Positions 1 through 64,000 are shown, numbered from the stretch's first letter. The stretch is DNA of 64,000 bases from an uncultured Pseudomonadota bacterium (GCA_902551695.1 CACDEI010000003.1:538-64537); one strand, 5' to 3'. Notes: generated by a model from the sequence alone, not told the origin. Numbers and translations are program-made.

Positions 1-902
1 CCTTCTACTGCCGCGCAACCGCCAGTAAGGGATATATGTTCAAGTCTTGAAGCATTTGACGAAGAATAGAATAGCTGTATCGCTCTCTCTACTTCCTGCG
101 CTGCACTCTCTACAAATGGCGCTAAAGTTTTTTCTTCATATCCAGGTTCAAGAGAAGATTCTGCCAACCTAGCCTTTGCTTCCTCGTATGACAAGCCGTA
201 ACTACGTTGAATCTCGTTTAGCAGTTGCTTCCCGCCAAAATTTTGCTCTCTGTTATAACTAATCGAACCGTTTTCTAAAACTGATAGTTTCGTGCTTGAG
301 GAACCTATGTCTACCACACCTATAACTTGACTTAACTTGTCTTCTCGACAAAGTACCGATGTAAGGGAAATAGCATTTTCCAGAGCGAAGAGTTCCACGT
401 CTACTACTTTGGGGGCAAGACCTGCTCTTTCTAGGGCAACGACGCATGAGTCAACGTTTTCGCTTTTGGTGGCTACAACAGTTATCTCGTACGGCGTCCC
501 AGAGTCAGTTGGATTATTTTCTATATGAAAATCTATACTGATATCCTCTATGGGGTGGGGAATGTGTTGAACCATCTCGAGCTGAACTTGTCCTTCTAGA
601 TCCTGTTCGGGAACTTCAGAGGATAATGTAATCTTTTTTGTGATAGCCTTTGACCCTGCAATGGCGCAGGCCGCCTCGGTGGAAGTTGAGCCGCTGCTCA
701 ATACCGCCCTCTCGATAGCCGAACCAACAGCTTCTGGATCAGTGATGGTGTTTTCGACTACTGAATCAGGTGGGGTGGGTTCAATTCCGTATGCTTCTAG
801 ATTATATTTTGAGCCCTCCTGAGATATTTCTAATACTTTGACCGAGCTTGAACTTATATCCACGCCTAAAAGTGTTTTCTTTGGTTTTCTAAAGCTGAAC
901 AC
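1..902 (-). CDS. pilM: Type IV pilus assembly protein PilM (C-terminus runs off the window start)
   Basis: Absent from the ORF track because it is open to the window edge. Manual reverse-complement translation from GTG at 902 gives VFSFRKPKKTLLGVDISSSSVKVLEISQEG...VVDIGSSSTKLSVLENG..., with no stops down to position 1. This is an actin-like PilM N-terminus. It is divergent from ponA, as in many Gammaproteobacteria. Confidence 0.85.
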   Translation of the reverse strand, partial: MFSFRKPKKTLLGVDISSSSVKVLEISQEGSKYNLEAYGIEPTPPDSVVENTITDPEAVGSAIERAVLSSGSTSTEAACAIAGSKAITKKITLSSEVPEQDLEGQVQLEMVQHIPHPIEDISIDFHIENNPTDSGTPYEITVVATKSENVDSCVVALERAGLAPKVVDVELFALENAISLTSVLCREDKLSQVIGVVDIGSSSTKLSVLENGSISYNREQNFGGKQLLNEIQRSYGLSYEEAKARLAESSLEPGYEEKTLAPFVESAAQEVERAIQLFYSSSNASRLEHISLTGGCAAVE

Positions 903-1109
903 GTTAACCTCTGAACATTTTATTCGCTAAATTTCAATATCTTGGAGCTAGTCTTTACACCAACTCCTTGGCAAAGATAGCAAAAAGTGCAAATGCTTTA
1001 TAGTAATATCCATCTCCAATGAAATTATTTATCATTTAACTAGCATTAGACCATCGGAGTAAGCTTAAATTGCAGGATAATACCGGACATATGGTAAAAA
1101 ATTAAGCAA

Positions 1110-3557
1110 ATGAAGAAATTAATAGTCATTCTGAGCCTTGGTATATTGATCATAGGGAGTGGAGTGTTCTACTCTCAAATTATTAAAGGATTACCTGATG
1201 TTGAATCGTTGAAGCAAGTACAGCTTCAAACGCCCCTTCGTGTTTATTCTTCCGACGAAAAGTTGATGGCTGAGTTTGGTAAAAAAAGGCGGAAGCCTGT
1301 GGCTTTGATTGGTGTTCCAAGAATATTTACTGCAGCTTTTATCGCTGCCGAGGACGCCAGTTTTTTTTCTCATTCAGGAGTGGATTGGATGGCTATGGGA
1401 AGAGCAGCTATTCAATATCTGAAGACGGGTGAGAAACGACAGGGTGGGAGTACGATTACTATGCAGGTTGCTCGTAATTTCTTTCTCTCCTCTGAAAAGA
1501 CTTTTGTCCGAAAATTCAGGGAGCTAGTTCTCGCCTCGATTATTGAGCAAAAGCTCTCAAAAAATGAAATATTGGAGCTATACCTTAATAAGATTTTTCT
1601 TGGACACCGAGCATATGGAATAGGAGCGGCAGCACAAGTATACTATGGCAAAGACATTGCAGATCTAGACCTTGCGCAGATGGCTATGATTGCAGGTTTA
1701 CCCAAAGCACCCTCAAGAATGAATCCTATAACCAACCCCCAGGCGGCAAAAAAAAGGCGTCTTTATGTGCTCAATAGGATGAAAACACTTGGATATATCA
1801 GTAGAAAAGAGTTCGATGTGGCCACAAAGAGTGCTGTCACTGCCAAATGGCATGGATATTCATCTGAAGTTTCTGCCCCTTACGTTGCGGAGATGGTTCG
1901 AGAGTTCATGGTTAAAAGTTTTGGTGAAAAAAGTTATGAAGAAGGTTTTGAAGTTATCACTACCATAAAGAGTAATCTTCAAAAGAAAGCACAAAATGCG
2001 TTACAGAGAGGCCTTATTGAATATGATCGACGTCATGGCTATCGGGGTGCTGAGGGAGCTGTAGTGATCGGAGATCATGCTGTGATATCAGAGAGTGTAT
2101 TGGCTGAGTCGTTAAGGCCTTTCGCAAAAGTGGGAGGTCTTGTCCCAGGTGTCGTGACTTCAGTGGAGGATAAAAAACTATTTGTATGGGTCCAAGATCA
2201 TGGAGAGGTTTTACTCTCGGAGGATTCCTTGCGGGAAGCTCGTCCGTATCAAACTGCTGATGCCCGAGGCCCGGTGCCGGATTCTTTTTTGGGTATTTTT
2301 TCTGAAGGGCAAATTATTCGCGTTAGTAAAAAAAATGTTCCACAAGAAGAAATCACATTACTGGCTTCTGGGGAATGGCAACTTTCGCAGTTACCTGCAG
2401 TCGAAGGCGCTATTGTTTCATTAAATCCTAAAAACGGGGCAGTACTTTCTTTGGTTGGAGGTTTGGATTTTAAGAAAAGTAAGTTTAATAGAGTCACTCA
2501 AGCAAAACGACAGGTAGGTTCGACTTTCAAGCCTTTTTTATACTCCGCAGCCCTAGAGAAAGGGTACACTGCAGCATCCATAATTAATGATGCGCCCATA
2601 GTTTTTAAAACCAAAAACGCTCTCGGGACTTGGCGGCCTGAAAATTTCAGTGGTAAATTTTACGGGCCCACTAGGCTTAGGCAGGCTTTGACTAGGTCTC
2701 AGAATATGGTTTCAGTACGTTTACTCGATTCTATAGGAATTGATTATGTTATCGACTATGTGTCTCGGTTTGGTATAGAGACAAACCAAGTCCCCAGAGA
2801 TTTATCTTTGGCGCTGGGATCGGGAGAAATGACTCCTCTTGGGGTGGCAGCTGGCTATTCAGTTTTCGCGAATGGTGGTTTTGCCGTTAATCCGTATTTT
2901 GTACAAGTGGTGAAAAATCGTGATGGGGAGGTGGTCTACGAGGCTAGTCCCGAAACAGTATGCGACATTTGTGATTCAGTCGTTTTAGACGATGAGGGAG
3001 AACCAGCGGATTTAGAAAGCTTGATGGCAATGAAAGAGCTGCCGCCAGACTCTATAGCAAAAAGGGTTATTACCGGTGAAAACAGTTGGTTAATTTCCTC
3101 AATGTTACGGGATGTAATTAAATTAGGCACTGGTCGAAGAGCTAAAGTGATTGGTAAGAAGGATTTATCTGGCAAAACAGGTACAACGAATGAACAGCGA
3201 GATGCTTGGTTTTCCGGATATAGTTCTCAAGTTGCGACCACTGTCTGGGTGGGATTTGATAAAGTAGCTCCCTTGGGTCGAAGAGAGACAGGAGCAAAAG
3301 CTGCCCTTCCAATTTGGGTGTCCTTTATGACAGGTGCACTTGCTAATCTAGAGGATAATGTTCCTGAAAGACCGAACGGCTTGGTTGTTGTTAGAATTGA
3401 TAGGAAAAGCGGAAAACTCTCCAGTGTTGGGAATCCGTCTTCTGTTTTCGAGGTGTTTCGAGAGTCTAATGTTCCCACGCGGGAGAGAGGTTCAGACTAT
3501 AGCTCTTCCGAAGAAGGTGGACAAAAAGGGGCGATAAAGCTCGAACAAATTTTCTGA
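1110..3557 (+). CDS. mrcA: Penicillin-binding protein 1A (bifunctional glycosyltransferase/transpeptidase)
   Basis: 815-aa ORF. It has an N-terminal TM, GT51 motifs (EDASFFSHSGVD, GGSTITMQVARN) and transpeptidase motifs (STFKP, SGKTGTTN). Confidence 0.95.
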   Translation: MKKLIVILSLGILIIGSGVFYSQIIKGLPDVESLKQVQLQTPLRVYSSDEKLMAEFGKKRRKPVALIGVPRIFTAAFIAAEDASFFSHSGVDWMAMGRAAIQYLKTGEKRQGGSTITMQVARNFFLSSEKTFVRKFRELVLASIIEQKLSKNEILELYLNKIFLGHRAYGIGAAAQVYYGKDIADLDLAQMAMIAGLPKAPSRMNPITNPQAAKKRRLYVLNRMKTLGYISRKEFDVATKSAVTAKWHGYSSEVSAPYVAEMVREFMVKSFGEKSYEEGFEVITTIKSNLQKKAQNALQRGLIEYDRRHGYRGAEGAVVIGDHAVISESVLAESLRPFAKVGGLVPGVVTSVEDKKLFVWVQDHGEVLLSEDSLREARPYQTADARGPVPDSFLGIFSEGQIIRVSKKNVPQEEITLLASGEWQLSQLPAVEGAIVSLNPKNGAVLSLVGGLDFKKSKFNRVTQAKRQVGSTFKPFLYSAALEKGYTAASIINDAPIVFKTKNALGTWRPENFSGKFYGPTRLRQALTRSQNMVSVRLLDSIGIDYVIDYVSRFGIETNQVPRDLSLALGSGEMTPLGVAAGYSVFANGGFAVNPYFVQVVKNRDGEVVYEASPETVCDICDSVVLDDEGEPADLESLMAMKELPPDSIAKRVITGENSWLISSMLRDVIKLGTGRRAKVIGKKDLSGKTGTTNEQRDAWFSGYSSQVATTVWVGFDKVAPLGRRETGAKAALPIWVSFMTGALANLEDNVPERPNGLVVVRIDRKSGKLSSVGNPSSVFEVFRESNVPTRERGSDYSSSEEGGQKGAIKLEQIF

Positions 3558-3580
3558 ATTATTTTAACTATTAGCCTTAA

Positions 3581-5815
3581 GTGACCAAGATATTACCAGA
3601 TTCAAATATGTGTATTTCTGTTGCGGTTTTCGCCCCATTACGAACTACATTTAGTTATTTACCACCCGAATCCGACGTTTCCGAAAAGCTTTTTATTGGC
3701 CAAAGAGTGTGGGTCCCTTTCGGACGAGGGTTCAGGGTCGGAGTGGTGACCTCTACAAATTGTGAAGCCACGCCATATATTAAACTGAAAAAAATAGCCG
3801 AGCTGCTCGATACACAAAGCCTACTTACTGCGGAAATCATCGAGTTAGCTGAATGGGCTTCTAAGTATTATCACCATCCTATTGGAGAGACTCTGTCTCA
3901 TGCCTTTCCAGCTAGTCTGAGAAAAAGAAAAAAAATCCAAGCACCCGTTAATATCGATTGGACCATTACTGGCTTGGGAAGAAAGGCTTTGGAGAGTGGG
4001 GAACTCAAGGGTAAGAGGCAAATAGAATTAATGTCACAACTGGCTTCATTCTCCTCAATGAATGCGAATGATTTTAAGGCGTTTAATTGGGATTTTTCTT
4101 GGCGGCCGGTGATGAAAACTCTAATGCAGAAAAATTTCATATTGCAAAGAAAATATCATTCTCATTCGAGAGTAGCCTTTCCTAATCCGAATATAGGAAA
4201 ACGAGTGAACCTAAATAGCGAGCAAGCAGATGCCCTAGAAAAGATCCAAAAGCAATTTAATGGTTATGGTGTGAAAGTGCTTTACGGTGTCACAGGTAGT
4301 GGTAAAACTGAGGTATATATGGAACTAATTGCACGGCTCTTATCTGAGGGTAAACAGTCGTTAGTTCTTGTCCCAGAGGTTACGTTGACCGAACAAATAG
4401 TGCAGCGTTTCAAAGCGAGGTTTCAAGGCTCTGTGGGCGTTCTTCATTCGCAGTGTAAGGATTCTGAAAAGCTTGACGTTTGGAACGGATGTCGGAACGG
4501 GACACTAAGCGTTTTAATAGGGACTAGATCGGCTATTTGGGTTCCCATGAAAACTTTGGGCGCAATAGTTGTTGATGAAGAGCATGATGTTTCCTATAAG
4601 CAACAAGAAGGCTTGGCCTATTCGGGGCGTGACTTAGCAATAAAGAGAGCGCAAATTGAGAATATTCCAGTTATTTTAGGTTCAGCAACACCCTCTCTAG
4701 AGACTATTGCTAATATTTCCTCCGGCCGTTTCGAGGAAATCCCAATTAATCGACGGGCAAAAACCTTATCGGAACCGGTGAGGGAGTTGGTTGATATTAG
4801 TAAGGGCAGAGGAGATGGTGGTTTAGGAAAGAAGTTAATAGAGGCAATTGGGCATCATGTGTCGGCCGGAGGTCAGGTTATTCTTTTTTTAAACAGAAGG
4901 GGATACGCGCCACTAATGATGTGTCGTAACTGTGGAACTCACCAAATTTGTAGAAGCTGTGAGAGACATCTCGTGTATCATAAGAGATTTAATGCTCTGG
5001 TTTGCCATCACTGCGGGGAAAAAATGTCAGTAGAAAAGGCAACTAACTGTTGTAAATCTCCTGATTTATTTGAGATTGGGATAGGGACGGAGCAGGTTGA
5101 GGAAAAGGTGAGCTTGCTTTTCCCTAAATTAAGAGTGGGAAGGGTTGACCGCGATAGTGTGAAAAATCCCAAAGACTTGCAAGAGCTCTTTCGAAAAATA
5201 GCGAATCGTGAAATTGACATTCTCATTGGTACACAAATGGTTGCAAAAGGTTTGGATTTCTCTGGAATTACGCTAGTTGGTATAATAGACACCGACAGTA
5301 GGTTATTTAGTGTAGATTACAAGTCCGAGGAACGATTAGCACAATTGCTTACCCAAGTGGCTGGGCGCTGTGGTAGAGGATCGGGACAGGGTAAGGTCTT
5401 AATTCAAAGTCGTCAGCCAGACAACTTTGTTTTGAATAAAATCATATATGATGGCTATCGCTCCTACTCGTCTGTGGCATTGAAAGAAAGAGAGAGATTG
5501 GGAATGCCACCTTTTTCGGCTTTGGCGTTAATAAAAGCTGATTCATCAATTAAGACGAAAGCGGACAAATTCCTGATATGTTTACGGGAAAAGTTAATGA
5601 AGAATAGTAATGCAGATCAAGTTTTTGTTAGTTACCCTATTTCAGCATTCTTCAGCCCCAAACGTGTCAAATATAGAAGCCTCATGGTAATGCAATGTCA
5701 AAGAAGGGTCCTGTTACAAGGACTTTTATCGGAGCATATTTCCTGGATAGAGGCGTTAGGACGAAAGATGAGGGTGCGATGGATTCTAGATGTAGACCCC
5801 GAGGATACCTTGTAA
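3581..5815 (+). CDS. priA: Primosomal replication protein N' (PriA helicase)
   Basis: 744 aa with a GTG start. Walker A is GVTGSGKTEVY and the DEEH box is VVDEEHD. A Cys-rich zinc region reads CRNCGTHQICRSCERHLVYHKRFNALVCHHCG. Confidence 0.95.
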   Translation: MTKILPDSNMCISVAVFAPLRTTFSYLPPESDVSEKLFIGQRVWVPFGRGFRVGVVTSTNCEATPYIKLKKIAELLDTQSLLTAEIIELAEWASKYYHHPIGETLSHAFPASLRKRKKIQAPVNIDWTITGLGRKALESGELKGKRQIELMSQLASFSSMNANDFKAFNWDFSWRPVMKTLMQKNFILQRKYHSHSRVAFPNPNIGKRVNLNSEQADALEKIQKQFNGYGVKVLYGVTGSGKTEVYMELIARLLSEGKQSLVLVPEVTLTEQIVQRFKARFQGSVGVLHSQCKDSEKLDVWNGCRNGTLSVLIGTRSAIWVPMKTLGAIVVDEEHDVSYKQQEGLAYSGRDLAIKRAQIENIPVILGSATPSLETIANISSGRFEEIPINRRAKTLSEPVRELVDISKGRGDGGLGKKLIEAIGHHVSAGGQVILFLNRRGYAPLMMCRNCGTHQICRSCERHLVYHKRFNALVCHHCGEKMSVEKATNCCKSPDLFEIGIGTEQVEEKVSLLFPKLRVGRVDRDSVKNPKDLQELFRKIANREIDILIGTQMVAKGLDFSGITLVGIIDTDSRLFSVDYKSEERLAQLLTQVAGRCGRGSGQGKVLIQSRQPDNFVLNKIIYDGYRSYSSVALKERERLGMPPFSALALIKADSSIKTKADKFLICLREKLMKNSNADQVFVSYPISAFFSPKRVKYRSLMVMQCQRRVLLQGLLSEHISWIEALGRKMRVRWILDVDPEDTL

Positions 5816-5857
5816 TGCGTGAGCGATCCTAGGTTTAGTTTGAAGGTAGTATTTATT

Positions 5858-7597
5858 GTGAAGAATTTTATCAAAGAAAGTATCATTAGGGCGGTGTCGT
5901 CTTCCAAAAAAGAGAGCATCTTACCCTTAGCTGACATTCCCTTCGTAGTAGAAAGTCCTAAGAAAAGATCGCAGGGAGACTTTAGTACTAACATAGCTTT
6001 GGTTGGCGCGAAACAGTTAAAAATATCCCCTAAGGAATTGGCCAATGAGTTAATCCCAATATTAAATAGTCTCAAACTTTTTGATAGCGTCGGACTCGCT
6101 GGGCCAGGCTTTTTGAACTTCAAACTAACAACGGATGCTCTTTTTTCTACAATAGATAAAATTTACACTCAGGGATCCGATTACGGGTCGAATCAGAAGG
6201 GCTTAAATAAAAAAATCCACATTGAGTTCGTATCTGCGAACCCTACTGGGCCACTACACATCGGCCATGGTCGAGGGGCGGCAGTTGGATCGGCCCTTGC
6301 TCGAATATATAAATTTTGTGGTTATGAGGTTCTCCAAGAGTACTACGTTAATGATGCTGGGCGTCAAATGGATATTCTTGCTTTAAGTGTTTTTCATCGA
6401 TACCAAGAAAAATATTTGAGCGAGACTTTTCCACTATCCAATGCTTATGAGGGCGACTATGTCGGTGATATAGCCGAAGCTATCAAGTCTCAAGGACTAT
6501 TGGATGAGCTTGGTGGAAAAACCTTTGAAGGCCGAGAGTTAGAAGGTTTTGATTCCGAAAAGCTCTTAGACTTTTTAATAAGCCAGCTGAGGTCCTTTCT
6601 AGGTTCTCAACTGTTTAATAGGATTAGAGATTTTTCATCCGAGTTTGTCTTGTCTGGCATTCAAGAAACTATGGCGGGCTTTAGAGTTAGTTTTGACAGT
6701 TGGGTTTCAGAAAAAAGTCTTGTTAAGGATGGTGCTGTAGAAAATGTGCTAAAAATTCTGGATAGAGAAAAACAGACTTACACCGAACAAGGAGCGCTGT
6801 GGTTTAGAGCGTCAAATTTTGGTGATGAAAAGGACCGAGTTTTAGTTAGAGAAGGAGGGGCTCATACTTATTTTGCCACTGATCTAAGCTATCATGCTCG
6901 AAAAGCTGAAGATGGTTACTTCAAAATGATCAATGTGTGGGGCGCGGACCACCACGGCTACATTCCGAGGCTTAGAGCTGCCCTTGAAGTTCTTAAGATA
7001 AGTAGATCCAGATTAGAAATCATGCTTGTGCAATTTGCTTCTTTGGTTGATAAGGGTCGAAAAGTATCGATGTCCACTAGGAAAGGTTCTTTTGTCACAT
7101 TGGATTCATTGATATCTGATGTGGGTGCTGATGCTGCACGTTTCTTCTACTTGATGCGTAAAGCAGATCAACATATGGAATTTGACGTTGGATTGGCAAA
7201 AGAAAAAAGTTCCAAAAACCCAGTGTATTATGTTCAATATGCTTTTGCTCGAATCTCAAGCGTTCTGGCTCAGGCTAAAGGTTTAGGATGGTCAGATGAC
7301 GGCAATCCAGGGAATCTAGAGCAAGCTTTGTCTACTGAATATGAGCAGGAACAGCTCCTTCTGCTATCACAATTTCCAGATATTGTAATGGCAGCGTCAG
7401 ATAGTGGAGAACCAAATATAGTTACACAGTACTTAAAAGATCTAGCCTATCTATTTCACTCTAACTATGCCGCCAATAAAATACTAGTAGATAACTTGGA
7501 TACTAGGAATGCTAGATTATGTCTAGCGAGTGTAACTGGGACAGTGATCGAAAACGGACTGAACTTGTTAAATATATCGTCACCAAAAAAAATGTAA
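5858..7597 (+). CDS. argS: Arginine--tRNA ligase
   Basis: The class I HIGH motif is PTGPLHIGHGRGA and the C-terminal anticodon-binding region is typical. The ORF is open from 5819. I prefer the GTG at 5858 (VKNFIKESIIRAV resembles canonical ArgS N-termini), but the start is uncertain. Confidence 0.93.
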   Translation: MKNFIKESIIRAVSSSKKESILPLADIPFVVESPKKRSQGDFSTNIALVGAKQLKISPKELANELIPILNSLKLFDSVGLAGPGFLNFKLTTDALFSTIDKIYTQGSDYGSNQKGLNKKIHIEFVSANPTGPLHIGHGRGAAVGSALARIYKFCGYEVLQEYYVNDAGRQMDILALSVFHRYQEKYLSETFPLSNAYEGDYVGDIAEAIKSQGLLDELGGKTFEGRELEGFDSEKLLDFLISQLRSFLGSQLFNRIRDFSSEFVLSGIQETMAGFRVSFDSWVSEKSLVKDGAVENVLKILDREKQTYTEQGALWFRASNFGDEKDRVLVREGGAHTYFATDLSYHARKAEDGYFKMINVWGADHHGYIPRLRAALEVLKISRSRLEIMLVQFASLVDKGRKVSMSTRKGSFVTLDSLISDVGADAARFFYLMRKADQHMEFDVGLAKEKSSKNPVYYVQYAFARISSVLAQAKGLGWSDDGNPGNLEQALSTEYEQEQLLLLSQFPDIVMAASDSGEPNIVTQYLKDLAYLFHSNYAANKILVDNLDTRNARLCLASVTGTVIENGLNLLNISSPKKM

Positions 7598-7617
7598 TCG
7601 AGTTAGATTGGAAGCTA

Positions 7618-8163
7618 GTGAGAAAGAAGAAAAAATCGAAAAAGACGGACTCGCAGTTAAACTTAGGATTTTTAAGTGGTTTTGCTTGCGGGATATTCAT
7701 CGCATTTCTAGTTTATCTTTGGTCTTCAAGTTTGCCGCGTCCTCTGGATATTTTAAGTATCTTAAGAGATAGAGTGGCCTCTTTGGTCCCAAGCAATGCT
7801 TTGCCAGGATCAGAGTTGGATGAGCAAGGTGAACAGTCTCATCCGACTTTTTATAAATACTTGCCTGGTGAGGAAGTGCCTGTACCTTTAATGAATCCAA
7901 ATGTTGATGGAGGAACACTTGATGAAAGGGGTTCTGTTTTCCTGCAAGTAGGCTCTTATTCTAAGTTTGAAGACGCTGATGGACAGAAAGCGAAACTTGC
8001 ATTACTGGGTGTAGTTGCGTCGATTGAATCTACAAAAGGGGGAGATAGTGCGGTGTGGTATCGGGTTAAGATAGGTCCTCTTTCAAAGGAGTCCGCGAGG
8101 CAGGTTAAATCACGATTGGTGGAGGAGAAATTTGAAGTTCTGGTTTTGATCAAAGATGGTTAG
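7618..8163 (+). CDS. SPOR-domain membrane protein (FtsN-like position after argS)
   Basis: A Lys-rich N-terminus is followed by a TM (FLSGFACGIFIAFLVYLW). The C-terminal SPOR-like segment reads VFLQVGSYSKFEDADGQKAKL...WYRVKIGPL. The ORF is open from 7519 but overlaps argS there. The GTG at 7618 is preceded by a GGAAG Shine-Dalgarno. Confidence 0.7.
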   Translation: MRKKKKSKKTDSQLNLGFLSGFACGIFIAFLVYLWSSSLPRPLDILSILRDRVASLVPSNALPGSELDEQGEQSHPTFYKYLPGEEVPVPLMNPNVDGGTLDERGSVFLQVGSYSKFEDADGQKAKLALLGVVASIESTKGGDSAVWYRVKIGPLSKESARQVKSRLVEEKFEVLVLIKDG

Positions 8164-8824
8164 CCCAACTGGGCTCTGCTGATTCAGCAGTAAACCGCTC
8201 CAGATTTTTCTCGACAGCTATTGAAAACTGGGAGCTGCTCTCGGATTTTTTGAAATATCTGATCAATGGTATATCGTGGGTGATAAAATCTTTTACCACA
8301 TCGATACTGACCTTTTTCCAAGCGTCCCAAGAGATTCTGGAATTACTCAGATACTCGTGTTCCTTTTTTAGTCTTACAGAGTTCAGAAGAAAAATGTCAT
8401 AGCTTGCTGCCATGCCGGAGAGATCAGCTGCCCGTACCGCTTGTTGCTCGGCCGTTTTGAAAGTTGCGTGCCTCTCGGTAGATACAATGGCCTCTTTTAC
8501 TGCTTTTATTTCGGTTGGGGAATAATTTTCTGTTATTAGCACATTTTCAGCTAGGTTGGCCGAATACCTTTCTTTGGTCTCAAATCCTAAGCTAGTGTGA
8601 TCTTCCGAGTATCCTGCGTCATGGAATAAAATCGCGAGATAGACAATTTGTTTCCTTAACGTTACTTGCTCGGACTGGCAGTCAATCAAAATCCTATTGC
8701 CGAATTCTAGCGTATTTAAGACGTGTTGAAAATTGTGATAATGAAGTCGCGAGTCATAATATGCCTTAGCAAGCCTTTCTAGGTTACTATCTCTCTCAAA
8801 AATTATTTTGGTTGGTGCATTCAT
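8150..8824 (-). CDS. HD-domain phosphohydrolase family protein
   Basis: Metal-binding pattern H...HD: HNFQHVLNTLEF ... LAILFHDAGY. 224 aa. Confidence 0.65.
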   Translation of the reverse strand: MNAPTKIIFERDSNLERLAKAYYDSRLHYHNFQHVLNTLEFGNRILIDCQSEQVTLRKQIVYLAILFHDAGYSEDHTSLGFETKERYSANLAENVLITENYSPTEIKAVKEAIVSTERHATFKTAEQQAVRAADLSGMAASYDIFLLNSVRLKKEHEYLSNSRISWDAWKKVSIDVVKDFITHDIPLIRYFKKSESSSQFSIAVEKNLERFTAESAEPSWANHL

Positions 8825-9033
8825 GAAGCTTAATTTAGAAGATCCCCAAAAAAACAGGCGGACGTATCCTGACTATCATCCCTCTACTTGGTATCATAGT
8901 TCTTTTTTTTTAAAATTTCAGCCATATGGCTGCAATAATCAACTTTATTTTGCCGAGCATTCTGAAAAGTATTAAGTCCCAAAAACCGATAAAAAATAAG
9001 TTGAAAACCCATAGAATAAGGAAACAATGCCTT

Positions 9034-9231
9034 ATGAAAATTTGGATAAATGGTTTTGAAAAGGAGGTTGAAAAAGATTGTCTGTTAGCTAGGCTTATAA
9101 CCGAGATGGAAATAGAAGGACGGTTTGCCGTAGAAATTAATGGGGAGATAATACCGAGAGCTTTTTTCCAGTCTAGGATTATTTTAGAGAATGATAAGTT
9201 AGAAATAGTTACTGCAGTTGGAGGAGGATAG
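9034..9231 (+). CDS. thiS: Sulfur-carrier protein ThiS
   Basis: The C-terminal VGGG ending and ~66-aa size from the internal ATG at 9034 (MKIWINGFEKEV...) fit ThiS. It lies directly upstream of thiG. The track ORF from 8926 adds a non-ThiS extension. Confidence 0.85.
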   Translation: MKIWINGFEKEVEKDCLLARLITEMEIEGRFAVEINGEIIPRAFFQSRIILENDKLEIVTAVGGG

Positions 9232-9291
9232 TGTTTGCTTGAAGGGGTTTGAAAAAATGTGAAAACTTACTAGGAGTTAAATACTAATACC

Positions 9292-10098
9292 ATGAAGAAA
9301 AAACAGAAAAAAAAGGGCGATGATTTACTTGAAGTTGGTAGCTACCAATTCTCTTCCCGACTAATGGTAGGGACTGGAAAATACAAGGACATTGATGAAG
9401 CACGGCAAGCTATACTAGCGAGCGGAGCCGAAGTTATCACCGTAGCGGTACGACGAGTGAATATCGGACAGGATAAAGATTCCCCAAATCTATTGGATGT
9501 GTTTCCCGCTACTAAATTCACTATGTTGCCAAATACTGCCGGCTGTTATGATGCAAATACTGCGATTAGAACCTGTCTCCTGGCTCGAGAGCTCATGGAC
9601 GGACATAGTCTCGTCAAGCTGGAAGTTCTTGGGGACGAAAGAACTCTGTACCCAAATGTTATTGAAACTATTTCGGCTGCGAAAACCTTATGTGAAGACG
9701 GATTTGAGGTATGGGTATACACCACAGACGACCCCATTGTCGCAACTGAGTTAGAAGATATTGGATGTTCCGCTATTATGCCTTTGGCGGCTCCTATCGG
9801 TTCGGGCCTTGGCATACAAAATCGGTATTCGATTAGATCAATAGTAGAAAACAGCGGTGTTCCGGTAATTGTGGACGCAGGCGTTGGAACCGCATCTGAT
9901 GCCAGTGTGGCCATGGAGCTCGGGTGCGACGGGGTCCTAATGAATACAGCAATAGCTGGTGCGCAGAAACCAGTGTTGATGGCTTCGGCAATGAGAAAGG
10001 CGGTTTCAGCTGGTAGAGAGGCCTATCTTTCCGGAAGGATTCCGAAAAAGCCTTATGCCAGCGCTTCCTCTCCTATCGACGGAAAATTTTTTGATTGA
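9292..10098 (+). CDS. thiG: Thiazole synthase ThiG
   Basis: 268 aa with motifs [18 protein letters not shown] and [11 protein letters not shown]. Confidence 0.95.
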
Positions 10099-10115
10099 TC
10101 AGATTTTAGCTATCC

Positions 10116-10802
10116 GTGGAAGGTGAGTGGGTCTTGAAAAGAACCATTAAAAGTTTTGTTAAGAGAGCTGGCCGTATAACCAGCGCACAAAGGAAAGCGA
10201 TTGAGGAATTTCTACTGGACTTTTCTTTCCGCTCACGACTATCTTTTCAAGGAGAAAATGCGTTTCTTAAACATCGCCCTCTGTACTTAGAGATTGGATT
10301 TGGTAACGGGCTGAACCTGGTGAGGCAGGCGGAACATTATCCCGGTCGTAATTTTATAGGATGTGAAATCTACGAATCGGGAATCGGTAGCACGTTAATA
10401 AAACTAAAAAATAGGGGTATTAGCAACGTTCGAATTGCGGTTGGAGATGCGTTAGAGACTATCGAGTATTTATCTCTCAAATCCCTGGATGGTGTTTTTA
10501 TTCTTTTTCCAGATCCTTGGCCAAAAAAAAGACATAATAAAAGACGATTGGTTAACAAAGATTTTCTTAAGAAAATAGGACCAAAAATGAAGGATCATGC
10601 AAAAATATTTATGACAACAGATGACCAGTCTTACGCGCAAGAGATAATAGAGGTTTTAGCAGAGGACGTATTTTTTGAAAATATCGCAGGGGAACGTTCA
10701 TTTGCTCCGAGACCTTCGTGGAGAGAGAGTACTAAGTTTGAAGAGCGCGCCCATCGTCTCGGTAACTCAATATTTGAAATAATCGCGTGTCTTAAGAACT
10801 AG
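10116..10802 (+). CDS. trmB: tRNA (guanine-N7)-methyltransferase
   Basis: Motifs IKSFVKRAGRIT, EIGFGNG and FPDPWPKKRHNKRR. The thiS-thiG-trmB order matches Pseudomonas-type genomes. The exact start is uncertain (GTG 10116 or TTG 10134). Confidence 0.9.
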   Translation: MEGEWVLKRTIKSFVKRAGRITSAQRKAIEEFLLDFSFRSRLSFQGENAFLKHRPLYLEIGFGNGLNLVRQAEHYPGRNFIGCEIYESGIGSTLIKLKNRGISNVRIAVGDALETIEYLSLKSLDGVFILFPDPWPKKRHNKRRLVNKDFLKKIGPKMKDHAKIFMTTDDQSYAQEIIEVLAEDVFFENIAGERSFAPRPSWRESTKFEERAHRLGNSIFEIIACLKN

Positions 10803-10810
10803 AAGTTTTG

Positions 10811-11461
10811 TTACAAAAGACTAGAATAATTTTCTATAAGGAAGAAATCCTCGGATGAGTATGCCTCCCCTTTACTGTTTGGGCGTTGTACTCCGTAAGT
10901 GTGTTTGATACCAAATTCCTTCGCAGTTTTTAGCACATTTAAGTTGTCGTCAATTAAGATGCTCCTTGACTTGTTAAAGTTATATCGTCTGTGGAATCCT
11001 TTCCAGAAACCTAGACTTTCCTTGGCTAGCCCGATCTCATGGCTGGATATTATGTGATCGAAGTAGTTCCCTATAAGAGTTTTTTCTAATTTCCGGTCCA
11101 AGCCCCTAGGGTGTGCATTTGTGACTAAAAACAGAGTAAGGGGCTTTTGCTTTAGAGCCAATAAAAATTCAATTGCTCCTGTCCGAAGGCTGATATAGTG
11201 AGATAAAGCGATCTCTATCTCATCAATATCTATATCTAGGGCCCTTTTCCAGAAGTCTAAATCATACCAACTCAGCGTACCTTTGTTTTCCTCAGTGATC
11301 AGCTCTATTCTTAATTTAGCTTCCGTCTTGTTTAGGTTATCTTTGGAGGCTAGTCTGCGGGGTAGTTCAACGTGCCATACTTTGTGATCGTAATACAGGT
11401 CCAATAACGTGCCGTCCATATCGAGAAAGCAAGTATCGATAGTATTCCAGTCTAATCTCAT
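10811..11461 (-). CDS. HAD-superfamily hydrolase (YrfG-like nucleotidase)
   Basis: HAD motif I is FLDMDGTLLD. LVTNAH and a distal DD motif (ILIDDN) are also present. Confidence 0.7.
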   Translation of the reverse strand: MRLDWNTIDTCFLDMDGTLLDLYYDHKVWHVELPRRLASKDNLNKTEAKLRIELITEENKGTLSWYDLDFWKRALDIDIDEIEIALSHYISLRTGAIEFLLALKQKPLTLFLVTNAHPRGLDRKLEKTLIGNYFDHIISSHEIGLAKESLGFWKGFHRRYNFNKSRSILIDDNLNVLKTAKEFGIKHTYGVQRPNSKGEAYSSEDFFLIENYSSLL

Positions 11462-11501
11462 AGTTTGAATTATTTAAGTTTTGTTTGGGTTTGTTTTGGC
11501 T

Positions 11502-12434
11502 TTAATTTTGAAATGTTTGTTTCGAAAAATAATCTGATCGAAGATATTCTATGGCTTTAGATTGAGGTGATTTTTTGGAGATACTAAGAAGCCTTTGATA
11601 TTCTTGCGCTTCTAAAAGTCCACCTAAAGCTGCTTCCTTTATCCAGAAAAACCCCTCTTGTTCATCTAAATATATCCCCTTGCCAGCATAGTATGACAAA
11701 CCAAGAAGGTACTGCGCGCGTTCATCTCCCAGTTCAGCTAGTCTCTTTAGTTTCGATACGACATTACTTAAAGAATCATTTTTATTCCTGTCAGAATAGT
11801 GAAAAAAATATAGTGCTTTTAAGGATTCAAAATGTAATTTTTCAGCAGCAGCATTTAGCCAATATATGGAGGTTTTATCAAATACTCGAGATGGATTTAC
11901 TCTCCTTCGTGTTATTGCTAAATTGTATTGCGCTGTTACTAAACCATTTTGAGCAGCAAGCTGGAACCATTCTAATGATTCCAAAAATTTTTTCTTATCA
12001 TCTACCTTGCTAGCAAGAATAGTAGCCAAGAAGAACTGAGCATCTGTGTCTCCTAAAGCAGCGGCCTTTCGGAACCAATATTCGGCCCGCGCTGGGTCGG
12101 CGGAGACTCCTAGTCCCCTGTGGAAAATCAATCCCACGTGGTACATGGCAGGAGGGAAACCAAGCTTTGCAGCCGATAGAAAGTATTCTTTCGCCCGTTT
12201 TTCATTTTTACTAACCCCAAGTCCCTTGAGGTAAAGGGTTCCGAGATTATTTAAAGCTTGGGGTTCGTTGTCGCTGGCAGTGTGTTTATATTTAGTGATT
12301 AGTTTTTTTATTCGCGAAGGATCTAATTGCTCAGCATCTTCAAAGGTTGTCGTTTTATTTGGCTCGAATGCCAGCGGTTTAATACAGAAAATAAGAAAAA
12401 AAAATATTCTTAATACAGTCGTTAGGTTGCGCAT
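11502..12434 (-). CDS. Secreted Sel1-like (SLR/TPR) repeat protein
   Basis: An N-terminal signal peptide is followed by repeated A..WF.KAA..G...AQ..LG modules. The start abuts the stop of the upstream MBL gene. Confidence 0.8.
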   Translation of the reverse strand: MRNLTTVLRIFFFLIFCIKPLAFEPNKTTTFEDAEQLDPSRIKKLITKYKHTASDNEPQALNNLGTLYLKGLGVSKNEKRAKEYFLSAAKLGFPPAMYHVGLIFHRGLGVSADPARAEYWFRKAAALGDTDAQFFLATILASKVDDKKKFLESLEWFQLAAQNGLVTAQYNLAITRRRVNPSRVFDKTSIYWLNAAAEKLHFESLKALYFFHYSDRNKNDSLSNVVSKLKRLAELGDERAQYLLGLSYYAGKGIYLDEQEGFFWIKEAALGGLLEAQEYQRLLSISKKSPQSKAIEYLRSDYFSKQTFQN

Positions 12435-13139
12435 TTAGTCATGTTTCAGTGAGGCGTCAGATACATACGGGTTGAATTTTCGTTCTGCACCAAAAGTTGA
12501 TTCTGGTCCATGGCCTGGGATGAAGGTCACCTCATCACCTAGGGGCCACAATTTCTCGACTATAGATCTTATGAGCTGTTCATGGTTTCCTCTTGGAAAG
12601 TCGGTCCTTCCTATGGACCCCATAAAAAGAACATCTCCCACAAATGCGACCAAAGATTTGTGGAAAAATACCACATGACCGGGTGTGTGTCCTGGGCAAT
12701 GTAGGACCTCTAGAGTTTGATCTGAGAACGTTATTTTATCTCCATCCTCTAGCCATTTATCTGGTATAAAGGTGTCGGTAATTGGAAAGCCAAATCTAGA
12801 ACTTTGTTCAGGCATTGCGTCTAGCCAAAACTTATCTTCGAAATGAGGACCCTCGATAGGTATTGATAGTTCTGTTGCTAAGACTTTAGCTCCGCCGGCA
12901 TGGTCTAAATGCGCGTGCGTGAGCAAAATTTTTTCTATTTTCACATTTTGTTCTTTAACTGATTTTTTTATCAGGTCTAGGTCACCTCCGGGATCAATTA
13001 AGGCTCCGATTTTTGTGGCTTGCGACCAGATTAGAGAGCAGTTTTGCTGAAACGGTGTCACGGGTATCGTAACTCTCGCTAAATTTGCACTCAAAGCCTT
13101 ATCCTCAACATGTTTACTCTCTAACAAATGTTTGCTCAT
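12435..13139 (-). CDS. MBL-fold metallo-hydrolase (glyoxalase II-like)
   Basis: Motif THAHLDHAGG, with downstream HCPGHTPGH. I chose the internal ATG at 13139 because the longer ORF would overlap the upstream gene. Confidence 0.85.
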   Translation of the reverse strand: MSKHLLESKHVEDKALSANLARVTIPVTPFQQNCSLIWSQATKIGALIDPGGDLDLIKKSVKEQNVKIEKILLTHAHLDHAGGAKVLATELSIPIEGPHFEDKFWLDAMPEQSSRFGFPITDTFIPDKWLEDGDKITFSDQTLEVLHCPGHTPGHVVFFHKSLVAFVGDVLFMGSIGRTDFPRGNHEQLIRSIVEKLWPLGDEVTFIPGHGPESTFGAERKFNPYVSDASLKHD

Positions 13140-13147
13140 AACATAGG

Positions 13148-13543
13148 CTATCCGAAAGCTTTTTCTACAATATGGGTGTCCAAGTATTCTTTTACTTCCA
13201 CAATTTGTTTGCCTGACCAACGATAAACCCAACAATAAATATTGTTATAATTTCCGCCCGTTACAAGCTTCGACTTTCCAAAGCCTTGGCATACTATATA
13301 GTCACCTTCCCCTATTAAATTTTCCGCTGTAAGAGTAATGCCTCCATCTAAAGCCTCGTGGATAGGAGTAAGAAGTCTTTCTGTAACGTCCTGAATCCCA
13401 TCATACTGTCCAGAGAATTTTGTAGAGCCGATGATTGTCCATTTGACGTCGTTTGAGAACAGTGACATAAGGGGTTCAGAGTTTCCTTCCCCCAATTTTT
13501 CGAACCCTAGTAAGATTTTTTCCTTTCTTTCTTTTACATTCAT
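13148..13543 (-). CDS. SnoaL/NTF2-like fold protein
   Basis: 131 aa. The call rests on size and a pattern typical of ketosteroid-isomerase-like proteins (weak by-eye assignment). It sits inside a co-oriented array. Confidence 0.5.
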   Translation of the reverse strand: MNVKERKEKILLGFEKLGEGNSEPLMSLFSNDVKWTIIGSTKFSGQYDGIQDVTERLLTPIHEALDGGITLTAENLIGEGDYIVCQGFGKSKLVTGGNYNNIYCWVYRWSGKQIVEVKEYLDTHIVEKAFG

Positions 13544-13556
13544 CTCTAGTGTCCTC

Positions 13557-14729
13557 CTAAGGTGAGCTGTTTAGCACTTTCTTCACGATATTGACCCAAT
13601 AACTTGCCCCTATGGGTGTTACGTCATCGTTGAAATCGAATGTCGGACTATGAAGCATGCACCCTCCTTCTCCCGGTCCATTTCCGATAAATGCGTAGCA
13701 CCCTGGCTTTTCTTGAAGCATAAAACCAAAATCCTCTGAACCAGTTACCATATCGGTGCTTGGATCCACAAACTCCATACCGCAGACGTCTTGGGCGGCT
13801 GATAAAGCGATTCTAGTTTCTTTATCAGAGTTGACCGTGGCGGGATACCGTTTTTGGTAATGCCAACTAAATTCGCAATCATTTGCCTCACAGATATTTC
13901 CCGCAATTTTCTTCATTCGCTCTTCCACTAAATTTTGAACCTGTTCAGAAAAAGTCCTGACGGTGCCTCCTAGCTCAACTGATTTTGGGATGACAGCCCA
14001 GGCCTCTCCTCCGTGCATTCGGGTTACAGATAATACGGCGGGATCCGTCGGCTTGATATTTCTTGAAACTATAGTTTGCCATGCTAGTACAATTTGGGCG
14101 GCGACTTGAATCGTATCACTGGCTAGATGAGGAAGGGCCGCATGGCCTCCCTTTCCTTTAATTTCCGCTTTAAATGTGTCGAAAGCTGCCATAGCCGGTC
14201 CGGGCCGCATGGCCATTTTACCTACATCGAGGCCAGGCCAATTGTGGACAGCATAAACAGATTCGACTGGGAATTTTTCAAATAAACCGTCGTCCATCAT
14301 GGCGCGTGCACCTGCTTCTCCCTCCTCCGCGGGTTGGAAAATAAAATGAATGACCCCATCGAAAAAAAGGTTACTTGCTAAATATTCAGCAGCTGCTAAC
14401 AACATTACGGTATGCCCATCATGACCGCAAGCATGCATGACGCCTGGTCGTTTAGATTTGTGAGCAAAGTCGTTTAGTTCCTGAATAGGCAGTGCGTCCA
14501 TGTCGGCTCTGATACCAATGGCGCGCTTACTGCTACCATTTTTTAATGTTGCCACTAGTCCCGTTTTACCGATCCCTCTAGCTACGGTTAAGCCAAATTC
14601 ATTGAGTCTTTCGGCAACAAAATCTGAGGTGGCCACTTCTTGAAAGGCTAGTTCAGGGTGGGAATGAATGGTTTGACGCCATCCAGAATATTTTTTCTTA
14701 TGTTCTAAAAAATAAGGTATTATTTGCAT
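13557..14729 (-). CDS. M20D-family amidohydrolase (N-acyl-amino-acid or hippurate hydrolase-like)
   Basis: Motifs HPELAFQE, HACGHDGH and QPAEEG. 390 aa. Confidence 0.85.
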   Translation of the reverse strand: MQIIPYFLEHKKKYSGWRQTIHSHPELAFQEVATSDFVAERLNEFGLTVARGIGKTGLVATLKNGSSKRAIGIRADMDALPIQELNDFAHKSKRPGVMHACGHDGHTVMLLAAAEYLASNLFFDGVIHFIFQPAEEGEAGARAMMDDGLFEKFPVESVYAVHNWPGLDVGKMAMRPGPAMAAFDTFKAEIKGKGGHAALPHLASDTIQVAAQIVLAWQTIVSRNIKPTDPAVLSVTRMHGGEAWAVIPKSVELGGTVRTFSEQVQNLVEERMKKIAGNICEANDCEFSWHYQKRYPATVNSDKETRIALSAAQDVCGMEFVDPSTDMVTGSEDFGFMLQEKPGCYAFIGNGPGEGGCMLHSPTFDFNDDVTPIGASYWVNIVKKVLNSSP

Positions 14730-14765
14730 GTGTAAGTATAGGCCTAATATTCATAAATTATAAAG

Positions 14766-15536
14766 TTAGTTATAGAAGCCAAAGGCAGTCCAACCTCCGT
14801 CAATGACGAGTGTTTCGCCGGTCATAAATGAGGAACGATTGCTGCAAGAAAAAATTACGGCGTCGGTTACCTCCTGTTCTGAGCCAAGTCTCCTTTGAGG
14901 GGTACGCTTCTCTAGATCATTTAGCTTTATTTTCCCTTCCTCTGCTAAGCGATCGATTAAATCAGTGCGCACATACCCTGGAGCTACGCAATTCACCCTT
15001 ATTTTGTATTTCGCCCATTCGATCGCTAGTACTTTGGTCATCTGATCGATCGCAGCTTTGGTTGTACAGTATCCAAGCGCCGCAGGGAAGGCGTTTCTTC
15101 CAAGGATAGAGCCAATATTGACGATGCAACCTCCACCCTGGTCTTTCATCATAAGCCCTGCCGCTTGAGAACACAGAAAAATCGATTTGCAGTTAATGTT
15201 CATATGCTGATCCCAATTTTCCTCTGTCATCGCTAAAGTAGGCATCGGAAGAGAGACACCAGCGTTGTTTATAAGTATTTCTATGGGGCCATGGTCTTTG
15301 CTTATTTCTTCAAATGTTTGTTTAACAGCAAGACTATCATCTACGCGACAACCAAAGCCAAAGGCTGCTCCGCCTGATGAGGTAATTTCGTCGACTACCG
15401 AAGAGCAATTTTCCTTTGTCGTGGCCAAGCACATTACTTTGCTACCAAGTTTTCCAAAGTTGGTGGCGATGGTTCTTCCGATCCCTCTACTAGCTCCCGT
15501 TATTAGAACAATTTTTTCTTTAAATTCATCATTCAT
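14766..15536 (-). CDS. Short-chain dehydrogenase/reductase
   Basis: TGASRGIGR Rossmann motif, NNAG, and a YxxxK catalytic motif (YCTTK). Confidence 0.9.
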   Translation of the reverse strand: MNDEFKEKIVLITGASRGIGRTIATNFGKLGSKVMCLATTKENCSSVVDEITSSGGAAFGFGCRVDDSLAVKQTFEEISKDHGPIEILINNAGVSLPMPTLAMTEENWDQHMNINCKSIFLCSQAAGLMMKDQGGGCIVNIGSILGRNAFPAALGYCTTKAAIDQMTKVLAIEWAKYKIRVNCVAPGYVRTDLIDRLAEEGKIKLNDLEKRTPQRRLGSEQEVTDAVIFSCSNRSSFMTGETLVIDGGWTAFGFYN

Positions 15537-15554
15537 TTTATACTTCTCAGTTGA

Positions 15555-16286
15555 CTAAAAAGTCCAATCCTCAGTGAAAGGTCGAAGTTCGACCTCATTG
15601 CTCCAGGCCGATTTAGGTTGCAAATAAATCCACCAATAATTCTGAGCGACGTCATGAACATTAGCCGTTTCCTCTTCCTTAAAATTCTTTCCGTACCACT
15701 CGCGAATCAACGGGACATCAAGTGCGCAGTCGAGTCTTACATGTGATATGTGGACTCCTTTTTTTGAGTAAGCCTTAGCCAAGTTCTGAGACAAAGCCCT
15801 TAATCCGAATTTCCCGATGGCATAAATTGGATTTGTTCCCGAACCTCTCAAGGCTGCGGTTGCACTGGAAAAAATAATCTTACCTTGCTTTTTCTCTATC
15901 ATCCCTGGCAGTAAAACTTTGACGGCGGCAAAAGCTCCAACTACTTCAATTTTGTAGATACTCTCTAGGTCAGAAAAGGTCATATCTAACGGTTCTTTCA
16001 GTTCATAACCACCTCGAACGTTGTATATTAGAACTTCAATATTCTCGTAAGTTTCGATCACTTTTTGTGCTGCTTCGGTAATAGACTCAGGTTGCAGTGC
16101 ATCCCCAAAAAAATGTAAATGTTTACCGTCCTTAAAGGACTTTTGAGCTTCCTCTAGAGCTGCTCGACTCCCTTCTTTGCTTCGAGAGATTAAGGCGAGA
16201 TTAAAATTCTCTTCGGCAAACCTTCGAGAAAGTGCATGTCCAAGTCCCTCTCCAGCACCAATAATTACGCAAGTTTTATGTGACAC
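15555..16286 (-). CDS. Short-chain dehydrogenase/reductase (divergent)
   Basis: N-terminal IIGAGEGLG dinucleotide motif and a YAIGK catalytic region. Confidence 0.75.
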   Translation of the reverse strand: MSHKTCVIIGAGEGLGHALSRRFAEENFNLALISRSKEGSRAALEEAQKSFKDGKHLHFFGDALQPESITEAAQKVIETYENIEVLIYNVRGGYELKEPLDMTFSDLESIYKIEVVGAFAAVKVLLPGMIEKKQGKIIFSSATAALRGSGTNPIYAIGKFGLRALSQNLAKAYSKKGVHISHVRLDCALDVPLIREWYGKNFKEEETANVHDVAQNYWWIYLQPKSAWSNEVELRPFTEDWTF

Positions 16287-17499
16287 TGTTTTTCCTTTTT
16301 GTTAAAAAATAAACCAATATAGTGGAAATTATGAGCCCTAAAATAGCAATAAATACTAACATTTGAAAATAAAGCTGATGACCAATTACCCCTGGTGCAG
16401 AGTCAAGCAACCGACCGGCTATTGGCGCAAAAAAGATATCTGGTGTGTAGCCGACGAACGAGATTAATCCTACAGCTAGGCCAGTTTGGTGTTTTGGTAT
16501 TTTACTTTCTTCAAGGATAGCGAAATAAATTCCCCGTAACGCAAATACTCCCGCGCCACTGACAGCGACTGTTGAGATAAACAGCCAGTGATTTTGGTTG
16601 GGTACGGAGGTTGCAGGAAAAATGTAAGTGAGAATTAATACACTAAAAAATACTATAATACTTTTCGAGGGGCTAAATTTATCTGCTATCAAGCCTGCAG
16701 CTATCGCACTGAACGGGCGCGCATAAGCTATGCCGGCCGCGAGTCTGGCAGATTCCGTTTCACTCATTCCTAGCACTTGGTTGAAGTACAAAGAATAATT
16801 ATCAATTCCCTTGTAACAACAATAGCATACCAATAAAACTCCGGCCTGAAGCCATAAAAATTTATTTTGGATGAGGTTCGGTTGAGAGCTTCTGTCCAAG
16901 GATACTTTCGTTATACTTCCTTTAGGAATTGCTAATAGTATAAGTATGCCTGCTAAAAATGTTGCGATTGTATAATAAACTATAAGAGCATCAATCCCAT
17001 TTCCGGATGCTATGGAATTGCTAAGAATAGTTACTCCTCCAGAAGCTAGTATCGCGGCGGCTAATCCTCTTCCTCCGTCCAGAAACCCAAATGCTCGGCT
17101 CTGGAACAATGTTCCCCCCCACTCGCGGGTGGATCGAATCAATGGCGCCCAAAATAATAAAATGGTTGTCAGCCCCCAATATCCATACAATATTTTAAGT
17201 TGGAGAACGTTTGGATCGTAAAGGAGAATTAAGCCTCCTAGGCTTGTGGTGATTAACGATAGCGCCATTAAGGTACGGGGACGGAAGCGGTCAGCGATAG
17301 GTCCGCCAAAAAAATAAGCCATCATTGCTGTTATCCCATAGACTGCAAAAATCTCACCCAGTTCCGTGTTTGAAAGGTTAGTATTTGCTAGGAAAGAGGG
17401 ACGATAGTATCTGCTTAAGTGGAAAGGTAGACTAAAAATAATTTCGCCAGCTAAAACAAGGGTTAATAAGGTTAACCATTTGTTGCGGTAGTTATTCAA
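16276..17499 (-). CDS. MFS transporter
   Basis: 407 aa, about 12 predicted TM segments, and a GGPIADRFRPR loop motif. Confidence 0.8.
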   Translation of the reverse strand: MNNYRNKWLTLLTLVLAGEIIFSLPFHLSRYYRPSFLANTNLSNTELGEIFAVYGITAMMAYFFGGPIADRFRPRTLMALSLITTSLGGLILLYDPNVLQLKILYGYWGLTTILLFWAPLIRSTREWGGTLFQSRAFGFLDGGRGLAAAILASGGVTILSNSIASGNGIDALIVYYTIATFLAGILILLAIPKGSITKVSLDRSSQPNLIQNKFLWLQAGVLLVCYCCYKGIDNYSLYFNQVLGMSETESARLAAGIAYARPFSAIAAGLIADKFSPSKSIIVFFSVLILTYIFPATSVPNQNHWLFISTVAVSGAGVFALRGIYFAILEESKIPKHQTGLAVGLISFVGYTPDIFFAPIAGRLLDSAPGVIGHQLYFQMLVFIAILGLIISTILVYFLTKRKNSVT

Positions 17500-17514
17500 G
17501 AAAATGATTTAATG

Positions 17515-17928
17515 CTAAGACGTATGCTTTAGACCAGGAGACTCTTTTTTAAGCGCATTAGCTTTTTCTCGGGCTTGTTTTTCAGTAGGAAAAACCAGGT
17601 CTTCATAAAGTACTACAGGGATATTTGGATCTACACATAATTGACCTACAGCAAATTGTTCTGGCTCGGGTGAGACCACCACAAACCAACCTTTAACTGG
17701 GCCAGGCCTGTATCCGTTGAGTTTATATAGTAACTTTGCAAAATCAGCATAAGGTCCTTTAAGTTCTAGCGTAGGATATATTTTCTCATCTTTGATGGAG
17801 CTGCTTGAAGACCAACGCCAGGGTAGAGTAGTGGCTCCACTCTCGTTAAGAGACTGCGCTCCTCTAATTGCAGGATGCAACCACCAATAGTGATCTCTTT
17901 CTAGTGGGACCTCCTCTTTCGAGCTCAA
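17515..17928 (-). CDS. Small protein distantly related to the two dimethylformamidase-small-subunit-like ORFs
   Basis: 137 aa. Its start overlaps the stop of the 802-aa gene by 4 nt. The C-terminal half aligns by eye with ORFs 20350..20784 and 31698..32018. Confidence 0.45.
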   Translation of the reverse strand: MSSKEEVPLERDHYWWLHPAIRGAQSLNESGATTLPWRWSSSSSIKDEKIYPTLELKGPYADFAKLLYKLNGYRPGPVKGWFVVVSPEPEQFAVGQLCVDPNIPVVLYEDLVFPTEKQAREKANALKKESPGLKHTS

Positions 17929-20333
17929 GGTAGTGGTCCTTCTTTAAGAAATCCATTGATAACGTTTTGCATAATTTTAGACACATTGTTATCGTAGTTA
18001 TTATGTTGCAAAGAACCACACCACGACATCGAGCCAACTGAGAAAACTGCGCCATTTTCTGGGGTTTTGTAGTACACGATATCCGCACGTGTCCATGGAT
18101 TTGTTTCACCAGTTCCTCCTGGGATATAACCTCTGGCATTAAATGTCGATTCTTCAGTAACGGACACGAAGATATCATTGTGCCCTTCGGAGTGCGCGAG
18201 AAGGTAAGCGTTGTGAGGTGTCCCTAACTCCAGGTCGTATCGATCCAGCTCTAGTCCTGCAGCTCCCCCTCCCACTAAACCGAAATTACCAATGGGCTCA
18301 TTTTTACCAATGCCTTTAAAAATCCATTTGCATTCGGGTAGTTCGCTGTCAGGCGCCCTTCTGTAGTAAGAGGAATAGGTCAGGCCAAAGGAAGTGAAAG
18401 TCACGCCTAGTAGTTTGCTCATAACTCTTCCGCGGACCCGCCAAAGACCACCGTGCTTACCATCAAAAGCATTACAATATTCTCCCGGTGTGACTGTCCA
18501 GGCTCGGGTCCCGTTATCACCCTTTCGTACCTCAATAATATTGGGGTTATCAGGGTGTGGTACAGTGATCCAATAAAAACCGTTTGCAGCCAAATACATC
18601 CAACGGCCGCCCTGCAGTTGGTAGTCGTGATATGCATCCATTTGTTCTTCTGAAATATATTCAGGATGGTGTCCAGTCAACGCGATCGGATATTTTTTGA
18701 GGAGCGACACGCCTTCTCTGTGTATATCCTCGTCGGTATAGATGTCCACGTCGTACCCCAATTCATAAAGCCAGTCGACCAAATGTAGATCTGCATTAAA
18801 CTGCCAAATGGAAGGTGAAAGTATATGTAGATATTTTGGTCTCATGTTTAGTATGGGACGAAGTCGAGAAGATATGTTTACGCCCCAACCATCTCGATAG
18901 CTTGTGTATGTTCCAAGACCATAACCTCGTTCTTGATTAAGTAATAAATCTTCTGGCTGAAGGAGAGGGACTTGTCCTGTTAACAATTCAGCGATAACGG
19001 AATTTACACTTAGATTATCGTTGGCGTAAGCCATATAGCTGTGTGTCGACATAACAAGCGCAATGGAGGCTGTTGTTGTTCCAGTGGGAGGCTTTACGAA
19101 GAAAGGAATGTAATCTTCATGGTCGGGTGTAGACTTGCCGTTAACTCGAAGTCGGGCCGCGTACACACCGCTTGTCATTTTTTCCGTGATTTTAAGTGTA
19201 AAGCTGTTTTTCCATCTTGCATCGTCAACAGACTCATCGTGAAAATGAATAGCCCCGTATTCTTGCGGGCCATGCTTAAAACTCATGAAATGAGAGGACC
19301 AATTGTGGCCTATGACACCTCGTACGGGTAAATTCACTCCTACCCCGTGCAGATGATTTGGCGAGCAGTCTGTGATTTTTGTGGACGCTGCGTCAATCGA
19401 GATGTTTTCACAAAAATCCCAGAACCCTATTATAGAGGACCTAAGTTCGGTGGGAATTCCCTCAAGCCTCTGGTTATTAAGTAGGATCTCTATCTGATCC
19501 CGTCCGAGCGCTGCATTTGAGAGTCTGGGTCGCTCTATTTTGCCGTTAAATTTTGTAGTATGTTCGGGAACTTCAAGGGGCTCTTTCAGGTGGTCGTAGT
19601 GTCCACCGGATAACAGCCGACCAGTATGTGTTTCGGATGTGCTGGCGGCCATTAAAAGAGGACATTCGTTTTGGCTTAGCGAGATGTCTGGAGCGCTGTA
19701 TTTTTTTACTACCTCAGTTTCTTCCCGAGGATGCAACATGCTCATCCCATGACCGCCGTTTGTGGCCGTGAGATAGGGTATCTGTCCTATTACGACTTGC
19801 CCTTTTTCTGCGTCATAGCTTGCGAAAACTTTGTACCAGACTTTCCTCAACAGAGGCTTTCTGCTACTGAAACTCGACACTTTGCCTCTACCGCCTCCTA
19901 GTTTAAATTCCAATTCTCCCTCTTCATTGATAAAAAGCCCATAACCTTTCTTTTTCTTTGCATCCCATTTCGAGATGATAGCTTGCTCCCCAACTGGAAC
20001 TCCCTCTACATCCAACTTAGGGGTGGTTGGATAGATAAAGGCGGATACTGTCAAACTTTTAGAATTAAGTTTTTCGTTGTCAGGTACAAGAATATAGCTT
20101 CCTGCCATCAGTGGTTGGTTTAAGCCTTTGTAACTCCCATTAACGCTGGTGCGAATCACTTTTTCCTTGAACCCTGGTCCATCAGGATTAGTGTCGCCAT
20201 TGATCAGTCTGACAATATCTACTTTGTATTCTTCATTGAACTCAGAGTGGACGTAAAAATTAAGCTCCTCACCAGGAGTTACGGAACACTTATCTGTGTA
20301 CCCCGTTATTCGCAGCATATAATTCTGTTTCAT
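17925..20333 (-). CDS. N,N-dimethylformamidase large (beta) subunit-like protein, paralog 1
   Basis: 802 aa. A LamG-like N-terminal half is followed by a C-terminal domain with conserved blocks AIHFHD, SYMAYAN, SRLRPILNMRPKY and GGGAAGLELDR. All four blocks are shared with ORF 29396..31669. The family call is from memory of DmfA2-like proteins. Confidence 0.7.
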   Translation of the reverse strand: MKQNYMLRITGYTDKCSVTPGEELNFYVHSEFNEEYKVDIVRLINGDTNPDGPGFKEKVIRTSVNGSYKGLNQPLMAGSYILVPDNEKLNSKSLTVSAFIYPTTPKLDVEGVPVGEQAIISKWDAKKKKGYGLFINEEGELEFKLGGGRGKVSSFSSRKPLLRKVWYKVFASYDAEKGQVVIGQIPYLTATNGGHGMSMLHPREETEVVKKYSAPDISLSQNECPLLMAASTSETHTGRLLSGGHYDHLKEPLEVPEHTTKFNGKIERPRLSNAALGRDQIEILLNNQRLEGIPTELRSSIIGFWDFCENISIDAASTKITDCSPNHLHGVGVNLPVRGVIGHNWSSHFMSFKHGPQEYGAIHFHDESVDDARWKNSFTLKITEKMTSGVYAARLRVNGKSTPDHEDYIPFFVKPPTGTTTASIALVMSTHSYMAYANDNLSVNSVIAELLTGQVPLLQPEDLLLNQERGYGLGTYTSYRDGWGVNISSRLRPILNMRPKYLHILSPSIWQFNADLHLVDWLYELGYDVDIYTDEDIHREGVSLLKKYPIALTGHHPEYISEEQMDAYHDYQLQGGRWMYLAANGFYWITVPHPDNPNIIEVRKGDNGTRAWTVTPGEYCNAFDGKHGGLWRVRGRVMSKLLGVTFTSFGLTYSSYYRRAPDSELPECKWIFKGIGKNEPIGNFGLVGGGAAGLELDRYDLELGTPHNAYLLAHSEGHNDIFVSVTEESTFNARGYIPGGTGETNPWTRADIVYYKTPENGAVFSVGSMSWCGSLQHNNYDNNVSKIMQNVINGFLKEGPLP

Positions 20334-20349
20334 TTTCTATTAGCCCCTG

Positions 20350-20784
20350 TCACATTTTTATGTCATATTTTTCGCAAAGCGCTTTAAGTCTCTTTAAAAA
20401 AATCGCATGCTCCGCATCTTCTCGGGTAGCGTATTTTTCTTTCGTGATTCGGACGTTTCCCCCGCGCCTGCCAGGAAGAACGCCAATCGAATATTCTTTC
20501 CACGGTACTGTTTCTACAATTGTGTGTTTTCCAGTTTGGGGCACCATTCTCAACATGTCTACGAGCTGAGCTAGAGTGCTGCTTTGAAGTGGTGGTGGCG
20601 TACCAGGTAATGTGGGGCCACCCCGAGGAAAAGTCCTGTGCTCTGCAATTAAGGCATCTCGACTTTCTTTGTTCTTAAGGTGATTCAAAAGGTAGGTCCG
20701 CACATTATAATCATCTACGGCTCGAAAAGAATAATTATCTCGCAGTGCAGTGGTCTTCTGTTCTGCCCCAACTTTCTTTTTCAT
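20350..20784 (-). CDS. Candidate small (alpha) subunit partner of the DMFase-like enzyme
   Basis: 144 aa, 16 nt upstream of the large-subunit-like gene. This is the dmfA1-dmfA2 gene order. It is homologous by eye to ORF 31698..32018. Confidence 0.5.
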   Translation of the reverse strand: MKKKVGAEQKTTALRDNYSFRAVDDYNVRTYLLNHLKNKESRDALIAEHRTFPRGGPTLPGTPPPLQSSTLAQLVDMLRMVPQTGKHTIVETVPWKEYSIGVLPGRRGGNVRITKEKYATREDAEHAIFLKRLKALCEKYDIKM

Positions 20785-21003
20785 AACCGATGCTCCTGTA
20801 GGTTGAAATTTATAGTGGCAAGAAAGGCGCTTCCCTCCATTATCACTTGGAGAGGATAAATGGTAAACATTTTTTTAATCACGTTTAGGGTATGAATCAA
20901 TCTGGAAGTGTTAGAATATAAATAGTGGCAACTTAAACTGTGACTATATAAAGTAGTGAGTATTCGCTATTTATCGTTAAAACCATTGAAAATCGAGGTA
21001 GAG

Positions 21004-22209
21004 ATGTACGCAGATATCAGAGAGCCTGTTGCGGAAATAAAAGACCGCTTGGAAAAATTCATGGACCAGCATGTTTACCCCAATGAGGAAACGCATAAGC
21101 TGGAGCTAGCAAATGCGGAGAATCGTTTTGGTTCAATGGCATTAATGGAAGATTTAAAGTTAAAAGCTAGAGCCGAAGGGCTATGGAATTTGTTTGTGCC
21201 TAAATCATTCGGGGGCTTGTCAAATTTTGACTATGCTCCTCTTGCGGAAATAATGGGCAGGGTTTTCTGGAGTCCGGAAGTGTTTAATTGTAATGCTCCT
21301 GACACCGGCAATATGGAAGTTTTCATGAAATATGGAAATGAGGAACAACGCCAACAATGGCTTAAGCCGTTGCTAGATGGCGAGATTCGATCGGCCTTTG
21401 TAATGACTGAACCAGATGTGGCATCTAGTGACGCAACTAATATTAGAACGACTATTTTGAGGGATGGTGATGATTACGTAATTAACGGGAGAAAGTGGTT
21501 TATTACTAATGCCTTATATGAGCGAACCAAGATTTTTATTGTTATGGGTAAGTCTTCGCCGGACAATCCGAATAGGCATCTTCAACAAAGCCAGATTTTA
21601 GTGCCCAAGGAAACAAAAGGAATCAAAATCAAACGTGCCCTAACCACACTAGGCTATGATGAGGCGCCCATAGGTCATGCGGAAGTATTATTTGAGGACG
21701 TTCGAGTACCTGTAGAAAATATGTTGCTTGGCGAGGGTAGGGGGTTTGAGATTGCTCAAGGCCGTTTGGGGCCTGGAAGGATTCATCATTGTATGCGCTT
21801 GATAGGCGCTGCTCAGCGTTCATTGGAGTTCGCATGTAAAAGAGTGAATCTAAGAAGCACTTTTGGAAAAAAATTATCGGAGCACCAGTCAGTTCGCGAA
21901 GAAATCGCCAAAAGCTTTGCAGAAATAGAGCAAGCCCGTCAATTGACTCTGCTTACTGCAAAAAAAATGGATGAGGAGGGTGCAAAAAACGCTAAGGATT
22001 TGATCGCTGCTTCAAAAATAACTGTCCCTCTCATGGCGCAGAATGTAATCGACCGGTGTATGCAAGTTCATGGTGCTGGGGGCTTGACTCAAGATTATTT
22101 TATGGCGGAAGCATTCAATTATGCCCGTTGGTGTAGGCAAGCAGACGGCCCTGATCAAGTGCATATGATGGCCTTGGGCAAAGAAATTATTAAACGTTAC
22201 AGCGATTAA
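21004..22209 (+). CDS. Acyl-CoA dehydrogenase family protein
   Basis: Typical ACAD architecture (MTEPDVASSDATN, GRKWFITN, C-terminal helical domain). The ATG at 21004 has a GAGG Shine-Dalgarno. The ORF is open from 20956. Confidence 0.9.
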   Translation: MYADIREPVAEIKDRLEKFMDQHVYPNEETHKLELANAENRFGSMALMEDLKLKARAEGLWNLFVPKSFGGLSNFDYAPLAEIMGRVFWSPEVFNCNAPDTGNMEVFMKYGNEEQRQQWLKPLLDGEIRSAFVMTEPDVASSDATNIRTTILRDGDDYVINGRKWFITNALYERTKIFIVMGKSSPDNPNRHLQQSQILVPKETKGIKIKRALTTLGYDEAPIGHAEVLFEDVRVPVENMLLGEGRGFEIAQGRLGPGRIHHCMRLIGAAQRSLEFACKRVNLRSTFGKKLSEHQSVREEIAKSFAEIEQARQLTLLTAKKMDEEGAKNAKDLIAASKITVPLMAQNVIDRCMQVHGAGGLTQDYFMAEAFNYARWCRQADGPDQVHMMALGKEIIKRYSD

Positions 22210-22218
22210 ATAGCGTTT

Positions 22219-22740
22219 CTAGTCGGTCGGTTTAAGTTCTGATTTAAAACGTTTAAAATTTTGAACATAACGATTGGCCGATTCGGTCAAAGATGCAACT
22301 TGTTCCTTTGACAATTCACGGACTATTTTGCCCGGAGAACCCATTACTAAACTTCCGTCTGGTATCTCTTTACGCTCGCTAATCAGTGCACCTGCTCCGA
22401 TAAGGCAATTTTTCCCTATCTTGGCACCATTTAGTACTATTGCATCAATACCGATTAAGCTGTTATTGCCTATTTCACATCCATGAAGTACTGCTTTATG
22501 GCCTATCGTACAATTTTCTCCGATCGTGAGTGGATATCCTGGATCTGTATGCAGAATTGCCAAGTCCTGTACGTTCGAACCTTTCCCCACAGTGATTAAT
22601 TCATTGTCTCCTCTTAGTACCGCGCCAAACCAGACACTCGCATTTTCTTCTAGAAGTACTTTGCCTATCACACTGGCATTGTCAGCTATAAAAAAATCAC
22701 CAATGGTTTCTAGTTTTTCGGACCCTAGATCGTATTTCAA
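22219..22740 (-). CDS. Gamma-carbonic-anhydrase-like left-handed beta-helix protein
   Basis: 173 aa with hexapeptide repeats and a YrdA/PaaY-like pattern ([15 protein letters not shown]). Confidence 0.85.
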
Positions 22741-22859
22741 TTTGTTTCTCCTAAATCCCTTTTCGAGACACTATACTAAATAGCTTAAACATTTGTTATT
22801 GGCGGAACCACTAAAGAACTGGTAGATAGAGGTGAATTTTAGTCGTAACATGTTTTTCT

Positions 22860-24047
22860 ATGAGTCCCAAAGTAAGATTTAGTTTTTATGAGAGTGTGCT
22901 GGGCAAATGTGCTTTAGTCTGGGGCGGTGAGGGCGTTTTACGTAACTTCCTGCCCTTCGAAAGCCCTTCTGAAACGCAAAATGAAGTTTTACATGAATTT
23001 GCTGAGGCAGTTGAAACGGGCCTCAACAAAGAAATGCAAAAGGTGGTGTCGAAATTGAGACTTGCAATTTCAGGTGCCAAGGTAGATTTCAATGATGTGT
23101 TGATCAACAAATCAAATTGGTCCCCTTTTAATAAAAAGATCTATGAGTACACTCAGTCTATCCCTACCGGTTCGACCACCACTTATGGTTTTTTGGCAGA
23201 CGCTATAGGTCATCCCAATGCTTTCAGAGCCGTAGGTACTGCTTTAGGCAAGAACCCGTTGCCAATAATAATTCCCTGTCATCGAGTTTTGGGCAGAGAC
23301 GGTAGTCTTCGCGGATTCTCTGCGTCTAACGGTATAATTACAAAGCAAATTCTACTCCGGCTGGAGGGATGCGAGGTTCAACCCCCCTTTATAGGTTATG
23401 ACCCGCTAGAATCCTCTGATTTCCTAGCTAAATCAGATCCCAGATTAGCTAAATTGATCAAACTTGTCGGCCCTCCATGTATTAACATACCTCGAAAAGT
23501 TCAAATTTTCGAGCCTCTTTCAAGGGCAATTATTAGCCAACAAATTAGTGTAAAAGCCGCCCAAAGTATTAGCAGGAAGTTGACTGAAGAATTCGGTAAG
23601 AAGAATGGGAATTTAGATATCGAACGCATTTTCAAAGCTCGACATGAAAAATTAAAAGCCTGTGGGCTATCTGAAAACAAAGCTCAGTATCTTAAAGAAC
23701 TTTCAAAACATGCTCGAGATAAGCAACTACCCTCTGGTGGAGAGTTAAAATGTATGTCCAACTCGGAGGTCGTAGATTCCCTTACAAAACTAAAAGGAGT
23801 TGGAAAATGGACTGCTGAGATGATACTGATTTTTCAGTTGGGCCGAGCCGATGTGTTGGCGGTTGATGACTTGGCGTTGAGAAAAGGTCACGGTATCTTG
23901 TTAGGTAAGAAAAATCATGAGTCTAGTCGCGAACAACTTGAAACATATGCGAAGCGGTGGAGGCCTTATAGGAGTGCAGGTTGTTGGTATCTGTGGAGGC
24001 TAAATAAAATTTCACTAATGAACGACTATTTAACAGAGGTTGGTTAA
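22860..24047 (+). CDS. Fusion protein: O6-alkylguanine-DNA methyltransferase (N-terminal) plus DNA-3-methyladenine glycosylase II (HhH-GPD, C-terminal)
   Basis: An IIPCHRV active-site motif lies in the N-terminal half. An AlkA-like HhH motif, LKGVGKWTAEMILIF...VDDLALRKG, lies in the C-terminal half. Confidence 0.85.
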   Translation: MSPKVRFSFYESVLGKCALVWGGEGVLRNFLPFESPSETQNEVLHEFAEAVETGLNKEMQKVVSKLRLAISGAKVDFNDVLINKSNWSPFNKKIYEYTQSIPTGSTTTYGFLADAIGHPNAFRAVGTALGKNPLPIIIPCHRVLGRDGSLRGFSASNGIITKQILLRLEGCEVQPPFIGYDPLESSDFLAKSDPRLAKLIKLVGPPCINIPRKVQIFEPLSRAIISQQISVKAAQSISRKLTEEFGKKNGNLDIERIFKARHEKLKACGLSENKAQYLKELSKHARDKQLPSGGELKCMSNSEVVDSLTKLKGVGKWTAEMILIFQLGRADVLAVDDLALRKGHGILLGKKNHESSREQLETYAKRWRPYRSAGCWYLWRLNKISLMNDYLTEVG

Positions 24048-24063
24048 GCTGTTTATGCCGATA

Positions 24064-25473
24064 TCAGTCTAAAAGGGGTCTCATTTTATGCCAATTGGTC
24101 ATTTTTTCGTAGGCTGAAGAGATTTTTATGAGAGTGCTCTCTTCCCCTTTTTTGCCGATAAATTGCATGGAGGTGGGCAGACCATCTTCAGTGAATCCAT
24201 TTAACAAAGTGATAGATGGGTGTCCAGAAAAGTTAGTGGGTGCGGAGAACCTTACCAAAGGGGGAATTTCTTCGATGGGAGATACTGCTTGAGGGGGCAC
24301 TGCCGAGATTGAAGGTGCAGGGTTCGGCATGCCCGGACATACCATTACATCGATTCCGCTTAATAGCTCGTTTATGAGAGCGTTGGTTGATTGGCGCTGT
24401 CTGGTGGCTCTCGCATAAGCTACAGAATCTACTTTTTCACCATATTCTAGGAGTGCACGAAATACGGGGCCGTAGTCCTCCCGATGTTTTGGAAAAAATT
24501 GTTGGTGACTTATTAGGGCTTCAACAGAGCATATAGTCATCCAGTGTTCTGCTGCATCGTAGAGTTCAGGCGCCGTCAGTTCTAGAATAGTCGCTCCATT
24601 TTCTTCCAATAATTCTATGGATTTGAAAAGTGCAGTGGTCATTTCTGGATCGGTGTCAGTTGTGCAATAAACCCTATCGATGCCTATTTTTAATCCACTT
24701 ATGTCCTTTCCAATTTCCTGAAGATAGTTAGTCTCCTTATCTAGTCTAGTCGAGGCATCTCTTGGATCACGCCCTTCTAGGATTTGTAGCATTGCAGCCG
24801 CGTCCCAAACACTCCTAGCCATTGGTCCGATGTGGTCTAAAGTATCAGCAAGAGGAAAAACACCATAGCGACTTACTTTGCCAAAGGTTGGTTTAATTCC
24901 TACGATTCCACATGCAGCGGCGGGAAAACGGATGGAACCCCCTGTATCCGTCCCAAGGCTAGCGAAGCAAAGAGAGGCGGCAGTTGCCGCGCCGGAGCCG
25001 GATGAGGAGACTCCTGCCCAGTGATCTTTGTTCCAGGGGTTTCTCGGAAACTCTAGTTTGGGGTGGTAACCATATAGCGCAAATTCAGTTAAGTTAAGCT
25101 TGCCGAGCATCACACTACCCGCGGCCTGCAGTTTTTCAACAACGGTTGCATCATAGCTAGGTACAAAATTTTCCATAAGCGTGGATGCACATTTTGTCGG
25201 AATATCGGCGGTATATATCAAATCTTTGTACGCAATGGGTATGCCGTGAAGGGGGCCAAGACATTCTCCTTTCAGAATCTGCTTCTCTGCTAACTCTGCA
25301 TCCGAAATGGCTTTATCTGCAGTAACAAGGGAATAACTGTGAATTTCATCATCGTACTTCTCGATCCGAGATAGCATCCCCTTTGTCAACTCAGTAGGTG
25401 AAATCTCCTTGTTCTTTATTAAAGGCGCGAGCTCTTGGATATTTTTTGTCAGTAGTTCCGAAAGATCACTCAA
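24064..25473 (-). CDS. Amidase-signature family amidase
   Basis: GVSSSGSGAA and GTDTGGSIRFPAA signature motifs. 469 aa. Confidence 0.9.
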   Translation of the reverse strand: MSDLSELLTKNIQELAPLIKNKEISPTELTKGMLSRIEKYDDEIHSYSLVTADKAISDAELAEKQILKGECLGPLHGIPIAYKDLIYTADIPTKCASTLMENFVPSYDATVVEKLQAAGSVMLGKLNLTEFALYGYHPKLEFPRNPWNKDHWAGVSSSGSGAATAASLCFASLGTDTGGSIRFPAAACGIVGIKPTFGKVSRYGVFPLADTLDHIGPMARSVWDAAAMLQILEGRDPRDASTRLDKETNYLQEIGKDISGLKIGIDRVYCTTDTDPEMTTALFKSIELLEENGATILELTAPELYDAAEHWMTICSVEALISHQQFFPKHREDYGPVFRALLEYGEKVDSVAYARATRQRQSTNALINELLSGIDVMVCPGMPNPAPSISAVPPQAVSPIEEIPPLVRFSAPTNFSGHPSITLLNGFTEDGLPTSMQFIGKKGEESTLIKISSAYEKMTNWHKMRPLLD

Positions 25474-25613
25474 ATCGATTTCTCCACATTATTTTCAGTC
25501 AATATCTTTTATTCTCTGATTTTTGATGTGTTATCTAATAAAAGGCCTCTAGTTTGCTGGCTTTGAGTGTAACTCTATTGTGTAGTGGGTTACCAGGCAC
25601 GGCGCATTTTTCA

Positions 25614-25829
25614 CTACCCAAAACGGATCAGGTCCTCCGAAGTGGGAAAGCCTCCACATGAGCTTTTTTCCTTTGAAAATACCTTGATTCCATTAATATA
25701 AATATCAAAAACGCCACCAGATCCTTCAGTCAATGTAACCTCTTTATGGCCAAGAGAAGATAATTCATCCCTCACACGGAGAGCTTCTGGTCGGTAATTT
25801 CATACCCCGCAATATTTTATTTCAACCAT
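25614..25829 (-). CDS. SelW-like (Rdx family) selenoprotein with in-frame UGA (Sec at codon 10)
   Basis: Not in the ORF track. Manual translation gives MVEIKYCGV[TGA]NYRPEALRVRDELSSLGHKEVTLTEGSGGVFDIYINGIKVFSKEKSSCGGFPTSEDLIRFG*. It has a CxxU redox motif and the GGVF....G..(I/V)FSK....FP core typical of SelW/Rdx proteins. The ATG lies 5 nt after the cinA stop. Confidence 0.8.
25769..25783 (-). promoter_or_regulatory. Candidate bacterial SECIS apical hairpin
   Basis: The mRNA reads CUCUC-CGUGU-GAGGG, a 5-bp stem including one G-U pair. The loop contains G and U and begins 17 nt after the UGA. Flanking CCAGAAG / CUUCUCUUGG could extend the helix. Confidence 0.4.
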
Positions 25830-25834
25830 CACTT

Positions 25835-27070
25835 TTAGCTCACTGTTTTGCATAGTTGCAACCTTAACGCATTCAGTAGGCTTATTACACTAAATTGTCC
25901 AATTCTTGCTTTATCCCCTGGTAAAAGTACTTTTTCAATCAGATTAGTTTTTCCATAGGCTATTCCGAGATAGGTCTCCCCTTTAGCGCTTGAACCAGTC
26001 TGATCATGGGTGCCCGTTATTGAGAGTCCAATGTCAGCCGAAAATAGTGATTTAACCTTCTGGGCTAAGTGAGTGGCAGATTCCTCAGTCCCTATAGAAT
26101 CCTGATCTAAGCCTAAAATGGCCATCCTTGAAATTTCGGAATTCGGGACAATCCCACCGAGGAATATAGAGCCCTCAGGGTCGGCGTTACTTAGGCGTGC
26201 GGATGCGACCCCAGCGCTGGTTAGCTCGGCTATTGCTACAGTAAGTTTTAGTCGCTTAAGGATATCTACTATGATGGATTCCATAGTTTCATCATCGATG
26301 CCGAAAATGCAGTCGCCAAGTATGCCTCTAATTACGGATTCTTCCTCTTTGAGTAATACTTCTAGCTTTTGGGAATTTTGAGCTCTAGCGGTTATCCTGA
26401 CTTTTAATCCTTCTATACCGCTAGCCAGGAAAGCCAAGGTAACCTCTTTAGATTCATTTAGGTATTCTATTCTTTGGCTTAGCATCTCTGCTAGTTTTGA
26501 TTCGCTGTGACCCCACGTTTTTATTACCCTGCTTCCTATTACATTCTTTCTTCCAGATCTCCTGACTATATCCGAAAGGATCGTGGATTGAATCATTTGT
26601 TTTAGTTCGTATGGGACGCCTGGCACTGCGTAAATTACTTTATCATCGATTGGGCAGATAAGACCGGGAGCGGTTCCTGGTTGATCTTCTATCGCCGTCG
26701 CTCCGACCGGCACCAACGCTTGTCTCAGATTATTTTGAGGCATGCTACGTCCTCTTGACTCAAACATTTTTCTTATTTTGTTCTCAATATGTTTATTGCT
26801 TTGAAGAGTTGTCCCCATTACTTTGGCGATAGCTTCGCGAGTGATATCGTCTTGAGTGGGGCCTAATCCACCGCAACAGATAATTGCTTCGGCTCTCTCT
26901 AAAGAGGATCTCAAGGTGGTGACGATTCTCTCGATATTATCTCCCACCTTTATTTGAAGGTGAGAATCTATTCCATTCAACGCCAGTTGCTCCCCCAACC
27001 AGGAAGAGTTTGTGTCGATTATTTGACCCAGCAATAGTTCCGTCCCGATGGCTACAACTTCACAACGCAT
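25835..27070 (-). CDS. cinA: CinA-family protein (MoCF-binding domain plus nicotinamide-nucleotide amidohydrolase PncC domain)
   Basis: The N-terminus EVVAIGTELLLGQIIDTNSSWLGEQL is typical CinA. 411 aa. Confidence 0.9.
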   Translation of the reverse strand: MRCEVVAIGTELLLGQIIDTNSSWLGEQLALNGIDSHLQIKVGDNIERIVTTLRSSLERAEAIICCGGLGPTQDDITREAIAKVMGTTLQSNKHIENKIRKMFESRGRSMPQNNLRQALVPVGATAIEDQPGTAPGLICPIDDKVIYAVPGVPYELKQMIQSTILSDIVRRSGRKNVIGSRVIKTWGHSESKLAEMLSQRIEYLNESKEVTLAFLASGIEGLKVRITARAQNSQKLEVLLKEEESVIRGILGDCIFGIDDETMESIIVDILKRLKLTVAIAELTSAGVASARLSNADPEGSIFLGGIVPNSEISRMAILGLDQDSIGTEESATHLAQKVKSLFSADIGLSITGTHDQTGSSAKGETYLGIAYGKTNLIEKVLLPGDKARIGQFSVISLLNALRLQLCKTVS

Positions 27071-27254
27071 GTCTTGAATTCCTATAAAATTAGCAGTGAG
27101 TCAAGTATACTGGAAACTTAATTTGCGCAAGAGTATTAAAGAGAAAAAATTTGGTTGCAATTATAAGAATCACAGGTGATTTTTTTTGAGTATATTTCTT
27201 AGATCAATATCAAGTTGTCGCATATATAGACACCTCCTGAGCAGATAGATAAAA

Positions 27255-28208
27255 ATGAGATTTACAATATTCGGAGCTGGCTCCTTGGGAACAATAGTTG
27301 CCGCCCTTCTAGTTAGAGGAGGGCATCAGGTCCGAGTAATAGCCAGAGGGAAAAGGGCCGATTACATCAGGAAAAACGGTTTGAGAGTAAATGGTCTAAT
27401 TAAGCTGATCGAACCTTGTGAGGTTTTTGAGAAAGTTGAGCCCGACTTGGATAGTGACGTCCTTATATTTTGTGTAAAGACTTACCAAATGCAACAAGCT
27501 ATGGAAGCAACCAATCGATTAGCGCCGAATGTGGTTTTTTCTTTGGCCAACGGCTTGAAAAAAAATGAGCAACTGAAAAGTCAGTTCCCGGAGTCAAAAA
27601 TTCTCGGTTGTATGGCAAACTTCAGCGGAGAACTTTTAGAATGTGGATTAGTCAATTTTACTCGAAATGTATCTTTCAACTTAGATGGTAATTGCGATGA
27701 AGGGAACACGATAGCGAAAACACTCTCTTTAACAGGATTAAAAAGTATTGCTGATGAGCGTATTGATGCCACTGAGTGGTCAAAATTTACTGGTTGGATC
27801 TCGCTGTTCGCCTTGTCTATTTTAACAAGAAGTCCGATTGGACAATTTTTGAGTACTGATGAATTTGCACGGCAAGCATATTTTCTGATTCGAGAAGTTG
27901 CCTTCTTGGCGGAAAAGAGCGGTGTCACTCTTCATGACGATACAGTTCTCCCAGTTCATACTATCTCTAGGAGTAAACAGGACGGTGCGGTGAGCAAACT
28001 TCTTGCCATAGGTGAGGAATTCAGAGTACATTTTCCGAACCACAAGATATCTGCTTTACAAGACCTTGAAAATAAAAAACCGCTAGAGCTTCATGAGACT
28101 CTTGGGCACGTCGTTGAGATGGCCGCTAAGTTGGCAGTCAACTTAACGGTCAGCCCTATTTATTACCAGTTGATTGCGGGTTTGGATGTTATGAATCGAA
28201 GGTGCTAA
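27255..28208 (+). CDS. Ketopantoate reductase (ApbA/PanE) family oxidoreductase
   Basis: N-terminal Rossmann motif IFGAGSLGTIVAALL. 317 aa. Confidence 0.7.
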   Translation: MRFTIFGAGSLGTIVAALLVRGGHQVRVIARGKRADYIRKNGLRVNGLIKLIEPCEVFEKVEPDLDSDVLIFCVKTYQMQQAMEATNRLAPNVVFSLANGLKKNEQLKSQFPESKILGCMANFSGELLECGLVNFTRNVSFNLDGNCDEGNTIAKTLSLTGLKSIADERIDATEWSKFTGWISLFALSILTRSPIGQFLSTDEFARQAYFLIREVAFLAEKSGVTLHDDTVLPVHTISRSKQDGAVSKLLAIGEEFRVHFPNHKISALQDLENKKPLELHETLGHVVEMAAKLAVNLTVSPIYYQLIAGLDVMNRRC

Positions 28209-28246
28209 TACTGTTCTGAAAAAAAATCAGAAGAGTACATTGATCT

Positions 28247-29143
28247 TTATCCAGGGAGCCCATGAGAATCAAAAAAGTTTTTTACTGCAGAAACAAATTC
28301 ATCTGGGCAGTCATGGTGTACCCAGTGGCCAGCGCCTTTGAAGCCGACAACCTCGGGGTTCCTAAAGAATTTACTTCTACCATCATTTGAAGGATCTGAG
28401 GCCCAGCTCTCGAGCCCATGGATAAGAAGTGTGGGGCATTCTATTTCAGACCAAAGTCCTTGAATGTCCTTTTCGGGCATGTCGTAAGCAGGCCAAGATC
28501 TAACATAGTTATCAAATTTCCATGAGAACGTCCCGTCTTCGTTCTGATTTACTCCATGCACGGTTAGATGCGTAGCCATTTCTTCAGAAAGGTGTTGATT
28601 TTCCTCAGTCATGCGTTTGATTGCACTGTCCATGGAGGCATATTTTTTAGGTGATCTACCGGCCAGATCTCGTCGCTTACTTATCCACGATTTCAATCTA
28701 TCAGAAAGAGGCCTCTCACGGAGCTCGGCCTGCATTTTGGGCGATAGACCGAGACCCTCTATTGCCACTATTGCTCTAACATTTCGGGGATACAATCCAC
28801 TATAACGAAGGGCAATATTTCCACCAAGAGAATGAGAAATGATGGTGACTGGAGCAAGTTTTTGTTGATGGATTAGTTGGTCAAGATCGTACAAGTAAGC
28901 TGCCATCTCATAGTTTCCATCTTCAACCCAATCACTGTCTCCATGGCCTCTGAGATCAGGAACCATTACGTGCCATTCATTGGAGAACTGTTGAGCTATC
29001 CAATCCCAACTTCTCCCATGATCCCTCCCGCCATGGATCAAAAGCAAGGGGTGCGCACCAGAGTTGCCCCAGTCAGTGTAGTGTAGTCGCATTCTCTGTG
29101 AAAAAAATGTGTGGGAGACTGGCCCAATAATTCTTTTGCTCAC
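28247..29143 (-). CDS. Alpha/beta-fold hydrolase
   Basis: HGGRDHG oxyanion region, HSLGG nucleophile elbow and a C-terminal GAGHWVHHD histidine motif. Confidence 0.85.
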   Translation of the reverse strand: MSKRIIGPVSHTFFSQRMRLHYTDWGNSGAHPLLLIHGGRDHGRSWDWIAQQFSNEWHVMVPDLRGHGDSDWVEDGNYEMAAYLYDLDQLIHQQKLAPVTIISHSLGGNIALRYSGLYPRNVRAIVAIEGLGLSPKMQAELRERPLSDRLKSWISKRRDLAGRSPKKYASMDSAIKRMTEENQHLSEEMATHLTVHGVNQNEDGTFSWKFDNYVRSWPAYDMPEKDIQGLWSEIECPTLLIHGLESWASDPSNDGRSKFFRNPEVVGFKGAGHWVHHDCPDEFVSAVKNFFDSHGLPG

Positions 29144-29239
29144 AATTTACTCTCCCTTTATGTCAACAGAAAGTCCATTTTTCCTCACTATCTATACAAC
29201 TTCAATCACCCTATTGGAATAAAAACGGGAGCTTAAATA

Positions 29240-29268
29240 CTCTGCCGAAGCGAGGTGCTCCGGCAGAG
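29240..29268. other. Perfect 8-bp inverted repeat (hairpin) in an intergenic region
   Basis: CTCTGCCG-(13 nt)-CGGCAGAG, read directly from the sequence. Confidence 0.4.
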
Positions 29269-29286
29269 TGAGGAGGGGAAGTACCT

Positions 29287-29322
29287 ATAATTAGGACTCG
29301 GGGGGGAGGTATTCCTAATTAT
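29287..29322. other. Perfect 10-bp inverted repeat (hairpin or operator-like palindrome)
   Basis: ATAATTAGGA-(16-nt G-rich loop)-TCCTAATTAT. A third copy of the TTAGGAAT core lies at about 29369-29376. Confidence 0.4.
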
Positions 29323-29395
29323 GGTGCAGTGCAGTATACCTCAGTTATACCGCAGTGCAACAAACTGTTAGGAATATAGGTATTCAAGAAAGTAA

Positions 29396-31669
29396 TCAAA
29401 ACGTGTCATCAAGAAGCTTCTTGTTAGAAATGAATCTATCTAATACATTTTTCGTAATGCGGGACACGTTATTTTTATAATTATTATGAGACAGAGAACC
29501 CGCCCATGCTATGGAACTTGTAGAAAAAACGCCGCCATTATTTTGAGTGGGGAAAAAAGCCATGTCTGCTCTAACAAGCGGGTTTTCTTGTCCTCCCAGC
29601 CCGGGGTAATTAATTAAAATTTCTTCATTCACCACGAGATAAATATCAGTATGGTTGACCGAAGAAGCTAGCAGATATGTAGAAGGAGGCGTTCCTAAAC
29701 CTACATCCACTCGATCGAGCTCTAGTCCGGCAGCCCCTCCACCTATTAACCCAAAGTCGCCAATTTTCTCGGTTTTGCCAACCCCCTTCATGATCCAAGC
29801 AACTTCTTTCCTGTGACTATCAGGTTTTCTTTCGTAGTAGGAGGAAATATCGAAGCCCTGCGCTGTGAAGCCTGTTCCTACGATCTTTTGCGGCGGACGC
29901 CCGTTTCTTCTCCATAGTCCTCCATACTCGCCGGTAAATGCATGATAGTACTCTCCAGTCTTTGGTTCCCATCCACGTATTCCACCTTCATTTCTTCGTA
30001 CCTCTATTATCCCCGGTTCACTTTCGTGAAATGCGATCCGCCAGTACCAACCGTTTGCCCCTAGGTACATTAGGCGCCCCCCTTTCTGTTGGTACGCCAT
30101 CATCGCATCCCACATATCTTTCGAGTGATACTCAGGATGAGATGAGCTGAGAACCACCTTGTATTTTTCAATCGATTTTAGACCCTCGTAATGTAATTCT
30201 TCGTCAGTTATCACGTCATAGTCATAATTCATTGCCTCTAGCCAATTAGTGATGTGCGTGTCGGCATTGAACTGCCATAGACTAGACCCTGATCCACCAA
30301 GCCAACTCCTATACTTGGGTCGCATATTGAGGATTGGCCTCAACCTGGAGGAATACGCCACTCCCGAGCCGTCACTGTGATGGTCGTAGCAGCTCGCGCC
30401 GTATTCTCGGTGTTCGTTTCTATACAGATCTTGTCTTTCGTGTTCTACGAGTCGTCCGCCTAGCAACTGCGCAACCGGCACATCGGTTCCCATATGTTCA
30501 TTTGCGTAGGCCATGTAACTTGCAGTGGGTAATAAGAAGCAAATTTTAGCCGTAGCTCTTCCCCTAGGCGGAAGTACGGCGAAAGGGACATAATCTTCCT
30601 CCTGTAGAGAAGAGCCGCACCTCAATCGAGCAGCGTACAACCCGCTCCTGAAGGATTTTGGAATAGTCAAGGTAAAGTCAACCTCCCAGTCAGCATCGTG
30701 GACATCGTCATCGTGAAAATGTATTGCCCCATACTGATCCTGTGCGTTCTTCCAATTGAGTTCGTCACCAGTCCAGTTCCAACCCGTCATTGCTCTGGTT
30801 GGCATATTCACCACACCCCCATGAAGTCGATTTGCAGAGCGGTCTGTGACGGTTGTCCCTTGTATATCGTTTGAAAAGTCCCACCTAGCAATCAAACTTT
30901 CGATTTTAACCTGTTCGGAATCCAATCTTTTCAAAGCCTCTTCTTGGCCTGGAGAAATTGGCGAATGGCAAATCGCGGGAGAGTCAATTTTTCCATTAAA
31001 ATGTCGATGACAAACCAGTCGATTCTTATCTTCTGATGTGTAAAGGGCTCCTATGGTCAAAGGAGCGTCATTTGTATTCAAAGAAACTGTTCCCGTAACT
31101 TTTCTTGAAATGTTAGCCTTGTCTTTGGTACCTGTGTGGCTATGCAGAGGTTCTTGTCGTATGCTGGCGATTTGTGTTTCTGAATCATAACTGACGGTGA
31201 TAAAATACCATTCATTCGATAGCAGCGGAGCCTTGGTCTGTAATTTAAAAACTTTTTTTCGGCTCAATCCGATCTCCAAGGCCACCCCTTGGTTTTTTTC
31301 TGCTACTCCAAAATTAAATCCGCTGTTGGTTTTAGGAGACCAATTTCCTAAAATTGTTTGCGCTCCTTTCTCCGGAGTCGTAGGCCAAATAAAAACTTGA
31401 GCTGAAAAGCTCCTTAAAGCATTAAAGTGGCTGCTACTATCGATTTTCGCATAGGATCCGGCATGTATTTTCTGTTGTCGTCCTTTGTACTTTCCGCTCG
31501 TCCTGCTCTTTACGACCTTTTCTTTGTAACCAGGGCCCCCCGGGTTCAAATCGCCGCATATAAGTTTTACAAATTCTACATCGAAAGATTTGTTTTCGCA
31601 GTTCACCATAAAATCTATGGTTTCCCCAGGTGCTGCACTCATTTTGTTTGCGTATGCGGTTATTTTCAT
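29396..31669 (-). CDS. N,N-dimethylformamidase large (beta) subunit-like protein, paralog 2
   Basis: It has the same conserved blocks as 17925..20333. I chose the ATG at 31669 (MKITAYANKMSAAPGETIDF aligns with MLRITGYTDKCSVTPGEELNF). The ORF is open to 31750 but would overlap the upstream small ORF. Confidence 0.7.
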   Translation of the reverse strand: MKITAYANKMSAAPGETIDFMVNCENKSFDVEFVKLICGDLNPGGPGYKEKVVKSRTSGKYKGRQQKIHAGSYAKIDSSSHFNALRSFSAQVFIWPTTPEKGAQTILGNWSPKTNSGFNFGVAEKNQGVALEIGLSRKKVFKLQTKAPLLSNEWYFITVSYDSETQIASIRQEPLHSHTGTKDKANISRKVTGTVSLNTNDAPLTIGALYTSEDKNRLVCHRHFNGKIDSPAICHSPISPGQEEALKRLDSEQVKIESLIARWDFSNDIQGTTVTDRSANRLHGGVVNMPTRAMTGWNWTGDELNWKNAQDQYGAIHFHDDDVHDADWEVDFTLTIPKSFRSGLYAARLRCGSSLQEEDYVPFAVLPPRGRATAKICFLLPTASYMAYANEHMGTDVPVAQLLGGRLVEHERQDLYRNEHREYGASCYDHHSDGSGVAYSSRLRPILNMRPKYRSWLGGSGSSLWQFNADTHITNWLEAMNYDYDVITDEELHYEGLKSIEKYKVVLSSSHPEYHSKDMWDAMMAYQQKGGRLMYLGANGWYWRIAFHESEPGIIEVRRNEGGIRGWEPKTGEYYHAFTGEYGGLWRRNGRPPQKIVGTGFTAQGFDISSYYERKPDSHRKEVAWIMKGVGKTEKIGDFGLIGGGAAGLELDRVDVGLGTPPSTYLLASSVNHTDIYLVVNEEILINYPGLGGQENPLVRADMAFFPTQNNGGVFSTSSIAWAGSLSHNNYKNNVSRITKNVLDRFISNKKLLDDTF

Positions 31670-31697
31670 CAGACTTTCATCCTCCCAACGGTATTTT

Positions 31698-32018
31698 TTA
31701 CTTCTGAAGCTTCTCTCCGGTAAGGTGTTTCCAGCGCTCTCTAAAAACATACCATTCGGCGTCAGCTAAATTTTGAAACCTCAGGTTAGTGGGTTTCACT
31801 GGTTCTCCAGGTATCCCAGATGTTTTTGCTAGAATCCACTCCTTGTTAGATTCGCTAACGATTAGGCAATGTTTCTTTCCCATCGGCGCACCACGCATCA
31901 CATTGAGAAGCCTTTGCAATTGTGGGCTGTGGTGACCTACGGGATTTTCTTTGAATTCTTCAATAAGATCTGCGAACTTTGTGCTGCATAGATCAGATAT
32001 ATCAAATGAGCTTGCCAT
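31698..32018 (-). CDS. Candidate small (alpha) subunit partner of DMFase-like paralog 2
   Basis: 106 aa, immediately upstream of the large gene. By eye, LQRLLNVMRGAPMGKKH...NLADAEWYVFRERWKHL aligns with LAQLVDMLRMVPQTGKH...TREDAEHAIFLKRLKAL in ORF 20350..20784. Confidence 0.5.
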   Translation of the reverse strand: MASSFDISDLCSTKFADLIEEFKENPVGHHSPQLQRLLNVMRGAPMGKKHCLIVSESNKEWILAKTSGIPGEPVKPTNLRFQNLADAEWYVFRERWKHLTGEKLQK

Positions 32019-32113
32019 TTGTACTCCTCCCTTTTTGTTCTATTCTAAGCTTTGTATTATAAAAAAAAAATGATAACTTTAAGAATTAGGTCCAACATTT
32101 TTGGTGTAAGAGT

Positions 32114-32737
32114 ATGAATGGTGCACACGATCTGGGTGGTATGCAGTGCTACGGCTCAATAAGAATAGAAAAAGACGAACCGATTTTCCATGATGAATGG
32201 GAAAAACGTGTTTTTGCAGCCACAATGGTGTCTTTTGGAGCATTGGGTTCGATAGACGCGTTTCGCCACGCTATCGAGAGAATGGGTGCAGAGAAATATT
32301 TAAGCACTACCTACTATGAACACTGGCTGGCTGCATTGGAGATGAGAATTGAAGAAACTAAATTACATTCTAAAGCAAAGTCCGATGTACCTTTGACCCC
32401 TGAAGATGTGGATGCCATTGTTCCTACGGGCGGAAATTATTTTAGGGAGGGGGTTGATTCAGAAATCCGTTTTGCAACTGGCGATAGGGTCAGAGCAAAA
32501 AATATTAATCCTGCCGGACACACACGTCTACCTCGATACATACGGGGTAGAGAAGGGGAAATTGTAACCAATAGGGGAAATTTTGTCTTTCCTGACACTG
32601 TTGCTCATGATTTAGGCGAATCTGCGCAACCTTTGTACTCTGTTCGCTTTGAGTCGGCGGAACTATGGGGAAGTGAGGAAGGTCGGGATGCAGTGTATAT
32701 AGACCTGTGGGATAGTTATTTGGAGAAGGCCGAATGA
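32114..32737 (+). CDS. nthB: Nitrile hydratase beta subunit
   Basis: N-terminus [10 protein letters not shown]...[14 protein letters not shown] is typical of NHase beta. It overlaps the alpha gene by 4 nt. Confidence 0.9.
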
Positions 32738-33375
32738 GTAGCAACCATAAGCATTCAGAACCCGCTAATCCCTACCTCGAAAAGCGAAGAAACGGAGAGG
32801 AGACCAGCGAATTAGAAAAAAGAGTCTCTGATATCGAAGCACTTTTGATATCAAAAGGGATAGTCTCCAAAGAATCTTTGGATAGAATGATTGAGATATA
32901 CGAGAAAGACCTTGGCCCAATGAACGGTGCTAGAGTGGTAGCTAAGGCATGGACTGATGATGAGTATAAAAGCAGGTTATTGCAAGATGGGACAAGCGCA
33001 ATAGCTGAACTCGGTTTTAGCGGATTGCAAGGTGAGCACATGGTTGTAATTGAAAATACGCAAGAGGTTCATAACGTCGTCGTTTGTACCTTATGCTCCT
33101 GCTATCCATGGCCTGTGCTGGGTCTTCCCCCGTCGTGGTATAAGGATGCACCTTACCGTTCCAGAATCGTTTTAGAGCCTCGGGAGGTGTTGGAGGAATT
33201 TGGAACTTTCTTGCCTGAACATCAAGAAATTCGTGTGTGGGATAGTAGTGCTGAAATTCGATATATGGTTTTGCCCCGCCAACCCGAGCAATCTAAGGGT
33301 GCGAGTGAGGATAAGCTTGTTGGGTTAGTTACTAGAGACTCTATGATAGGCGTTGGCCTCCCGAAACCTTCATGA
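32734..33375 (+). CDS. nthA: Nitrile hydratase alpha subunit, cobalt type
   Basis: The metal-binding motif VCTLCSCY has Thr and Tyr, the Co-type signature. The beta-before-alpha gene order is also typical of Co-type enzymes. Confidence 0.93.
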
Positions 33376-33674
33376 ATGACCTAAAAGGCTCTCAAGTTAA
33401 AGCCGAAATCTCAATGATGGAGGGCAGAGATTCTCTGCCTAGAAAAAGCGGAGATTTAGTTTTTCATGAGGAGTGGGAGAAGCGCGCCTTCGCAATGGCG
33501 ATAGCGCTGTATAGCAGTGGATATTATCAGTGGGAAGAATTCAGAGACATTCTAATTAGTGAGATTAATTCGAGCGGAGAGACGGCTGCCAACCCTAAAC
33601 CCGAGAAGCCTGGATATTATGAACATTGGCTTTCTTCTTTGGAGAAGTTGCTACAAAGGAAGGAAATCGTATAG
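33372..33674 (+). CDS. Nitrile hydratase accessory (activator / subunit-swapping chaperone) protein
   Basis: 100 aa. [18 protein letters not shown] mimics the beta-subunit N-terminus [17 protein letters not shown]. It has a 4-nt overlap with nthA. Confidence 0.8.
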
Positions 33675-33715
33675 CCCACCTATCGGACGGTTATTTTCAA
33701 AACCTAGTCTTCAGC

Positions 33716-33741
33716 AAAAAAAGCCCCCGTTGCCGGGGGCT
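33716..33741 (-). terminator. Rho-independent terminator, possibly bidirectional
   Basis: AGCCCCCG-TTGC-CGGGGGCT is a perfect 8-bp GC-rich stem. On the minus strand it is followed by a run of 7 T. It lies 27 nt downstream of the stop of ORF 33768..33992 and 48 nt after the convergent NHase accessory gene. Confidence 0.75.
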
Positions 33742-33767
33742 CTAAATTAAATTGGTAAAAATAAGCG

Positions 33768-33992
33768 CTAGGAATTCTTGTTTATTAGGTAAAGAATAAT
33801 TCCCACAGCAATTAAACCAACTAGACCTCCGTCTCCGAGTGTGGTGACGATGCTAAGAAGATTGTTTACAACATCTCCCCCAACAAAAGGGACGGCAGTC
33901 CCAAAGATCACTTGTAAAATAACTGCTACCGCTATCAACAACAGCCCTATTTCAACAACTTCTCGCAAAAAGCGCTTTGCATTATCAAGCAT
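33768..33992 (-). CDS. Small two-TM membrane protein, paralog A (unknown family)
   Basis: 74 aa with a strong Shine-Dalgarno (GAGGAGG). Conserved FVGGDVV.NL and GDGG.VGL motifs are shared with ORF 35278..35505. Confidence 0.6.
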   Translation of the reverse strand: MLDNAKRFLREVVEIGLLLIAVAVILQVIFGTAVPFVGGDVVNNLLSIVTTLGDGGLVGLIAVGIILYLINKNS

Positions 33993-34239
33993 TTTCTTTC
34001 CTCCTCAAGTTAAAAAACACTCCAGAGGGCTAATAATAAACTAGCTGCTTTTAATTTACCATCTTATTCTATATTTAGTATGAATCAAGCTAAACAACCC
34101 CCATATTTAGTGTTTTCCGTCATATTTTTGAAACATTACGTAAATGCAATAGGCGGAGCTTCATGTCTAGGGGGGTGTCAATATGGCTATACTTCTATAT
34201 TCTTGAAGTTTTTAACTGTTTATATCAAAGGTTAGAGAT

Positions 34240-35169
34240 ATGGTCTTTGTTCGTGGTTCTCTGAGAACGATGTTTTTAGCTGGTGGATTGGCTATAAGTT
34301 TAACGACTGTAGCTTTAGATGCCTCTTATGGATCGCTTTCTCCGTCCTCGCGTAGAGACTCATTGGCTAAGTACACAGATCTGCAGTTTCCAGGTAATGA
34401 AGGTAGGTATCCCCTCGCAATTATGTTACCGGGTTGTATGGGATGGCATCCGCATCACGATCAATGGCGAAGGGAGCTGTTAAAGAGAGAATTTGCTGTG
34501 CTCCACGTAAACAGTTTTGCGGCGAGAGGGTTAAATGGACCATCCGTGCTAAGGCAAAAGGTGTGTACTGGTAAAATCGTACATGGAGATGAGCGAGCAG
34601 GCGATGTAATAGCAGTTCTTCAAACTGTTTGGAAAAATACTAGAATAAAGCCAGACAAAACGCTAATTATGGGCTGGTCACATGGGGGCTGGACCGCAAT
34701 GGATCTGCTAGTGAGCTTGGAGAGCCGAATACAGTTGCCTAACTTAACTCAATTGCCGATGCTGGAGGTAAATAACATAAAAGCGGCTATTTTATATTAC
34801 CCTTGGTGTGGTAAAGAAGCCCTGAATTGGTCGGGCCAGTTCCCGCCTAATCTGCAAGGCTTTGTTTTTCACGGTTCTCGAGATGCCATTACTAGCCCGA
34901 AAGATTGTAAGCGGAGGGTTCAAAGAGCAGCGAAGAGTGGCAGCAAGTTAGAGTTTGTGGAACTGAAAGGTGCTTTTCATTGGTTTGATAACCACACGGC
35001 TCAATTTTTTGATAGGAGGTCCCACTCGATAGCGTTTTCGAGAGCAACTAATCTTCTTAAACGGATCAAAAACGATAAAATTAGCGATTTCGAAAGTCCT
35101 GTAAAATCTAGAACTTCTGAGGGAACTGATAACCTGCTCGATCTATTTGATGGTATCAATGAGCCCTAA
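34240..35169 (+). CDS. Secreted dienelactone-hydrolase-like alpha/beta hydrolase
   Basis: A signal peptide, a GWSHGG nucleophile motif, and HGSRD and HWF motifs near the C-terminus. Confidence 0.65.
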   Translation: MVFVRGSLRTMFLAGGLAISLTTVALDASYGSLSPSSRRDSLAKYTDLQFPGNEGRYPLAIMLPGCMGWHPHHDQWRRELLKREFAVLHVNSFAARGLNGPSVLRQKVCTGKIVHGDERAGDVIAVLQTVWKNTRIKPDKTLIMGWSHGGWTAMDLLVSLESRIQLPNLTQLPMLEVNNIKAAILYYPWCGKEALNWSGQFPPNLQGFVFHGSRDAITSPKDCKRRVQRAAKSGSKLEFVELKGAFHWFDNHTAQFFDRRSHSIAFSRATNLLKRIKNDKISDFESPVKSRTSEGTDNLLDLFDGINEP

Positions 35170-35277
35170 CGACGTTCATGATTAATTAGTATAGTTTTTA
35201 CTCTTCCGTGAGGCTTCTTAGGTATGTTAAGGTCAAGTTGATGTTTCATTAAATTTTCAAAAAAGGGGAGCACAGGA

Positions 35278-35505
35278 ATGTTAGGCAAAACTAAAGATTT
35301 TCTAGATGGGCTCATAGAGGTTGGTCTTATTCTCATAACTATTGCCGTAGTATTTCAGGCCGTATTTGGGTCCGTTATACCTTTTGTAGGTGGGGATGTT
35401 GTCTACAATCTGATGGCGGTTTTGAACCAGTTTGGTGATGGAGGTTTTGTGGGTCTTGTCGGAGTAGCTATTATCTATTACTTGCTCAAAGATCATCTTG
35501 GCTGA
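35278..35505 (+). CDS. Small two-TM membrane protein, paralog B (unknown family)
   Basis: 75 aa with a Shine-Dalgarno AAGGGGAG. About half of the positions are identical by eye to ORF 33768..33992. Confidence 0.6.
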   Translation: MLGKTKDFLDGLIEVGLILITIAVVFQAVFGSVIPFVGGDVVYNLMAVLNQFGDGGFVGLVGVAIIYYLLKDHLG

Positions 35506-35595
35506 TTAAAGAATATTAAGAAATACGTTACTTAATGAAGGGAAAAGATGTATGCCGTTTAGTGTAAGGTTTGCAAAATCAAGGGGATTCTAGAT

Positions 35596-36024
35596 ATGAC
35601 AGATTTAGAGAAAAGAATTGCCAGACTAGAGGATATAGAGGCAATAAAGCAGTTGAAAGCAAGGTATAGTCATGTATGCGACGATGATCATAACCCAGAC
35701 AAAATAACAGCATTGTTCGCTGAAGATGGAATTTGGGAAAGCCCTGATTTTGGCCAAGCTAAAGGCCATAAAGAAATAAGGGAGTTATTCGAAGGTTTTA
35801 AGGATATGTTTACCTTTTCTCAGCATAATATGATGAATCCAATTATTGAGGTTGACGGTAATCGAGCTACGGGAATTTGGTACATTATGGGCCCTTGGAC
35901 GTTAAGAGAAGAGAACAAAGAGAACTGGATGGCGCTGAGATACGATGACGACTACATTAAGATTGGGTCGGACTGGAAATACCAGCATCTTAGAGTGGTC
36001 TTGAGGATGACTGCCGACCGGTGA
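35596..36024 (+). CDS. SnoaL-like / NTF2-fold protein
   Basis: 142 aa. The N-terminal LEDIEAIKQLKARYSHVCDD pattern is typical of SnoaL_4-type proteins. Confidence 0.65.
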   Translation: MTDLEKRIARLEDIEAIKQLKARYSHVCDDDHNPDKITALFAEDGIWESPDFGQAKGHKEIRELFEGFKDMFTFSQHNMMNPIIEVDGNRATGIWYIMGPWTLREENKENWMALRYDDDYIKIGSDWKYQHLRVVLRMTADR

Positions 36025-36075
36025 TTTTCCAAAAAGCGCCAAATCTGTTCAAGCATTTAGTTTAAGGTTGGCTAG

Positions 36076-36516
36076 TTGAGTCCTCTTGGAAATTTACTCG
36101 GATGGCTGGGTGTAATCCCCTTTATGGTGGGCGCTGTATGCTCATACAAACCTATCTTTGGAGGTTTTTTTCCTACTCAAATTCTGATTTTTTATTCTGC
36201 AGTAGTAGCGTCTTTTCTTGGGGCGGTTCATTGGGGGGTGGCAATTCACGGTGCTCAGCATCCCACTTCTACTATCCAGTTAATATATAGTGTCATTCCC
36301 AGTTTGCTGGCCTGGTGGATAATCGCTTTCTTAGAGCCGGTGGCTGCTCTGACTGCGCTAGGAGGTGTTTTTATCGGGGCGTTTGTCACAGACCGATGGT
36401 TTTTTAAAAGGGGCATGTTACCGGTTTGGTATATAAAACTCAGGGTTAAGCTTACAATAGTTGTTTGTATTTGTTTATTCAGTGCAGCCCAAAGCTATCG
36501 TATCTTAGGATTGTAG
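36076..36516 (+). CDS. Integral membrane protein (DUF3429-like)
   Basis: 146 aa with a TTG start and about 4-5 TM segments. The family guess is from pattern only. Confidence 0.5.
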   Translation: MSPLGNLLGWLGVIPFMVGAVCSYKPIFGGFFPTQILIFYSAVVASFLGAVHWGVAIHGAQHPTSTIQLIYSVIPSLLAWWIIAFLEPVAALTALGGVFIGAFVTDRWFFKRGMLPVWYIKLRVKLTIVVCICLFSAAQSYRILGL

Positions 36517-36729
36517 GTCTCTTGAAATGACTTTGAGAGGGGATTATTCCCCATATTGCCGATATATTCAGAGGGAGCCTTTGTTCTATACTTACCCCCC
36601 TTGACCATTTATTGTCTAAAAGCCTTTCCCTTAGAGCATTTGAATTAGTCGCGTATATTTGAGAATGGACTAGAGTGTGCGAAAAGATAGGGAAAAATTT
36701 TAAAAAAGTAGTTTAGATGAGCATTTTAA

Positions 36730-37536
36730 ATGGTTCCAAAAATTTCGATTTGTTTTACCGATTTAAAAAATTTCAGCTTCACCAAAAGTTTTGTATCTGC
36801 TTTGGAAGGTGCGGGAACCTACGCGGTATTTTTTCCTGAAAACAGTCATGTGCCAATCCAAAGACCGAAGACTCTAAAGAGCTTCCCTGATATTAAGCGC
36901 TTGGCCAGATTTTATGATCCATTTCCATGTCTTAGTGCGCTTGCGGCCTTGACTGAAGACTTAAAATTAGGTACCAGCGTGTGTCTTTTGACTCAAAGAG
37001 ATTTAACGCTTATTTCAAAGACTTTAGAAACTATCCAATTGATTTCACGTGAGCGCTTCATCTTTGGTGTGGCGGGTGGTTTCATCAGAGAGGCTATGGA
37101 GAATCATGGCTCAATTTTTCAAAATAGATGGGAGATTGTAGAAAATGGAGTTTTGAAACTTAGGCGAGATTGGGATTTTGGATCGAACTCGAAGAAGAAT
37201 GTCTCTTTCCCGCCTGTCTGGATTGGCTCAAATTCTAGAAGGGTTCCAGCTCGGGTTGCGCGCTATGCTGATGGTTGGTTGGCTAGAAAAACACTTTATC
37301 CAGGCAACGCAATACTGGATTTGAAAAATGCTTGTGAAGAGATAGGGAGAGACTACTCAAAGATAACTATGACATCGATGGACCCTTCTTTAGAGTTAGA
37401 TGAGTTACTTGGCGATTTTGAGGCGGGTTTTCAACATTTTATTTATTTCGTCTCCACTCAATCGCTTGCTGAGATGTCTAGAAGACTCGATAACATATTT
37501 AAGTTGATTGATGATTCACGAGGATATTTTTTCTGA
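36730..37536 (+). CDS. Luciferase-like (LLM class) flavin/F420-dependent oxidoreductase
   Basis: The GVAGGFIREAMENHG region and overall TIM-barrel LLM pattern. 268 aa. Confidence 0.7.
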   Translation: MVPKISICFTDLKNFSFTKSFVSALEGAGTYAVFFPENSHVPIQRPKTLKSFPDIKRLARFYDPFPCLSALAALTEDLKLGTSVCLLTQRDLTLISKTLETIQLISRERFIFGVAGGFIREAMENHGSIFQNRWEIVENGVLKLRRDWDFGSNSKKNVSFPPVWIGSNSRRVPARVARYADGWLARKTLYPGNAILDLKNACEEIGRDYSKITMTSMDPSLELDELLGDFEAGFQHFIYFVSTQSLAEMSRRLDNIFKLIDDSRGYFF

Positions 37537-37693
37537 ACATTTTTACTTTTGGGGTATTAAAAGCATGGGTGGGAATGGCATGCCGGACATAAAGGAGGGA
37601 GGGGGAAGGCCGACATGCCATTTGAGTCCACTTACTATCAGTCAAATTTAAATATTGTTGAAATGGATAGTTCATATAGTATATATTCATTGA

Positions 37694-38641
37694 ATGAATT
37701 TACGAAAAGTTGATTTGAATCTGCTTGTGATTTTTGATGCTTTGATGCAAGAGAAAAATGTAACAAAGGCAGCAAGTCGGGTGGCTTTGTCCCAGCCTGC
37801 CTTTAGTAACGCATTGTCTAGATTAAGGCATTACCTAAAAGATGATCTGTTTGTGCGAAGTCCTGATGGGATGTTGCCAACCCCCAGAGCTCGTGAGCTC
37901 GCTCCTCATATTTCAAGTGTCATCTCGATTTTGCAATCTGCCCTTGAGCCTGGAGAGTTTGACCCGGCTTGTGACAGCAAAGTTTTCAGAATTAGTGCAA
38001 ATGATTATCTTGTAGCCACAACCATCACTGAGTTGATGGTTCGGCTTAATGAGGAGGGTCCTAATCTTGATGTCAGAGTGATCGATAGGGGAATCAATCC
38101 CAAGAAGGTATACCGAGCTTTAGACACGGGTGAAATTGATTTAGCAATTGGCGCCTACGGTGACGTTCCCGAGCGGTATGGCGTTTTTTATATTGCTGAT
38201 ACGGACTTTGTATGTATGATGCGTTCAAGCCATCCTCTGGCGGAGGGCTACTTGACTCTAAAACGCTTTGCTAAGGCAAAACATCTTTTGGTTACCCCAG
38301 GTGGGGACGCATTGGGCTTTGTTGACGAGGCCCTAGCGAGAGCTGGGTTATCTCGTAGGATTAGCTTGACGGTAAATCATTTCTCCGTGGTGCCAGCTTT
38401 AATTGCCAGAACCGACATGATTACTACTATTCCTCGGAGAATCGCCCGGACATATGAACCGCTTTACGACATAAAATTACGACCTTCCCCAGTGGAAACA
38501 CCTGGTAAGTACGCCACAGTTGCATTGATATGGCACAAGGAGTTTGGTCAAAACCGCGCTCAAAGTTGGTTTAGAGATCAACTCCTAAAAGTCACGGAAG
38601 AACAGCCAGATTTCAGAGGAAAAAAGCAGAAGCCACTCTAA
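37694..38641 (+). CDS. LysR-family transcriptional regulator
   Basis: N-terminal wHTH (DLNLLVIFDALMQEKNVTKAASRVALSQPAFSNALSRLR) plus a substrate-binding domain. Confidence 0.92.
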   Translation: MNLRKVDLNLLVIFDALMQEKNVTKAASRVALSQPAFSNALSRLRHYLKDDLFVRSPDGMLPTPRARELAPHISSVISILQSALEPGEFDPACDSKVFRISANDYLVATTITELMVRLNEEGPNLDVRVIDRGINPKKVYRALDTGEIDLAIGAYGDVPERYGVFYIADTDFVCMMRSSHPLAEGYLTLKRFAKAKHLLVTPGGDALGFVDEALARAGLSRRISLTVNHFSVVPALIARTDMITTIPRRIARTYEPLYDIKLRPSPVETPGKYATVALIWHKEFGQNRAQSWFRDQLLKVTEEQPDFRGKKQKPL

Positions 38642-39146
38642 TTTTTTAAGGTCTTCAATACGTTTTGAGGTGCTGATACTCCGTAAGGATCTTCGTTATG
38701 GTTGTCAGAAAAACCGGGTTCTTCGAACCAGTGAGTTACGACTAGATCATCAATAATCGCGGCGTAACGCCAAGAGCGCATGCCAAATCCTAGGTTATCT
38801 TTTCCGACTAACATCCCCATTTTTCGAGTGAATTCACCTGAGCCATCGGGTATGAGGGTAATATTTTTAATATTAAGGGATTTGCCCCAGGCATCCATTA
38901 CAAAAGCATCATTTACCGAGATACAATATATGGTGTCTATTCCAATATTCTTGAATTCGGGAAACAAGCTATCGTAATCGGGAAGTTGAAAAGTGGAGCA
39001 TGTGGGTGTGAACGCACCTGGAAGCGAGAAAATGACGGCTCGCTTTTTTGAAAAATAATCTTGCGTGGTCCTATCTTCCCATCTAAACGGGTTGTCTCCA
39101 CCGGCAGATACTTTTCCACACCAAGTTCATCCAAGGTGTGGGCCAT
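38638..39146 (-). pseudogene. Prx5-type (atypical 2-Cys) peroxiredoxin interrupted by a 1-nt frameshift near 39080-39095
   Basis: One frame carries the catalytic body, DYFSKKRAVIFSLPGAFTPTCS...ISVNDAFVM...SWRYAAII. It has no start codon and has a TGA 28 codons upstream of PGAFTPTCS. The ATG at 39146 opens another frame (MAHTLDELGVEKYLPVETTR). The span is 509 nt, one short of a multiple of 3. Confidence 0.75.
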
Positions 39147-39448
39147 GTAAAGAGAAGATTGAAAGCTCTCTCGATACCAGAGTTCTGTTAAAGATAAAAT
39201 GATTTGGTTAGAAAAAGCGCTGGAGGTTTGTTCTCGGATTTGATCTTTTTCCGCCCTACCTTGTTCACTATGGGTTCGGGTTATGGAAAAATTTTTAGTA
39301 ACTGCCACCATTTAAAACACTACCTTTCAATCAACTTTTTTTATTTTAACTCTTTCACACTTGCTAATGTGAATCATTTGCATATAGTAATGATAGTGGT
39401 TATTATTCGCGTTCTCTATTAAGATTTTAAACAAGAGGTTAAATTAAA

Positions 39449-40753
39449 ATGAGATTTTTAAAGGCCATAGCTATTGCGCTGCCGATGGGGCTGGTAAGCG
39501 CTTTTGCGTTAGCTGATGATCATTCACCAGCCAGTCTTGACGACGTTGTCAAGATGTTGAAAGCGCAACAAGAGGAAATAGAGGCCCTCAAGGCAGAACT
39601 CGCGGAAACAAAAGCGGAAGAGGAAAGCGCTGGCGGATTCAGTAACATTAACACACCACAATCTCCAGACAGCGTTGGAGCTCAACGCTCGAGATGGTCG
39701 CCGATTGGAGGTAAGACTCTAGGTTCCGGTTCAGACTGGGCTGAGCGCACGTCTCTCGGTGGATACGGTGAACTCCACTACAATAACTTGAATGGCGAAG
39801 ACGGAGCAGGAAACTTAGAGCGAACAGACTTCCATCGTCTTGTGCTTTTCATAGGTCACGAATTTAATGATTGGGTCCGATTTGCGTCTGAGATCGAAAT
39901 TGAACACAGCCATATTTGTGCGGATTGTAATGGTGATGTGGTCTTGGAACTTGCTTGGTTGGAAATGGACATCAATTCAAATCATCATTTTCGAGCTGGC
40001 CAAGATATCCTACCCATAGGCTTATTGAACCTAACGCACGAGCCAACTACTTTTTACGGTGTTGAAAGAAACCATGTTGAAGCTGAAGTTATACCTTCTA
40101 CTTGGACAGAAGCTGGCGCAGGATTTTGGGGTAGTATAGCTCCAGGATTGAACTATAACCTTTTCGTTCACACAGCCCTGGTAACAGACACTACCAACAT
40201 GCGCGTGCGGTCTGCGAGACAGAAGGTTGCTAACGCTAATGACCAAGATTTGGCGATTTTAGGTCGACTTCTCTACAATGCCATTCCTGGTCTAGAGGTC
40301 GCTTTCACCTTTGATTACCAAGCCGATTATACCGGCACAGCGGATAATATAGACGCCTCTGCTTGGTTGACTGAAGCACATATCGATTATCAACATAGCT
40401 CAGGCTTTGCAATGAGAGCCCTTTACGCTAGATGGGATTTCGGATCTGACAATGGCTTTGATCCAGGGGGCTTGGACGCGGATAAAGTTGAGGGTTGGTA
40501 TGTGGAGCCTTCCTATAAGACTGCCCTAACCGGTTTCATTCCGGGCGAAATAGGTGTCTTCTTCAGATATAGTGAGTGGGATGAGAGAGGTACAGGCGGA
40601 CCGATGGCAGATCATGAAATGATTAATGTCGGTGCTAACTGGTGGCCTACTGAAAACGTTGTATTCAAAATCGACGGCCAATGGGAGAAAGCTTCAGCGA
40701 ATACGCGAGGTACCCAGGATGGGTTTAATCTAGGACTTGGATTCCAGTTCTAG
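39449..40753 (+). CDS. Outer-membrane porin with an N-terminal coiled coil (OprO/P-like family guess)
   Basis: A signal peptide is followed by a coiled coil (LKAQQEEIEALKAELAETKAEE). The rest has an alternating beta-strand pattern and a terminal GLGFQF aromatic ending. Confidence 0.7.
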   Translation: MRFLKAIAIALPMGLVSAFALADDHSPASLDDVVKMLKAQQEEIEALKAELAETKAEEESAGGFSNINTPQSPDSVGAQRSRWSPIGGKTLGSGSDWAERTSLGGYGELHYNNLNGEDGAGNLERTDFHRLVLFIGHEFNDWVRFASEIEIEHSHICADCNGDVVLELAWLEMDINSNHHFRAGQDILPIGLLNLTHEPTTFYGVERNHVEAEVIPSTWTEAGAGFWGSIAPGLNYNLFVHTALVTDTTNMRVRSARQKVANANDQDLAILGRLLYNAIPGLEVAFTFDYQADYTGTADNIDASAWLTEAHIDYQHSSGFAMRALYARWDFGSDNGFDPGGLDADKVEGWYVEPSYKTALTGFIPGEIGVFFRYSEWDERGTGGPMADHEMINVGANWWPTENVVFKIDGQWEKASANTRGTQDGFNLGLGFQF

Positions 40754-40806
40754 TTAGTGGGAGGTACCGAATTTGAATTTAGTTTTGACAATTTGGTACT
40801 AAGTTT

Positions 40807-41358
40807 GTGGACAGAAGGACATTTTTACGGTCCATTCTGACCGGCCTGGCTTCGGTAGCTGGGGGATTCATGCTCCTGGTTCCCCCTTCCGAAGCCAGGG
40901 TTTACATGACCCCCGGAGAAGCGGCCAAGCTTTTTTGGGGAAACCAAAAGCTTATACCGATTTCTCTAAAGCTGTCTCGGCAGCAAAGAAAAGATATAAA
41001 AGAAGCCTCAGGTGTGGCAGTCCGTGCTAGCAAGATGGCGGTTTGGAAAACGGAAAGTGGTGGGTGGTTTGTTTTGGACTCGGTAATCGGTAAGCATGAA
41101 TACATAGACTATGCTGTTGCGCTCTCTGACAAGGGCTCTGTTAAGGCTATCGAAATATTGGTCTATCGAGAGGGTTATGGAGACGCCGTTGTTAATCCGA
41201 GGTGGCGGGCTCAATTCTATGACAAAGATCCTTCTAGACAGTTGACTCACGGCAAGGAAATCATGAATATATCAGGAGCTACTTTGTCCTGTCGCCACAT
41301 CACGGACGGCATCAATCGACTAACTAAAATGTGGGAATTGGTGTTCAGTAAAGTATAG
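40807..41358 (+). CDS. Tat-exported FMN-binding-domain protein (ApbE flavinylation substrate)
   Basis: Twin-arginine signal DRRTFLRSIL. The flavinylation-type motif ISGATLS lies near the C-terminus, as in NqrC and RnfG. Confidence 0.7.
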   Translation: MDRRTFLRSILTGLASVAGGFMLLVPPSEARVYMTPGEAAKLFWGNQKLIPISLKLSRQQRKDIKEASGVAVRASKMAVWKTESGGWFVLDSVIGKHEYIDYAVALSDKGSVKAIEILVYREGYGDAVVNPRWRAQFYDKDPSRQLTHGKEIMNISGATLSCRHITDGINRLTKMWELVFSKV

Positions 41359-41407
41359 CTTTGCTGATGCAATCTTTTAATCTTTGAATTCAATAGGTGG
41401 TTAAAAC

Positions 41408-41734
41408 GTGATTAGAAATATTATCTGTGCCTCGAGCTTGATATTCGCTTTTTGTTCTCCCTCTCAGGGCTCAAACGAAAGTGGCCATAATGAGAATAGT
41501 AAACCTGCTGATTCCCAAGCTTGCGTGGTTAACTATCCGGCCTTTGAGGTCGAAGTTCCTCATTTCGATTTAATGCAATGTCCTGAAAGCGAAAATGTGT
41601 CTGTGTCGGAAGGTATTTGTAGGCTAGCAATAATAGGTAATAAAGCCTACCTTTATACATTCAAACTGAAAAGTGGTTCGCTATGTCTATCTAACGCTAA
41701 AGAGGTGCCTTTGGCAGATTACTTTTCTGACTGA
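41408..41734 (+). CDS. Small Cys-containing secreted or lipoprotein candidate
   Basis: 108 aa with a GTG start, a hydrophobic N-terminus (IFAFCSPS, a possible lipobox) and 6 Cys. Confidence 0.4.
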   Translation: MIRNIICASSLIFAFCSPSQGSNESGHNENSKPADSQACVVNYPAFEVEVPHFDLMQCPESENVSVSEGICRLAIIGNKAYLYTFKLKSGSLCLSNAKEVPLADYFSD

Positions 41735-42882
41735 TCTGCTTGCTCAAAAATTGTGTAGGAGCGAAGGGTTTCAGCGACAAATTCTCTAGAGGATTCTGCA
41801 TCATAATTATCCTCTTTTTCTAGTGCTGCGGCATAAGCGAACATACGAGAAAATAAAGGTCTGTTCGATACTTTTTTTCGAATCCAAAATTGATCGTTTT
41901 TCTCGATTAGAGCTGTCCACGCTACTCGTACGTCTTGCCAGTATGCTTTTGTTTTTCTCCAATAGTCTTCGGCAGCTGAAATATCTAAATTGCTGATGAG
42001 TTCATAGCGAGCAATGCCTGCCTCTCTTGCTTTGAAGGATTGATTATTCTCAATGTCTTGCGGATTAGTTATGACCATCTTTAGGTTGTCTTCTTCCTGC
42101 ACCCATCCTGAGGGCAAAACCGTAATTCGATTGGTACCCCAGAGTACATCATAGTCAGATCGCACACTAAACTCTCGTCGTGGTAGAGGTCGTAATGTTT
42201 CTTTACTTTCCCAAACAGACATCTTTTTAAAATGATTCCATTTTCCTGTTGAAGCATATCTCGGCGAATCATCTACTTGGTAAACCGTTTGAGACCAAGA
42301 GTTAGCAGATTCCTTTGTAAGCTGTCGCCTATGCCATCCTTTCGTTAGGTTGTGCACTAGCATTTGAGATGGTGCATATTGCCAATCCTGCCGCCAGTGT
42401 TTCATTACCATGGGCTTAGAAGTCTTGCCATCCTTATCGACAAAGGTCATTACTAATATATGCTGAAGGCTGATGAATTGAGGATTATCTTCAATGACAA
42501 GAACATATTCAGTGCCCCAGGATTGATAGGGTCGGTCGGGTTTTGAGATTGGATCATGAACAATTGTTTCGATGAAATCAAATGTCACGCGGTGGTTTCC
42601 AGCCATGGAAAGTATTGCGTGGCGATCCCTCTCAAAGTTTGAATGTTCTTCGTTGGAAAGTTTCCTCCATGCACTATTCGATTCATTTGACAGCTCTACA
42701 GTACTACCCTTCGTAGTTCCTCCGCGGGGCCGCATAGCATCTGAATCCTGAAATTGCCAGCTAAAAGTGAATTGCTTTTTCTCCTTGTCCACAGCCGAAC
42801 CCCCTTGAGAATAAGCTGTTGAAGCAGTAGACAGCGCCAATTGAAGCAATGCGCTAAAAATGAGGATTATTTTAAATTTCAT
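41719..42882 (-). CDS. Secreted protein of unknown function
   Basis: 387 aa with a signal peptide (ALLQLALSTASTAYS), rich in Trp. It is the last gene of the apbE-led minus-strand operon. Confidence 0.55.
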   Translation of the reverse strand: MKFKIILIFSALLQLALSTASTAYSQGGSAVDKEKKQFTFSWQFQDSDAMRPRGGTTKGSTVELSNESNSAWRKLSNEEHSNFERDRHAILSMAGNHRVTFDFIETIVHDPISKPDRPYQSWGTEYVLVIEDNPQFISLQHILVMTFVDKDGKTSKPMVMKHWRQDWQYAPSQMLVHNLTKGWHRRQLTKESANSWSQTVYQVDDSPRYASTGKWNHFKKMSVWESKETLRPLPRREFSVRSDYDVLWGTNRITVLPSGWVQEEDNLKMVITNPQDIENNQSFKAREAGIARYELISNLDISAAEDYWRKTKAYWQDVRVAWTALIEKNDQFWIRKKVSNRPLFSRMFAYAAALEKEDNYDAESSREFVAETLRSYTIFEQADQSEK

Positions 42883-42907
42883 AGCTATCCTTATTGTTTA
42901 ATAGGGT

Positions 42908-43351
42908 TTAGGAACGTCTATTTTTTCTCCCTATCCAAATGTGAATTATTAGCAGAAACGGTAGTGAAAACCCCACAGCAGCGTGAAGATTTGCAAGCAC
43001 TGTTCGACCTTCGGCCCAGGCGACATAGTATAGGAGATAGGCTGTGACTATTTGAAAAGTTACCAACACCACCAACGTTAAACCCATATATCTTGAACGT
43101 CCTAGCCTCCAACCAGCCGGTACATGGCTCGTTAGAATTGCCCCGAAGCTTATTAAGATTAAAAAAGCTCCCGCTCCATGTGCCATTAATATAGGAAACT
43201 GGGCTGGATGTTTTTCAGGACCAAAGGGTCCTTCGATTTCGCCCCAATTGTTTAAGTAATAAAAGGCAGAGCCAGTAAGCCAGGAGAGCGTGAGAAAGGT
43301 AAACAGTAGATACCGGTATAGTTTTGGTATTCGAAAGCCTATTCGGCTCAC
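42908..43351 (-). CDS. Four-TM His-rich membrane protein (DUF4405 / b-type-cytochrome-like candidate)
   Basis: The start was chosen at a GTG overlapping the apbE TGA (GTGA). Conserved His sit in TM helices (LMAHGAG, NLHAAVG, IIHIW). The longer track ORF would overlap apbE by about 130 nt. Confidence 0.5.
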   Translation of the reverse strand: MSRIGFRIPKLYRYLLFTFLTLSWLTGSAFYYLNNWGEIEGPFGPEKHPAQFPILMAHGAGAFLILISFGAILTSHVPAGWRLGRSRYMGLTLVVLVTFQIVTAYLLYYVAWAEGRTVLANLHAAVGFSLPFLLIIHIWIGRKNRRS

Positions 43352-44181
43352 AGTACACTCCAGCACGTTAAGCCGTTTTGATCGATGTTTAAACGGGCAT
43401 GATCGATGCCTAAAATGTCCTGCTCTGGTTTTATCGAGTAAATTTTTGTGAGGGCGTCCGCATCGATACAGTTTTCGCAAAAAACACTGACGCTTGGAGC
43501 ATTAGCAATTATTTCCTTATCGGCCACTATACTTCCTCCAAAGTAAGGCCCGCTAGTTGCTACGGCACTATTATTCATCTTAACAGTAATCGTATCAGCG
43601 AATGGCTCTTTTGGTATTCGAATAGCTACTTCACTGCCTTTCCATGGCCAGCTTTTTAGGTCGCCTCCGGCGTTTACTACGATTTTGCTTATTTTATTCG
43701 TCTCTAATTCTTCACGTGCTATACGCTCAAAGCCAAGGTCTACTGCATAACCTTTGGCAATACCCCCCAAGTCAATTAATAAAGGCTTTCTGTAATGAAC
43801 CTCATTATTTTCTATTTCTATATCTTGCCAGGTCGCTTCAGCAGAACAATCAATACCATGATCGGGTAATTTGCCTTTTTGGACTAAATGGTAACCTACT
43901 GTCATGTCAAATAATCCATCGCTTAATTCACTATATCTAGTACCTATTCTTAATACTTCAGAAAGCTCTTTAGATATCTTTACAGGACCTTTGAAAGCAG
44001 ATTGATTTACTCTTGAAAGTTCACTCTCTCTCGAGTGAAAACTCATTTTGTTGTGAATATCCTGAATGATTCCATATGCACATTCTGAATATTTTAAAAG
44101 AATCTCCCTATCACAGTCGCCAGTAATTAGAATTTCAACAAAGGTTCCCAGCAAAGGTTTGCAACGAGTGATGGTGTTCAA
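43348..44181 (-). CDS. apbE: FAD:protein FMN transferase (ApbE family)
   Basis: Motifs LGTFVEI, SELSRVN, FDMTVG, DLGGIAKGYAVD and ADALTK are typical ApbE blocks. Confidence 0.85.
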   Translation of the reverse strand: MNTITRCKPLLGTFVEILITGDCDREILLKYSECAYGIIQDIHNKMSFHSRESELSRVNQSAFKGPVKISKELSEVLRIGTRYSELSDGLFDMTVGYHLVQKGKLPDHGIDCSAEATWQDIEIENNEVHYRKPLLIDLGGIAKGYAVDLGFERIAREELETNKISKIVVNAGGDLKSWPWKGSEVAIRIPKEPFADTITVKMNNSAVATSGPYFGGSIVADKEIIANAPSVSVFCENCIDADALTKIYSIKPEQDILGIDHARLNIDQNGLTCWSVL

Positions 44182-44430
44182 ATTAAGTATGTCATGTATA
44201 TTATTTCTACACTTATATTGTACTATTTATGTACTTTTTGCTAAACGCTTTTTTCATATTTGTTACCCAAATGAGTTGATTAACTTTGACGAACTCTAAA
44301 GTCCCTCTACTTAATTTTAAGAAAAATACTGTTGAAGGGTTGATCGGAATTGTTTTGGCAAGCATAAATATTCTTGTCGCAGGCACTAAATAAAATTAGG
44401 TATTATTGCTATCCTTATTATCGTAAGGTT

Positions 44431-45312
44431 ATGAGTAATCATAACGGAGCTTCTAATATAAAGACGCAAGGAGAAAAGGTGAAAGAATATACTACCGAAA
44501 TGGACGAATATTGGAATGAGGCTGGAGGCAGAAAATGGGTTGACAATCTTCTTCGTATTGAAAAGACACTTGAACCTATTGGTAGCAAGATGCTTGAGGT
44601 AATGAAGGAAGAGGCCCATGTAAAGGTCTTGGATGTTGGTTGCGGGGGGGCGGATCTGGCTGCAAAGACCGCCAGTCTTTTGGGGCAGGGTAGCGAGGTG
44701 ATCGCCTCTGATATTTCTCAGCATATCCTAGATGAAGCCAAGAGAAATCAGAGGTCTGCTAACTTGAGATTTCTTCAATGTGACGTAGAAAACTATGATT
44801 TCGATCCTCATCTGTTTGATGTAGTAATTTCTCGCTTCGGGGTGATGTTTTTTGAGAATCCTCTCAAGGCGTTTACAAATATCAATAGGTCAATGAAGAA
44901 AGGTGGACGACTAAACTTGCTAGTTTGGAAAACTTTCGATGAAAACCTTTGGATGAAGGTTCCTGCATCTGCAGCTTTTAAGGTCTTGGAGAAGCCCGAG
45001 CCACCAAAGGAGGGTGAGCCCGGTCCGTTCTCTCTATGTGACTCTGACGCCTTTGGTGAAATGCTGTCTGCTGCGGGCTTCGATAATATTACGTTTGCTA
45101 GTAATAAATTGAATTTAAATTTAGGTAGCCTGAATGAGGCGGTCCAACTCATGACACAACTCGGTCCTGCAGCTAAGCCGTACGGAGAAGCACCAAGTGA
45201 TTTACAAAAACAGGCGCGCGAGTCTATGGAGGCTGTCTTGTCGCAACACGAATCAGCTTCTGAAGTCTTACTACCCTCGGCCTTTTGGCTAGTGAGAGCG
45301 ACTGCGTTGTGA
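44431..45312 (+). CDS. Class I SAM-dependent methyltransferase
   Basis: VLDVGCGGG motif I with DVVISRFGVMF and KKGGRL motifs. The ATG at 44431 is preferred. The ORF is open from TTG 44374. Confidence 0.8.
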   Translation: MSNHNGASNIKTQGEKVKEYTTEMDEYWNEAGGRKWVDNLLRIEKTLEPIGSKMLEVMKEEAHVKVLDVGCGGADLAAKTASLLGQGSEVIASDISQHILDEAKRNQRSANLRFLQCDVENYDFDPHLFDVVISRFGVMFFENPLKAFTNINRSMKKGGRLNLLVWKTFDENLWMKVPASAAFKVLEKPEPPKEGEPGPFSLCDSDAFGEMLSAAGFDNITFASNKLNLNLGSLNEAVQLMTQLGPAAKPYGEAPSDLQKQARESMEAVLSQHESASEVLLPSAFWLVRATAL

Positions 45313-45331
45313 AGACCTTACGCGTAATCAA

Positions 45332-46108
45332 TCACCTTCGATCTATGAAGACTCTTTCTTTGCCAATCCACATCGCGGACCTTTTAAAATCTATAAACTT
45401 TTTCTCGTCTTCGATTGCGATTTGCATAGCTTCGGTGGCTTCAGGCACATCTCCTAACATCATAAGATCAGCCCTATTAAACCATGCCTCAGCATGACCA
45501 ACGTAGGGCTCAATAACTGTTCCTCTGGCCTCTGTTAAAGCTTTTGAGATAGTAGTTTCGCAATGGTGTACCTGAAGGTATCGCTGCATTCTGAAGCCTG
45601 TTGAAACCCCTCTTATCAACGGCCCATGATTGGTGCGCCAGTAATGTTGACATTCCTCAATGCTTTGGGTTTTAGGCTGACGCAAACAAAAGAATAACTT
45701 TACCAGAGGGGAATGCTGAGTAGCTACCATATACTCAGTAGGATTGACTTGAGGGTATTCGTAAGCAAACCAAAGCGGTGAATTAGGAAGGTCTATGAAT
45801 TGTTTTTCATCATCTAGTAGTTCTTGAGCGGCTATTGCTCCTTCCTCTGTAGTGAAGGCATTTAGATCATCTACTGACTTCCACCAGAGTTCTGCTACTC
45901 CATCATATATAGGTTCCATCCCACCACGCGCTTCCGCCAAACCATCGTTTATCGGATCGTCCAAAGTGTGTAATTGAATATAGCGATGTATTTTTAAAGT
46001 AGTAGAATGTCTTGAAACTAATGGGCCGTGCGTGTTTTGCCAGTAATCTTGGAACTCCTCTCGACTCATGCCTTCTTTTCGCCGCAGTGCAAACTCAATT
46101 CTTATCAT
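45332..46108 (-). CDS. Tandem EthD-domain protein
   Basis: There are two internal repeats: EEFQDYWQNTHGPLV...RYIQLH and EECQHYWRTNHGPLI...RYLQVH. Confidence 0.7.
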   Translation of the reverse strand: MIRIEFALRRKEGMSREEFQDYWQNTHGPLVSRHSTTLKIHRYIQLHTLDDPINDGLAEARGGMEPIYDGVAELWWKSVDDLNAFTTEEGAIAAQELLDDEKQFIDLPNSPLWFAYEYPQVNPTEYMVATQHSPLVKLFFCLRQPKTQSIEECQHYWRTNHGPLIRGVSTGFRMQRYLQVHHCETTISKALTEARGTVIEPYVGHAEAWFNRADLMMLGDVPEATEAMQIAIEDEKKFIDFKRSAMWIGKERVFIDRR

Positions 46109-46229
46109 GATTTCCCCCTTTGACAGTCGATTTCTGACTAAATTTTATTATCGCAATAAGCGAGTCATTAATATAAACCTAAATTACTAAAAAATCATTT
46201 TATCTATAATCCGCTTCTTTCTATTGTCA

Positions 46230-46607
46230 TTAGTCTCCTAGCTTTGCTTTAGCGGCTTCCCAGTTTAAACCATCAAATGGTTCTATCTTAATAGAGTTCC
46301 AAGTCTTAGGGTGTAGGCACCTAGCATTAACACTGTAACAAGTAGGGTGAGACCGAGGGATATAAAAGGACTTGATGCCGCAATTTCTGCAGAACAAGTG
46401 AGTTGCCTTTCCCGTGTTAAAGCTATACTCAGTAAGCATTGCTTTGCCCCTGATAAGACTAAATTCATTTTTTGGAACAATGATGTGTAAATAGCCGAGT
46501 CTGCTACATATACTACAGTTGCAGTCTAAAGCTTTGAGATTTTTTGGTCCATTAAATTCGAACGTCACCTTGTTGCAGTGGCAGCTTCCCTTATGTAGAA
46601 CCATCAA
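46230..46607 (-). CDS. GFA (glutathione-dependent formaldehyde-activating / CENP-V) family protein
   Basis: The zinc-binding Cys pattern is GSCHCNKV...CNCSIC...FCRNCG. 125 aa. Confidence 0.85.
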   Translation of the reverse strand: MMVLHKGSCHCNKVTFEFNGPKNLKALDCNCSICSRLGYLHIIVPKNEFSLIRGKAMLTEYSFNTGKATHLFCRNCGIKSFYIPRSHPTCYSVNARCLHPKTWNSIKIEPFDGLNWEAAKAKLGD

Positions 46608-46693
46608 CTAGCCCCTTTTTTATATTCATATATTAATAAAAAGCCTAGTTAGTTGCTTATTGTTTTCTTTTCATGAGTGTACCCTGGCTTTAT

Positions 46694-47605
46694 TTAATTA
46701 CGGCCATACTGCAAAGGAAAATGGACAGTTACTAATACTCCATCATTGCGCTGTGCAAGCTCTCGCATGAGAGTCGAGAATCGGTCTCCCACGCCCCAAG
46801 GAAAGGCAATCCCGTGAATCTGAGCGCTTTTATATTTTTTGTCTTTTTTTTGATTCAGAATTTGAATTCTTGTTATGACGTCGTCGTAGGAAGGTCCCGT
46901 AAAATCATCACCCATTACATAGATTGAAATTCCGCCTGGAACATTGGAGTGAAACCTTAAGGCCTTCTCTAGTCCTTTTGTGGGATTGCTATTAGAAAAG
47001 GAATTCCATCTTTTCAGCTTTTCAGAAATTCTTTGCCGGGTTATCTGCGTGTCTGGAACCCATCTGGAAGAATAGCCTTGCAACAGATAATCTCCATTAT
47101 CACTCATTATTTGGATTCCTTTGACCTTCGGATGAATCGATAGGATGGTATCGATTTGTTTTTCGACTGTGGCCCAGAATCTTTTCATGCTCCCAGAAGT
47201 GTCGAGGATAAAAACAACATACTCTCTTTCGACCGGGATTCCTCCAGCGTAGATGGACTCAATGGGCTTAATATTGGAATGGTTCGGAACTGAAGGTTTC
47301 TTTTCCGACTGGATCGATGAGATTTCCACGTCTTTTTTTTCTTCGACTAATGTCATTAGTTGTACTTCGAGATCACGCTTTCTACGATTTAGATCGTTAA
47401 TCTCGTTTTCCAGGTTTCTTATTTTTGTTTTGACTTGCGTTTCAGATGAGGTTCTTGCTTCCGGTTTGAATAACTCTGCCTCAATAGGATCAAATTTTGA
47501 ATCCTTGGCAATAATGACTAGCATAATCACAGCACCAAACCCGCACGATATGATATCTAAAAACGACATACCGACATCAAAATTGGAGCGCTGTTTTATT
47601 TTCAT
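46694..47605 (-). CDS. ExbD/TolR-like TM (conserved Asp) plus coiled coil plus vWA (MIDAS) protein, paralog 2
   Basis: The ATG at 47605 overlaps the upstream stop (ATGA). The TM SFLDIISCGFGAVIMLVIIA resembles ExbD PFIDVMLVLL. A coiled coil follows. The vWA domain has DTSGS, NPTKG and a YVMGDD MIDAS set. Confidence 0.7.
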   Translation of the reverse strand: MKIKQRSNFDVGMSFLDIISCGFGAVIMLVIIAKDSKFDPIEAELFKPEARTSSETQVKTKIRNLENEINDLNRRKRDLEVQLMTLVEEKKDVEISSIQSEKKPSVPNHSNIKPIESIYAGGIPVEREYVVFILDTSGSMKRFWATVEKQIDTILSIHPKVKGIQIMSDNGDYLLQGYSSRWVPDTQITRQRISEKLKRWNSFSNSNPTKGLEKALRFHSNVPGGISIYVMGDDFTGPSYDDVITRIQILNQKKDKKYKSAQIHGIAFPWGVGDRFSTLMRELAQRNDGVLVTVHFPLQYGRN

Positions 47606-48621
47606 TTTAACCAATAACTTGCGGGTGAAAAGAGAGTGCCACCGGTCGAGTTTGCCCAATGTAGGTAATTGTGCGCGGCTCTTGGATCGCCCTCTAGAGC
47701 TAATAAGATAACGTTTACTTTCACACTGGATTGGTTGCCGAATTTGTTAATTGCCTCTAAGAAAAATGTTTCCCTACATTCACCGCTAACGTATTGCGAG
47801 TTGGAGTTTCTGCATCCCTTTATAAACTTCCCAATAGCTCTTATTGGGTTGGTCTGCCCCGAGAGGGTAGGAAGACCGTCAGTGACAAGATAGATATCAG
47901 TAGCTTCGGAAGAACTACTTTGAATATGCTCGAGAACAGTCGCGAGGCTAGTTCCATTTTTAGGTGAAATGTTCTTTATGCTCGTATTGAATTGGTTGAG
48001 TGTAGAAACACTATCCCCCCACGAGGAACTCTCGAAGGTTATTTTCTCCGAAAATCCGATAACCTTTAGTAGACTAGAATCCGGAGCTTTTTTTATAAGC
48101 CACCGAGTGATGTTTTTCGCTTGACGCCATTTTCTTCCCGACGCTAGTCTTTTGCCTGACATGTCCTCTAACCCACTTAAAATATCAATAAGCTGGGGAA
48201 AAGCCATCGATGCGCTGGTATCTAGCAGGATCTGTATTTTCGGTCCTGTTACTGCCAAGCCAATGAGTTGATTTGCCACATCTATGTCTTTTCTTTGGGG
48301 TTCTGGTTCAGCAGTTTTATCAATATCTTGCAGTTTTAATTTTGTCTCTAATAGCTTCACAGTTGAGTCACTTACTTTTTTTGAGAGCCTTTTTATTTCA
48401 TTAAGTTTCGAATTTTTTGCATCCAGCATTGCTGCATACTTTTCCTCTAAGTGAACAGTGTTATTCTCTATGGCGGGGCCATTAATTATTTGCGGGACGG
48501 ATTCTTCATTAAAGTCAAGGATGAAAAAGAGTAGGATGACCGCGCCAAGACCGCAGGCCATCACGTCAATAAAAGCTAAGGTAGATATGTTTGTTTCACG
48601 TTTTTGTCGCACGTTACGCAC
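47602..48621 (-). CDS. ExbD/TolR-like TM (conserved Asp) plus coiled coil plus vWA (MIDAS) protein, paralog 1
   Basis: The TM is AFIDVMACGLGAVILLFFIL, followed by a coiled coil. The vWA domain has DTSAS, NGTSL and a LVTDG MIDAS set. The start lies 4 nt after the stop of the MotA-like gene. Confidence 0.7.
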   Translation of the reverse strand: MRNVRQKRETNISTLAFIDVMACGLGAVILLFFILDFNEESVPQIINGPAIENNTVHLEEKYAAMLDAKNSKLNEIKRLSKKVSDSTVKLLETKLKLQDIDKTAEPEPQRKDIDVANQLIGLAVTGPKIQILLDTSASMAFPQLIDILSGLEDMSGKRLASGRKWRQAKNITRWLIKKAPDSSLLKVIGFSEKITFESSSWGDSVSTLNQFNTSIKNISPKNGTSLATVLEHIQSSSSEATDIYLVTDGLPTLSGQTNPIRAIGKFIKGCRNSNSQYVSGECRETFFLEAINKFGNQSSVKVNVILLALEGDPRAAHNYLHWANSTGGTLFSPASYWLK

Positions 48622-48625
48622 ATAT

Positions 48626-49387
48626 TTATTTGGAAATACTAATTCGCTCGATCAGATATTTTTCGCAATATTCCTGTACTTTCACCAGTTGCTCGTCCTG
48701 ATTTTTTTGTAAGAATGAAAGTAATAGCATTATAACTACGCTGGCTAATAATGCGACGAAGGTAGAATTGAAGGCGGTTCCCAGACTTTCGGTCATTGGT
48801 CCGATATCGCCTGCTACAGCATTTTGCGCTTGACTCATCGCCATTCCTATCCCTCTGACCGTGCCTAAAAAGCCGATAGATGGGATTGCCCAGACTATGT
48901 ATTTAATAACTGCAAGCTCAGCCTCATTTTTCACTGCCATCGCTTCTAAGGCTGGAGAGATCGATTCAGACGCATTTTGCACGCTTCCAGTTATCATGTA
49001 TCGACGAAGGGAAGAGGCTATGGTTTGTACTAAAGGTGCTGATCGGATTTCTTGAGGGAGAGCGTCTATTGAACTTAAAATATTCTTAGTATCTTTTTCG
49101 TTGTCTTGTATGTCTTTGAGTAGATCTACATCGAATAAGTAATCCCTAGAGGATGTTTCGTAGAACTTGCTGGCGGTTAGGTATAGGCCCCATAGAAAAA
49201 GAATAATCGCGATTTCTTGCTCAATATCTTTTACTATTATAAAGAAATTCCTTGGTAGTAGGTCACCGGTACTCTTGGCCATTATTTGTAAGTGGTTTAC
49301 TTCTGGTATTATCCACATTGTATATAGAAGATGAACCGTTAAAATTATACCAATTAGAACGACAATATTTGTTGTGGTCTTTTTCAT
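48626..49387 (-). CDS. MotA/TolQ/ExbB-family proton channel protein
   Basis: 253 aa. The C-terminal signature is IPSIGFLGTVRGIGMAMSQA...MTESLGTAFNSTFVALLASVVIM. Confidence 0.8.
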   Translation of the reverse strand: MKKTTTNIVVLIGIILTVHLLYTMWIIPEVNHLQIMAKSTGDLLPRNFFIIVKDIEQEIAIILFLWGLYLTASKFYETSSRDYLFDVDLLKDIQDNEKDTKNILSSIDALPQEIRSAPLVQTIASSLRRYMITGSVQNASESISPALEAMAVKNEAELAVIKYIVWAIPSIGFLGTVRGIGMAMSQAQNAVAGDIGPMTESLGTAFNSTFVALLASVVIMLLLSFLQKNQDEQLVKVQEYCEKYLIERISISK

Positions 49388-49391
49388 GTGC

Positions 49392-49517
49392 TCACATGTT
49401 TCTTGGAAATGGTGTCGGCTCGTTAAGCGATATATTTTTGTTTGATTTCGAATATATAGTTTGAGTTAGAAGTATTAGGAAGAACAAAAGGACAATCATT
49501 TTCCAGAAAGTTTTCAT
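49392..49517 (-). CDS. Possible 41-aa single-TM micro-protein inside the operon gap
   Basis: Manual translation gives MKTFWKMIVLLFFLILLTQTIYSKSNKNISLNEPTPFPRNM*. It starts 12 nt after the upstream stop and ends 4 nt before the MotA-like ATG. There is no clear Shine-Dalgarno. Confidence 0.3.
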   Translation of the reverse strand: MKTFWKMIVLLFFLILLTQTIYSKSNKNISLNEPTPFPRNM

Positions 49518-49529
49518 TGGTTTTCTACT

Positions 49530-51554
49530 CTAATTAATATAGCGAGCTATACGAAATCCTACGTCAATTCTTCCGTCATTTGAAGTATCTTTGTAAGATG
49601 CCCTTAACTCAGTCCAACTGGCAGATAAATAGTTTGATCCTTTGATGACGTGACTAGCACCCTTGGGTTTCCCCATATAGTCAAAATATACCTTAGTTAC
49701 TTCAGGTGGGTCGAGCAAATAGAAGTCGTGTGTCCACTCGCTTACATTCCCAGACTGATCATGTAGGCCAGATATTTCCGCATCAAAACTACCCGATGGT
49801 GCTATACCCGCGAAGCCATCATTATATTCTCCTAAAAATATTTTAACTGTTCCCTTCGCGGATTCGTCTGCAATATTTCCGGCGGCTTCTGGAACTTCAT
49901 AATCGTTTCCCCAAACAAAGGTGGTAGGTGCCTTTTTTCCTGCCGCTCGAGCCACGTATTCCCATTCTGCTTCTGTAGGTAGCCTATAACCAAGCGAAGA
50001 CTTATCGAAGCCTATTATTCTAGACTGCCTGCTAATGTAAAATGGCTCGAATCCTTCTTTTAAACTTAGCCAGTTACAGAAGGTTGCTGCCTCTTCCCAG
50101 CTTATTGAACGAACTGGTAAACGACTACCCTTAGGCGCAAGAGAAGAATTGGAGTTCTCGTTTTCAAAGATAGCATATTGTTTCTCTGTTATTTCAAACT
50201 TCCCTATATAAAAGGCTCGAGTAAAATCTACCTTCCGTAAGTGCTCGTTGGCTCGTTGACCTTTTTGATTCCTAGGAGCGCCGATCTTAATTTTTGAAGG
50301 GATGAACCGGTTCATTACAATTCCCATTGAATTCTTTACGGAAGGTTGGCTATTTGCAAGTCTATAATCACTCACAGTAGTAAGCTTCCTGTCGTGACGG
50401 ATTTTCTTGTTAGCTTCGATAGCGATTGTTTTAGAATCCTCAATATAATTCGGAGCTTTCAGGGTAATGAGATGTTGCTTTGCGAGTAATTTAGCATTCA
50501 TTGGGGTTTCGCCAACTAGTTCACCCTCTATGAAAACTTTCGATTTCGGCGAAGAAAGTATCTCAACTGAACCGTAAATAGGTTTTAATTTGAAACTAAT
50601 TTTTTTGTCATCAGGATAAACCACTATAGTTTCCCCCTGGTGGCCTCCAGCCTCATAACGGACCAGACTTTGCTCAATCGCATCTATACTGATTTCTGAG
50701 GTGATTTTGCGATATCTGTTGTTGATAAATAATCGACCAGCCGGAGGGTGAAATTTAGCGCTTACGAGTCTGGTTTTTTTGGCTAATGAATATGTTCTGT
50801 CCACGATTGTCTTTTCATTTTTAGTATCTATAGCTTGTGAAATGGATTTATATCCAGTTTTTTCTATACGTAAGTTAATTTTCCCGGCTTCTAAAATTCC
50901 TTTCCACGGACTGTTCCCTACTAACTCATCATCGATAAAAATCTTAGCGTCAGTCGGCCTTGTCTTTATCGTAAAAGAGACAGATTTCAAATGAGTGTCA
51001 ACCCGAATCATGGGAGACGTGACTGGTTTTATAGAAACCAACTGTTCATCTGCAGTATGGTAATCAGAGGAAAGCGCTATTTTATACTCTCCTGGTTTCA
51101 GTTTCAGAATAGGGTTTTGGTCTTCAGATGAAATTATACCGTTGACTATCCATTTAGGGTTGCTCAATTCTACCGCAGAGGTAAGTGATGTGCTCACGGG
51201 TGCATAGCTTAATTTTATTTTGACGATTTTTTCTGGATTTTTTGATGAAATAATTTTCCGTTCCTCGATGAATCCAGGTGCTTGAATTATGATGGTTGTG
51301 CTACCAAAAGGAAGTAGCACGCGGTCGCCGATGGTTATTGAAAAACCTGCTTCTGTTGACAGATTATATGCTTTCTCAGGAACTGGCTGCAGGTGTACTT
51401 TGAAGGAGGTGGCATAGGCGTAGAAGAAAAGCGCGGAAACCAACAGGGATGTTATCCCTGCTATTATGTAAACAATTTTTCTTTTTCTAGTGCTTTTAGC
51501 TTCTTCGATTGCGTTAATAAATTCGTTCACCACAGGTGATCCTTTTCGGCTCAA
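49530..51554 (-). CDS. Membrane-anchored protein with PEGA repeats and an FGE-sulfatase (SUMF1-like) domain
   Basis: An N-terminal TM is followed by at least 3 PEGA-like modules (for example PTDAKIFIDDELVGNSPWKGILEAGKINLRIEKTGYKS). The C-terminal domain carries YIGKFEITEKQY, PVRSISWEEAATFCNWL, RLPTEAEWEYVARAA, GNVSEWTHD and GFRIARY. Confidence 0.8.
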   Translation of the reverse strand: MSRKGSPVVNEFINAIEEAKSTRKRKIVYIIAGITSLLVSALFFYAYATSFKVHLQPVPEKAYNLSTEAGFSITIGDRVLLPFGSTTIIIQAPGFIEERKIISSKNPEKIVKIKLSYAPVSTSLTSAVELSNPKWIVNGIISSEDQNPILKLKPGEYKIALSSDYHTADEQLVSIKPVTSPMIRVDTHLKSVSFTIKTRPTDAKIFIDDELVGNSPWKGILEAGKINLRIEKTGYKSISQAIDTKNEKTIVDRTYSLAKKTRLVSAKFHPPAGRLFINNRYRKITSEISIDAIEQSLVRYEAGGHQGETIVVYPDDKKISFKLKPIYGSVEILSSPKSKVFIEGELVGETPMNAKLLAKQHLITLKAPNYIEDSKTIAIEANKKIRHDRKLTTVSDYRLANSQPSVKNSMGIVMNRFIPSKIKIGAPRNQKGQRANEHLRKVDFTRAFYIGKFEITEKQYAIFENENSNSSLAPKGSRLPVRSISWEEAATFCNWLSLKEGFEPFYISRQSRIIGFDKSSLGYRLPTEAEWEYVARAAGKKAPTTFVWGNDYEVPEAAGNIADESAKGTVKIFLGEYNDGFAGIAPSGSFDAEISGLHDQSGNVSEWTHDFYLLDPPEVTKVYFDYMGKPKGASHVIKGSNYLSASWTELRASYKDTSNDGRIDVGFRIARYIN

Positions 51555-52980
51555 TTGAACCTCGTAGCGGTATTTCCAATTCAGTTATTTTCGTTTTATG
51601 CCCAACACAGGCGCCATACAGCAGGTAAGATCCAGGTTTTAAATCAATTGTTCTCTCTAGTGTAGGCTCTATAAATCCCACACCTTTTATTTCGATTCTC
51701 GTTTTTTCATCTGACTCAATTAACAATGATCTCGGTCGTAAAGTAGTATCAATCAGGATACGCACGTCCTCATATATGGCCGAGAGTTTTTTACTCTTAT
51801 CCCTTATTTCTGAGGATTCTACGAGAATAGTTCTCGCAAAAGATTCAACTTCTGGGTCAGTTAATCGCATGGGGTCTTCTCGTAGCATTGCTAGTTGCTT
51901 AGTGCTCTCAATTATTTTTTTCGATAGATCTAAGCCTTCTATTATTTCTTCATCAGTACTATTTAGCGTTTGTGCGTTATTAAAATGTAATAATGCACTC
52001 TCCCAATCGTCGATCTGCGTGCTTGCTAACGCTTTTTTTTTCCATTGCTTGGAAAGTTTTATATCTCTCTTTACTGTGATTTCTGATTCCAAAGCTTTAG
52101 TAGAAGCTGTGTCCCCGGCCAAGGCTTGAGCTTTCTGAATTTCCACTAAAGCTTCTTCGAAATAACCCAGATCTTTTAGAGCAACTGCCTCTCCAATAAG
52201 CTTGTTGTATTCCTGATTTTTAAAAAATTCCTTTAGGAAAATTTTTCTTTTTATTTGTTCTTCGTTTAGTTTCCCTAATGCTTCGATTTCCTCTAGAGCT
52301 TTTAATTGCGAATTGATGTCGTTAGCTGCGATTGCTTTTCGTAGAAGTTCATACTTGGAGAATAATTTTCGGTTATTGTTTAATTTCTCTTTCCATTCAA
52401 TAACTCGCTCATCTGCGGGAGCTAAACTTTCGACAGATTCGAGATATTTGATTGCTTCGGCATAATTTTTTTCCCAGTAGGCTGATTCAATTCTTTGAAA
52501 ATGACTACTAAGAAGGTTTTCTACGCTATTAATCAGTTCTTCAGCCTCGAGAAGTTTTTTCTTCATGCTAACTGGCTCTATCAACCCATCATTCTGCTGC
52601 GAGTGGGCTAACTCATCCTTAAACCAGGATATTAGTCTTTGAGCATCACCTGCATATGTGTTCTCAGTTTGGTTTGAGTTAACAGACAGAGCAATTTGTG
52701 TCAGCTTCGGTTTTAAAATACTTTCATATTCTTCAAAAAGAGAGAGTCTTTCGGAAGGTTTATGGCGCTGGGTTTTATTAGGTAAAGTGTTTGGGCGGTC
52801 ACCATATTCAGGAATTTCACTTATATCTGTATAACTAATGAATAGAACTGGTAGTAAGACAACTGCACTAACAAAGGCCGTAACTAATAATAGTCTCTTT
52901 CTACCCGTGTTCTTATTTTTAGCCGCTGCAACTAAGACGCCTACCTCCGTTTCCGCATTCTTGTTGCTTTTTTCGATCAT
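51514..52980 (-). CDS. Membrane-anchored helical-repeat (TPR-like) protein with a C-terminal beta domain
   Basis: An N-terminal TM (LLLVTAFVSAVVLLPVLFI) is followed by repeated Y..A...L..A..L-type helices. The C-terminal segment resembles PEGA (IEIKGVGFIEPTLERTIDLKPGSYLL). Confidence 0.55.
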   Translation of the reverse strand: MIEKSNKNAETEVGVLVAAAKNKNTGRKRLLLVTAFVSAVVLLPVLFISYTDISEIPEYGDRPNTLPNKTQRHKPSERLSLFEEYESILKPKLTQIALSVNSNQTENTYAGDAQRLISWFKDELAHSQQNDGLIEPVSMKKKLLEAEELINSVENLLSSHFQRIESAYWEKNYAEAIKYLESVESLAPADERVIEWKEKLNNNRKLFSKYELLRKAIAANDINSQLKALEEIEALGKLNEEQIKRKIFLKEFFKNQEYNKLIGEAVALKDLGYFEEALVEIQKAQALAGDTASTKALESEITVKRDIKLSKQWKKKALASTQIDDWESALLHFNNAQTLNSTDEEIIEGLDLSKKIIESTKQLAMLREDPMRLTDPEVESFARTILVESSEIRDKSKKLSAIYEDVRILIDTTLRPRSLLIESDEKTRIEIKGVGFIEPTLERTIDLKPGSYLLYGACVGHKTKITELEIPLRGSIEPKRITCGERIY

Positions 52981-52988
52981 TTTTTAGG

Positions 52989-54248
52989 TTAAAGGGTGAT
53001 ATCGGGCGTTTTGTCTAGCTCATACAGATCTTTTAGAAAGCGCTTCCAGATTTGATATTGTTCAGCTGCATCGCCTTTCAGCTCTATTGTTTGTTCTTCA
53101 AAATTAATTACTTTAGGTGCTAGTTGGATATTTAATGATCTGCCCAACTCATTCATGCTCGCTTTGTACATCTTTGCATCTGCGGAATCACTCATTCCGC
53201 TTCCTATTGTCGCGACACCAGCCGCCGCAACAAGGGTTCCGCCAAGTGCTTGCCCCCCTCCGCTGAAGGGGTCGGAGGTAGCGACGAGAGCGATTCCACC
53301 CGCGACTGCTGCGGCTCCCAAAAGTTTTTTACCGATTCCCTTTAATTTTGCTTTTCTGGCTGCTTTACTTTCGAAGTAAGACTCCCGTTGCCACAAACTG
53401 TATTCTTCCCACATTTGACGCGAGAAATTGTCATAGTCCTGTTGCAAATTGTCTACAAAAAGCAAATCTCTTACCCTGAGCTCTTCGGTTCTTCTTAGCA
53501 TCCTGTCTTCATCTGCAGGTGCGGATGTAAGCCGGGTAATTCCTCTCTTGGATGTTTCTAAGTAGGGTGAGAAATATTCTGGTGAAAAACTTTCAGCGAA
53601 CCTTAATGTTTCTATAGTTTGTAAGGTATTCATTTTATCTGAGGGTAATTTTCTTAGGATTCTCGCAATGTCACTAGCGATTTTTTCGAAAAGTGGATCA
53701 TAAAGATCATAGCTGGAATCATTTCTAGGGTTGTTCAACTCGTACTCTTTAACTCGATGTTTATATAACTTATCCTGGAGCAAGGTCTCTCCATTGATGG
53801 CGGTTAAAGAAACAGAAATTTCAATATCTTCGCCGTTCGAGTCTACTATTTTTCCCGATAAATAAAGGTCTCCTGTTGCGGTTTTATCGGGGACCACCCG
53901 AGCGGATTCGAAAGTATTCGTGTTATTGAGGGCATCTCTAAGTTTGACAGCAAAGTGATTTGCCTCAGCACGCCGTAACTCCGGCCAAATATTTTTTTTG
54001 GTGAATTCGTCGGAATTTTCAGGAATATTTGGATCAAGAGGTAGCACAAGAATCGATAAATCAGTTCGCTTTGTCTGTGAGCTCCCAACGGATGATTTGG
54101 GTTCCGATCCATAGCTGGGACCTACGGAATACCCTTTTTGAGAACTAGATTTTCCCGTCGTTGTTACACACCCATTCAAGAAAATCGCGAGGGTGCACAT
54201 TCCCAGTAAAATTCTGGGTTCTAAAAAACGATTAGAAGTAGTCATCAT
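52989..54248 (-). CDS. Lipoprotein with a C-terminal glycine-zipper segment
   Basis: The lipobox is FLNGC. ILVLPLDPN plus a sandwich-like N-domain recalls the CsgG/LpoB-type lipoprotein fold. A Gly/Ala-rich stretch reads LLGAAAVAGGIALVATSDPFSGGGQALGGTLVAAAGVATIGSG. The start overlaps the upstream stop as ATGA. Confidence 0.55.
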   Translation of the reverse strand: MMTTSNRFLEPRILLGMCTLAIFLNGCVTTTGKSSSQKGYSVGPSYGSEPKSSVGSSQTKRTDLSILVLPLDPNIPENSDEFTKKNIWPELRRAEANHFAVKLRDALNNTNTFESARVVPDKTATGDLYLSGKIVDSNGEDIEISVSLTAINGETLLQDKLYKHRVKEYELNNPRNDSSYDLYDPLFEKIASDIARILRKLPSDKMNTLQTIETLRFAESFSPEYFSPYLETSKRGITRLTSAPADEDRMLRRTEELRVRDLLFVDNLQQDYDNFSRQMWEEYSLWQRESYFESKAARKAKLKGIGKKLLGAAAVAGGIALVATSDPFSGGGQALGGTLVAAAGVATIGSGMSDSADAKMYKASMNELGRSLNIQLAPKVINFEEQTIELKGDAAEQYQIWKRFLKDLYELDKTPDITL

Positions 54249-54928
54249 AATTCCTCGTATCTTCGCATAAGCGCCTCTTTTACATCTGGATCATTTTCCT
54301 GTTCAGCTCTGGCTTTGATTTGCTCTTTTAAAATTTGCGTGTTGTTTGATTTCTCTAAGGTTTCATGAGCGCGACCTTGCAAAGGGGGTGGCGCCGCTAA
54401 GTCTGATTCTGTAGAGAGCGCTTCTAGGTCCTGATTGAAATTCTCGAGCATCAATCCTCCCTTATCGGTTAATGCTACAGAGTTCTCTCCTGATTCTAGG
54501 ATGTTGGAGGAAAGTGAGACATCTGCGGTTGAAGAGATTATCGTTTTAGATTTTCCCCCTTGGCTAACCTCTTCGCTTGGACTTGAAGGAGATTCACTCG
54601 AGGAGGACCCGAATTGGCTGCTAGAATCGGAATCATTTAGCTGTTCTATGCTGCTCGAGTCCACATTTTCACTGTCGCATTGCTGAAATTTGGATAGCTC
54701 AACAGAGAAGTCACTGCTTAAAGTTTTGAGCTTTTCCTCTCTCGTTAACGGGCCTAGAGCGCTGTTTTTGTGATCAATCTCGGCACATTCGGAAAACGCA
54801 GAGGGATTCGCGCTAGCTGCTGAGATCTTAAAACAAGAAAGAAATAATAAAATAACCATCGAGCAGTGCAGTAGTGGAACTTTTTTCTCTGCAATATTTG
54901 CGGGTTGGTTATAGTATGATTTAGCCAA
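54245..54928 (-). CDS. Acidic Ser-rich secreted protein (first gene of the operon)
   Basis: A signal peptide (VILLFLSCFKISAASA) is followed by a low-complexity acidic/Ser tract and a C-terminal amphipathic helix. Confidence 0.45.
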   Translation of the reverse strand: MAKSYYNQPANIAEKKVPLLHCSMVILLFLSCFKISAASANPSAFSECAEIDHKNSALGPLTREEKLKTLSSDFSVELSKFQQCDSENVDSSSIEQLNDSDSSSQFGSSSSESPSSPSEEVSQGGKSKTIISSTADVSLSSNILESGENSVALTDKGGLMLENFNQDLEALSTESDLAAPPPLQGRAHETLEKSNNTQILKEQIKARAEQENDPDVKEALMRRYEEL

Positions 54929-55102
54929 TCGTATAACACCTTTGTTAAGGCTCTGATTAAGACTAAATGATGGCTATTTACTATAAATTTTGCAAGTTTC
55001 ACTAATTTACTGCTTCATTTTTTACCTTGCCAATTGGAACACCCTAAAAGCATTAAGGTGAAGTTTTATTAAATCAATGATGTACATTGGAGTATAAGTC
55101 AG

Positions 55103-55375
55103 TTACCGACCCCAACCTATATCTTCATCCTGCATTCGATATTCATAAACCTCTTGTCCTTCACCAAAAAAGCTAAATGTCCCGTCTTCTTCCAGAGTGA
55201 TCGGAACATTGACCTGCAAACGCTTTGCGAATTCGGGAACCTGATAAAAGGCTTCTTCAAAACTCTCGAAACTATTGCTTTTATTTACTGTATTCATTTT
55301 TTCCCATGTTTTACCATGCTTAATCATTGTTGTCTGTACGACAATACGTCTTTTCCCGATCAGTGATCTAGGCAC
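55103..55375 (-). CDS. Hypothetical protein
   Basis: A 90-aa ORF with no recognisable motifs. The start is uncertain. Confidence 0.3.
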   Translation of the reverse strand: MPRSLIGKRRIVVQTTMIKHGKTWEKMNTVNKSNSFESFEEAFYQVPEFAKRLQVNVPITLEEDGTFSFFGEGQEVYEYRMQDEDIGWGR

Positions 55376-55534
55376 CCAGTTTATTGTCTCGGAAGGGTTT
55401 TGATATCAGAAATCATTCCTAAAATTTCAGCATTTTGAAACGTTTCTGTTAATATCTTTGGGAAGCTTTCCTTTGAATGAGAGTAGCTATGATTCCGCAA
55501 TAACTTTTTGAAAATTTGAGCTCAGGTATATTCT

Positions 55535-55921
55535 ATGATCCTTTTTTTCGGTGGGGCGCTTGGCTTAGTATCTTTAGTTCTTGTAGCCTTTCTACATCAC
55601 AATTCGGCTGCTATTGATCCTATTGAAAACTTCAATGCTATCAAAATCGCTGTTAACTATGCCCAAATAAATGCAGTTTTAATTTCGGTGCTTGGATTAT
55701 TTATCTTATGGCCTAGACTGAAAGCGGCAAAAAGACTCCTATATTGGATAAGCGTGTTACTTGCTTTAGGCACGTTTTTATTTTGTCTTGGGGTTCTTGC
55801 ATCGAACTTTTCCCATATGCATATTTTATCTGCGTTCGCTCCTGTCGGTGGAGTGTTTATGATATTTTCGTGGTTTTTATTGATGATATTGGGATTACTG
55901 TCGTTTAGGAAACATTCATGA
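55535..55921 (+). CDS. Four-TM membrane protein
   Basis: 128 aa and hydrophobic throughout. It has a 4-nt overlap with the downstream SOUL gene. Confidence 0.5.
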   Translation: MILFFGGALGLVSLVLVAFLHHNSAAIDPIENFNAIKIAVNYAQINAVLISVLGLFILWPRLKAAKRLLYWISVLLALGTFLFCLGVLASNFSHMHILSAFAPVGGVFMIFSWFLLMILGLLSFRKHS

Positions 55922-56505
55922 GTTATCGATCCTGGATCGTTGTAGCTGTCCTGTTGTTAATCTTTGGTTTTAGTTTAGTAGGTCCCGTAATGAGTAAAGT
56001 AGAAGAGCCTGGTTATGTTATCGTGGCTTCCGATGCTAACATTGAAATTAGATATTATAATTCGATGATTCTGGCTGAAGTGATGGTAGATGGTGAACGT
56101 AAAGAGGCTATCAGAGATGGGTTTAGGGTAATTGCCGATTATATATTTGGAAATAATTCATCTTCGCAAAAGATTGCTATGACAGCGCCTGTGCAACAGC
56201 AGAAGGCTAAAGATGGATGGATAGTTAGTTTTGTCATGCCTTCTGAATACTCTCTAACCTCCTTACCAAAACCGTCTGGAGACAATCTTTGGGTTAGGGA
56301 GGTCCCCTCTGCTAAATACGTGGTGGTTAGATTTTCTGGAGCCAGTACACAAGCTAACTTAAAAAAACATGAAGCTGTGCTTTTAGATTATGTTAATGCT
56401 CACCGTTTAAAGGTTTTGGGATCTATTAAGTATGCTTTTTATAATCCACCTTGGACTTTGCCTTTCTTGAGGCGAAATGAGCTAATGCTTCAATTGGTTG
56501 AATAG
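55918..56505 (+). CDS. SOUL heme-binding family protein
   Basis: Pattern EEPGY...EIRYY..., IADYIFGNN, IAMTAPV, and a terminal YNPPWTLPFLRRNE. Confidence 0.8.
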   Translation: MSYRSWIVVAVLLLIFGFSLVGPVMSKVEEPGYVIVASDANIEIRYYNSMILAEVMVDGERKEAIRDGFRVIADYIFGNNSSSQKIAMTAPVQQQKAKDGWIVSFVMPSEYSLTSLPKPSGDNLWVREVPSAKYVVVRFSGASTQANLKKHEAVLLDYVNAHRLKVLGSIKYAFYNPPWTLPFLRRNELMLQLVE

Positions 56506-56527
56506 CAATGCTTTAGCATAGGCTACG

Positions 56528-57784
56528 CTATCCTTTTGATTGAAGTAAATTGAATAGTGACTCTTGAAATACGATATCTTTTCTTGCGGCTAGATCCTTA
56601 AGGACTTTATGAATCTGTGGGTCTTTTTCTAGGTTTATTATATCGTCCACTTCATGGGTTGTAAGATGGCAAGGAGTTATTTTGAGTAAATTGCTTAAGT
56701 AGATAGTATCCATGGAGCGTACTAAGACCCATTTATATTTGTCACTCCTGGCTATCCAACCGGCTTCAAGAAGGCCATTGAGTGATTCGAAAAAGACGTT
56801 ATTGCCGAAGTGCTTCAATATCTTTTTTAATTCCTGCTCGTTGATTGTTTCCCCTCTTATTAGATTTGAACTAAGAATACTTAGTAATTTTAATTGGCAA
56901 TATAGAAGCCTAAGCGCTTTGTTTGCCAAATCATCAGGGGGCCTATCGATATTGAAGTACTCTACGCATTTCGAAATTTCAGCTCCCACGAGAATTACTA
57001 ACCAAGAAACATAAACCCAAATAAAAAAAATAGGAATGACCGCGAAAGCGCCATATATAATTTGCTGGGAGGGGAAGACGGCTATGAAAAGCGTGAAACA
57101 GTACTTAGCAATTTCAAAGAAAATAGCAGCTACTAATCCGCCAATGATTGCATCGCGAAAAATAACGGGTCGATAGGGAACCAGAAAAAAAAGAAGAGAA
57201 AAAGCTGCAGTGGTCGACGCCAGGGGTAATATAGTTAAGACAACACCGCCACTTAGAGAATGTTGGGTCTCTGACAGTATAAGCGCTAGTAAATTTGAGG
57301 AAGCGAATATACCAAGCCCTAAAAATAAGGGGCCTAAAGTCAAAATTGCCCAATAAAGTAAAAATCGCATGGCCAAAGGACGCTTGTTTTGTATTTTCCA
57401 AATAAGATTAAAACTGCCCTCAATAGTTCCCATCAGCGACAAAGCTGTCACAATCAAGATCGTTAGGCCGGCAGCTCTTAAAGTGGTAGCGTTTTGAGAA
57501 AAAATATTTAAATAGTGTCTCAGTTGATCGCCAAGTTCAGGAATTAAGTTTTCAAAGATAAGGTCAGTTAGGCTTGTCTTCCATGCGTCGAAAGCTTGAA
57601 AGGAACTGAAGGTAAATTCCATCACCGTAAGGAGAGGTACTAAAGCTAGTAAGGAGGTGTAAGCAAGAGAAGCCGCCTTTTCCGCACATCTATCCTTGCG
57701 AAATTCCGCGTGTAGATGCCCAAAGAAATACTGCCACTTAGTTGCCTGTGAGGTCAAAAAAAGTCTTTTTTCCATGGCGTTCAT
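56528..57784 (-). CDS. YihY/BrkB-family inner membrane protein
   Basis: The ASLAYTSLLALVPLLTV motif, 6 TM segments and a C-terminal soluble extension. Confidence 0.85.
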   Translation of the reverse strand: MNAMEKRLFLTSQATKWQYFFGHLHAEFRKDRCAEKAASLAYTSLLALVPLLTVMEFTFSSFQAFDAWKTSLTDLIFENLIPELGDQLRHYLNIFSQNATTLRAAGLTILIVTALSLMGTIEGSFNLIWKIQNKRPLAMRFLLYWAILTLGPLFLGLGIFASSNLLALILSETQHSLSGGVVLTILPLASTTAAFSLLFFLVPYRPVIFRDAIIGGLVAAIFFEIAKYCFTLFIAVFPSQQIIYGAFAVIPIFFIWVYVSWLVILVGAEISKCVEYFNIDRPPDDLANKALRLLYCQLKLLSILSSNLIRGETINEQELKKILKHFGNNVFFESLNGLLEAGWIARSDKYKWVLVRSMDTIYLSNLLKITPCHLTTHEVDDIINLEKDPQIHKVLKDLAARKDIVFQESLFNLLQSKG

Positions 57785-57797
57785 ATGCGAACTCTTT

Positions 57798-58007
57798 TCA
57801 ATTATGAAAAAGACGATAGGAGAAATATATAAGGCACATGATAAAGGTGATGATGCCCCAAATTATTAGCCATCGTTGGGATCCCTTTAAACCTAAAAAG
57901 ATAAATATAATTCCTATGAGAAGAGTCAGAGCAACAGTCGTATCAACAATATTTTGAGACGCATGTTCTTTTTTTTCTAGATGTTGTTCCTCTATTCTAT
58001 AACGCAT
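57798..58007 (-). CDS. Small two-TM membrane protein
   Basis: 69 aa with two hydrophobic helices. It lies 13 nt upstream of the yihY-like gene. Confidence 0.4.
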   Translation of the reverse strand: MRYRIEEQHLEKKEHASQNIVDTTVALTLLIGIIFIFLGLKGSQRWLIIWGIITFIMCLIYFSYRLFHN

Positions 58008-58036
58008 GAGAATGCCAGTGTTTGGTTTAACTATGC

Positions 58037-58894
58037 CTACCTGTAGTTCAGTGCGGTTTCGCTTATCTCATTGCCACGGATTCTGGTGTGCATCATTAGG
58101 CGTTCTTTTGACGAATCGAAGGGTCTTGCTCTGTGTAGTAGGCATCTATTGTCCCATATCGCTATGTCACCCGGGGACCAAGAATGCTGCCAAACGAATT
58201 GACTTTTCACAATCTGGGCATTTAGAAATAGCAATAATTCTTCTGCCTCATCCTCGGGCATCCCTATTATGTTACAAGCGTGCCTTCCGACATATAACGC
58301 CGGCCTGTTAGTTTCAGGGTGAATTTTTACCAGTGGATAAATTGGAGGTTTCCCCTCGTAAAAACCGTATGCAGCCCCTACCTTAACTTGGTGCCCAATC
58401 TTTGCTTGAGAAACGAAGTAGTTGTGTGTTGCGTTGAGTGTGTCTATTTTTTCCTTAATATGTTTTTCCAAAGAGTCGTAGGCGGCTCTGGCATCTGCCC
58501 ATTCTGTTTGCCCACCAAAATCTGGGATTATCTTGGCAGATAGGACGGAGGCCTTGGAGGCTCGGGGCATGTAGGAGCTATCAGTGTGCCAAATTTCATT
58601 GCCTTTTAGTAATTTAATTTGCTCCTCTTCGTCGCTCATTATCCTTCCGTTAGAGGACCGGTTGCTCAAGGGAATAGTTTCCATATTGTCTACTAGATAT
58701 TCGATTTCTCCGAAAATTTTTGCAAATTCAACTTGTTCTTTGGAGCTCAAATTTTGTCCCGGAAAGATCAGTAATGCATATTTTAGAAAGGCTTCCTTTA
58801 TGTCGTCTAATAAGTCTGATGTTAGTTGGCTGAGGTGAATTCCGGACACTATCGCACCGAAGGTTACGTCTGTTGGTTGGATTTTAAATTTCAT
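58037..58894 (-). CDS. TauD/TfdA-family Fe(II)/2-oxoglutarate dioxygenase
   Basis: WHTDSSY (HxD) motif with a distal H and R (LLHRARPF). The ATG at 58894 has a GAGGGA Shine-Dalgarno. The ORF is open to 58930. Confidence 0.85.
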   Translation of the reverse strand: MKFKIQPTDVTFGAIVSGIHLSQLTSDLLDDIKEAFLKYALLIFPGQNLSSKEQVEFAKIFGEIEYLVDNMETIPLSNRSSNGRIMSDEEEQIKLLKGNEIWHTDSSYMPRASKASVLSAKIIPDFGGQTEWADARAAYDSLEKHIKEKIDTLNATHNYFVSQAKIGHQVKVGAAYGFYEGKPPIYPLVKIHPETNRPALYVGRHACNIIGMPEDEAEELLLFLNAQIVKSQFVWQHSWSPGDIAIWDNRCLLHRARPFDSSKERLMMHTRIRGNEISETALNYR

Positions 58895-59007
58895 GTGGGT
58901 AAGGTCCCTCGTATTAAAAATTAGATGCAACCTTTTGCTTGATTACACTAGGGGGGTCTTGCGTGATTTTTGAGCTAAGCTCTTAGCATAGACAAGCTTT
59001 GTCTAAC

Positions 59008-60216
59008 CTATTCTAATTTGTTACTTTTATCAACATGGTTCCTTCTTCGAGGCTTTATATCCAAAATAAACCATGCTGCTAAACCCAATAGGACAGCCAC
59101 AGTTCCGGTAATTAAATAAGGCATGTCGGCACCTAAATGCTCCAGCGTAAAACCAAACCAAAGATGAGAGATTACGGCTCCTAATCCCATAGTAGCGCCA
59201 AGTAAGGCCTGTCCTGTTACTCTAATTTTTTCTGGTACTTCGTTTTCAACAAATAATTGCATTCCGATTATCAATCCAGCCACGACAACTCCATGCAAAA
59301 GTTGGATTCCAAAAATAACGGGTAAACTTGAAGCTGTGGCGGTAATTAGCCAACGCAGACCATCGCAGGATATTCCAAATGCGATTAGGCCGCGCGCGCC
59401 AACACGACGCAAGCCAGATCCAGCAAAATAGATAAGTGGAATTTCTAGCAATAGCATGGGAATCCAAAGTCGGCTAATCGTCTCTACATCGCCTCCCTTT
59501 GCGACAACAAAAACCGGAAAAATGACGATTGGACCCGCAAGTAATCCGAAGGCTAGAAATGCAAGCCCCAAGAGTTTGAGATAAGGAGATAGTTTTAGTA
59601 ACTTTTGAAAGTCATCTTTTTTTGCCTTCAAGGAGATCGATTTTGAGGTCGGTATCCAAAAAAGAGCTAGTGCTGATAAAGCGCTCATGAATGCGGCTAC
59701 TGGGAAAATTAATTTTAAAATGCTCAGTTCTGACCCCTCTATTTCCGAGCCTGGTATCTGGAATATTATAGGAAATAGCACGATCATGATTAAGTAACCG
59801 ATTGTCCCCCATACCCTAATATGTCCGAACCGGTGAGATTGAGTCTTTCCAAGAATTGCAAATGATAAAGAAGTTGCCACCGACATAGCTGGTGCAGAAA
59901 AGAAGGCTAGGATGCACATAAAAAGCAGTAGAGTGGAAAAAATTTCGGCAGAAGATACCAAGAAATATCCTGCAGCTGAACCGATTGCCAAGATCAACAG
60001 GCATACTTTACGCTTGCCTGTTCTATCGGACCAAGTTCCCCAGATTGGCGCTGCGATGATTCCTATCAGTGGATGCATGGCTAGTGCTATTCCGAGTTGG
60101 GTACCGCTGAGCCCCAGGTTTTCCTGGAAATATAAACTTTGATAGGGAAATATTACCCCTAACCCAGCCATGTAAAGAAACCAAAAAAGGGAGATAGGGA
60201 GGAAACCAAGTGGCAT
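59008..60216 (-). CDS. MFS transporter
   Basis: 402 aa, 12 TM segments and a WGTWSDRTGKRK loop motif. Confidence 0.8.
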   Translation of the reverse strand: MPLGFLPISLFWFLYMAGLGVIFPYQSLYFQENLGLSGTQLGIALAMHPLIGIIAAPIWGTWSDRTGKRKVCLLILAIGSAAGYFLVSSAEIFSTLLLFMCILAFFSAPAMSVATSLSFAILGKTQSHRFGHIRVWGTIGYLIMIVLFPIIFQIPGSEIEGSELSILKLIFPVAAFMSALSALALFWIPTSKSISLKAKKDDFQKLLKLSPYLKLLGLAFLAFGLLAGPIVIFPVFVVAKGGDVETISRLWIPMLLLEIPLIYFAGSGLRRVGARGLIAFGISCDGLRWLITATASSLPVIFGIQLLHGVVVAGLIIGMQLFVENEVPEKIRVTGQALLGATMGLGAVISHLWFGFTLEHLGADMPYLITGTVAVLLGLAAWFILDIKPRRRNHVDKSNKLE

Positions 60217-60455
60217 GGATTAAGATTTTTAGCTAAGGCGACGGAGAGAAGGTAAATTAAAAGGCTGAATGAAAAGTGCGCTTATTCGCACTATTTTTGA
60301 TGTGCCCATTTAATGTGCCTTTCTGCTTAAAATGAATCGATTGTAACTGATGAGGTCGACGAAAGCAGCATAGATAATGATCCTGTACGTATACAAACGG
60401 TTTCAAGTTGTTGTCCGAGGTTCGGAACTATTGAATATCTTCTAGGGCGTGAAGC

Positions 60456-60794
60456 TTATTTTTCTAGGGCTTTGGCAATAGAACGTTGCTTTTCTGTTCC
60501 CCAATTAACTAAGCTTTTAATAATTGGCATTCCCGATTTCCCAAAAGTGGTGAGAGAGTATTCGACATGTGGAGGGACGACTTCAAAAACCTTTCTGCGA
60601 ACTAATCCGTCTCGTTCCATTTCCTTTAGTTGTTTGGATAGCATCTGTTGAGTTATTTCTCCGATTGCTCTACGCAGTTCTCCGAAGCGCATACTTCTAT
60701 CTGCTAATAGGTGCATAATCACGAGTTTCCATTTTCCACCAATCAGACTTAGCGTATTCATTACTGGACAATCTTTTTTTTGGGCCTCGACCAT
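60456..60794 (-). CDS. HxlR-family winged-helix transcriptional regulator
   Basis: CPVMNTLSLIGGKWKLVIMHLL plus a VPPHVEYSLT wing. It is divergent from the yqjG-pirin genes. Confidence 0.88.
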   Translation of the reverse strand: MVEAQKKDCPVMNTLSLIGGKWKLVIMHLLADRSMRFGELRRAIGEITQQMLSKQLKEMERDGLVRRKVFEVVPPHVEYSLTTFGKSGMPIIKSLVNWGTEKQRSIAKALEK

Positions 60795-60900
60795 AGTATG
60801 AAATTATATACTAGTGTGAAAAATAGGTGTACTTGAAAAGTTATATGCCTTGCTTTAGTTTAGCTCGTCAGTTTGATGAATTTGTATAAGGAGCAAGAAA

Positions 60901-61032
60901 ATGAGTGAAGATAGAAACTGTGGCTGTGGACGATCACCAACGGGACTGTGCATAGGATGGCATTCGCTGGGTGAGGACGAATATAAAAAGGCTTTGGAAG
61001 AATGGAAAGAACGGGAGAATCAAAAAGATTAA
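60901..61032 (+). CDS. 43-aa Cys/His small protein (unannotated small ORF)
   Basis: Manual translation gives MSEDRNCGCGRSPTGLCIGWHSLGEDEYKKALEEWKERENQKD*. A strong Shine-Dalgarno (AAGGAG) lies 7 nt upstream. The ORF ends 11 nt before yqjG. Confidence 0.5.
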   Translation: MSEDRNCGCGRSPTGLCIGWHSLGEDEYKKALEEWKERENQKD

Positions 61033-61043
61033 TGGAGTTTTAA

Positions 61044-62015
61044 ATGGGACTACTTGTTGATGGAGTTTGGAAAACTGATTGGTATGATACGAAAAGCACT
61101 GGGGGCGAATTCGTTAGAGGAGAGACTCAGTTCAGGAAATGGATCGGAGTGGATGCCGGCTTCGAGGCGGAGTCCGATAGATATCATCTCTATGTTTCTT
61201 TGGCTTGTCCCTGGGCGCATAGAGCATTGATATTTAGAAAGCTAAAGGGATTAGAGAATGTGATTAGTGTCTCCTTAGTGGCAGCAGAAATGTTGGAAAA
61301 CGGGTGGGAGATTGATGATCAACTTGGTCGTAAATTACAATATGATTCGAGTCCCATAGAAGGTATTAAGTATCTGCGAGAGGTATATACGGCGGCAAAA
61401 TCGGATTACTCTGGGAGAGTAACTGTCCCTATCTTGTGGGATAAGAAGCTGTCAAGGATAGTCAGTAACGAGTCATCAGACATAATTCGCATGTTGAATA
61501 GTGCTTTTGAGAAATATTCTTCTAATGGGTATGATTTTTTTCCTGAGCAAGATCGGGATGAAATAGAACGGATTAATGCAGAAATCTATAGCCAGGTAAA
61601 CAACGGTGTTTACAGGGCAGGTTTTGCAACATCTCAAGAGGCATATGAAAAAGCCTACCACGATATCTTTGATTGCCTAGATAGATTAGAAGTACTGCTA
61701 GGCACTAGAAGGTATTTGTTAGGGGAGCGGTTGTCTGAGGCAGATTGGAGATTGTTCACTACACTAATTAGGTTTGATGTGGTCTATTACTCGCATTTCA
61801 AGGCAAATAAGAAGCGGATCGAAGAATACTTCAACCTATCTAACTATGTTAGAGAGCTATATCAATATGAAGGTGTCTCAGAGACTGTCGATTTTGATCA
61901 GATAAAAAAACACTACTACTATAGCCATGAAACTATCAACCCAAGTCGAGTAATTCCTGTTGGTCCATTGGTCGATTTTGAGGTTCCACACAATAGAAAG
62001 GAAATCCTTCCCTAA
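61044..62015 (+). CDS. yqjG: Xi-class glutathione transferase (glutathionyl-hydroquinone reductase, YqjG type)
   Basis: The signature YHLYVSLACPWAHRALI (CPWA motif). 323 aa. Confidence 0.9.
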   Translation: MGLLVDGVWKTDWYDTKSTGGEFVRGETQFRKWIGVDAGFEAESDRYHLYVSLACPWAHRALIFRKLKGLENVISVSLVAAEMLENGWEIDDQLGRKLQYDSSPIEGIKYLREVYTAAKSDYSGRVTVPILWDKKLSRIVSNESSDIIRMLNSAFEKYSSNGYDFFPEQDRDEIERINAEIYSQVNNGVYRAGFATSQEAYEKAYHDIFDCLDRLEVLLGTRRYLLGERLSEADWRLFTTLIRFDVVYYSHFKANKKRIEEYFNLSNYVRELYQYEGVSETVDFDQIKKHYYYSHETINPSRVIPVGPLVDFEVPHNRKEILP

Positions 62016-62854
62016 TGCAGAGATCAATTGAAAGGATTCTGAAAAGTAAGATAGCCTCTGATGGAGCAGGAGTAAAAATAAATAGAAACATGGTGGGTGA
62101 GGACCTTACGTTTTTCGATCCTTTCTTAATGCTGGATGAAATTTACTCCGATGATCCAGATGACTATATTGGAGGTTTCCCCGAACATCCGCACAGAGGA
62201 TTTGAGACAGTGACCTATATGCTCGACGGGAAGATGCGTCATTCTGATCATCTTGGTAATGAAGGTACGTTAGAACCTGGTGGGATGCAATGGATGACCG
62301 CTGGTCGCGGAGTCCTGCATTCTGAAATGCCGGTGCAGGAGTCTGGGCTATTACACGGTTTTCAACTTTGGATCAATTTACCTGCTTCGGAAAAAATGCA
62401 AGAACCTAATTATCAAGATATTCCGCGAGACCTTATTCCGGTGATAAAAAATGGAGAAAACTTTTCGGTAAAAATATTAGCGGGTGATTTTTTATCAGAA
62501 GGCCAGAATGTAAGAGGTCCAGTATCTGGTATCAATGTGGAACCTGATATATTTGATGTACATATCAAGGCCCATACTTTAGAAATACCAACTAAAGTGG
62601 AAAAAAAGGTTCTAATCTATGTTTATGAGGGTTGTGTGGACGTAGCTGACCAGAATATTAAAAGTCAAGAAATGGGTATGCTTTCGAGTGGAGACTCCGT
62701 GGTGTTCACTTCCGAAGTAGGCTCTAAGTTTTTATTTTTATCTGCAATGCCCCTGAGAGAACCTATAGCATCATGGGGACCTTTTGTAATGAATACTTTT
62801 GATGAAGTAAGAGAAGCAATAGAGGATTTTAAAGGTGGTAGATTAATAGGATGA
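62015..62854 (+). CDS. Pirin-family protein
   Basis: The cupin metal site is FPEHPHRGFETVTY. 279 aa. The start overlaps the yqjG stop. Confidence 0.9.
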   Translation: MQRSIERILKSKIASDGAGVKINRNMVGEDLTFFDPFLMLDEIYSDDPDDYIGGFPEHPHRGFETVTYMLDGKMRHSDHLGNEGTLEPGGMQWMTAGRGVLHSEMPVQESGLLHGFQLWINLPASEKMQEPNYQDIPRDLIPVIKNGENFSVKILAGDFLSEGQNVRGPVSGINVEPDIFDVHIKAHTLEIPTKVEKKVLIYVYEGCVDVADQNIKSQEMGMLSSGDSVVFTSEVGSKFLFLSAMPLREPIASWGPFVMNTFDEVREAIEDFKGGRLIG

Positions 62855-63033
62855 ATTTCTTGGAAACTTCCCAGTAGATTTTTTCTCTCGACTATTTATT
62901 TTCAGTCAAGTATTTGTATATTAACCCTGCCAGGGGTGTTTTGAGCTATTCTCTTTGAACAAATAGATTAAATATGCTGGCCTAATGTTGAGTATTTGCT
63001 AGATTTAGATACTCTTTGAAATTAGGGGGGGTT

Positions 63034-64000
63034 ATGTTATCAATCAGATATTATGGGTGGCCAATGGCTGGCTTAGGCTTCCTTTTCTATGGTCTTGGGA
63101 TTGCTCCTGCGTATTATAGTTGGGGCTTTTTTGCACCGGAGATAATAGCTGATCTTGACCTCACGCGGCAGCAAGTAGGAGAGATATTTGGTGCATTTGC
63201 GTTGATGTTATCTTTAAGTAGCATGGTTTCATCTACGTTAATTAACCGATGGGGTGTCCGTGTGACGGTAACATTAGGAGCCGTGCTTGCGTCGCTTGGT
63301 TGGCTTCTTGTTAGTCAGGCGAATTCGGTATCCCAACTTTATATAAGCTATGCGCTTATCGGTGGTCTAGGTATCGGCCTATCTACTCTTATACCAGCGC
63401 AAACTTTGGCCGTATTTTGGTTTCGTCGTTATCGCGCGCGGGCTATAGCAATCATTTTTTTTGGGGCAGCCTTTTTTGGAGCCATCGTTACTCCCATAGA
63501 TGCTTACATTCTGATCGTTGCAGATTGGAGAGTGGCTTGGGTTTATATTTCCTTGGTTTCACTTCTAATCGCAATAGTTTGTGCGTTGTTTCTGCGCGAT
63601 AAACCTGAAGACGTTGGTCAACAATGTGACGGGGATTCAATACAGGACAAAAAGCTCTTTGAGCCTATTAAATCTGAAGGTAAAGTGAGGTCTATGACCG
63701 TAAGGCAAGCTATCTTTACCCCTCAGTTTTTTTTCGCTACCTTTGCTGATGTTGCAAATGCTGTTCCTTGGCGCATTATTACAGCGCACGGAAGGTTGCA
63801 TATGGAGAGCTTAGGTTTCGCCCCCTCATTAGCGGCAGCAATATTGGGCGTGAGGGTAGGGATGAGTGGCCTTGGTCGCTTGACCGGTTCTCTGGGAGAC
63901 TTTGTCTCACCTAGGTACATTATGGCGCTCGCGTTGCTATTTACTGCTAGTGGCGTCGGTGGATTTTGGTTCGCCAAGACAAGCTTTGTGGCGTATGTTT
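63034..64000 (+). CDS. MFS transporter (oxalate/formate-antiporter-like), C-terminus off the window
   Basis: Absent from the ORF track because it is open to the window edge. Manual translation from ATG 63034 (SD GGGGGG) gives MLSIRYYGWPMAGLGFLFYGLGIAPAYYSWGFFAPEI..., with multiple TM segments and no stops to 64000. Confidence 0.8.
   Translation, partial: MLSIRYYGWPMAGLGFLFYGLGIAPAYYSWGFFAPEIIADLDLTRQQVGEIFGAFALMLSLSSMVSSTLINRWGVRVTVTLGAVLASLGWLLVSQANSVSQLYISYALIGGLGIGLSTLIPAQTLAVFWFRRYRARAIAIIFFGAAFFGAIVTPIDAYILIVADWRVAWVYISLVSLLIAIVCALFLRDKPEDVGQQCDGDSIQDKKLFEPIKSEGKVRSMTVRQAIFTPQFFFATFADVANAVPWRIITAHGRLHMESLGFAPSLAAAILGVRVGMSGLGRLTGSLGDFVSPRYIMALALLFTASGVGGFWFAKTSFVAYV

What the first reader, a model, noticed from the sequence alone, without database searches (positions are those of the whole stretch)
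46694..48621. Two stator-B-like paralogs whose periplasmic module is a complete-MIDAS vWA domain instead of a peptidoglycan-binding or TolR-type domain
Both proteins begin with a short basic tail and one TM carrying an Asp in an ExbD/TolR-like context. The TMs are AFIDVMACGLGAVILLFF and SFLDIISCGFGAVIMLVI, compared with the canonical PFIDVMLVLL. That Asp is the protonatable residue of ExbD/TolR/MotB partners.

Each continues into a predicted coiled coil, in the position of the MotB plug/linker. Each then has a vWA fold with all MIDAS elements. Paralog 1 has DTSAS, NGTSL and LVTDG. Paralog 2 has DTSGS, NPTKG and YVMGDD.

With N-in topology the vWA domains face the periplasm. Two different B-type subunits directly follow a single A-type channel gene. 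This suggests either a heteromeric 5:1:1 stator or alternative stators with different ligands.
Basis: partly seen in the sequence, partly recalled or inferred. Interest (0 to 1): 0.78.

Follow-up and report, generated by a model that had tools for sequence, protein, structure and literature searches.

The report
vWA-headed axle pair of a TolQ-like motor
Two neighbouring genes encode membrane-anchored proteins that most likely form the central axle of a proton-driven TolQ/ExbB-like motor and carry metal-dependent adhesion (vWA) heads in the periplasm; this design was already predicted in a 2025 paper, its function is untested, and here it sits in a conserved eight-gene envelope cassette.

Summary
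On the minus strand, 47602-48621 (339 aa) and 46694-47605 (303 aa; true start is M19 of the listed ORF) encode paralogs. Each has a basic tail, one TM helix with an invariant Asp, a ~47-residue helix and a vWA domain. They directly follow a MotA/TolQ/ExbB-family gene.

Charge bias and an invariant Cys pair place the vWA domains in the periplasm. vWA-1 has all five MIDAS residues invariant.

HMM and profile tests do not show that the TM helix is homologous to ExbD/TolR. The B-subunit reading rests on context:
- no tolR/exbD gene nearby
- universal pairing of the two paralogs
- an ATGA start/stop overlap
- matched stalk lengths

This is not new. PMC12204202 (Mol Biol Evol 2025) describes the same "trans-pore-helix vWA" family next to tolQ-like genes, mostly in heterologous pairs, seeded on Idiomarina loihiensis. 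Idiomarina contigs carry the same cassette.

What I add is a collinear eight-gene cassette, self-contained in ~80 genomes: secreted protein, lipoprotein, TPR protein, PEGA plus non-catalytic PorK-like FGE-fold protein, a small ORF ending ISLNSPxSFPVDI, the motor gene and two vWA genes. Function remains untested.

The parts
54245..54928 (-). g1: secreted or signal-anchored protein (227 aa in the longest ORF; start uncertain). The middle is low-complexity and Ser-rich. There is a conserved Cys and a conserved C-terminal helix.
   Evidence: Hydrophobic N-terminal segment. A homologous ORF of about 213 aa sits at the same position in 63 of 80 loci. No Pfam, NCBIfam or PADLOC family.
52989..54248 (-). 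g2: lipoprotein (419 aa) with an invariant lipobox Cys27 and a Gly/Ala-rich hydrophobic stretch near residues 310-360.
   Evidence: C27 is invariant in alignment A5. Present in 67 of 80 loci. No Pfam family in any of 19 members.
51514..52980 (-). g3: bitopic inner-membrane protein (488 aa) with TPR repeats and a conserved C-terminal beta-rich module.
   Evidence: Weak TPR_1/TPR_2 hits. One TM segment at residues 30-48. Present in 71 of 80 loci.
49530..51554 (-). g4: bitopic protein (674 aa) with an N-terminal TM, PEGA domains and a C-terminal FGE-sulfatase-fold domain that lacks both catalytic cysteines (PorK/GldK-like).
   Evidence: Pfam FGE-sulfatase E=2.8e-33 and PEGA E=3.3e-20. NCBIfam best hit is GldK/PorK at 1.2e-18, below its cutoff. 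PDB hits include PorK at 1.3e-8, and the positions aligned to FGE C336/C341 are Ser and Thr. No Cys at either position in 71 family members. Present in 74 of 80 loci.
49392..49517 (-). g4b: small conserved ORF (41 aa), below the 60-aa minimum used in the ORF listing, with a signal-peptide-like N-terminus and the conserved C-terminal tail ISLNEPTPFPRNM. Most genomes have ISLNSPxSFPVDI.
   Evidence: Translation. A small ORF with this tail lies between g4 and g5 in nearly all loci. The C-terminal motif occurs exactly once on the cassette strand in 74 of 83 sequences and never on the opposite strands. It was called as a 35-aa gene in Idiomarina locus L081.
48626..49387 (-). g5: MotA/TolQ/ExbB-family channel subunit (253 aa, 3 TM segments), the presumed pentameric A subunit.
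   Evidence: PF01618 E=2e-12. TM segments at 9-27, 159-177 and 208-226. The motif WAIPSIGFxGTVRGIG is almost fully invariant and FNST is invariant. GTVRG aligns to ExbB GTVWG, so T176 corresponds to ExbB T148 (weak). Present in 78 of 80 loci.
47602..48621 (-). g6 / vWA-1 (339 aa): trans-pore helix with Asp19, a helical stalk and a vWA domain with a complete MIDAS.
   Evidence: VWA_2 E=3.8e-7, above the cutoff. Invariant D19, D134, S136, S138, T224, D248, C270 and C282. AF2 model. Foldseek vWA matches.
48511..48585 (-). vWA-1 TM / trans-pore helix (residues 13-37). The Asp19 codon is 48565-48567.
   Evidence: AF2 helix 13-37. Hydropathy peak at 17-35. Motif AFIDVMACGLGA is conserved.
48316..48459 (-). 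vWA-1 long helix (residues 55-102), a candidate coiled-coil stalk.
   Evidence: AF2 helix with pLDDT in the 90s over most of its length. Homologs carry precomputed hits to what I recognise as coiled-coil Pfam families, such as PF08614 and PF11932.
47605..48261 (-). vWA-1 vWA domain (residues 121-339).
   Evidence: pLDDT above 90 over most of the domain. Foldseek hits to PilB vWA, TFIIH p44, BatB and CLCA1.
46694..47605 (-). g7 / vWA-2 (303 aa from ATG 47605): trans-pore helix with Asp17, a helical stalk and a divergent vWA domain.
   Evidence: ATGA overlap with the g6 stop. Homologs start at this Met. Invariant F15, L16, D17, C21, D135, S137, S139, S204, S206 and D233. The Pfam VWA_2 hit is only E=0.05, but hhalign to vWA-1 gives 99.4% and Foldseek finds vWA matches at E=1.8e-6.
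47504..47563 (-). vWA-2 TM / trans-pore helix (residues 15-34). The Asp17 codon is 47555-47557.
   Evidence: AF2 helix 15-34. Hydropathy peak.
47309..47449 (-). vWA-2 long helix (residues 53-99), a candidate coiled-coil stalk.
   Evidence: AF2 helix with pLDDT of about 88-90 over its central part. Weak coiled-coil Pfam hits at residues 71-112 of the 321-aa ORF.
46706..47251 (-). vWA-2 vWA domain (residues 119-300).
   Evidence: pLDDT of about 90-96. Foldseek hits to ANTXR2/CMG2, TFIIH p34/p44, ITIH1 and C2a vWA domains.

Best explanation
g5, g6 and g7 encode a proton-driven 5:2-type inner-membrane motor of the MotA/ExbB/TolQ superfamily. A pentamer of g5 surrounds a heterodimer made of the N-terminal trans-pore helices of vWA-1 and vWA-2 (5:1:1).

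The invariant Asp19 and Asp17, near the cytoplasmic end of each helix, take up and release protons. They face conserved Thr/Ser residues of g5 (T176 in GTVRG; N207-S208-T209). Proton flow turns the ring relative to the axle.

Each axle subunit continues into the periplasm in four parts:
- an acidic flexible linker
- a helix of about 47 residues, probably a parallel heterodimeric coiled coil about 7 nm long
- a second linker
- a vWA head

The vWA heads replace the peptidoglycan-binding or TolR-type domain of known B subunits. Through their MIDAS metal sites they bind an acidic residue of a periplasmic or outer-membrane partner. That contact either anchors the axle or transmits force.

The partners are most likely products of the same cassette: lipoprotein g2, TPR protein g3, the PEGA / PorK-like FGE-fold protein g4, the small peptide g4b or g1.

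**Shown here:** gene order, domain architecture, topology bias, residue invariance and cassette conservation.

**Inferred:** insertion of the helices in the pentamer, heterodimer formation, rotation, metal binding, and the identity of the ligand and the output.
For: - g5 is a MotA_ExbB family member with three TM segments.
- g6 and g7 follow it with a 4-nt gap and then an ATGA overlap.
- No ExbD/TolR relative is found in the window or in 80 related loci.
- Nothing outside the cassette is conserved.
- The Asp and the adjacent small-residue motif are invariant.
- The Asp lies a few residues into a single N-in TM helix, as in ExbD.
- The positive-inside charge bias is present in 100% of vWA-1 and 86% of vWA-2 family members.
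- vWA-1 has an invariant Cys pair.
- The vWA folds are confident and match solved vWA domains.
- MIDAS residues are invariant and lie at the canonical loop positions after beta1, before the helix at 226-235 (vWA-1) or 209-219 (vWA-2), and after beta4.
- Both paralogs are always present together, and their stalk lengths match.
- PMC12204202 independently reports AlphaFold3 models of the Idiomarina system. In them the helices sit inside the TolQ-like pentamer with the Asp pair ringed by Thr.
- Idiomarina contigs carry orthologs and the same cassette.
Against: - There is no statistically significant sequence link between the TM helix and ExbD/TolR/MotB.
- g5 is very divergent from solved MotA/ExbB/TolQ chains. 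The best PDB profile hit is MotA 6ysl at E=0.35. hhalign to E. coli ExbB gives only 8% probability.
- vWA-2 has Ser instead of the canonical MIDAS Thr.
- There is no experimental evidence for any member of the family. PMC12204202 makes that statement explicitly only for its first vWA family and reports no experiments on this one; my searches found none.
Confidence: 0.72

Rival explanations
1. Alternative stators. g5 forms two different motors, one with a vWA-1 homodimer and one with a vWA-2 homodimer, and each targets a different ligand.
For: The two vWA heads are very different: 16% identity, an insertion and a Cys pair only in vWA-1, and Ser in place of the MIDAS Thr in vWA-2. They probably bind different ligands.
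Against: Both genes are present in every locus with enough flank. They are translationally coupled by ATGA. The duplication predates the spread across Alpha-, Beta-, Gamma-, Zetaproteobacteria, Desulfobacterota-type MAGs and Nitrospirales. Stalk lengths shorten together in the window's clade: 115/115, 115/117, 121/117 and 122/119, against about 135/135 elsewhere.
Confidence: 0.1
2. Not a motor axle. g6 and g7 are ordinary membrane-anchored vWA proteins (BatA/BatB-like scaffolds). Their TM Asp has another role, and g5 acts separately or with a distant TolR/ExbD.
For: HMM tests do not connect the TM helix to ExbD/TolR/MotB. BatB and a B. fragilis aerotolerance-related membrane protein are among the structural matches of vWA-1. 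From my own knowledge, Bat operons also combine paired vWA proteins with TPR proteins.
Against: An invariant charged residue inside a single TM helix, in more than 2000 sequence clusters, is hard to explain without a partner channel. The three genes are tightly linked, and no B-type gene is nearby. No other gene, MoxR-type ATPase or otherwise, is conserved around the cassette. The published AF3 model places the helices in the pentamer.
Confidence: 0.1
3. TonB/TolA-like peripheral transducers. The vWA proteins bind the outside of a g5 pentamer whose pore is filled by something else.
For: PMC12204202 describes a different vWA family that does this, using an SHLS/His motif.
Against: g6 and g7 lack the SHLS/His motif and carry the Asp motif instead. 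No pore-filling TolR/ExbD gene is present.
Confidence: 0.05

Closest known systems
[quoted passage not shown] 4c-d)
   Same: TM-tethered vWA proteins with a conserved Asp in the helix. They lie adjacent to a tolQ-like gene with no tolR/exbD, and mostly occur as heterologous pairs. The family was seeded on Idiomarina loihiensis, and Idiomarina orthologs and the identical cassette were found here.
   Different: Nothing essential; the window locus is another member. The paper's text does not mention the five other conserved cassette genes, the stalk-length match, or the Ser-for-Thr MIDAS variant in the second paralog. Its Fig. 4c could not be viewed.
ExbB-ExbD / TolQ-TolR 5:2 motors
   Same: The A subunit has three TM segments, belongs to PF01618 and carries a GTV(W/R)G motif. 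The B subunit has a short basic cytoplasmic tail and one N-in TM helix with an Asp near its cytoplasmic end (F-I/L-D-V-M in both). No separate plug helix was identified.
   Different: The periplasmic domain is a coiled-coil stalk plus vWA instead of the ExbD/TolR alpha/beta domain. There is no TonB/TolA partner gene. The TM helix has a distinctive small-residue motif (D-V-M-A-C-G-L-G-A). Homology of the helix is not demonstrable. The B subunits are two diverged paralogs.
MotA-MotB / PomA-PomB flagellar stators
   Same: The same superfamily of A subunit, and a B-subunit TM Asp.
   Different: g5 has 3 TM segments, not 4. There is no OmpA-like peptidoglycan-binding domain and no flagellar context.
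GldLM/PorLM motor with the PorK/GldK-PorN ring (type IX secretion and gliding)
   Same: An inner-membrane ion-driven motor whose bitopic subunit spans the periplasm without binding peptidoglycan. It is encoded next to a protein with a non-catalytic FGE-sulfatase fold; g4 hits GldK/PorK.
   Different: g5 belongs to PF01618. From memory, not tested here, GldL is a different 2-TM protein. g4 is TM-anchored with PEGA domains rather than a lipoprotein. No GldM/GldN-like proteins are present. The taxa are Proteobacteria and Nitrospirales, not Bacteroidota.
AglR-AglQ/AglS (Myxococcus gliding) and other systems with two different TolR/ExbD-type subunits
   Same: One A-type gene with two different B-type genes, which suggests a 5:1:1 motor. 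This rests on my own knowledge and on the remark in PMC12204202 about pairs of heterologous tolR-like genes.
   Different: Those B subunits have TolR-type periplasmic domains, not vWA.
BatA/BatB vWA proteins of the Bacteroides aerotolerance operon
   Same: Membrane-anchored vWA paralog pairs encoded with TPR proteins. BatB is a structural match.
   Different: From my own knowledge, Bat operons contain a MoxR ATPase and no MotA/TolQ gene. No trans-pore Asp motif is known for them.

Membership tests
MotA/TolQ/ExbB proton channel family (PF01618), for g5 | Significant match to the family profile, above the curated cutoff | tested here: met
   E=2e-12, 47.4 bits against a cutoff of 22.9.
MotA/TolQ/ExbB proton channel family (PF01618), for g5 | Conserved pore-lining Thr in the G-T-V-x-G motif of the penultimate TM, and polar residues in the last TM | tested here: met
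   GTVRG and FNST are invariant in 27 sequences. T176 aligns with ExbB T148, but the hhalign probability is only 8%.
ExbD/TolR (PF02472), for g6 and g7 | Match to the family profile, with an ExbD/TolR-type periplasmic domain | tested here: not met
   No Pfam or NCBIfam hit. The periplasmic domain is vWA.
ExbD/TolR (PF02472), for g6 and g7 | Single N-in TM helix with an essential Asp near its cytoplasmic end | tested here: met
   Invariant D19 and D17. Charge bias indicates N-in. The register matches ExbD D25.
ExbD/TolR (PF02472), for g6 and g7 | Statistically supported homology of the TM segment | tested here: inconclusive
   HMM against PDB sequences gives no hit at E<=10. hhalign gives a pairwise E of 0.0055 but a probability of 6.7% over 12 columns.
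MotB/OmpA-type stator B subunits | C-terminal OmpA-like peptidoglycan-binding domain | tested here: not met
   No OmpA or MotB hit. The C-terminus is vWA.
vWA domain (PF13519/PF00092) | vWA fold | tested here: met
   vWA-1: VWA_2 at 31.1 bits against a cutoff of 27. vWA-2 is below the Pfam threshold at 14.7 bits, but hhalign to vWA-1 gives 99.4% and Foldseek finds vWA matches at E=1.8e-6. vWA-1 Foldseek E=1.4e-7.
vWA domain with a perfect MIDAS | D-x-S-x-S plus Thr plus Asp, conserved and at the canonical loops | tested here: met
   vWA-1: D134, S136, S138, T224 and D248 are invariant. They lie after beta1 (128-134), before helix 226-235 and after beta4 (242-247).
vWA domain with a perfect MIDAS | The same five residues, for vWA-2 | tested here: inconclusive
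D135, S137, S139 and D233 are invariant. The Thr position is occupied by invariant S206.
vWA domain with a perfect MIDAS | Metal-site geometry in a 3D model, or actual metal binding | not testable with these tools
   Model coordinates are not exposed, and no metal modelling is available.
TPH-vWA / TolQ-like motor family of PMC12204202 | TM-tethered vWA with a conserved Asp, adjacent to a tolQ-like gene, no tolR/exbD, heterologous pair | tested here: met
   compared with the description.
TPH-vWA / TolQ-like motor family of PMC12204202 | Orthology with the Idiomarina loihiensis seed | tested here: met
   P0117 matches window vWA-1 at E=2.4e-37. It retrieves Idiomarina sp. P0248 (70% identity) and the I. 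loihiensis MAG protein P0273. Idiomarina contigs L081 and L082 show the same cassette. The paper's own accession numbers were not in the held supplements.
TPH-vWA / TolQ-like motor family of PMC12204202 | Helices inserted in the pentamer with the Asp ringed by Thr | not testable with these tools
   Only monomer prediction is available. The paper reports AF3 models.
Zorya or other anti-phage systems | Match to ZorA/ZorB or other defence profiles across the locus | tested here: not met
   g5 gives only weak ZorA hits (1e-5). The other six proteins scanned give none.
Formylglycine-generating enzyme, for g4 | Catalytic Cys pair (human C336/C341) | tested here: not met
   The aligned positions are Ser and Thr in the window. 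No Cys occurs at either position in 71 homologs.

The most novel reading that the evidence does not exclude
The eight-gene cassette (g1, g2, g3, g4, g4b, g5, g6, g7) encodes an uncharacterised class of PMF-powered trans-envelope machine. A rotating heterodimeric coiled-coil axle carries two different vWA heads. Through metal-ion-dependent contacts, the heads engage a PorK-like FGE-fold/PEGA protein, a TPR protein, an outer-membrane lipoprotein and a secreted peptide of about 15 residues ending in ...FPVDI. The output would be distinct from flagellar rotation, Ton/Tol, T9SS/gliding and Zorya.
Probability: 0.4. Interest if true: 0.8.

Novelty: new member of a known kind. Interest (0 to 1): 0.5.

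Why it matters
5:2 ion-driven rotary motors are known to power flagella, TonB-dependent import, Tol-Pal envelope maintenance, type IX secretion and gliding, and Zorya defence. A branch in which the axle itself ends in integrin-like metal-dependent adhesion domains would add a new way of coupling the proton-motive force to the periplasm or outer membrane.

The family is widespread:
- The helix motif alone defines more than 2000 clusters at 50% identity.
- Members occur in marine Gamma-, Alpha-, Beta- and Zetaproteobacteria, in sulfate-reducer-type MAGs and in Nitrospirales.

It has no known function. The cassette defined here gives a concrete list of candidate partners. It also occurs in cultured hosts such as Alteromonas, Pseudoalteromonas, Idiomarina, Methylophaga, Sneathiella and Glaciecola. 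Together these make the question experimentally testable.

The basic idea has already been published as a computational prediction, so the finding is a rediscovery rather than a discovery.

Tried and rejected
- **Anti-phage system (Zorya-like).** PADLOC gives only weak ZorA hits for g5 and nothing for the other six proteins scanned. Rejected.
- **Stalk-formation (sfz) cluster of Zetaproteobacteria.** I considered this because Mariprofundus carries the cassette. The sfz papers never mention von Willebrand domains. Dropped.
- **Sequence link from the TM helix to ExbD/TolR/MotB.**
  - Pfam scans of N-terminal fragments found nothing.
  - A 42-column profile against PDB sequences found nothing.
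  - hhalign against ExbD/TolR N-termini gave only a weak in-register match.
  - The same profile against 1.84 billion representatives returned only the same family among its top 146 hits. The nine short hits I inspected were contig-end fragments, not ExbD-like proteins.
- **g5 family profile against PDB sequences.** No significant hit; MotA 6ysl scored E=0.35.
- **Catalytic FGE in g4.** Rejected.
- **Pfam on the g2 lipoprotein family.** Nothing found.
- **Promoter and terminator scan of the operon.** Counts were at chance level, so it is uninformative.
- **PLSDB plasmid search.** I hoped for an annotated copy, but there was no match.
- **Literature searches for the cassette composition.** Terms covering PEGA, FGE, TolQ and vWA found no relevant description of the cassette.
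- **Supplements of PMC12204202.** The held files do not contain the vWA accession numbers.
Full report
**1. What is at the coordinates.**

On the minus strand, the ORF list shows a run of same-strand genes from 54928 down to 46694. The finding covers the last two.
- vWA-1 is 47602-48621 (339 aa).
- vWA-2 is 46694-47659 as the longest ORF (321 aa).

The second gene almost certainly starts at ATG 47605 (M19 of the ORF), giving 303 aa. This start forms an ATGA overlap with the TGA stop of vWA-1. Homologs begin at the equivalent Met.

The gene directly upstream (48626-49387, 253 aa) hits Pfam MotA_ExbB at E=2e-12, above the curated cutoff. It has three hydrophobic segments, like ExbB/TolQ.

**2.

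*Family size.*
- vWA-1 has hundreds of full-length homologs.
- vWA-2 has at least 7947.
- A 42-column profile of the N-terminal region alone finds 2137 clusters (50% identity) at E<=1e-3 among 1.84 billion representatives. The top 146 all carry the same motif.

*TM Asp.* D19 is invariant in alignment A1. D17 is present in 118 of 118 vWA-2 homologs. The Asp sits in [AS]F[IL]D[VI][MI][AS]CG[LF]GA.

*Structure.* AlphaFold2 models with family alignments give the layout below. The regions between the segments have low confidence.

| | mean pLDDT | TM helix | long helix | vWA domain |
|---|---|---|---|---|
| vWA-1 | 84 | 13-37 | 55-102 | about 121-339 |
| vWA-2 | 81 | 15-34 | 53-99 | about 119-300 |

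Foldseek against the PDB returns vWA domains:
- for vWA-1, the PilB minor pilin, TFIIH p44, BatB and CLCA1
- for vWA-2, ANTXR2/CMG2, ITIH1 and C2a

E-values are about 1e-7 to 1e-6.

Pfam recognises vWA-1 (VWA_2, E=3.8e-7). It barely sees vWA-2 (E=0.05). The two are clear paralogs all the same: hhalign gives 99.4% probability, E=5e-22, 16% identity.

**3. MIDAS.**

In vWA-1, D134, S136, S138, T224 and D248 are all invariant. In the model they sit at the canonical places:
- the end of beta1
- just before helix 226-235
- the end of beta4

In vWA-2, D135, S137, S139 and D233 are invariant.

The profile alignment puts invariant S206 opposite T224 of vWA-1. Paralog 2 therefore has a Ser-for-Thr MIDAS variant. 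I could not measure metal-site geometry because model coordinates are not exposed.

**4. Topology.**

Each protein has one hydrophobic segment.
- Mean net charge of the N-terminal tail is +3.4 (vWA-1 family) and +2.8 (vWA-2 family).
- Mean net charge of the 15 residues after the helix is -2.2 and -1.2.
- The N-tail is the more positive side in 100% and 86% of members.

This predicts N-in/C-out, with the vWA domains in the periplasm. An invariant Cys pair in vWA-1 (C270/C282) fits an oxidising compartment.

**5. Is the TM helix ExbD/TolR/MotB-like?**

The resemblance is by position and motif. ExbD has ...TPFIDVML..., which I verified against PDB entry 6tyi. vWA-1 has ...LAFIDVMA....

Every statistical test failed or was weak:
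- Pfam on the N-terminal fragments gave no hit.
- An HMM search of all PDB sequences gave nothing at E<=10.
- hhalign against ExbD/TolR N-termini aligned Asp to Asp over only 12 columns, with pairwise E=0.0055 and probability 6.7%.

Homology of the helix is therefore not demonstrated. The helix also has its own signature of small residues (C-G-x-G-A) that ExbD, TolR and MotB lack.

**6. Why it is still most likely the B subunit of the neighbouring channel.**
- E. coli ExbD and TolR queries find no relative in the window or in 80 related loci with +/-10 kb flanks.
- g5, g6 and g7 are adjacent and collinear in every locus with enough sequence.
- An invariant acidic residue in a lone TM helix needs a polar partner. 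g5 offers invariant GTVRG and FNST motifs in its last two TM segments. GTVRG aligns with ExbB GTVWG, so T176 corresponds to T148, although the hhalign score is weak.
- An independent paper reached the same conclusion with AlphaFold3 complex models (section 7).

**7. Prior art.**

PMC12204202 is 'Origin and Evolution of Bacterial Periplasmic Force Transducers' (Mol Biol Evol 2025). [quoted passage not shown] - They carry a TolR/ExbD-like trans-pore helix with the conserved proton-binding Asp.
- They are predominantly found in heterologous pairs.
- They occur mainly in Proteobacteria and Verrucomicrobia.
- The family was seeded on Idiomarina loihiensis.
- AF3 models place the Asp pair inside a Thr ring of the pentamer.

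To check that this is the same family, I used P0117, a window vWA-1 relative from Alteromonas (E=2.4e-37).
- It retrieves proteins named Idiomarina sp. and Idiomarina loihiensis (P0248 and P0273).
- Two Idiomarina contigs show the same gene order, with the same Pfam content.

No other paper on this family was found. No experimental data appear to exist.

**8. What the surroundings add.**

The best 80 loci span:
- Gammaproteobacteria (Methylophaga, Glaciecola, Arenicellales, Endobugula, Oceanicoccus)
- Alphaproteobacteria (Sneathiella, Rhodospirillaceae)
- Nitrosomonadaceae
- Zetaproteobacteria (Mariprofundus)
- Desulfocapsaceae
- Nitrospirales

tblastn and ORF clustering show one collinear same-strand cassette. 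Nothing conserved lies outside it.

| Gene | Product | Loci (of 80) |
|---|---|---|
| g1 | secreted protein, about 213 aa | 63 |
| g2 | lipoprotein, about 416 aa | 67 |
| g3 | TM + TPR, about 486 aa | 71 |
| g4 | TM + PEGA + FGE-sulfatase fold, about 673 aa | 74 |
| g5 | MotA/TolQ/ExbB-like channel subunit | 78 |
| g6, g7 | the two vWA proteins | 80 |

Missing genes are mostly explained by contig ends.

g2 has an invariant lipobox Cys and no Pfam family.

g4's FGE-type domain lacks both catalytic cysteines, in the window and in all 71 homologs. Its best named relatives include the T9SS ring protein PorK/GldK. It is therefore a binding or structural domain, not an enzyme.

**9. A small ORF.**

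Between g4 and g5, nearly every locus has a small ORF of 40-65 aa.
- It starts with a basic, hydrophobic, signal-peptide-like segment, often ending in AxA.
- It ends in a strikingly conserved tail, ISLNSPxSFPVDI-stop.

The window copy is 49392-49517, MKTFWKMIVLLFFLILLTQTIYSKSNKNISLNEPTPFPRNM. It is shorter than the 60-aa minimum I used for the ORF listing.

The C-terminal motif occurs exactly once on the cassette strand in 74 of 83 sequences. It never occurs on the opposite strands.

If the signal peptide is cleaved, the product is a periplasmic peptide of about 13-20 residues with a conserved acidic residue next to its C-terminus. That makes it a plausible ligand for a MIDAS site or for a TPR carboxylate clamp. 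This is speculation and was not tested.

**10. Heterodimer or alternative stators.**

The evidence favours one heteromeric 5:1:1 motor.
- The two paralogs always co-occur.
- They are translationally coupled.
- They diverged before the cassette spread.
- The distance from the TM Asp to the first MIDAS Asp is nearly the same in both paralogs of a genome. The mean absolute difference is 3.5 residues, against 5.3 for shuffled pairings, and no shuffle out of 2000 did as well.
- Both stalks are shorter in the window's clade: 115/115, 115/117, 121/117 and 122/119, against about 135/135 elsewhere.

The last point rests on few independent events, so it is only suggestive.

**11. Mechanism proposed.**

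A g5 pentamer surrounds a vWA-1/vWA-2 helix pair. Protonation and deprotonation of Asp19 and Asp17 against the g5 Thr/Ser ring drives relative rotation.

A coiled-coil stalk of about 7 nm, flanked by flexible linkers, presents two different vWA heads in the periplasm. The heads bind cassette partners through MIDAS-coordinated acidic residues. That contact either anchors the axle or passes force towards the outer membrane.

The parallel with PorLM plus PorK is an analogy only. So is the parallel with Bat operons, which also pair two vWA proteins with TPR proteins.

*Shown:* architecture, conservation, topology bias and synteny.

*Inferred:* complex formation, rotation, metal binding, ligands and physiological output.

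**12. Verdict.**

- helix homology is not demonstrable
- the paralog 2 MIDAS is non-canonical
- the metal-site geometry is untested

The kind is already described in the literature as a computational prediction, so this locus is a new member of a known kind. The residual value lies in the eight-gene cassette, the small conserved ORF and the availability of cultured carriers. Together these make a functionally unknown motor family testable.

Noticed in passing
window 49392-49517 (-): A 41-aa ORF, below the 60-aa minimum used in the ORF listing, lies between the PEGA/FGE-fold gene and the MotA-like gene. It has a signal-peptide-like N-terminus and a conserved C-terminal tail (ISLNEPTPFPRNM here, ISLNSPxSFPVDI in most genomes). 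The motif is found once per cassette in 74 of 83 sequences and never on the opposite strands.
   Followed up: partly
window 49530-51554 (-): The FGE-sulfatase-fold domain of the 674-aa PEGA protein lacks both catalytic cysteines; the aligned positions are Ser and Thr. No Cys occurs at either position in 71 homologs. Its named relatives include the T9SS ring protein PorK/GldK. It is therefore probably a structural or binding domain, not an enzyme.
   Followed up: yes
window 52989-54248 (-): The 419-aa protein has an invariant lipobox Cys (C27) and a Gly/Ala-rich hydrophobic stretch near residues 310-360. It matches no Pfam family and is conserved in 67 of 80 loci. It is a candidate outer-membrane partner of the motor.
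   Followed up: partly
window 47602-47605: The vWA-1 stop codon and the vWA-2 start codon overlap as ATGA. The longest-ORF start of vWA-2 (TTG 47659) is probably not used.
   Followed up: yes
window 47602-48621 (-), residues C270 and C282: An invariant Cys pair lies inside a vWA-1-specific insertion and is absent from vWA-2. It is likely a periplasmic disulfide.
   Followed up: partly
loci L001-L080, compared with window 46694-48621: The distance from the TM Asp to the first MIDAS Asp is nearly equal in the two paralogs of each genome. It is shorter in both paralogs in the window's clade (about 115-122 residues, against about 135 elsewhere).
   Followed up: partly
window 51514-52980 (-), C-terminal ~90 residues: The TPR protein ends in a conserved beta-rich segment (consensus ...SD..T.I.VRGVG.VG....K.I.LKPG.Y.FEG...). 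It looks like a PEGA-type or other beta-sandwich module, and Pfam does not recognise it.
   Followed up: no
proteins P0435, P0443, P0452, P0477: A subfamily of the helix motif (NLSFLDIMSCGFGAVVLVFLIIDHS...) is abundant among the top profile hits. I did not place it relative to the vWA-1 and vWA-2 clades. The nine short hits I inspected were contig-end fragments.
   Followed up: no
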